DNA of 64,000 nucleotides from Lepidodermella squamata (GCA_047495785.1 JBLDXI010000073.1:434001-498000); one strand, 5' to 3'; positions 1 through 64,000 are shown, numbered from the stretch's first letter. A program made the numbers and translations. Notes: generated from the sequence alone by a model not told the origin.

Positions 1-660
1 TTTGCCAGTCGATGATTACTATTCTAATGAGATCCTACGCCTCTGCATATAAAATACTGTCGTAGACAGTAAAATTTGCCATCCTTTGTCAGTTACATGT
101 CAATTATAAATTATAATTGATAATTATAATTATAATGGATTTTTCATGGAATTTTGCTCTGAATTAGGTGACTCAATTGAAGCATCCTCGTAGAAAATTA
201 ATATCAATCAACTAATTTTCCTCGAGCGAGAGACAGATAAGTAAGACGTAAGACGTGACACAAATGACCCTCCCACTTGATCTTTATGCTGATTTATTTT
301 TCATAATTTGTCACGCAATTAAAAAGGTCACGGCAAACTTATTAAATATTATGAACATTAGTAGCAAGTATATGCTTCTCACGGTACATGCGGCAAGAGA
401 ATCAGGCTACAAGTAATATTTACTGTGAAACAATCTAAAAAGTGAAATTATCACACAGATGACCAATTCGAGAGAATTTACAGTTAAAGCAATCGCTGAA
501 CAACAAAATAAATACAGGCAACAACAAACAATTCATACGAGTTTCCTTAATGGATGTAGATTAAATGCTATACCACAGGGGATTTACTTTGAAATTAGTT
601 GTTTTTTTCGAAAATGCTTCGAAAATGAGCAGTGTGCTTATCGCCATTCAGGTCAGGCTG

Positions 661-7380
<6,720 letters not shown>

Positions 7381-7735
7381 TTTATAAAAATATAAGACTA
7401 AATAACAATTCTTATATTATTCAATCTTGCTTTATAGGGAGAATTTGTGTCACGCTTTCTGTAGCAAATATGTCCCAAACAAAACGGTGCCGTCATACAC
7501 ATGCCTTTTGCCATTAAAGTTCTGCGCTAAGACTCAGCATTTAAACGAGTATATTAGCATTTAAGAGCGCCCGGCTGGTGTGAATCACGAATTCAAAAAT
7601 AGCACTTAATTCTTCTAATAATTTTAAGCTTGCGTTACACTTTTCCTTGTAACGCACTCGCTTGAACTGTCTCATAATAAAAAATGAGGGGCTGTCAGTG
7701 GCTTTGGTCATAACACAGTTACATTAAAAAATAGC

Positions 7736-8491
7736 GTTGAGCACTTAATTGCCGCCGCCCGGCTTGGGTAGAAGAGCCATTTCGTAGTGTGTTCTTAATG
7801 ACTAACATGGCCACGTAGAATTCATTGCAGATACATGGCACGAAATTTTTATTACTTTCTAACTGAAAAAGAGGGATAAGAAAATAGCACTCGAATCTTC
7901 CATTCTTTGGAGGATCTTCAAAAAGTTAATGAAACAGTCAGCAAGTGAAAAGTTGAGTTTCCCGTATTTTCCGAAATTTCCGCAGGCGAGTTTCGGGCTC
8001 AAAGATTGTGTACCGCAGTTTTTACTACAGGTTTCAAATTTTCGAATTTCTGACCTTTAAGATGCTTCGGTAAAGATGAAAACCCTCAAACATTTCACCG
8101 AACATTTCGATTATCAAGCGAAAATTCTCACATCAGATTACGCTAAGAATGTCGACCGCGAATAATAAAGTAATTTTATACTTTTGTTTGTTCTACTCCT
8201 CATTCATTGAAATAGAAAATGCCATCAAAATATCACAATACCAAACCGCAGCTAAACCGGAATGTTCGCTGAATCAGCATTTCTCAAACTTGGTAAGTAG
8301 TGTGTTATGGTCATGCCTTGTATCACACAATACCAAACATGTGCCTCTCTATGTTTGCTAAAGCAGCTCGAAATCACGTCAATGCAACCCGGGCCCATAC
8401 GCCAAGGATATTTTTTTTTCTCGCTCCTAAATTAGAGCAAAAATTGAAAAATGCTTTCGACCTGTTTGGCGGCGGCGTCTGAGTGCTCAAC
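7736..8491. mobile_element. Possible degraded TIR element upstream of copy A
   Basis: GTTGAGCACT-n5-GCCGCCGCC and GGCGGCGGC-n5-AGTGCTCAAC form inverted ends; no clear TSD. Confidence 0.4.
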
Positions 8492-9339
8492 TTGCAATTT
8501 TGAGAGAATAATAAATGGCGAAAAATCATTGAATGGGCCATGAATATTCTCCCGTATTTTTTCTGAAAAGATCAGCGTAATTCGGTTCTATTTTCAGAAA
8601 GTTTCACTTTTATTCAGTTAGGAACATCAATTTAGCTAATAAGTAAATTCAGCACCAAGCAGGTTTTTGCGTCCAGCAGGATTTTAAAGAAGAGATACTG
8701 GCAGTGTCGAGTCCATACAGTATTAGTCCCAAGCCCTCTCCCACACAGATTTTTCATCATCGCGATTTTCATCATCGCGAGCTTATTGACAATAGGATTT
8801 TAAGCTGAAGCTCACTTCTTCGGCTCGAAATTTTGAAGCACGTTGCATAGTAGATTTGCTTAACGATTGTGTTGGATTGTGTTTAATTTCCTGGTAGCTT
8901 CCGTTTTCCATTGTATTTCCCAAATCCTGTGATTCTCGGGATGGTAGAGGGGATGGTGAGGAAGAATTTTCTTCTTCATTTTTCCGATTTCCTTATCGAT
9001 ACACTTAATTAAACAGCTGGCAAGTTGGGGACGAAAGCAGCTAGTAATTGGAGAAGATACGTCGGCTATCTGCTGCATATAGCCTTAATTTTCAAAGCCA
9101 AGAATTTCAACTGCCACGGGAAGCTTTGTTCGATCGAGAATAATGGCTGTTATGATCATTAACGAATCTCCTGAAAATTAGATTCAAGTTGTGACTTTAT
9201 TTTGGTCAGCATTCGCAATTTTTTCATTGATTCATATGATGAAGCCTCTAATAATAATAAAAGACTGTGTGAATATACCAGGGTTTATTATGATAATATT
9301 ATCTCTCGTAAAAACGTAGTCCATTCATAAATTTTACAG

Positions 9340-10445
9340 CTACTGTCATAATGGCGGCACCTGCCTCAGCGGCAACGTGTGCAAATGCGCGAATGGCTAC
9401 ACATGCTCATGTGGTATTGCAATAATAGGCAGTAAGCGTTGGGAGCCTTTGTTAAGAATATTCGCATGACGCAGTTGGTTGCGCAAAATCGTGCGAAAAT
9501 AGCTGATGCACAGCGACGAATTTGAGTTCCGGATGGAGTGGACCATATTGCTCATCCACCTGTAAAATCTCCTGCTTGAATGGAGGAGCTTATTGTAATG
9601 GACGCATTGTTGGGGACGCATTGATTTGAAATCAAAATCAAAATAAAATCTCGCTCCCTCTAAAATCATTTCCTGTTCCGAAAATCAAATCTCAAAACAC
9701 TGAAATCAAATCCCAAAATCGTTGATATCTCGGGAAATCATTTATGCCAGTTTTTACCACAAAAACGCGAGGGAAAACATGTCCAAGAAGTGTAAGATCT
9801 TTAGCGCGGTAATTGATTTTGAAATCCCTGAAACCAACATTTTTTCGCGCCAATCAAATCGTTATTCTTTCCAATCAATTCCTGAAATGAAATCACAGTC
9901 AAAATGGTGTAAAATCTTGAAAATCAAAGTCTGAAAAATCAAATAAACCCAACACTGAATGGACGAGGTGTCGGCTTGCAACTGCATACAACTGCAAACT
10001 GCAGTGACAATTTGGCTGGCAGAGACTGTATGCTAGTGATTTGTGATTTTTTACTAATTTTGTACGAAGACTCAATTGGAGAAGCGACAATCCGCTTTTC
10101 GGGTATGGTTGAATATCAGATTGTATTCAGCTGACGGATTTATAATTATCGCTGGAAATAGGGCTTTAGATTGCTAAAAAAAGTTAGAACCATAGTCTAT
10201 TCCGCAGCAACCTTCATATATCACTTTTTTGTCGCTGTAAATCAGCATTTTGCCCCCAAGAAATGACCCCACAATTATTCACATTTGCGCTGTGACATGC
10301 AATGTGGGAAATTTTCATAGTTCATAATATACATTGCCGTAATCAACCTTCCGGTAATTCAGTCGTATTGATGGGCACTTCGGGTCAAATGAGCGTTGTC
10401 CGATGCAGCGACGGCTACAAGGCGCTATGCGAGTATAAAAACTAA
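9340..10445 (+). pseudogene. Heavily deleted relic of an EGF-CTLD family member
   Basis: Remnants of the EGF11, EGF12 and EGF13 exons with deletions, plus a degenerate terminal exon (…GTSGQMSVVRCSDGYKALCEYKN*). Confidence 0.85.
9605..9957. mobile_element. hAT-type MITE with AAATC-rich interior
   Basis: CATTGTTGGG...CCCAACACTG with 8-bp TSD AATGGACG. Confidence 0.8.
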
Positions 10446-11494
10446 CGACAGAAGCAGATACAACTCTGGTAAACAGTCGATACCTTTAAGATAATTTGAA
10501 CGTATCCATTTTAACAGTAAATACACCTACAATTTACGAGCAGACTTGGTTTCAATCAGGTTTTCGCAACAAATTCGCAAATCGCAAACCGCAAAATCTC
10601 ATGTTAAAAACGAAGAATAAACAGTATTTATTGGTTGGCCAACTTGAATGGCACAACCCGTTCGCGATTTGAAGTGCAAGTGGCAATCCATTCTATGCAT
10701 GTTTGTGTTCGCAGTCGATCTTGGTATACTTTATATTCATGGTATTGCGACTGCGAAAAGGTCCGAATTCGAAAGGAGGAATTGTGGATTATGGGATATC
10801 TTGCCTACAGACAAGTGCCCTAGGCCCTAGGCCATAAAAAATTACTGCCATCGGATCGATTTCCGCCTACCTACTACCCACCCGGTCTTGTCCTAAGTTT
10901 TGTCAACGAACGGTCCTTTCTCACGAATGAAAAAACGTGGCCACTCACATAAACTAGGCGCAAGTGAAAGCAGGTGCTTTTTGCTAGGGAAAAGTATAGA
11001 CAAACATCCAATCTAGAGGAGACAAGTTTAGATAAGGACTCTTATTTCTTATTTCAGTGGTTCTCGAACTATTGCCGTTCCCGGCCAAAAATTGCGGCCG
11101 GCTGGCGATCTTTCCGGTCGCATTGCCACTTGAATCCTCTATCGGCCGCTTGCAATGATAAATTACGACCGCACGCCTCTAAAATCGAAAGTCAACGTTT
11201 GTGCTTAAATTAGTGTTTTAAGATTATTTTGCTGATAATGCCTGACATTAGGAATAGGCCAACACTCACGAGTGAAACGAGAAAACATGTTTGCCTAATT
11301 AAAAGCGCCCGCAAATCCAAAAAAGATGCAAATGATATTTGACCCTGACGCTTTACGCAAGTGTCAGAGCTTTACAATGAAGAATGTATGAACTGTTACG
11401 AATAGCTCAGTTCAGCAATTCCTGATTTCAATACTGTTGAACAGGTTTGAATCCTGAAATGAGCAAGCGAAGCGGTAAGCAATTCAAAGGAGAG

Positions 11495-11915
11495 ATGCTA
11501 GGCAGTGTGCAAACAGTCCAAACAGTAGGCCCAAGGCAACTTGCGGTCTTGCAGAAAATCGGATAACCACGCCACCAAGTTGTGGCAACGCGAACTTACG
11601 GCTCATTGGCCAGCCCGGCACTCAAGACGAAGTCATAGGCCGCCATCACGTCGAAAGCGATGACAATAGCTGTACAGACGTGCGAACGGCCGAGATGTAC
11701 GCCGCAGGCGATACGTAGCGGAAAGTTCGGGGCAGGGAAGGCATATTGATAGCAAGTGGCGGTCTTCCAGAAACTTCCTAACCAACAAGCGATAATCGGC
11801 CCTAACAGCTCTCCATCGACTGAGGGAAAGTGGGGTGGGCGAGATGATCGCGTTGAGTCTTTTTCATCATCGACGTCAGCAATAATGTAAAAGAAATAGA
11901 AAATCTTCGTCATAG
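11495..11915 (-). mobile_element. Degenerate non-LTR retrotransposon RT fragment
   Basis: RPPHFPSVDGELLGPII…YQYAF…IAFDVMAAYDFV and a downstream SCLGPTVW resemble RT motifs (RPISL…LERII…Q.GF, D…AFD.V, QGS.LGP). Confidence 0.6.
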
Positions 11916-13019
11916 TCCGAATCCCGATTCGTCACTGCTTAGTGCGAGATTTTTAGAAGATAGAAAAATTCATTTATAACTATTTCAAGTTTCTATAATG
12001 CAAGATCTCTCGTCGATCGTCGAATCGTTCTGGGATTTGAAAAAGGCGTACTACCCATGTCGAACAAATTCGTTCAATTTCTGCACTAGATGCTTGCATA
12101 GAAAAGCTAAAGTTGCGATGAAGTTGGCATCGATTTGCACGTCATCCGCCAAAATTCATTTGATCAAAAGGTCCCCCCTGTGGTTGTTGGGGGTTTAAGC
12201 GATACAGTACCTTCCAGTACCCCCGGTACTTCGCACACTGAGGTCGACTTGCACTTGATTCCCCACCCAAGCTGCAACCTTGGATCAGCCAGAAGTGGAA
12301 GTTTTAGATAAATATAGGATTTCAGAAGCGAGGCGCCTTCGAATAGAGGGTCCCCTAGAGGGTAAATGGGTCAAGAGGGATCGGACAGGTTAGAAGAAGT
12401 GCGTACCTTGAATTCGTTTTACGTTTGTTTTCCGTCGTGTAGCTCACTAAACGAGAGCTTTCAAGGCTACAACATAAGACTTCAGTCCGTTTCGTAGGGA
12501 AGTGTCGAGGGCATTTATCTGTCAAGATCTGCCTCAGTGCCAGGGTCTGCTAGAATTAGAATATTATCCAACACTTCGAGAATTCATCACCATCGGGCTT
12601 TGATGGGTTGGGTTGTAGCCGAGGCAGCTTGAGTCGGCGAAGCTCGTAAGACCTTTCCAGCTAATAGAGTATAAGTTGTCGATTACTTTGTTCAATCTTC
12701 CAGCTTTCGGATGAATAAAAATTCTAAGATGTGTTACTTCATCGTTTTAACTTTATGATGGAGTTAGAAGTAGACAGTAGACAGTAGAAGTCGGCCTCCT
12801 AGGTTGCTCCACGCGGCCGTTGATGTTTTGTATGCCTATCAGCTATTAGCGCAAGTAAATGATATTATTTTGATGAAAAAAAAGTTGATCGACAGAGAAA
12901 AAAATATCGCTTAACACATGGACGATTTTTGTAGAGCCGCTTTGTTTGAACAAAACAAACTCAGGCTTTCAATGAAAACATTAGTGCGTTCAACGTGTGT
13001 TAACACTGACAATTAGCTG

Positions 13020-13235
13020 TGTGTGTGCTCATCTCTGTTAGGGGGTTCACCCCCGGTGGTTTAGCTCTTTGTCAACCACCGGCCGAGCGTTTTCATGCTC
13101 GCGTACTCAGTTAAATACAGAGTGTTAAACACAGGCGCAATTAACGACGATGGGTATGTTCGAGAAGGCCGATACCCCTTGATTCGCGTCATCGTGCACA
13201 ATGATCATGTTGGCCGGGAGCATATATAATACGAC
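13020..13235 (+). promoter_or_regulatory. Conserved upstream boxes and TATA-like element of copy B
   Basis: GTGCTCATCTC, TTAGCTCT..ACCGGCCGAGCGTT and TGATTCGCGTCATCG recur in the same order upstream of most plus-strand copies. TATATAAT lies about 80 nt before the ATG. Confidence 0.55.
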
Positions 13236-13303
13236 AGAAAAAGTGGTAAATTCAACACTAAGTTAGTTTTTTGACGGATTGCTCAGTTCAATTTCTGTAT
13301 AAC

Positions 13304-17590
<4,287 letters not shown>

Positions 17591-17783
17591 CGAGGTATGC
17601 AAACTCTCGGCACTCTGATTAACGTTTGATCATTGTGAATAGACACGCTTTGAGTTAATTTTTACTATGATTTTCGCCCGACTATTCCCCCTTAGCCCAG
17701 CTCCCAGCTTGTTAAACAATAAAAATCCTAAACGTTTCTAACAGAGTTTGTTGTTATCAATATCGGATATTCGAAAGCCAAAT

Positions 17784-17938
17784 CAGTGCGCGAAGTAGGA
17801 TCCTCGAGCTAGGGGGTATTTTCGGGCCCACATTTTGTGACATTTTGTTCCCCTGTGGTTTTTTATGGGATTTTCCGATTTGGCCTTGTGAACTGGGGGG
17901 TACGATACCCCTCAATCCCACCCGTACTTCGCGCACTG
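17784..17938. mobile_element. hAT-type MITE (same family as 5253-5409)
   Basis: CAGTGCGCGAAGTA...TACTTCGCGCACTG with TSD AGCCAAAT. Confidence 0.92.
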
Positions 17939-18155
17939 AGCCAAATGGTTAATCGCGAGGTCGAGTAGAACCGGTCTAATGCGATTAACCCTTCCACGGC
18001 CGATTTTTCTTAAGCCAAGCAAAAGAATCGAAATTAAGCATTTTCGGGCGAATGAAGAAACCAGTCGAAAAATCGACCACTTGAGCGTATAGTTTCCATT
18101 ACGTTCTGATTTCACTGAAAATTTCCATCGCCTTAGCTATTTGAACATTATAGAT

Positions 18156-18292
18156 CAGGGTGCGAAGTACAGCTCCCAGACTCCAACCAGAGGAAGGCTG
18201 AAAAACCAGGGGGGGGGGCGTTGGTTTCTTCGGTTGGGTCCTAGATACCAATTAGAAAACGCCTCAGCTCCCGGATCCTACTTCGCAGACTG
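18156..18292. mobile_element. hAT-type MITE
   Basis: CAGGGTGCGAAGTA...TACTTCGCAGACTG with TSD TTATAGAT; a paralogous empty site lies near 36555. Confidence 0.85.
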
Positions 18293-19277
18293 TTATAGAT
18301 TCATCCGGATAATGCCAGGTCACCGGGTTACTGTTTTGCCAGTTTCATATAAAAAAACAATTTTGAAATGTTGAAATTGATGGTTTTTCCAGAAGTAGCG
18401 AAATAACGAAATTCGGGTTTTAGATTCTCGTAGGCTACATCCAAAAGTAGAACTGTAAAATGACTGACAAAACGATTGGCCGAGCTGTGAACTCCGAAAT
18501 CTCCTTAAGGCCGTTGATATTGCGACTGCGAAAAGGTCGAATTTCGGGATAATTTTGCCTGCCCATCACCGAGCTTTCCAGGAATGATTCGAGCGTTTTT
18601 GGTCCACCCTATCTTTCAAAGATCATACTGATGTAAATTTCGACAGGCAATTCCTTGCCTATTATTTTTAATCTAGAACTTGGACCACAATATTTCAGCG
18701 ATTTCTTTCAGTTATTACGCCGCTTTCTGTTTTGATTTGTGAATATACACCTGTAGCTTACTTTAATTAGTAAGTTGACAAAAGGTTTTCCAAACTGACT
18801 TCCTAAGCTGTTTACAAACTCGGCCGTTTTCGTGTAAAAAACATGCACGAATTAAATTAATAGGCTGTTATTGTGGAAAAACAACGATTAAAACATTGCG
18901 CACGATGCCAACCACAAAAGGCAAACGGCAAAACGTGAGTGCGAATTTGACTGTTCTTCACAGGGCGTTATTACAATAAAACCTATAGTCTTGGTGTCAA
19001 TTACCTCCGTGTGCTCATCTCTGCCATGAACGTTATTTGTTAGCTTTTAGCCAAGCTGAGCAAGACCGGCCGAGCGTTCTCAACGCTAATTTACTCAGCT
19101 TAATGATAGGTCTTAGCGCTAAAACAATTAACGACAACAGATATGTTCGAGTAGGCCGATATCTCATGATACGCGTCATCGCCCGTTTTGTATCAACGTT
19201 CTGGTGGGAGCCGCACTACCATAGAGTCGAAAAACATCTACATACGGCGAGGATTTCGAAAATAAGTTTTTCATAAA

Positions 19278-22200
19278 ATGAATGTGATACTGGTAGTAAT
19301 CTTCGGTAAAGTTATTCAGCTTACTTCCATTTATCATTGACTTGTCTTTGGCCGAAGGTCTGATCGGGACTGGCCTCGGATGCAGCCCCAACGAATCTCA
19401 AAAGAAAAGCGCGGTAAGGTTTTTTGTATCTGGTCCAATGAAACTACTACATTTCAAAACAGCTTTACTGCTCGAATGGCGGAACTTTCGACTCAGCAAG
19501 CAGTTCTTGCCTTTGTTCATCTGGATATGGCGGTTCCCAGTGCGAAAAATGTAAGCAGAAATTCCAGATGGTTTCCAATATCAAATCATTCTGCCATAGT
19601 CACGTGCCCCAACTGTCTCAATGGAGCCAGCTGCAGCGGTCCGAACAAATGCAGCTGTCCATCAGGCTGGTCTGGCCAAAACTGCGATATCCGTAATGAA
19701 AGAACACCTACATATTTCGAGGAGCTTTAACATTTCTAAATTGCTAGCTAACTGTGATGACCTTCCCTGTCAAAACGGCGGGACTTGCGTCGGCGCTAAC
19801 AAATGCAACTGCACTGAACGGTGGATGGGCCTTAACTGTGGCACATGTGAGATAAAGAACCTTTCAGGCTTCAATTCACTCTAGTTCTCTCATTTAGCTG
19901 CTTGCTCGAAGAACCCGTGTCAAAATGGCGGGTCTTGTATCGGCTACAGCCTTTGCTCTTGCCCTACTGGCTACTCCGGCTCCGATTGCAGCAGTACGTG
20001 CTTTCGATCTTCAGCAAATGAATATCATCCTCCTGTGTTTCAGTTTTTTGCAATCCACCCTGCTCGAATGGCGGGACTTGCCGAGCTGGGAATACTTGCA
20101 GCTGCCCCCTTGGCTGGACAGGATCAGATTGCAGAACTCGTTCGTGCTATTCCTAAATACTATTCCTGAAGGAATATCTTTATATTTTAGCAACCTGCAA
20201 CCCTGCGTGTCAAAACGGCGGGACGTGTTCGAACCAACTAACGTGCACGTGCCCCGATGGCTACTCAGGTCTAACCTGTGGCGTTTGTAATTTCAGCAAC
20301 TTCCACTTTTTTCTTTCGTGAATTTTACTCATTCGTTCATAGTCACGTGCTCTCAGACCTGCGCGAACGGAGGGCGATGCTCTGGGCCGAATACTTGCAC
20401 TTGCGCTGATGGTTGGACTGGAAGAGATTGTACTACACGTATGTAGCCTCGAAAAGCGATAAATGAATCCCCGTACCTCAATTTCAATTTCAGCAAGCTG
20501 CTCACCGGCTTGTGCTAATGGAGTGTGCAAGGCTGATAAAACCTGTGATTGTACAGGGACTGGTTACACCGGGACCCGATGTGAAAATGGTAAGCTTCTT
20601 GAAATCATTTTCTAAAAAAATGCTGAAATATGCAATTTTCCGGCAGCGGTGTGCTCCCCTTCATGCGCAAACGGCGGAGTTTGTTCAAGACCCAACACTT
20701 GCTCCTGCGTTAACGGCTACACTGGGCCGACCTGTGCTATCTGTAAATATTTTCGGTTATCATTGAAATGTCTGGCTCTATTTCCCACTGATTCAATAGC
20801 ATCTTGCTCGCCTGCTTGCTTGAATGGCGGAACGTGCAATGGCAACAAATGCACATGTGCACCTGGTTGGGCGGGAAATGACTGCTCTATTCGTAAGTCA
20901 TATTTCAAAGCTGTTAATAACTTTCATTTCACTTTTTTCGGCGCGAAATCAACCCTAAATTTCCCGTTTGGAAATCCACTTTATCCACTTGATATGAAAA
21001 CTAAACAATTTCTATTGTTTCTTGTTTCTCTCATGATAACCTCTCGTATACACAAAAGTGCTCATGTTCTTTGTGCTAATATACCACGGTTTATTATGAT
21101 GATATCATTATCTCTCGTAATAAAGCCTATTCATGTAATGTACAGCTACCTGCACGCCAGCTTGTCAAAATGGCGGCACCTGCCTCGGCGGCAACGTGTG
21201 CAAATGCGCGAATGGCTACACTGGCTCAACGTGCTCAGATGGTATTGTTATAATAGACTGTTGTTGGCAGGTTTTAATCATAATATTCTCATGACGTAGC
21301 CATTTGCTCACCAACTTGCAAAAATGGCCGATGCACTGCGACAAATTTGTGCTCTTGCGATTCCGGATGGACTGGTCCGGATTGCTCAACATGTAAAGTC
21401 ATCTTAAATATTCTCTATATAATAGCCTTACTATTTGTTTCAACCTAAAGCGGCTTGCTCATCGCCCTGCTCGAACGGAGGATCCTGTTCAGGAACGAAC
21501 AAGTGCACTTGCGTTAATGGATACACAGGAGCAACGTGTGCTGCATGTGAGTCCTGTCTTCATCGTTATTGCAGTTCCATCTAATGCCCATCCTTGTTTT
21601 CAGATACGTGCTCCCAGACCTGCAGAAACGGAGGTGTCTGTATAAAACCGGACACATGCAGCTGCGGCGATCAATGGACCGGAATCGATTGTAGCATACG
21701 TAAGTAGAGGTGATATTTTTATTCACAACTGAGGATATAACTGGTAAATAATTAATTTTTTTTGAAATTTTCGCTTGATAAGGAAACTGAGTCCGTAGTG
21801 CGTAGACCCTGAGCCCAGTGCTTTAGACTTGATTTGATTTAGATTCGAATTCGATTGACTGATTGATTCATGGGGGAAGCGTTTTGATTTGATTGATTTT
21901 GATTTAGCCTTGGGAATGCGATTAAAGATCTCTTCTCTTTTGTGACGGAAATTCGCTATATAAAGGGAAAGTGATTTCTCATTCGCGTTATTTTATCCTT
22001 TTGTTGACATTTCGAAGCTCCAAAATTTATGAAAATTGAGATACTTCACGATTTATTGTGATTCATAGCTGTTGATGATTTGATTTGATTGATTTGGTCC
22101 CGCAAAAGTGGGACAAGGATTGATTTTGATTGATTGAAGGAGGTCCGTGATTTCAGCTGTAAATCAAATCAAATTCAAAGCTCTGCCTGAGCCATAAGCC

Positions 22201-24065
22201 CCAACTGCTATTGCCGAAATAATGAACTAAGAATAAAGTCTCCATACTAATAGTGAATTATTGCTATGATTGTCCCTATAACACGGCTAGTCCGATGTTA
22301 CATAAGCCTGAACAAGCTCCTCCGTTCAAGCAGGGCGACGAACAGGCCGCTACAGATTGAAACAAACGGTAAATTGACTAGAGAGAACATTTAGGAAGAT
22401 TTTACCTAGGATAAGTTGAGCAATCTGGACCAGTCTATCGTCCATTAGGAAGTTACCGTTGGACCCGCAGAAAGTTTTTATTCTACATATTTCTTTTAGT
22501 CCAAATCAGGTGTGTTGATTCGTCATTGATATTTGATATCATTGAAACGTGAGAGTGTAATGTGGGACAAATCACGACTAAATCCAAATACCAGTTGATA
22601 CGTGATAGGAACACAAACAGGAAAATGTAAGATTCCTTTGCCTGTTTTCTCATATTTTCGATATTTTCGATATATTCAAGTTTCCCAGACCTGTGCGTCA
22701 AAAACCTATGAAATATATTTTTTAATCTTGAAACCCTTCTAACATTGCCGAGTTCATATATATATTTATTTATTGCAATTTCAGCCACGTGTATTCCAGC
22801 CTGTGCAAACGGCGGCATTTGCTCCTACGTCAATCTGTGCACCTGCGTGAATAGCTACTACGGATCGCGCTGCACGCAATGTGAGGCTTGCAAACTTTCG
22901 ATTCCATCTCATACCTATGTTTTTTTTCTCAAGTTTCATGTGTTAAAACATGCCAGAACGGTGGCACTTGCACAGCCCCGAATACTTGCACCTGCGCTGC
23001 TGGATGGAAAGGCGAGGATTGCACTACACGTATTGAGCTCATCTTGAAGCATTGGCCATTCAGTCGATTTTCAATTATTTACAGCCATTTGCAATTCACC
23101 TTGCCAGAACGGAGGTACTTGTATCGCTCCAAACACGTGCAAGTGCGATGTTGGATGGAGAGGGGCTACTTGTTCTCAGAGTAAGGAGCATCTTCAAGGA
23201 AATGCAAAACTACGGACTGATTTCATTTCTCAGCCAAGTACTATTTATCCGCTAGCTCAGCTAATTTCCGCGAAGCTGCGACAAATTGTGTGTCATCAAA
23301 CAGCCGTGCTGCTGTCATTTACTCTCAAGGTGAGTGGGATAAGGCGAAGATCAGTTTGGGGAGTGAAAGCAAAGTTTGGCTCTCGCTATCGGCCGGCTTT
23401 CTCTGGATCTACGACAATTCGCCAGTTGGGTTGTCTAATATATGGGGAAGTGGCGAGCCGAGTGGCGACGGCAGTTGTAAGTTTTGATCAGCAGCTCTAG
23501 CTAGTCTATTTGCTGTTACTCTCTCAACTTCAGGCATGGAAGTTTTAGGTGGCGTGCAAGGCTTAAACGATGAATCTTGCACCTCAACTCGAAGTTCACT
23601 GTGCCAAGATCCAAGCAATGTGAGGATTTTCTTGTTTATGAAAGTCCTCAAATTATGCTTTATTTTCTTAGGAAAATGACATCACAGTTGTCACCCCGGC
23701 TGGTATTTGGGATACAGCCAAAGCAAAATGTGAAGCAGTGGGTCGAAAATTGGCAGTCTTGAGGACGAGAGCACTTGTTGATGCAATGTTGAGCGCATCA
23801 AAGAATGGGTGGATAGCCGGTAAGCGTCCTGATGGCAATAATTTCTACTGGTCCACGGGCGTCGCTGTCACGCCGAGCAACGTCATTCCGCCGTGGGCTC
23901 CAGGCCAGCCTGAAATAAGCAATAACAAGCAATGTAAGTTGGCATCATGGCCTTTATGTTGCGTTAATTCTGTTTTTTTCAGGCGTAACGATGGACACAT
24001 CGGGTCAAATGACGGTAGAAAGGTGCAGCAACAGCAACTATGCGCTATGCGAGTATACAAACTAG
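19278..24065 (+). CDS. Copy C: secreted 17xEGF + 2xCTLD protein
   Basis: MNVILVVIFG|[18 protein letters not shown]; same 23-exon structure as copy B; EPS and QPE motifs; TAG at 24063-24065. Confidence 0.88.
21816..22185. mobile_element. hAT-type MITE with (TTGAT)n interior
   Basis: CAGTGCTTT...AAAGCTCTG with TSD CCTGAGCC. Confidence 0.85.
22307..22436 (-). pseudogene. Inverted fragment (end of EGF12, intron, start of EGF13) inside an intron of copy C
   Basis: The reverse complement reads GACTGGTCCAGATTGCTCAACTT…GTAAAATC…TGTAG|CGGCCTGTTCGTCGCCCTGCTTGAACGGAGGAGC. Confidence 0.9.
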
Positions 24066-24419
24066 CGAGAGAAGCCAAAAGGAGCTGTATAAAAGCCAGT
24101 TTCAGACTGAAAAAACCCCTATAATGCTTCCAGTTAATTCTATCAGTGTTTCTACAGTAGTTTCACGCTTAAACTCCAATTCACAAGATGCCGACAAAAT
24201 AAATCAGGAAAGCTTGAACTGATACCTTTTTAACAATCCTGTTAGCTTCATCGGTATGATTTTGATAAAAAAAACTTATTGCAATTACAACCATTACACA
24301 TTACACCGAAGAACCACGCCGTGGATGCTCTTCCGAGGCCTCAAAAAGAATAAAAGGCAAATTATTATGTATTACCTATAAAAGCATATACTTGCTAAAT
24401 GCCAAATATCTAGTCAAAT

Positions 24420-24545
24420 TTAAGAAGTCGTACATCAATGAAAATCCCACAACGATTGATCACGTGGTCGATGTGAGGCTTCCAGGTCAATTTCTCATCG
24501 GATGGAATGCCCAGTATTTGAATGACTGACATTTGCCCCCAAGTT
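24420..24545 (-). mobile_element. Non-LTR retrotransposon 3' fragment
   Basis: ILGIPSDEKLTWKPHIDHV resembles the LINE RT C-terminal motif YLG…D..LTW..HI. Confidence 0.65.
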
Positions 24546-24563
24546 AGAACCCAACAACGGGGG

Positions 24564-24707
24564 CAGAGAAGCGAAGTGCCGCTAGGGATGGTATGGATCA
24601 TCCCTACCAGTTCCGGCGGTCCGTATGGTGGGCTCATTTACGGACCAAAGGGGGACCCTTATGTCGATCTAGTCCCTACCAGTTCCGAGGTCCTACTTCG
24701 CTCTATG
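24564..24707. mobile_element. hAT-type MITE next to the LINE fragment
   Basis: CAGAGAAGCGAAGT...ACTTCGCTCTATG with TSD AACGGGGG. Confidence 0.7.
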
Positions 24708-26034
24708 AACGGGGGGCGAAGGGAAAATGCGCCAGCATCACTTTAGGTGGGTTACATTGCTGCCGCCCCAGACAGGCCCAAGATTCAACCCCACTTGAGC
24801 GTGCCTCTCGACCTCTTGGTACGGTCATACAATTTGGGGTCGAAAATACCCCCTAGTTCGAGGATCCAACTTCGCGCACTGAAAGTAAGGATAATCATTG
24901 AGGAGGGATACGCTTAGGCCCCAAATTTATGTTGCTTTCACAAATGCGTGCGACGACGAAAACTTCGGTTAGCAACTCGCAAACTTCGGGAAAGTGAGGC
25001 GAAACGTCGCATAGCGTTATCAGTTGCACTTCGTACGCGCGCGAAAGATTATATCCGAGCGCCGTTTTGCCGGCCTTTGTGCGCCTTTCAAAAAAATGAA
25101 ACAATTGGTAAAATTCTAATTCATTTTCATGACTCATCATAATTTAAGATGGATTGAATGTACATGTTTTACGCCAGTCTAATAACTTACTCTCGTATTT
25201 GTAGAAGAGATTTCAATGAAACGCGTTCAAATAAAGCCATCCCAACAATTGTTTTATTCCACACCGATTAATGTTGACAATTCGATGGCATGAAACATAA
25301 AAATGAGGCTTTGAATCGCCGGGCAGCCTGAGATTTACCGATTTAAATGGAGCTGATTCACACTTACATCTGGACCTTGGTCGCATGTCATTTAGGAAGC
25401 TTTTACCTAAAATGTGTGGGATGCTTGAATATCGCCACGGAGTTTTTCATCGTCTTCGTCATCGCCAGCATCGACGATCTTTTAATTCCATGGCATCGTT
25501 ACGAAACAAAACGTTTTACAAACTGCCTTCCTAAGCTGTTTACAAACTCGGCTGTTTTTGTAGAAACAACTACCTATGCACGAATTAAACTAATAGGCTG
25601 TTATTTTTGAAAAACAAATTTTGAAACGTTGCGCACGAAACCATTAACATTGGCAAAACGCGAGTGCGAATTAGGCTGTTCTCCACACGGTGAAATTACA
25701 ATGAAAACCTTGATTATGGGTGTCAGTTACCAGCTCTGTCATGGACGTTCATTGCCTAAATGTTATGATTTAGCTATTAGCCAAGCTGAGCAAGACCGGC
25801 CGAGCGTTATAAACTCATATTTATGAACGTTATAAAATTTTCTCAGCTTAATGATAGATCTTAGCGCAAGAGCAATTAACGGCAATAGATATGTTCGAGT
25901 AGGCCGAGATCACATGATTCGCGTCATCGCGCGTTTTGTTTCATCAACGTTTTGGTGGCAGCCGCACTGTCGTAAAAAGAGTCGAAACACATCTACAGGC
26001 TTTTAACTAAATGCTACATCGATTTGTTCATACA

Positions 26035-29000
26035 ATGACGTTAATACTGGTAATACTCTACGGTAAAATCAATGAATTTACTTCAATTGACCATTTGACT
26101 TGTTTATTCGTCGAAGGACTAATCGTGACTAGTCTGGGATGCAGCCCCAACGAATCCCAGAAGAAAAGCGCGGTGAGACCATCTTTTAATTTCACAGCCC
26201 AGAGTTCTGGCTCCCCCAGGCTTCGCTTCCGCAAAATCAAGAAACTCTCTTTCCTCTTCAGCTTTACTGCTCGAATGGTGGAACATTCGACTCAGAAAGC
26301 AGTTCTTGCCTTTGCCCATCGGGATATGGCGGTTCCCAGTGCGAAAAATGTGAGAAAACAGCCTAAGGTAACTTTAATGAGCTATCATTTCCCGATTTTC
26401 TTACAGTTACGTGCCCAAATTGTCTTAATGGAGCCAGCTGCAGCGGACCGAACAAATGCAGCTGTCCATCCGGCTGGTCTGGCCTGAACTGCGATATCCG
26501 TAATGAAAAACCACCTAACATTTCGAGCAGCTTTAACATTTTTAAATTGCTAGCTAACTGTGACGACCTTCCTTGTCAAAACGGCGGGACTTGCGTCGGC
26601 GCTAACAAATGCAACTGCACTGAACGGTGGATGGGCCTTAACTGTGGCACATGTGAGAAAAAGGACCTTTGGGGCTTCAAAGCAACTCCAATTCTCTCAT
26701 TTAGCTGCCTGCTCTAAGAACCCGTGTCAAAATGGCGGGTCTTGTGTAAGCTACAGCCTTTGTTCTTGCCCGACTGGCTACTCCGGATCCGATTGCAGCA
26801 GTACGTGCTTTCGATCTTCAGCGAATGATTATCATCCTCCTGTGTTTCAGTTTGTTGCAATCCTCCCTGTTCAAATGGCGGGACTTGCCGAGCTGGGAAT
26901 ACTTGCAGCTGCCCCCTTGGCTGGACAGGATCAGATTGCACAATTCGTGAGTCCAATTCCTTCCATCAATCACTTGACCGTTGCGAATCGCTAAATCACA
27001 GCTTCCTGCAACCCCGCGTGTCAAAACGGCGGGACGTGTACGAACCAACTGACTTGCACGTGTCCCAGTGGCTACTCAGGCCTTACTTGTGGAGTCTGTA
27101 CGTCAACATATTAATTGGATTTAGTCCTGAACTCTACCCTTTCCTTTTAGTCACATGCTCTCAGACCTGCGCGAATGGGGCTCGATGCTCTGGGCCGAAT
27201 ACTTGTACGTGCGCCGATGGTTGGACTGGAAGAGATTGTACCACACGTAAGTTGCCTGGAACATGGTTATCTGAGTCCCTCGTATCTCTAATAATTTTCA
27301 GCGACCTGCTCACCAGCCTGTGCCAATGGAGTTTGCCAGGCTGATAGGACATGCGACTGTACTGGAACTGGATACACAGGGACTCGATGTGAAAATGGCA
27401 AGCTTCTTAAAGTCCTTTTATAGAATAATGCTGAAATAATGCAATGCAGCCGTGTGCTCCCCTTCATGCGCAAACGGCGGAGTTTGCTCAAGACCGAGCA
27501 CATGCTCCTGCGTTAACGGCTACACTGGGCCTACCTGCTCTCTCTGTGAGTGTTTTTATTGTCAAAAATGCCTGATATTATGAGCAAATTCTTTGATAGC
27601 ATCTTGCTCTCCCGCCTGCTTGAATGGTGGAACGTGCAATGGCAACAAATGCACATGTGCAGCTGGATGGGCGAGAAATGATTGCTCAATTCGTGAGTTT
27701 TCTTCTCAAACCGTCTTATCATAGTTGGACTCATTTTCAAACCTTCCAACTTCTAATGTTATTGTGACCTACCTAGAACCTTGAATTTTGTCACTACAAG
27801 CTTAAATTTCCCATTTGAAAATCCATTGATCCCCTTGACGTTTTGCGATTTCTAGGCTAAAGAACTAATCATTTTTACTTCTCTTTCATGGAAATAACCT
27901 TCCGCTTAAACAAAAGTATTCACGTTCTTTGTGTTAATATACCTGGGTTTATTATGGTGATATCTTTATCTCTCGTAAAAACGTGTATTTATGAAATGTG
28001 AAGCTACCTGCACGCCGGCCTGTCAAAATGGCGGCACCTGCGTCGGCGGCAACGTGTGCAAATGCGCGAATGGCTACACAGGCTCAACGTGCTCGGATGG
28101 TATGGCAATAATAGACAGTAAATGTTGGCATCTTTTGTTAATAATTTTCGCATGACGCAGCTGTGTGCACACCAACTTGCAAAAATGGTCGATGCACTGC
28201 GACAAATTTGTGCTCTTGCGATTCCGGATGGACTGGTCCAGATTGCTCAACTTGTAAAATGTTCCTAAATGTTCTCTTTAATCAATTTAACGTTCGTTTC
28301 GATATGAAGCTGCCTGTTCGTCGCCTTGCTTGAACGGAGGAGCGTGTACAGGAACGAACAAGTGCACTTGCGTTGGAGGATACACGGGTGCAACGTGTGC
28401 CGAATGTGACTCATCGTTATTACTGATTTAGCTGATAAATCTTAACTATTCTAGATTCTTGCTCGCAAACGTGCAAAAATGGAGGTGTCTGTATACGTCC
28501 GAACACCTGTAGCTGTGGTGATCAATGGGCTGGCATTGACTGTAGCATACGTAAGCTAAAACATTTTAATTCCACTTATCATAAATTACTAGCATTAGAA
28601 CAGCTGTTAATGTTAATAACTGGATTTTTCTGTTCGATCAGCATGTTATCTTTCTGGGCAAAGCTTCGTCCAGAAAAGGCTTCCTTTTTAGGGTTTTTCG
28701 CTTACTGTGATTCAGACTAATTAACAAATTCGCTCAATTTAGATAGGTATTAATTATTAATTTAATTATTAACTTTAGCAAACTCCTAGTCGAGAGCGCG
28801 TAGAAATATACGAATTCCTCCCGCAGTCATCCCGCACATCCCGCAGTTCATCATGTGGACGTCCACGTGTATTGCAGCGTGATAAAAATTTCTCTGCATT
28901 CTCCCATACAAAAAATAGTGTGCATATGTTAATGATTTTGCGAGAAGATGAATGCTTATGAATGCAGTTCAGGTTTAAAAGTGAAAATTGTAGGGCTGAA

Positions 29001-31214
29001 CGCCTGAAACATACAGGCCTTGCATATCTAATTCTGCTTTTGCTCCTCCTGATCTAATTTTTGAAATGATGATGAAAATGATGATAAAATTAGGCCGGAT
29101 CAGCCGGATCATCCAAGGGGGCGTCGTGACACTCCAGCTCCAACCACAGAAAGGCTTAACAACCACAGGGAGGACCCGTTGGTTCCTTTGGCTGGGTGCT
29201 AGAGAACACCTCAGCTTCCGGATCCTACTCCTATCGCACTACAAGTAAGGTAGTTGCCTTGGACCTGCTGAAAATAGTTTTTCCTCAGATAAGATACATC
29301 TTACCTTCAAGTAGCCTGCGTGGACCTCATACGCGGACCTCATACGGTCAAAATCAGGTGCCATGATTCGTCATTGAAGAAGAAATGCGGAAGTGTAATG
29401 TAATGTGGGAAAAAATCTCGACTACATCCTAAAAAAACGAGTTGATACGGATTAGGATACGCTAAACAGCCAAATTCCAGGTCTGAGATGTAAAAACTTC
29501 TTTACATTCTTTCTCTATATTGCGAAACCATTGCAACATCCAACATTGCTGAGTTAATTTACTTGTTGCTAATTTAGCCACGTGTACTCCAGCCTGTGCG
29601 AACGGCGGCATTTGCTCATACGTCAATCTTTGTACCTGCGTGAACAACTACTACGGATCGCGCTGCACGCAATGTGAGGCTAGCAATCTTTCGATACCAT
29701 CTCATACCTATGTTGTTTCTCCAGTTTCCTGCGTTAAAACTTGCCAGAATGGAGGAACCTGCACAGCCCCGAACACTTGTACCTGCGGTGCGGGCTGGAA
29801 AGGAGATGATTGCACTACTCGTAATGAGCTCATCCCGAAGCTTGGACCAATCGGCTAATTTTTCAATTATTTACAGCGATTTGCAATTCACCTTGCCAGA
29901 ATGGAGGAACTTGCATCGCTCCGAACACGTGCAAGTGCGACGCTGGATGGCGAGGGGCTACTTGTTCTCAGAGTAAGGAGCATCTTCAAGGAAATGCAAA
30001 ACTACAGACTGATTTTATATTTCAGCCAAGTACTATATATCCGCTAGCTCAACTAATTTCCGCGACGCTACGACAAATTGTGAGACATCAAGCAGCCGCG
30101 CTGCTGTGATTTACTCGCAAGGTGAGTGGGACAAGGCGAAGATCAGCTTGGGGTCAAACAGCAAAGTTTGGATTGCGCTATCGGCTGGATTCCGATGGAT
30201 CTACGACAATTCGCCGGTTGGGTTTTCTGATTTATGGGGAAATGGCGAGCCGAGCGGTGACGGCAGTTGTAAGTACATAGCTCAGGGTTCGATCTTCGAT
30301 CCCCGAGCTCCCAGGGATGGACAAAATTCTTTTGCTGTATTTGCCAAAATGACGAGTCATTTAGGGTAATAACCGAGCGAAGCGAGAAAAGTTTGGAGAT
30401 TTTCCACTAAAACACGCCTCAGAACCTTCTAAAATTAACAAAACAGTGGGTTAAATTCTAATTTTGTTGTCTGGCCCAGCTGAGCCCCCCTGAAAGTCGC
30501 ACACTGACATAGCTATCTAGATAGCGCTGCTAATCAAAACTACTTGTGGATAATATCCCTGATATTAGGCTAACAATTATGTGATGGCTTTGTAATCGTT
30601 GCTTATCCCAGGATCATTCAAAAAGGCATTGTTGATTTGCTCTTGATGCTCTTGCAATTGCAGGCGTGGAAATTGCAGTTTATACAGGCATAACGCAAGG
30701 TTTAAACGACATATCGTGCTCAACGATTCGAAATTCACTGTGCCAAGATCCAATCAATGTGAGGGCTTTCTTGTTAGTACAATTCCTCAATTGACAATTT
30801 TTATTTTCACAGGAAAATGACTTGGTGGTCGTCACGCCGGCTGGTATTTGGGATTTAGCCAGAGGTAAATGTGAGGCGGTAGGACGAAAATTGGCGGTAT
30901 TGAAGACGAAAACACTTGTTGATGCAATGTTGAGTGCGTCGAAGTATGGCTGGGTCGCCGGTAAGCGTCCTGATGGCAATAATTTCTACTGGTCCACGGG
31001 CGTCGCTGTCACGCCGAGCAACGTCATTCCGCCGTGGGCTCCAGGCCAGCCGGAAATAAACTTGAACAAGCAATGTGAGTTGGCTTAATTTGTTTTGCAT
31101 GTAATATGTTACTTCAAATGTACTGTTTTAGGTGTGACGATGGGCACATCGGGTCAAATGACCGTGGAAAGGTGCAGCAACAGCAACTATGCACTTTGCG
31201 AATATACAAACTAA
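26035..31214 (+). CDS. Copy D: secreted 17xEGF + 2xCTLD protein
   Basis: [10 protein letters not shown]|[18 protein letters not shown]; 23 exons; EPS and QPE motifs; TAA at 31212-31214. Confidence 0.88.
30283..30506. mobile_element. hAT-type MITE (family of 15980, opposite orientation)
   Basis: CAGGGTTCGATCTT...AAGTCGCACACTG with TSD ACATAGCT. Confidence 0.88.
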
Positions 31215-32452
31215 CAAGAGGGGCTTATGAAAGCCAGGCTGAACAAGTTCCGTGACAATATGCTTTCAGCTTTGAGTTCTATCAGTATTTTTTCGGTAGT
31301 TCCCCCCTTGAACCTGAATCTACAAATGGTTTGCATCATAAAATCGTTATCATCGTGCCTTTTTTTGAAAGCCTTTGCTTCCTGTTTGTTCACGTAAATA
31401 AACGCTTTGATTTCAATCGAGTTTTTTAACGGCATTCGAGTATAAGGTATAACAAGGAGCCTAACCAGAGGGGGGAACCTTATGTTTTCTTTCCTGGCCA
31501 CTGCGGAAACTTGAGCAATGTAAGGACGGCCCTAACTTATATCCCCTTTCGGTAAACTCCCCATCTTCTACACTGCACAACGCTCCAATGCTTTGCGACT
31601 TGCCAGCCCATTCATCGATACTTTTTGAACGGTGCCTAACGACCGAAGTCCTGAAGATTCAGCGGTTAAAACTTGTCTTGATACACCGGAAGGTTCAAAT
31701 TTGTTCCAGCCCTACATCATGCTGAAGATGAAAACGCAGAAAGTTAACGTAATAATGATATATCCTGTATAGAATACGCTCGGTTAGTAGCTGGATCTAC
31801 TAATTGCCAAACCTGCCGACCATGGAGGATTGAAAAAAATTGCCAACATTTATTAAACAATTGCTGAAGAACCATGGCTAAAAATAAAGCTGACGCCCAG
31901 CCACTTTTAGATGCATCAGCAACAGCTTCAACATCACTTTCATTCTGGTCGATTTCCCATTTTATTTACAAACTCAAAAACTATGTAGGGCATTTTTAGC
32001 AATTTGAAAAAATCCTAAAATCCCGAGAAAATAACTACCACGTAAAATTCTTCCCGTGAACTTCTCTCTGAGGTTCCATCAAAAAAATTGAGAGAACCAG
32101 CTCAGACTTAAGGGAATTGATTGACGTAACATTTTTCTAAGTTATACATTCAAATGATTAATCGCAAAGCCTCTTTTTGCAAACGATGAATGCACAGATG
32201 TTGCTAACCTGAATCTTGAACGGTAAAAACGCTATTCACGGTTCGAGAGGCAAGTTGCAAGTCATTGTATACATTTTTGCAGTCGAAAGCAATAGATAAC
32301 GACAACAGATCTCAGAAAAATCCGAACAGAATTTGATCCAAAAAGCAAAAAATTTAAGTAATAAAGGGGAACTCCCCGTTGTCGTGGGCCGTCTTTGTTC
32401 GTTCCGTCCGTCCGTTCAGACTGCGTTCAAGCGACGGCGAGGCGTAAAAAAA

Positions 32453-32472
32453 TGTGTGTGTGTGTGTGTGTG
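32453..32472. repeat. (TG)n microsatellite
   Basis: tgtgtgtgtgtgtgtgtgtg. Confidence 0.9.
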
Positions 32473-32533
32473 CCAAAAAGGGAGTGCCTATTCCAACCCT
32501 GGTTTTTCCGACAGGCTTGAAAAGTGTATCTGA

Positions 32534-32796
32534 CGGTTATTTTATGCGTGATGTGGCTCTCAACACTTCCCAATCTATAGCCAATGTTGAGTTGTCGTTA
32601 TAGTATTAGTGAATTGTCGAGTTGTCTTCTGCCGAATTGTCGCTGAAGGGTACGATGAATTTTCACTGCCGAGTAGTCGTTTGCCGAGTTGTCGTTTTCG
32701 ATCGAATACAAAAATATTGCCGAATTGACGTTTGCTGAATTGTCGCTGTCGAATAGTCGTATTCCCAATTTTCGTTGCTCAGTTGTCATACAACCG
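32534..32796. mobile_element. MITE-like element with about 15-bp internal repeats
   Basis: CGGTT...AACCG termini with repeated TGCCGAATTGTCGCT-like units. Confidence 0.55.
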
Positions 32797-33270
32797 CTAA
32801 TTATTTCGGTTTAATTTTCGGATATATTTGGCTCGAATTATTTCGTTCGGAGATATTCTCAGCAAAATGAATTATTCGAGCCAAAAATATAGAAAATTTA
32901 AACGATATTATTATCGCAGAAATTTTACCAGATAGAAACATTCTAATCATTAATTTTCTTAGAATTTTCATAATGTTCCCGAAGACAAAAACGCGGCAGA
33001 AGAATGGCAAAGATGCCGATAATTTGCAATTTGCAAATAGCTGTTTTCACCAATTTCTTGAAAATTAATTATAGGAGCCTGGAGCCTGCAAGATTTACTT
33101 TGGTTTCATTATTTGATAGACCGTGAAATCTGGTCTACTGAAACTGAAAAAAATTTTCCAATTAATAAAACACCGTTTCAAGTCCTTTAAAAATTGGTGA
33201 TCAATCATTATGTTTCCGATATTCCGGGTCAAAGTCCATCGTCATCCAGCAAAAAATTGCAGTTGGTGAC

Positions 33271-34605
33271 TTGGTGACTTGGTCGCATCTGTGTCTGACT
33301 TGGTCGGGATGGATCGAAAAAGGCCTGGTGAACTCGAATGGCGTCAATGACATCAGACTTCAAATAGACGGAATGGGTGGTAGAACCAGCATGGCGGAAG
33401 GTTATATCTCTGCCAATATTTGCTTGCCATCTAGAAAGCGAAAATTGGGCAGCGATGGTGAGTACCAATTGGCAGTCTTCAAAGGAAAGGAATCCAGTGA
33501 AAATTTCCGCAATTACCTACACTGTCGATGAACTGGTTAATCTTGTAAGAAATGGTATCGAGATGGAAAAAAATACGGCTTTCCTGTTTCGGTTTGATAA
33601 TTTGCGCGGACTATCCCGCTCTTGTTGAATTGTTAGGTTGTGGTCATCAAAACAGCCATTGTCGTTGCGTTATTTGCACTCAGGACATTCGAAAAATTCC
33701 AGACTTCGCTACTGGAGAAACGAAAAAACGTCGATTTGATCTTTACACGCCAGATCAGAAAGGGAAGGTTGGATGGTCCAAAGACTTCAAACCAATGATT
33801 AATTTGAGCCCCCAAAGTTGATAATTATTCCCGACTTTTTGCACATGCAGATCAACATTGGTAGGAAACTGTTTCAAGCGGTTTGTGAATAAAAATAAAA
33901 TTTATTATTAACTTTTCCGATTAGATGTTCGAAAATTTGAACGACTTCAAGATGAAAGGCCCAATCCGCCAGTTGTAAAGCTTTATTGAACAGTCAGTGA
34001 ATATTACTGTTGATGTGAGAACCGTTCGCTCCAAGGTTTGCGTCACAATAAAAAATACCAATCATCACGGATTTGCCAAGGTGAGCTCTGAGCTTGAGGA
34101 AATACCTGTTGAAAATATTGAATTTTAAGGCTTTCAAGGCTTTCTCAACCAGACTTGCCCCAGAGCCGTTGATGAAAGCTTTTTTTGTGCCTGACGACTG
34201 GCGTGGCCAAATTCGTAGAATGTACCGCACGCATTCGCGATTCGTCTAAACCTGAGAACCGATTTTTGAAAAGGCTAGCCGATGTTCGAAGGCTTTTCAT
34301 CGCGGCGCTACTGGTTTTCGACGATGTGCGAAAGGCGAGATCTGGAGCAGGAAAACTGATGCTTTACAACTTCGAATCTACATGGCAAAGAACTGTTGGG
34401 CCAGTCACCTCCTACGCGCATCTTCTTGCCAGACACGTACGAATATCTTGATCAAGGTATCGATCTTTACGCCTTGTCGACAGAATCGATAGAAATCATG
34501 TTGAAACAGCAGCGTTCTGATATTGCGAATAATACTACTAATGCTTCAGCCATTCCGCGACAAATCCTGGGCCTCGTAAATATTCGGGAAAGCTTGTTCT
34601 TTTGA
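33271..34605 (+). pseudogene. Degraded RAG1/Transib-like DDE transposase (frameshifts, stops, two short introns)
   Basis: Motifs in order: IDGMG (33367), ADYPALVELLG…SHCRCVIC (33609), PDFLHMQINIG (33830), YAHLLARH…STESIE (34413-34494). The D-x18-CxxC and H-x4-H-x19-E spacings (the latter after repairing one frameshift) equal those of the RAG1 core. GT-AG introns lie at about 33881-33925 and 34081-34129. Confidence 0.8.
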
Positions 34606-34719
34606 TAAATATGCGCTTATCATTTAAATTCCAATTAAAGATAAATAAAGAGAAAAGAGAAATGTCATCAATCACTTTTATTGTTTCTTTATTGGATGCT
34701 CGTCTTCAGTCTGAAGTAT

Positions 34720-35030
34720 TCAGAATTTGTTGACTTTGTAACGCATTCTCTCGCTGTCATATACAAGTTCATAACCATCTTTGCGATAGAATTTGAAAGC
34801 AAATTTTCCAGCCTTGAATTTTTCGTCGATTACCCTGATGTGCTTAGCAATAGCTGTTTCGGTGCGCCCTAGACTACTCGACAATCCCGGCTCGTTCTCG
34901 CGAAGGTAAAATTTCAGCGCTGTTGTTGTGCAGCCTTCGATCCTCTTCACCCTAACCAGCGAGGTGAAGGCATGGCGCGAATGGTTTTCTTCATCGAATA
35001 TCCACGGTACTTTTTCACGATGAGCGTGAT
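34720..35030 (-). other. Convergent open exon (about 103 codons) of unknown function inside the putative Transib-like element
   Basis: TTCAG acceptor at about 35031, then an open frame HAHREKVPWIFDEENHSRHAF…YKVNKF*. It lies tail-to-tail with the transposase, with AATAAA signals on both strands between them. Confidence 0.4.
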
Positions 35031-35090
35031 CTGAATTTCAGAAATATTAAATTAGTCGGATATGGCTTTCAGCGCGAGCAGTATAGTTCT

Positions 35091-35126
35091 GAAGTTTTGT
35101 TTCTAATTTGAATATAGGCCATCGTG
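35091..35126 (-). repeat. Putative Transib-type right terminal repeat (CACGATGG…ACAAAACTT)
   Basis: The minus strand reads CACGATG-19 nt-ACAAAACTT. Only 39 nt of host intron separate it from the orphan lectin exon. I did not find a partner left TIR. Confidence 0.5.
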
Positions 35127-35165
35127 AAAATCTAGAAATTTAAACTGCAATTCTTTTTCTTTTAG

Positions 35166-35708
35166 GTATGGAAATTTTGAGTCCGAACGGGATTAACGAT
35201 CAACCTTGCGGGGACCCAAGTCGAAATGCTCTCTGCCAAAATCCAAACGATGTAAGAAAACTTATTGTATGTGACGGTCCCAATAAGTTTTTTTTCCAAA
35301 GATAACTGACGTCCAAGCCATCGGGCCGGCTACTCAAAATTGGGCGGACGCTAAAGTCACATGTGAAACCAGAGGACTAAAACTTGCAATCCTTAGGACA
35401 AGGCCGCTTGTTCAGCAAATGCTGGACCAAGGGAAGGTTGGGTGGATTGGCGGAAAGCGCCCGCCTGGCAATAATTTCTACTGGTCCACGAACGTCGCTG
35501 TCACGCCGAGCAGTGTCATTCCGCCATGGGCTCCAGGCCAGCCTGAAATAAACGATAAAAAGCAATATGAGATGATATTTTTGTAACATTAATCGCTTTT
35601 TTAATCGCAATTTGCGGTAATTCAGGCGTAACGATGGATACGTCGGGTCAAATGACGGTTGAACGGTGCAGCAACGCCAACAATGCGCTATGCGAGTATA
35701 CAAACTGA
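35166..35708 (+). pseudogene. Orphan lectin cassette (last three CTLD exons) of a family member whose 5' part is lost
   Basis: Open exons MEILSPNGINDQPC…, ITDVQAIG…GQPEINDKKQ and VTMDTSG…CEYTN*. The last donor is AT instead of GT (35567-35568). Confidence 0.85.
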
Positions 35709-36083
35709 ATTGGAAAGCATAGGGGCGATGTCAAAAAACCATTTTCATGAAGAACAACTTCAATGATTAATTGAATTGAATACCCATATAAACTATAAAC
35801 CTCGCGTGCTTTATTACTCTGCTTCGCTCTTAAACCCGCATTCTCAAGTTTCTTGGTTCAAACAGATGATTCTGAGCATAATTTGAATGCAAAAATAAAT
35901 TCCGGGGTTCGCCCATCGCTATTCGGGAATGCAAAATCTACGGAATTTGCTAAAAACTTGCTAAGAACTTGCTAAACTGCGGAAAATGTTTACAATTTCA
36001 CCCACGTTCAGCTTCTCCGACGCGCTCTTTCACGAGGCCTTCCTAAACACTAGAGCAGGATTTTCCCAACATGCTATATCTTT

Positions 36084-36640
36084 GGGCTCCAGGCCGGCTG
36101 GAAATAAACGATAACAGCAATGTGAGATGAACTATTCTAATTTATACATTTTATTAATCGTTGATCACTGCTGTGAAAAGACACTTTCCGTTTATTTTGC
36201 TATGACTTTCGCCCAAATATTCGCCCTTTAACACAGCTCCAAGTTTGTTTAATAGTAAAAATCGTAAAGGTTTTTAGCAGAGTTTGTTCTTATTAATATC
36301 GGATTTTCAAAAGCCAATGGCAAATCGCGAGGTCTCATTTCACTCACAAAGTGGCTAGAGTAGAACTGGCCAAATACGGCGAATTCACGGCCGAATTCTT
36401 CTTCAGCCAAGATAAATAATCTAATTTCATACTTTCCAGGCAAATGAAAAAGCTAGTCGGGAAATTGAAAAACGAATATGCCAAACTAGGCACTTCGGCG
36501 CACAGTTTGCATCAGGTTCACTGCCAATTTTCATCGCGCTTGTTTTTCGAATATTACAGATTCATACAGATGAATTCTGGTTCGTCGACCAGGTTACCGC
36601 TTTGCCAGTTTTACATAAAAATTCACTGTTTCTGAGGTGT
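36084..36640 (+). pseudogene. Small CTLD2 exon remnant plus duplicated 3' flank of copy B type
   Basis: TGGGCTCCAGGCC…CAAT|GTGAGATG followed by sequence alignable by eye to 17625-18370 without its MITEs. Confidence 0.7.
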
Positions 36641-36885
36641 CGATTTCCTCGATTAAAAAAATCAAATTATAGAAAAGGTTTCAGCTATTTTGTTGATTCA
36701 TTTTGTTGTTTCTGTTTTTTCCATCTTTTTTATTTTTTACCTTGAAAAATGAAAAACCAACATCCGTAGTATACTTTTATTGCTAGGTGGACAAAAGGTT
36801 TCCTCAGCTGTTTACCACTGGGTTGCAGGGAGCTGAGATTTAGTCCTTCGCAACATTCAAGTGATTGATAAAAGAAATTTGACTC

Positions 36886-37440
36886 ACGCGCCGTGCAATC
36901 TGATCCTGCCCAGCCTACCGGACAGCTACAGGTATGCAAGTCCTATGCAAGTCCCCACGTTACATAAAACTTTAACACAGAAAAATGATTGTTATTAACC
37001 ACTGAAATTCCGAAGAACCTACTGCTGCAGCCAATGCAAGACCCGCCATTTTGATACGGGTTCTTCGAGCAAGCGGCTAAATGAGAGAACTAGAATGATT
37101 TGAAGCCTCAAACATCCTTTCTCTCACATATGCCATAGTTCGGACCCATCCACCGTTCGAAGTAGTTGCATTTGTTAGAGCTAACGCAAGTTCGCCCATT
37201 TTGACAAAGAAGGTCATCAAAGTTAGCTAGTAATCGAGAAATTTTAAAGCTTCTCGAAATAGGTGTTTTTCCATTACGGATATCGCAAATAAAAGAACAG
37301 TCAAATTCGCACTCATGTTTTGCCGTTTGCCTTTTGTGGTTGGCATCGTACGCAATGTTTTAATCGTTGTTTTTTCACAAACAACGGCTGAGTTTCTAAA
37401 CAGTTGAGAAAGTCAGTTCGGAAAACCTTTTGTCCACTTT
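36886..37440 (-). pseudogene. Inverted, internally deleted relic (C-type upstream region + EGF2-5 remnants)
   Basis: The reverse complement matches 18770-18955, then decayed EGF3 (NFDDLLCQNG…), EGF4 and EGF5 exons. Confidence 0.85.
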
Positions 37441-37651
37441 GCAATTAGATTAAAGACGATAGGAGGATGAATATAGGATGAAATTAGATGAACATAGGAG
37501 GATGAAATGGCTGAATCAGAGCTTTGCTTCCACAAGCTGTCGTTCACGTGGTGCTAAGCCGGCCCCTGGCTCGCATTTTTCTCAGGTGTATGGAATTAGC
37601 TAACAAGCTGCCCTTGGGATAACGAATAAGCTAAACAGTATGGACGGTAGC

Positions 37652-40600
37652 TGGCCTTCAGGCGAATATTTTCCGCTATCCGCTACAAAGCTCCCAGATA
37701 TTGTATACTATTTCAGTTATAGCGACAGTGTCGAAAGGCGAGAGTTTTTATTTTTCCTTTAAATTTTAATCCAATCAGATACCAATCAGAATCAGAAAAT
37801 ATACAATACCTGATATTTTCATCTCAGAAATTAAAGACTCAGCCTCCTAGGCCGCTTGCGATGATGCTTTTGTGTGCCTATCAGGCCCATTAGCTATTAG
37901 CGCTAGTAAACTAATATTCGTTGATGAACAAAAAAATGTGAGTGAGAAAAAATATCGCATAACGCAGCACGCATGGAAAATTCGTGAGGAGCCTCTTTAC
38001 TAAATAAAACAAACTAAGGATGAAATTAAAAACATGAGAACAACATGGGTTCAAGTGAATATAGCACTTTCGCGCTTTGTGCGGTCAATTACGTGAGCGT
38101 TCATCTCCTTCAACCACCGGTATGTATAGTGGTTTAGCTCTTAACAACCAGCCGACCGCGCTTACGTTTGTGTCACATTAGCCGGGAGCATATAAAATAC
38201 AACAGAAAAAGTGTTGAATTCAACATTGGGCAAATTTGTTTAAGGATTGCTCAGGTCAATTTCTGCATAACATGACGCTGATACTATTCCTACTCTATGG
38301 TAATATCCTGAAATCACTTCATCAAATCATTCGGCTTGTTCCTCAAAGGTCTGTATGGGTCGAGCTTGGGATGTACGCCGAACGAATCTCAGAAGAAAAG
38401 CGCGGTAAATGATGGCGCTCGAATTGTAGCCCATCTCATGAAACTATTTTCCTAACCAGCTTTGGTGCTCGAATGGGGGAACTTTCGACTCGGCAAGCGG
38501 TTCTTGCATTTGCCCGCCTGGGTATGGCGGTTCCCAGTGCGAAAAATGTACGCAACTATCTTACGGAGATTCAACGTGCTAGTTTTTCCCGTTCGTCTCA
38601 TAGTTACGTGCCCCAATTGTCTCAACGGAGCAAGTTGCAGCGGCCCGAACAAATGTAGCTGCGCTTCAGGCTGGTCCGGCCAGAACTGCGAAACTTGTAA
38701 TGGAAATTAATCACTTATTGCCGTTAATATTCATCAATAACTAGCTAACTGCGTTGACCTACCCTGTCAAAATGGCGGAACTTGCGTCGGCGCTAACAAA
38801 TGCAACTGCACAGATCGGTGGATGGGTCTAAACTGTGGCACCTGTAAGAACAGGGTTCTTCAAGGTTTAAAAGTGACTTTAATTAGTCTGATTCAGCTGC
38901 TTGCTCGAAGAACCCATGCAAAAACGGTGGGACGTGCATTGGCTACAGCCTTTGTTCTTGCTCGACTGGCTACTCCGGTTCCGACTGCGGCAGTGGGTCA
39001 TTTCAAAATTCGAAGAATGATTATCCTCCTTGTGTATTCAAGTTTTCTGCAATCCGCCCTGTGCAAATGGTGGAATATGCCGAGCCGGTAATACATGTAG
39101 CTGCCCTGTTGGCTGGGCAGGATCGGATTGTACGACGCGTTAGTGCTATACAGAAATGCTGTAATTGATCTCATGAAAAAATTGAATCGCTATTCCACAG
39201 CTTCGTGCAACCCTGCGTGTCAAAATGGCGGGTCATGTACGAGCCAACTGACTTGCACTTGCCCTGATGGCTACACGGGCCTTACATGTGGAGTCTGTAC
39301 GTCGAAATAATTGTTGCCTCCCTCTCGTGAATGCTAACATTTCCCTTCAGTTACCTGTTCTCAGACTTGTGCGAACGGCGGTAGATGCTCGGGGCCGAAT
39401 ACTTGCACGTGCGCCGATGGTTGGACTGGAAAGGATTGTACCACACGTATTTGCCTTCGATCATTGTGTTAGTTCCTCTCAGCCCGAATCAATTTCAGCC
39501 ACATGCTCGCCGGCGTGTGCCAATGGCCTTCAGGCGAATATTTTCCGCTATCCGCTACAAAGCTCCCAGATATTGTATACTATTTCAGTTATAGCGACAG
39601 TGTCGAAAGGCGAGAGTTTTTATTTTTCCTTTAAATTTTAATCCAATCAGATACCAATCAGAATCAGAAAATATACAATACCTGATATTTTCATCTCAGA
39701 AATTAAAGACTCAGCCTCCTAGGCCGCTTGCGATGATGCTTTTGTGTGCCTATCAGGCCCATTAGCTATTAGCGCTAGTAAACTAATATTCGTTGATGAA
39801 CAAAAAAATGTGAGTGAGAAAAAATATCGCATAACGCAGCACGCATGGAAAATTCGTGAGGAGCCTCTTTACTAAATAAAACAAACTAAGGATGAAATTA
39901 AAAACATGAGAACAACATGGGTTCAAGTGAATATAGCACTTTCGCGCTTTGTGCGGTCAATTACGTGAGCGTTCATCTCCTTCAACCACCGGTATGTATA
40001 GTGGTTTAGCTCTTAACAACCAGCCGACCGCGCTTACGTTTGTGTCACATTAGCCGGGAGCATATAAAATACAACAGAAAAAGTGTTGAATTCAACATTG
40101 GGCAAATTTGTTTAAGGATTGCTCAGGTCAATTTCTGCATAACATGACGCTGATACTATTCCTACTCTATGGTAATATCCTGAAATCACTTCATCAAATC
40201 ATTCGGCTTGTTCCTCAAAGGTCTGTATGGGTCGAGCTTGGGATGTACGCCGAACGAATCTCAGAAGAAAAGCGCGGTAAATGATGGCGCTCGAATTGTA
40301 GCCCATCTCATGAAACTATTTTCCTAACCAGCTTTGGTGCTCGAATGGGGGAACTTTCGACTCGGCAAGCGGTTCTTGCATTTGCCCGCCTGGGTATGGC
40401 GGTTCCCAGTGCGAAAAATGTACGCAACTATCTTACGGAGATTCAACGTGCTAGTTTTTCCCGTTCGTCTCATAGTTACGTGCCCCAATTGTCTCAACGG
40501 AGCAAGTTGCAGCGGCCCGAACAAATGTAGCTGCGCTTCAGGCTGGTCCGGCCAGAACTGCGAAACTTGTAATGGAAATTAATCACTTATTGCCGTTAAT

Positions 40601-41399
40601 ATTCATCAATAACTAGCTAACTGCGTTGACCTACCCTGTCAAAATGGCGGAACTTGCGTCGGCGCTAACAAATGCAACTGCACAGATCGGTGGATGGGTC
40701 TAAACTGTGGCACCTGTAAGAACAGGGTTCTTCAAGGTTTAAAAGTGACTTTAATTAGTCTGATTCAGCTGCTTGCTCGAAGAACCCATGCAAAAACGGT
40801 GGGACGTGCATTGGCTACAGCCTTTGTTCTTGCTCGACTGGCTACTCCGGTTCCGACTGCGGCAGTGGGTCATTTCAAAATTCGAAGAATGATTATCCTC
40901 CTTGTGTATTCAAGTTTTCTGCAATCCGCCCTGTGCAAATGGTGGAATATGCCGAGCCGGTAATACATGTAGCTGCCCTGTTGGCTGGGCAGGATCGGAT
41001 TGTACGACGCGTTAGTGCTATACAGAAATGCTGTAATTGATCTCATGAAAAAATTGAATCGCTATTCCACAGCTTCGTGCAACCCTGCGTGTCAAAATGG
41101 CGGGTCATGTACGAGCCAACTGACTTGCACTTGCCCTGATGGCTACACGGGCCTTACATGTGGAGTCTGTACGTCGAAATAATTGTTGCCTCCCTCTCGT
41201 GAATGCTAACATTTCCCTTCAGTTACCTGTTCTCAGACTTGTGCGAACGGCGGTAGATGCTCGGGGCCGAATACTTGCACGTGCGCCGATGGTTGGACTG
41301 GAAAGGATTGTACCACACGTATTTGCCTTCGATCATTGTGTTAGTTCCTCTCAGCCCGAATCAATTTCAGCCACATGCTCGCCGGCGTGTGCCAATGGC
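37652..41399 (+). repeat. Apparently exact 1872-bp tandem duplication
   Basis: 37652-39523 equals 39524-41395 (identical ORFs offset by 1872), with TGGC microhomology at the junctions. Confidence 0.95.
38272..39641 (+). pseudogene. Copy E: truncated duplicate of F (signal + 7 EGF, then a novel read-through tail)
   Basis: The EGF8 exon is broken at 39527 and the frame continues ..CANGLQANIFRYPLQSSQILYTISVIATVSKGESFYFSFKF*. Confidence 0.8.
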
Positions 41400-44024
41400 G
41401 TTTGCAAAGCTGATAAAACTTGCGACTGTACTGGAACTGGTTACACTGGAACTCGGTGTGAAACTGGTACGTTTAATCTATGCTTTGCGATCAAATCATC
41501 TTTAATTATATGGAAATTCCGGTGTAAACGATCATTTCCCCTTGTTTTTGCAGCCGTGTGCTCCCCTGCTTGCGTAAACGGCGGAGGTTGTTCGAGACCG
41601 AACACCTGCTCATGCATCAACGGTTACACTGGGCCTACCTGTTCAATCTGTTTGTGATTTTGGTTGCCATTGAAATTTCAGGCTATATTAACTACTAATT
41701 CTACAGCATCTTGCTCGCCTGCTTGCTTGAATGGCGGAACCTGCAACGGCAATAAGTGCACATGTGCCCCTGGTTGGACAGGAAATGATTGCTCTATTCG
41801 TGAGTCTTCTTTTCAAATATCCCAATATCCTAATAGCCTCCAGACATTTTTTAAAACATTTTGAAATATTACTCTGTTTTGAAAGCTTTACATCACAACA
41901 AATTTGCTTTGTTTCTTTTTATGCGAAATTTCCCATTCATGCAACAAAAGCAAAGACCTCTCTTGGTCTTATACCGGGGTTCATTATGATAGCATTATCT
42001 CATGTAATAACGTGTATTCATTAATATTGCAGCTACTTGCACGCCGGCTTGTCAAAATGGCGGCACCTGCCTCGGTGGCAACGTATGCAAATGCTCGAAT
42101 GGCTACACAGGCTCAACGTGCTCAGATGGTATTGCAATAACAGACAAGTTGTTGGCAGCTTTTAATGATGATTTTCTCATGACGCAGCCGTGTGCACTCC
42201 AACGTGCAAAAATAATGGCCGCTGCACTGCGACAAATCTGTGCGCTTGCGACTCCGGATGGACTGGATCGGATTGCTCAACTTGTAAATCCTATATTCAA
42301 TTCCTCTGATAAATTTAATATTTTCCAACTCCTGAAGCGGCTTGCTCATCGCCCTGCTTGAACGGAGGAGCTTGTTCAGGAACGAACAAGTGTACTTGCG
42401 TTAATGGATACACTGGGGCAACGTGTGCTGCATGTGAGTCATCGCTTCATCGTTATTGCCCGTCCATCTAATACCCATCCTTGTCACCAGATACGTGCTC
42501 CCAGACTTGCAAAAATGGAGGTGTCTGCATATCCCCAGACAAGTGCAGCTGTGGTGATCAATGGACCGGAATCGACTGTAGCATTCGTAAGTTGAGATGA
42601 TTATTTTTTAAATTCTGAGGATAAAATTATGGCTGCAAATAATCAATTTTACTACAACTTTTCGCTGGAATATGCTTATCGAATATGCTGAATATAAAAT
42701 ATCATTGTCATTTCAGCCACGTGTACTCCAGCCTGTGCGAATGGCGGCATTTGCTCCTACGTCAACCTGTGTACCTGCGTGAACAACTACTACGGCTCGC
42801 GCTGCACGCAATGTGAGATTAGCAATAATTCGATTACATCCATACAACATATGCTTTGTTCTTCAGTTTCCTGCATTAAAACTTGTCAGAATGGTGGCAC
42901 CTGTACAGCCCCAAACACCTGCACTTGCGCTACTGGATGGAAAGGAGATGACTGCACTACACGTAAGGAGCTCATTTCAAAGCTTGGGCCAATCAACAAA
43001 CTTTTCAAACTTTTCCTAGCGATTTGTAATTCTCCGTGCCAGAATGGAGGAACTTGTATAGCTCCGAACACGTGCAAGTGCGACTCAGGATGGAGAGGGG
43101 CTACTTGCTCTCAGAGTAAGGAGTTTTATCAAGGGAAAACAATGGTGATACTTGATTCTACCCTACAGCTAAGTACTATCTCTACGGGTCCCAAGATACT
43201 TTTCGCGTCACTACGACTGGTTGCGAGACTCCAACTAGCCGCGCTGCTGTAATTTACTCGCAGAGCGAATGGGAGAAGGCGAAGATTAGCCTGGGGACAA
43301 GGAGTAAAGTTTGGATTGCACTATCGGCCGGTTTTCGTTGGATATACGATAACTCTCATGTTGAACTGTCAGATGCCTGGGGAAGTGGTGAGCCAAATGG
43401 CGACGGCAGTTGTAAGTTTTCAAGATGCCGCTGTCTCTTTTTTCACTCGCTTGCGTATACTGCAGGTATGGAAATAATAGCAAACTTCAATGGTCTTAAT
43501 GATTACGGTTGCACCCGAACTAGAGGCGTGGCAATCTGCCAGGACCCGGGCAATGTGAGAAAATTAGATTTAAAAGTAAAATAAGCCCGATTTTCGTCTA
43601 CCAGGTGAATGCCATAACATATTTGCAAAACACTTTTACTTGGGACGATGCAAAAGCTGCATGTGAATCAAATGGGCTGCGACTAGCTGTGGTTAAGACA
43701 ACGCCACTGGCTCGGTCGATAGCCAGCGCCCTGTACGCGTTACCTGGGCAGGCAGGATGGATCGGTGGCCGCCGCCCAGAAGGCACTAATTTCTACTGGT
43801 CGACAGGCGCCACGGTCACGCCGAGCAATGTCATTCCGCCATGGGCTCCAGGCCAGCCTGAAATCGACGTCACCAAGCAATGTGAGCTGATAATTTACCT
43901 GTAATAGTCGTCTTTTTCAACATAAATTTCCCGTTATTCAGGTGTGAATATTGACACATCAGGCCAAATGACAGTCGAAGGGTGCGGCTCCACGTACGAT
44001 TGTCTATGCGAGTATACAGCTTAA
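40144..44024 (+). CDS. Copy F: secreted 17xEGF + 2xCTLD protein (EPN in CTLD1)
   Basis: MTLILFLLYG|[18 protein letters not shown]; 23 exons; GEPNGDGSC and GQPE motifs; TAA at 44022-44024. Confidence 0.9.
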
Positions 44025-45899
44025 AACGGGAATACAGCTTGGAGACACTGGAAATCAGCTTCAACAGCTCGTTGCCTAAAAACAAAGACAGTTACAGCCT
44101 CCGATTTTAAATAAATCCTGATCAATTTTAAAATGGAGATCTCTAGAAATAATCACTAGAGTTGAGAGCGAAATCGTTACGCTCTGTGATGTTTTCGTAC
44201 CGTGATTTGAAATGTTGCGTCCCAGGTCGGATAATCTGGATCCTTGACTTAAAATGGGGAAATATTGGGGAACAATTTACTGAGAAATCATTGAATTCAG
44301 TACCATATTGTTTCAATCAGTTCCAAGTCCTCATATTGATACTCTATAACTCTAACCCAACCCTGACCAGTCAACTGAGAGCTTAGCCGGCAGTAGCTTA
44401 AGGTTTAAGTAACTTATACTTCGACTGGAAATGCTCCAGGCCTTATTGAAAATGTTTTGAAACGTGGGTTATCCAGCCAGGGACGCCCGGTCGACGAAGT
44501 AGGGACGATCCCTGACATCTCCCGGCATCTTCTTGACTGATTTGGTACCGCATTAGGATTTTCTCCTTGACATTCACCTGAAATTAGCAGAAGCAACCTG
44601 CAGTGGATAAATAATAGATTAGGATGCTCGAGGTTATGGGATTGCTTGAGGGAACGTTTTTGTTGTTCCATCTGACTAAATACTTTCCCACTCTCTGTTT
44701 TTCGTGCCTCAACCTCTCGAGGTTGGTGAGCCTACAAGTAATAACTAGTACCCAGCTCAAGAAGGTTAAGGCATTAAATAGCATTAAGCATATTTAAAAT
44801 GAGCAGCAAATTTGAAAACTTATGCATACAACGTAATATCCGACTTTTGAGACTTTAAACGAACAATAGGAGGGGTTTCCTACAATGCAGTCGTTCATCA
44901 CATGACTTTTTCAAGTGCGAAACTGCTATTCTATTCCTTTTCCAAAATTCATCGGTAAAACATACTTATTTGAAAGCCATCAGACTCCTATGTGCATCCG
45001 CGTCCTTAACAGAGCCGTGTTGGCGTGAAGCTGGTTGCCTAATCTGTAAACTTGAGCTCAATGCCCGAGCATTTGAACAAAAGGGAAATTTTCGCGTGCT
45101 ATTGTTTTTCTCTCCTTGAGAAGTGTTAAGCTTAAAGAAATTTTTCGTCCTGTCTGGCAGTGGCGTCGGCGTGCTCATCTGATAATTAAGAATCGCCGCC
45201 GGCCTGATCTTTAATATTTTTAAACAATAGGCTGGCGGCGGCGCTTGACTATAAGCTGAGCTCGAAATGGCAATTACTGATGCAATTAAGGGCAATATTT
45301 GCGCCAACGACGTCGGACAACTCGTGATTAGCACTTGAGAGAAATAACGTTATGGAGACTCCACTCAAGGAAAATGTTGTTAACTGTTAAGGCAAAGACG
45401 AAAATCGATGATTTACGATCAAGGCAAAAAATGAGCAAAAAATCGTCGCTTACACAAATTAAATCGCCATTTTTGAGCCACCCGCAATTACGCACTAGAG
45501 AATGACCAGTCGCAGGCTAACTTTACCGGTTTTCACCTTGTTAGACTCAACTAATCTCAAACCTAAATACATATTTAATCATTTGATTCGTTTCTTTCCG
45601 GAGGTCTAATAGAGGGGGGGGCATGGCTGGTTTTGCAGTCACAGCGACTGTCAGGGCGGGGTAATGCGAAAGTGGAAAGATCAAAACCTAACACCTACTC
45701 AGGCTTGAGAAGATTCTGCGTTTGATTTTTTTATACAACCGAAACAATTCAAGCTGATTAGCGCTTAGCTTGCCGTCTTTCTTCAATTTAAAACGCGAAT
45801 CAATGCAGTTTCATTGTCTCGATTCGAGGGGTTAATTTATTCATGCTTATAATCCACCATTAAAAATATACTTCGAATAATAATTGTAGGCTTTGATAA

Positions 45900-48390
45900 T
45901 ATACCGGGGTTTATTATTATGGTATCATCAATTTTAATGACCTTCCTTATTTATTATCCGTATTTAAAAGGATTAGCAGCATCCAAACATCTCTTCCATT
46001 CAAAAGTGAAGCTTTCCATTAAAAACAAGGAACTTTTTGTATTTACGATAATAAACCAGGGTTTATTACAATAGCATCATCTCTCTCTTAACTGCGTGTA
46101 TACATGTATACCTGCACGCCGTCTTGTCAAAATGGCGGCACCTGCCTCGGTGGCAACGTGAGCAAATGCTCGAATGGCTAAACAGGCTCGACTCAGGGTA
46201 GTGACTACTATTTATCCCCCAGCACAGCTTCAACTTTCTTTTTTTTTTATTTACGCAGAAATTTCGGCTTTTTTTATCACGGTGATGAGGTGCAGCCTAG
46301 GGCATTCACACTCTTTTTGAAGCGTTCGATGTCACACGTTGCGGGAAGCAAGTTTTTGGGAGTTCATTCCAGGTGTCTACCAATTTTACTAGCCGGTGGT
46401 AGGGCTCGATAGGCTTTCGCCTGTTATCCAAAGCAAATTTTGACACCAATGCCACTTGATGCTAATGACGATTTGCTGAAACGCGTCAGCTAGTTGTTTT
46501 GATCGGTAGCTCCTTGAAAAGGTCACGGCGTGCCTTTCTTGGCCACGATGATTTCGTACATATAAGACGTAGTTCCGACAAATCGCCGATGTTGGAGTGA
46601 CGGTAATTTCGTTTTCACAATCTTGCAAAAAAGGTTTTGAATGACTTCAGAATATCCGGTGATAAATGAGCCAGTGCCACCACAACTGTCTCGAGAATCA
46701 GCAATGCATGTCTTGAATGCATTCGCTCGAGTAAAACGGTGGATTTTTCCTGTTGCTGCTGCGACGCCTGCTCAATCTAGATCTGCGCGCCTTTCTTACG
46801 TCTGCCGCTGTTTGACCGCGCGTAGGCTAAGGTGTTATCGACTCTTTTCCGCGAGTCCATCGACACACGATGAGCTCCGGCCCATGAAACCGCCATTTCT
46901 TCTCCCTTCTGGACAGCCTCAATCGACGTATCGCCCAAGTTGAAATCGTCGGCGAACGTGTATGTCGTCGGCGGGAACTCGATTCTCCGTAAATAGCCGA
47001 GTAGAGAAAAAGCCACAAGGTTGGTCCCTACCTCTTACTTCCTTGGCATATCCCGGCAACTTCTTTATGTAGGCTAGAAGTGGCTCCAGCAACTAAAACT
47101 CGGAAGTATCGCTCAAACAGAAAGGATTTAATCAAGCACTGAACTTGGCCTTGTATTCCCGCTTCCCATAGGATTTCAAGCAATAGCGGTCGATCGACGC
47201 GATCAAATGCGCCACTAACGTCGCAGAGTGTCGCAGAGTGAACTCTTAACGATCTTTGAAAGCCGACACAATGTCGATTTCCGCCGCAAACCGTGTGTCT
47301 GTCGTGCCGCATCCAGTTATGAAGGCTGCTTGGTCTGGCGGAATGCGGAATAATACCGTTGGCTATCGCTGTTTTTAGAACTGCCGCAACTACTAATCGC
47401 TCCAGTGCTTTGCCGAGAATTTACCCAATTCCGACCGGTCTGTATTGGATTCACCAGATTTCGCCTTCTTTTTGTGGATTGGGCAAATATTCACAAGCCA
47501 GGTACCTTCTCGCTTCATTTTTTCCCAGAGGACTAACAGCGGGTCTGCGATCCAATCGGCTAGTTTTCGCAGGGGCGTTGGTCCTATGTCTCTCGGGCCT
47601 AGGGATTTTCCAAGCTGCAGCGCTTTCAGCTTGGCTATCATTTCATTCCTTGTGATGACTATGGTGGAGAGGATGTTGTTCGGTCGGCCGTCTTCTGTCC
47701 GTTTGTCGGTAGGTTGAAGTAGTTCCATTTTTCTGTCACCGGGTGAATGAGAAAAGGCAAAGATTGGGGTCATACATCAAAGTGTGGACTGCGCTATCGG
47801 CCGAAGTTTAGAAAATTTTACTCATTCTGTTTGAAATCGTTAGAAACATCAATTTAGCTAAATAAATTCAGCATTCAGATGGTCATGGTTTGTACCGGTA
47901 CAAAGGCCCTCTCATTTCTAATTAGGGTATGTAAATAAAGGTAAGGAGTGAAACGGTACCAACGGGACGAGAATCCGATTCTTATTCCCAATGTAATGGG
48001 CGCATGCGGGAATAAGGTTCTTATAAAACGCCGTTTTGCGCTTTATTCCATTAGGAATTAGGACGAAAATTGGCAGTATTGAGGACGAAAACACTTGTTG
48101 ATGCAATGCTGATAACTACGTCGAAGTATAGCCGGTAAGCGTCCCGATGGCAATAATTCTGCTAAACTGACTGAACTCTACTGGTCGACGGGCATTGCTG
48201 TATCGCCGAGCAATGTCATCCCGCCATGGGCTCCAGGCCAGCCGGAAATAAACAAAAACAAGCAATGTGAGTTGGCGTAATTTGTTTTGAATATACTTAT
48301 GCTGCTTCAAATGAATTACTGTTTCAGGTGTGACGATGTACACATTGGGTCAAATGACCGTGGAAAGGTGCACTTTGCGAATATACAAAC
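45900..48390 (+). pseudogene. Relic family member (EGF11 pseudo-exon, CTLD scraps, D-type CTLD2) interrupted by a LINE
   Basis: EGF11 remnant with a stop at about 46109-46197, a CTLD1 scrap at about 47780-47805, and deleted CTLD2 exons at 48057-48390, followed by a D-like 3' flank. Confidence 0.8.
46234..47775 (-). mobile_element. 5'-truncated, degenerate non-LTR retrotransposon (RT domain)
   Basis: ICPIHKK, DVSGAFDRVD…L, GICQGS, YTFADD motifs, with a poly(A) tail (T-run at 46234-46248 on plus). Confidence 0.9.
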
Positions 48391-49774
48391 GAGAAGAGCC
48401 TATGAAAGCCAGACTGAACAAGTTACGTGACGATATGCTTTCAGATTTCAGTTCTATTAGTATTACTTCCGCAGTTTCCCCCTTGAACCTGAATCTACAA
48501 ACATCGTTAACATCGTTGAAACATTCGGATTTTAGCCTTTTTACGTCAATTTGAAGGCCTTTGCTTCCTCTTCGTTCACGTAAATAAACGCTTTGATTTA
48601 AATCCGAGTTTTTAAATGGCATTAGGGTTTCAGGGTATGTATACCTTCACATTATACCTTAAATTGTGAAGTCGAAAAGAATCATGAGAGCATGCGGTAA
48701 AGCAGTGGTACAAAAAACTATTTCGAGTACTGCGGCGACACAATGCTCTAATCTCCAATGCCTTGCGACCTGAAAGAAAGCTCACGCCCAGCCGCGTTCG
48801 AGATCCATCGGCAGCTGCTTCAATTTCGTTTTCATTCTTGTCGATTTCTTATTCTAATTTACTATTCTAATTTACTATTTACTTATTCTAAAATATTGTT
48901 CCCCGTAAACCTTTCTCCCAGGTTCAATCAACAAACTCGAACGAACCAGCTCTGATTTCTGACTTACGGCGATCGATTGAGCAAAACTCATCTTCTTTTT
49001 TTGCGTCCCCACCGACATTTCGAGTTGATGATTCAGCTGAACATCTGTGACCCATGATGCTCCGTTCTTTTCTCATGGGTAGACAGTCTATACTCTTAAA
49101 TTTTTAGTAGCCCAATCAACAGCAGACGTGGTTTCCCTGGGACTTAGATTTGCAATTGTTAATAACTTGGGAACAATGCGATCTAACACGGCCGCAGATC
49201 TCAGAACAATCCGATGAATTTAATCCACAAATAAAAAAATGCTTGATATTATTGTCTTCATCCACACGAAAAAGTGAAGATCATGACGTTCGCTCTGTCT
49301 GCCGCGTGCTCATCTAATCATTGGGTTTCACGCCGGTATGTTGACGTTAGCTCTTAGCCACGCCAACAAACACCGTCGAGTGCTCTTAACATCTATTACT
49401 TGAGCATACTTTAATACAAAGTAATTAACGTCTAGACGGCCGACGCCCCTTGATTCGTATCATCGCCTATGTTATCTTTACTAAAACTTCGGCGGGTGCT
49501 TTGCTGTCACGAAATGTTTTTTTACAAATTCTATACGGCAATCAAGCTAATTGTCACCGGCTGACGGCGCTTGGCGCGTCTGCTGCCAGACTGAGAATGA
49601 ACTTTCAATTAAAAATACTATTCTTATTGTCTGCGATGCCCGACGCCTTATGATTAGCGTGGCCGCTCATATAACTGGGCGAAAATGAAGGTAGGTGCAG
49701 TATTACCCCGGCAAAAGTATAACGAAACCTCCATAATAAAGATGATGAGTTTCTCAGGACGATCTTCTGATTCA

Positions 49775-58030
<8,256 letters not shown>

Positions 58031-59125
58031 CCTGGAACGCGAGAAGCAGCGTGCAAAACATTCGAAAAATAACATCTTTCAGTTAAAAATTGCTTCAGTT
58101 ATTTTATGCTTGTTCTTGGATGTCTTTAATCTTCATGTTAATGAAAGCAAATAATTTATTCATCCGAATTGTTTGTTTGTGTATATATGTACATATTGTA
58201 CGTATTTGTTCCATAAAGGTTCGGATTAATCGCGAGTGTCTTTGAGACGGATGACAGATATATGAAATATTTCACATGCCAAATCGTCAACAATAAATAA
58301 TTACACATGTTCGTCTGTTTGAAACTAAATATAACTCGCATCATTGACTTCTATATTATTTCGTACGTGCTGGAAGTAAAGAAAGCAGATAATACACTTG
58401 AAAATTGTTTGTTCAGCATAGTGCGCAAGGTCACATTTCCTTTCAAGTTAGCTGACATTTTCGAGCCAAAACGTCTTCAGGAAGAAGGGAGAAGTCGTCA
58501 TGAATGATCTGAGGAAGCGAAAATGACCGAGCATTGATGTGGCCTCGTCGCGTCGCTGCCACCTCTGCCTGAGCTCCGCTTACCCTTTGATTTTTCGGTG
58601 GTTTGAACCCAATAAAACCGCTCACCAATTGCCTCTTGCTTAACATTAGCAAAGAGGCAACTTGCAGCGATTGTTCGGAATATCATGCGGAAGTTCAATT
58701 GGCTTAGACCATGACAAGGGTTGAATCTCTAGTAGCTACTTGAGAGGCTATCATTCGTGATTCATCAACCTCCGATGCAAAAATGTATCGAAATATTTTG
58801 GATATCACCTTTGGATTTTTTTCACCTTATCTACAAACAAATATGCGCCTTTACACCGTCTATCTCAGACGAACTGCCGTATTGACTGTGAAAAGTTTTC
58901 GTTCCATAGAAGATGTATCAACTTTTGGAATTCTTTAAAGCCTGAAACTATTAATTGTAGCTTTGAAAAATTTAAGATTGCCATTTCGTCGTCTGACTAT
59001 AGTAAATTTCTTACCTCGTCAGCGAGGCGCCGTTGATATATTTCAATGTATTTCTAATATGTATCAATTTTGCTTCATATTACCAATTGCTGTAATTGCT
59101 ACTGCGGTGCTTGCAAGACACTTTT

Positions 59126-59153
59126 AAATAAATAAATAATAAATAAATAAATA
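59126..59153. repeat. (AAAT)n microsatellite
   Basis: aaataaataaataataaataaataaata. Confidence 0.85.
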
Positions 59154-60753
59154 TTCTGGCTATCAGAAGCGATACTTTTCGAGGAAGACTTGAACTAAAG
59201 ACTTAAGTGGAGTGCTGATTTCTGAATTGGGCACCTCCTGATGTTGGCACCAGCTTTGCTAAAAGGCATCTGAATCGCGGGCAGCGGCTTTTGCTTACTT
59301 CTTGGAAATTCGAAGTTGCGCCAAACACTGCAAAATCAAGCAGCGTTGGAACGGGAGTAGACCAAGGTATAACCGGAATTATTTCCGGGAAAATCGCAGA
59401 GGACGGCTTCGGAACAGGTTAAGCAAAATTATCAGACACTAAACGACGAGGGCAGAGTACCCAAGATGCGAGAACCCGTTGGCTTTCCACAGATCCCGCT
59501 GCCTCTACGGGTGTGACTTCGCATTGAGATGGGTTTTGTTCAAGTTTACTCTGGACCCTGGAAATACAGATCGAGCCAGGGCCTACGTTTTGCGACTGGG
59601 AGGCGAGCGGAATAGACAGAACCATGGTCGAGTCTCAATAATTGTATTGCATTTCAGGAAATTGCATTTAAATTGACAACAATTGTTGGTAAATCGAATG
59701 TATATAATCCTTATTTTGACTTTCGTCCTACGATGAGACTCGAACAACATTGGTAGAGATGTTAACACAGCAGATGGGCCATTGCGAGGACTGCATCGCT
59801 AATCAGATAAAAAAGTGGGTCAACAGCGCCTCGGAGTCTTCGAAATCCATACTGATGCTCAGGTAGCAGGCTCTGACGAAGACATTTTTTAGCATCATGA
59901 CTGCCAGTTTTGTGAAGTTTCGCTGTCAGCAGTGACACCGGGCGGTGTGATTCCTGGAGCTTCCTGCCGGGTAAACTATCGAAAATTTTAATATTTGCTA
60001 TTATGCTGGAAGTTATTATGATACCGTACTGCCCGAATGCCCGAAAAGTTAGTCAGCCTCGTATAAAGGTCGGTCTCAAGTATAAGACGGGGTTTCGACT
60101 TGTTCTGAAAAAAATTAAAGGACATGCCTAACATTTCTGGCAGTACGGTATATCCAAACATCACAATCATCAGTCATCATTTTTCGGGTAAGGCTGAGGG
60201 TATGGGTGCTGCCTGGAAGTCAGTTCCTTATGAAAAACCTTGAGTATTGCCCGCTGGGGGGTTACAAAAAATGGTTGATATGCATAATTTAATCGTCCCC
60301 GTCCACACAGCAAAGTATCATAACACTTTCGCTTTGCCAACTAACTATCTCTGCGTGCTCACCTTATCATAGGGTTTCAACGCTTGTATAATATTGTGGT
60401 TCGTCAGGCTCACGAGCACCGGCCGAGTACTCTTCACTGGTAGTACTTCTAAAGCGTTCGTAGAAAAACGCAATAAAGAGTCGTGTGATTGTGTGGGCTA
60501 TGTATCATTACTAAAACTGCGGTTGGCATACTTTGTTGTCGCAAACAATTTTTTTCATAAAACCTCCACGGCAAGCAAGCTAATTAACGAATGGCTCCTG
60601 TCGATTGGCACTTGGTGACGCCGCACGGCTCATTAGCGTGGCCTCCCATATAAGTGGAAGAAACTGAAGGTGGGTGCATTATTGATACGGTTAAAGTATA
60701 ACGAAACCTCCAAATTAAAGTACACACGTTTCTCTGGACCATCTTATTATTCA

Positions 60754-64000
<3,247 letters not shown>

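Follow-up and report, generated by a model that had tools for sequence, protein, structure and literature searches.

The window, by which we mean the whole stretch of 64,000 nucleotides from Lepidodermella squamata that was analysed, holds at ~33270-35052 on the + strand the relic of a transposase gene. That it is a dead, doubly truncated remnant of a transposon of the CMCT (CACTA-Mirage-Chapaev-Transib) clade is close to certain. The more specific reading that we prefer, at a probability of roughly 0.6, is that of a dead internal fragment of a two-gene CMCT transposon, most likely a Chapaev-like one, lying beside a 5'-truncated copy of a lectin gene. The placement in the CMCT clade follows from the RAG1-type architecture of the transposase, which would consist of a region before the RNase H domain, an RNase-H DDE core and a C(2)C...H(3-4)H zinc site. 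The placement in a Chapaev-like lineage of that clade follows from the 3-bp duplications found in relatives, the size of ~585 aa and the neighbours that carry DUF1280. The original prediction had claimed a dead DDE transposase relic whose fold resembles that of RAG1, which is borne out by the frameshifts, the stop codon and the fold match described below.

The transposase relic, its relatives and the partner gene

Translation of 33150-35200 in all frames recovered a transposase pseudogene that is interrupted by six frameshifts and one stop codon (Table 1). The equivalent of exon 2 is spread over four frame pieces (33316-33528, 33524-33601, 33588-33818 and 33809-33889), and the equivalent of exon 3 over another four (33925-34125, 34127-34234, 34230-34439 and 34426-34602, followed by the native stop at 34603-34605), with a TAA stop at 33976-33978 and frame changes near 34100, 34226 and 34436. 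The four protein motifs listed in the original prediction are indeed present, on the + strand and in the order claimed: QIDGMG at about 33361-33378, ADYPALVELLGCGHQNSHCRCVIC (i.e., D-x8-G-x5-S-x3-CxxC) within 33588-33818, PDFLHM within 33809-33889, and HLLARH...STESIE, which straddles the frameshift at about 34436. In the translation of the window, piece 33316-33528 contains NDIRLQIDGMGGRTSM and piece 33588-33818 contains LIICADYPALVELLGCGHQNSHCRCVICTQD, piece 33809-33889 ends with IIPDFLHMQINIGRKLFQAV and piece 34230-34439 with GPVTSYAHLLARHV, and piece 34426-34602 contains YEYLDQGIDLYALSTESIEIMLK.

Table 1. Positions of the relic, its parts and the adjoining features in the window.
Feature	Position	Strand	Remarks
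Whole relic, internal piece of a two-gene DNA transposon	33270-35052	+	both ends truncated
Limits of the relic	left 33250-33316; right 35052-35070		from protein homology, Logan contig ends and depth
Transposase pseudogene, exon 2 equivalent	33316-33889	+	RNase-H-like core: D1 (RLQIDG), D2 (CADYPA), CxxC, DFLH
Short intron, GTGAAT...ATTAG	33882-33924	+	43 nt, GT...AG; position of the exon 2/3 intron of relatives (after ...AV)
Transposase pseudogene, exon 3 equivalent	33925-34605	+	NTNHHG block, HLLARH (H-x4-H), STESIE catalytic-E block
Last exon of convergent partner gene	34720-35037	-	105 codons and stop, without start codon
CACGATG-N19-ACAAAACTT	35092-35126	- (reverse complement)	outside the element
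Lectin exon, C-terminal strands of CTLD1 (GMEILSPNGINDQPCGDPSRNALCQNPND)	35167-35251	+	homology begins at its AG acceptor (A1)
CTLD2 exons of truncated lectin copy	35302-35708	+	Pfam Lectin_C, E 1e-3; A1

When 1.84 billion representatives were scanned in full by HMMER, the 90-aa CxxC piece recovered six proteins, five of which are relatives, all of them fragments; a profile search added three more. All relatives reside on short metagenome contigs of the ENA, from which 16 loci were fetched, and a scan of JGI metagenomes with profile A4 returned pattern matches and no relative. Each piece of the window copy aligns to the relatives at 38-51% identity (tblastn E 1e-10 to 1e-31). For the exon 2 equivalent, the E values against three loci (L001, L005 and L004) range from 1e-24 to 1e-31, and the exon 3 equivalent matches exon 3 of L005 with E 2e-10. 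To judge from these alignments, the family is a genuine one and a very rare gene family in public data. The position of the intron is also shared: the window reads KLFQAV/gt before MFENL, L005 has SLITAV/gtaag before IFDSL, and L001 has ILTKV/ before IFDIL.

In the alignments of the window copy with its relatives (A2, A4 and A5) the two D residues and RCxIC are invariant, and HLLA[CR]H or HL[VL][SR]H is followed by an [ST]E[SN]IE block. PD[FLV][FL]HM is conserved in A2, and the histidines are spaced as H-x4-H in the window and the L005 lineage and as H-x3-H in L013 and L015 (A5). On the strength of the comparison, the motif set is not a product of chance, since it is embedded in alignments to the open reading frames of relatives (tblastn 1e-17 to 1e-31, 38-51% identity).

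An apparently complete element was found in L005, where it extends over about 3.2 kb (264-3511), from CATTATAACTCGGTTTT to AAAATCAAGTTATAATG. Its transposase gene has three exons of about 114, 258 and 211 codons (~585 aa), the second intron being at the place of the window intron, and is followed by a 300-bp spacer with tandem repeats and by a three-exon partner gene on the opposite strand; subterminal short repeats occur at 330-400. The left boundary is fixed by three differing flanks (L005, L006 and L001) and by a contig that starts at CAT (L007); L001, a paralogue 62% identical to L005, carries CATTATAAGTCAG behind yet another flank. A second right flank is supplied by L011 and L012. An inverted repeat at 585-617 and 3579-3611 of L005 was considered as the terminal repeat and rejected, as a coding exon runs through its left arm.

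Two 3-bp duplications, measured on metagenome contigs of relatives that are 38-51% identical to the window copy, were found in this lineage: ATG on both sides of the element in L005, and ATA on the left in L006 and on the right in L011 and L012, of which L012 is a chimeric assembly that combines the left flank from one site with the right flank from the other. A more distant sublineage (L013-L016) has ends of the type CATTGTGCTACC... and an acidic, Myb/SANT-like partner encoded on the same strand. The flanks of L013, ATCGT and ATTGT, are a single pair that fits a duplication of 5 bp at 4 of 5 positions, on a contig that may be chimeric.

In the window the open reading frame of the partner gene lies at 35037-34723 on the - strand, and TTTCTGAAATTCAG just upstream of it looks like a typical short-intron acceptor site. 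It matches the L005 partner at 3001-2765 (tblastn E 2e-6), with which it shares a GRxxTxIAK block. An ESM feature search gave weak winged-helix/OmpR-like matches (0.90) for the partner, and a Pfam search with the exon gave no match. The partner is probably a small DNA-binding protein of a Myb/SANT-like or winged-helix type. If the family behaves like other members of its clade, binding of the transposase to the inverted repeats with their CAT ends, perhaps aided by this partner, would be followed by cutting at the DDE site and by reinsertion through a 3-bp staggered cut.

Decay and limits of the window copy

Logan contigs from the one public run that contains this DNA were compared with 32000-35500 at 80% likeness. 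Their depth is 39-49 in the unique flanks, is several times higher over 33287-35052, and sums to 130-345 over 33287-35041, where the contigs differ by a few per cent from the window; contig depth does not equal copy number, and these data point to several other copies in the same genome, which seem to have fewer lesions than the window copy. Compared with the window, the other copies have 5 extra nucleotides behind 33519, 1 fewer at 33593, 1 extra behind 33808, 4 fewer at 34226 and 2 extra behind 34436, as well as an A at 33976, where there is consequently no stop. The variant contigs carry indels at five of the six frameshifts of the window in addition to this A, which replaces the T of the stop. 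Since the five indels fit in size and place to undo one frame change each, and the substitution removes the stop, the lesions are private to the window copy.

Homology to the relatives begins at 33316 according to tblastn, or at about 33283 by eye, and a unique Logan contig ends at 33251. About 175 codons precede the start of the window homology in the relatives, and the sequence upstream in the window has no match to them; the 5' third of the transposase gene and the left end are therefore gone. The loss of the left end had been claimed in the original prediction, and the relic is indeed 5'-truncated.

On the right side, a 479-nt contig of the other copies (depth 135) stops at 35052, and the contig that is unique to the window (depth 39) starts at 35023, with a k-1 overlap. 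The depth falls here from about 160 to about 50, and its value in 35042-35158 permits at most about 18 more shared bases. From the contig ends and the depth it follows that the similarity to the other copies stops at 35052-35070, a breakpoint that relies on Logan contigs, which may break at any variant, and that the depth puts no further right than about 35070. This point falls within an intron of the partner gene, just upstream of the acceptor of the partner exon, and the equivalent position in L005 is ~500 bp short of the terminus with two exons still to come. The 114 bp that remain before the lectin exon are too short for two partner exons, so that the right end is also missing. Position 35064 (...GGATATG), a right end of the CAT..ATG type with a weak likeness to CATTATAAGTCAG, was rejected as the end of full-length copies because a splice acceptor, in a stretch in which the other copies have no indels, precedes the partner exon, which itself lacks a start codon; the 5' exons of the partner must lie beyond 35064, as 114 bp are insufficient for them. 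The window copy is dead: it is without the first ~175 codons, both termini and the 5' exons of the partner. With both ends deleted, nothing at this locus could be excised.

These limits bear directly on the RSS-like end, CACGATG at 35126, with which the element had been supposed to terminate. For the heptamer CACGATG, 9 occurrences were counted in the window, where about 8 would be expected, and the looser pattern CACnnTG-N10-25-ACAAAA occurs twice. The string lies 22-74 nt past the end of the similarity to other copies, and it has no counterpart in the termini of the relatives (CATTATAAC... and CATTGTGCTACC...). Judged by these frequencies and comparisons, its resemblance to an RSS is coincidental and it is no element end. 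The supposed terminus is refuted by the shared sequence, which stops at 35052-35070, and the contigs of the other copies thereby place the end elsewhere than at 35126, an outcome that the original prediction itself had named as speaking against it. Of the span 33271-35126 given there, the start is about right and the end is wrong. It had also suggested that the array be scanned for more TIR-like signals; neither a second copy of the transposase (tblastn, blastn) nor an inverted-repeat-like signal was found elsewhere in the 64-kb window.

Placement within the CMCT clade

The C(2)C and H(3-4)H motifs are common to EnSpm, Mirage, Chapaev, Transib and RAG1 (Kojima, 2025, PMC12730594), and the clade is characterized by CA..TG termini and duplications of 2-5 bp (PMC12730594). 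Chapaev elements are defined by duplications of 3-4 bp together with C(2)C, LH and H(4)H motifs (Zhang, 2014, PMC4079192), and DUF1280 is the Chapaev transposase, which groups with RAG1 (Majorek, 2014, PMC3985635). The whole CMCT clade has C(2)C, LH and H(3-4)H in common (PMC12730594, PMC4079192). In the light of this comparison, the list of motifs that had been taken to point to RAG1/Transib reads as the signature of the whole CMCT clade and is unspecific for RAG1/Transib. The motifs being clade-wide, the CACTA models matching the fold equally well and the relatives having 3-bp instead of 5-bp duplications, that attribution is not supported. Our tests favour the accompanying hedge of a "divergent lineage of the CMC/Transib group". 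With CAT...ATG termini in three sublineages and 3-bp duplications in relatives, the CA..TG ends and 2-5-bp duplications of the clade are present in the family. Within the clade, we placed the family by duplication length, fold and language-model neighbours, and no tree underlies this placement.

The fold was assessed with an AlphaFold model of a relative (P0007, residues 26-281), built from an 11-row family alignment, which is of good quality in the core, with a pLDDT of 68.5 and a pTM of 0.72. In a Foldseek search of the PDB with this model, the top 46 matches were all RAG1, HzTransib or BbRAGL (best E 1e-4). VIA-align gave a Z score of 10.9 for RAG1 (217 residues, rmsd 4.4, with 27-256 of the model on 471-806 of RAG1), 8.7 for BbRAGL, 7.5 for HzTransib and 6.2 for the next unrelated chain. 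The predicted structure thus supports a RAG1-type fold that includes the region before the RNase-H core and ZnC2; the model of the C-terminal half has a pLDDT of 52 and a pTM of 0.31, and the ZnH2/E/CTD part lies outside the fold evidence. We know of no structure of a CACTA, Mirage or Chapaev enzyme in the PDB, so that the ranking of PDB matches cannot discriminate within the clade. Among the predicted structures of the ESM Atlas, TM scores were 0.62-0.63 for plant and fungal Transposase_21 (CACTA), 0.62 for a DUF1280-bearing cluster and 0.60 for RAG1. The Foldseek check proposed in the original prediction, carried out on the model of the relative, therefore came out as expected for the PDB, with RAG1 and HzTransib on top, but predicted CACTA and DUF1280 clusters match equally well.

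The language-model neighbours of the CxxC piece of the window ranked in the order Plavaka, Transposase_21, RAG1 and those of P0007 in the order DUF1280, RAG1, Transposase_21, i.e., the two queries disagree. At the sequence level, the pieces, the intact relatives and profile A4 had no match at E <=10 to the Pfam models RAG1_RNase_H, RAG1_ZnC2, RAG1_ZnH2, Transposase_21 and DUF1280, all eight window pieces and the intact relatives gave nothing relevant in Pfam, and P0007 and profile A4 had no match at E <=10 among PDB sequences.

Could the family nevertheless belong to the true Transib/RAG1 lineage, with a transposase nearer to RAG1 than to the CMC enzymes? The top solved structures are RAG1, BbRAGL and HzTransib over the pre-RNase-H region, RNase H and ZnC2, the motif order D...D...CxxC...LH...HxxxxH...E has similar spacings, the search with P0007 ranks RAG1 (0.96-0.97, 194-199 shared features) above Transposase_21 (0.92), and the two-gene layout resembles that of ProtoRAG. 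The H-x4-H-x16-E-x2-E-x2-NK block also mirrors HKTLAH...SEGNESGNK of RAG1. In addition, the termini of L013 (CATTGTG) are one mismatch away from the heptamer CACTGTG, while 4 of the 5 positions agree between its two flanks. However, predicted CACTA and DUF1280 clusters score the same or higher, HzTransib reaches a Z of only 7.5, and no match to Pfam RAG1 models or to RAG1/Transib sequences was obtained, even with the profile. The two clean 3-bp duplications in the L005 lineage differ from the 5-bp duplication of Transib, there is no inverted repeat of the heptamer/nonamer type (CACWRTG with an A-rich, nonamer-like block), and the partner looks like a small, helical DNA binder instead of a RAG2/Kelch protein. 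A Transib/RAG1 affiliation is, therefore, very unlikely. The duplication length and the lack of an RSS-like inverted repeat speak against Transib, and the family is most likely Chapaev-like.

The Chapaev-like placement agrees with the presence of DDE, C(2)C, LH and H(4)H, the 3-bp duplication, a transposase of about 500-600 aa, the occurrence in animals, and DUF1280-bearing clusters as the top neighbours in both language model and fold (PMC4079192, PMC3985635). It is at odds with the termini, which are CAT..ATG in the relatives and 'invariable' CAC..GTG in Chapaev, with the duplications (ATG and ATA against the TWA of Chapaev3), with the lack of an hmmscan match to DUF1280 and with the second gene of the family. 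On the termini found in the relatives, the CAT (not CAC) ends are atypical for Chapaev. CACTA/En-Spm and Mirage share the motifs of the clade as well, and CACTA elements also have a 3-bp duplication, reach predicted TM scores of 0.62-0.63 and have subterminal short repeats, like those at 330-400 of L005; they differ in that neither Transposase_21 (CACTA) nor DUF4218 is matched in our family, and the elements, also in comparison with Mirage (DUF1258), are much smaller and do not have CACTA termini.

A less likely alternative is that the family, being neither Chapaev nor Transib, forms a separate deep branch within the CMCT clade that has no name as yet and is of a standing similar to that of ESTA, Lanisha or Plavaka. 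The missing sequence-level match to named families, the CAT termini, the family's own partner gene, its extreme rarity (6 representatives among 1.84 billion in the search with a single piece, and 7 clusters in that with the profile) and Atlas neighbours that are mostly unnamed clusters would all be consistent with such a branch, but the LH motif, the 3-bp duplication, the size of ~585 aa and the DUF1280 clusters at the top of the neighbours are in keeping with Chapaev. This interpretation would differ from the Chapaev-like one only in rank.

The lectin array and the meaning of the relic

In the window, genes that each encode three EGF repeats and two C-type lectin domains (CTLD) are arranged in a tandem array. 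In the alignment with the paralogues at 23.5 kb and 30.7 kb (A1), the homology of the 35-kb copy starts exactly at the acceptor at 35167. The paralogue exon at 23221-23484 covers positions 2-77 of the 107 of the Lectin_C profile; in the paralogues, such an exon precedes an intron of about 80-420 nt, after which a short exon completes CTLD1. A segment of 730 bp with the EGF repeats and the head of CTLD1, present in four paralogues, is missing from the 35-kb copy, and the relic stands in the position that belongs to the EGF repeats and to the initial three quarters of CTLD1. The claim that the relic adjoins the 3' portion of the CTLD1-splitting intron, in a lectin copy that has lost its 5' part, is thus corroborated by A1. 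The donor of the last intron (35567-35568) is AT in this copy and GT in both paralogues, and the next segment of the array (36820-37288) is inverted relative to the other units. As read from these comparisons, the adjoining lectin copy is a 5'-truncated fragment of the tandem EGF-CTLD array and probably pseudogenic. The simplest and probable history is that the element inserted in the CTLD1 intron or close to it and that deletions or a rearrangement came afterwards.

The original prediction had drawn a parallel with the receptor-splitting origin of V(D)J recombination. This parallel is only an analogy. The element inserted in an intron or upstream, and the lectin copy itself is a fragment in which a splice donor is mutated. 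A functional tie of the relic to the lectin array, be it as a domesticated or still-cutting recombinase or as a diversifying signal, would be in line only with its position, next to a CTLD-splitting intron among diverged paralogues that lie in tandem. It is nonetheless extremely improbable: the six frameshifts and the stop are called private to the window copy, both termini are gone and the partner is truncated, the 64-kb array contains no second copy or inverted-repeat-like signal, and in the lectin copy next to it the 5' half is missing and AT stands in place of the GT donor. Nothing suggests a role in lectin diversification. The locus is an inert fragment, which shows that the insertion of a transposon and deletion reshaped one member of the lectin array.

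The wider significance of the finding lies with the family, which has a RAG1-type fold without detectable sequence similarity, keeps a partner gene and is very rare in public data. It is unlikely that, of the elements outside Transib found so far, the family is the one most closely related to RAG1, situated between Chapaev and Transib as an intermediate step to the RAG transposon. If this were true, it would be a two-gene animal transposon with a full RAG1-type architecture, 3-bp duplications and CAT ends, and its value would reside in the intact copies elsewhere in the genome, the window holding a dead fragment. The family could act as an extra outgroup for rooting CMC, Transib and RAG1.

State of the truncated lectin copy and its array

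The last intron of the 5'-truncated lectin copy adjoining the transposase relic has AT at its splice donor, where both aligned paralogues (2/2) have GT. Together with the absence of the 5' half, this suggests that the copy is a pseudogene. An array segment of this 35-kb unit is inverted with respect to the equivalent segment in other units; the unit has thus been rearranged besides being truncated. The lectin/EGF array also contains a direct tandem duplication of 1.88 kb, the copies of which are 99.95% identical, whereas the other array units share 70-89% identity; the duplication is far younger than the remaining units.

In the public sequencing run that holds the DNA of the window, summed contig depth rises to 800-1500 over two short stretches, compared to ~45 for unique DNA. 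Among these stretches lie a hairpin with arms that are 82% complementary and a (TG)n tract. The stretches probably represent MITE-like repeats of high copy number, one of which adjoins the left breakpoint of the relic.

Coordinates of the features discussed
Feature	Sequence	Position
High-depth stretches	window	32351-32818; 33170-33250
(TG)n tract	window	near 32441-32482
Hairpin	window	32809-32903
AT splice donor	window	35567-35568
Inverted segment	window	36820-37288
Equivalent segments (examples)	window	27014-26490; 50730-50207
Tandem duplication	window	37652-39530; 39524-41402
Octamers GAGTGTCG	L005	330-400
Intergenic repeats	L005	2400-2560
Octamers GTGGCGGA	L001	290-340
Sister-sublineage element	L013	788-4012

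Relatives of the transposon in metagenome contigs

Two of the metagenomic relatives, L005 and L001, carry subterminal tandem octamers, and in L005 three ~50-bp repeats separate the two genes. Possibly these octamers and repeats serve, as in CACTA elements, as binding sites for the transposase or its partner.

A sister sublineage of the family (L013, also L014-L016) has a perfect inverted repeat of 14 bp, CATTGTGCTACCGC, which differs by one mismatch from CACTGTG, the complement of the RSS heptamer. Its transposase has H-x3-H in place of H-x4-H, and its acidic, Myb/SANT-like partner is encoded on the transposase's own strand. The flanks of the L013 element, ATCGT and ATTGT, agree at 4/5 positions.

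Comparison with L005, L006, and L011 shows that in another contig, L012, the left flank of one insertion is fused to the right flank of another. L012 is thus an assembly chimera spanning a repeat, and it warns against inferring duplications from single contigs.
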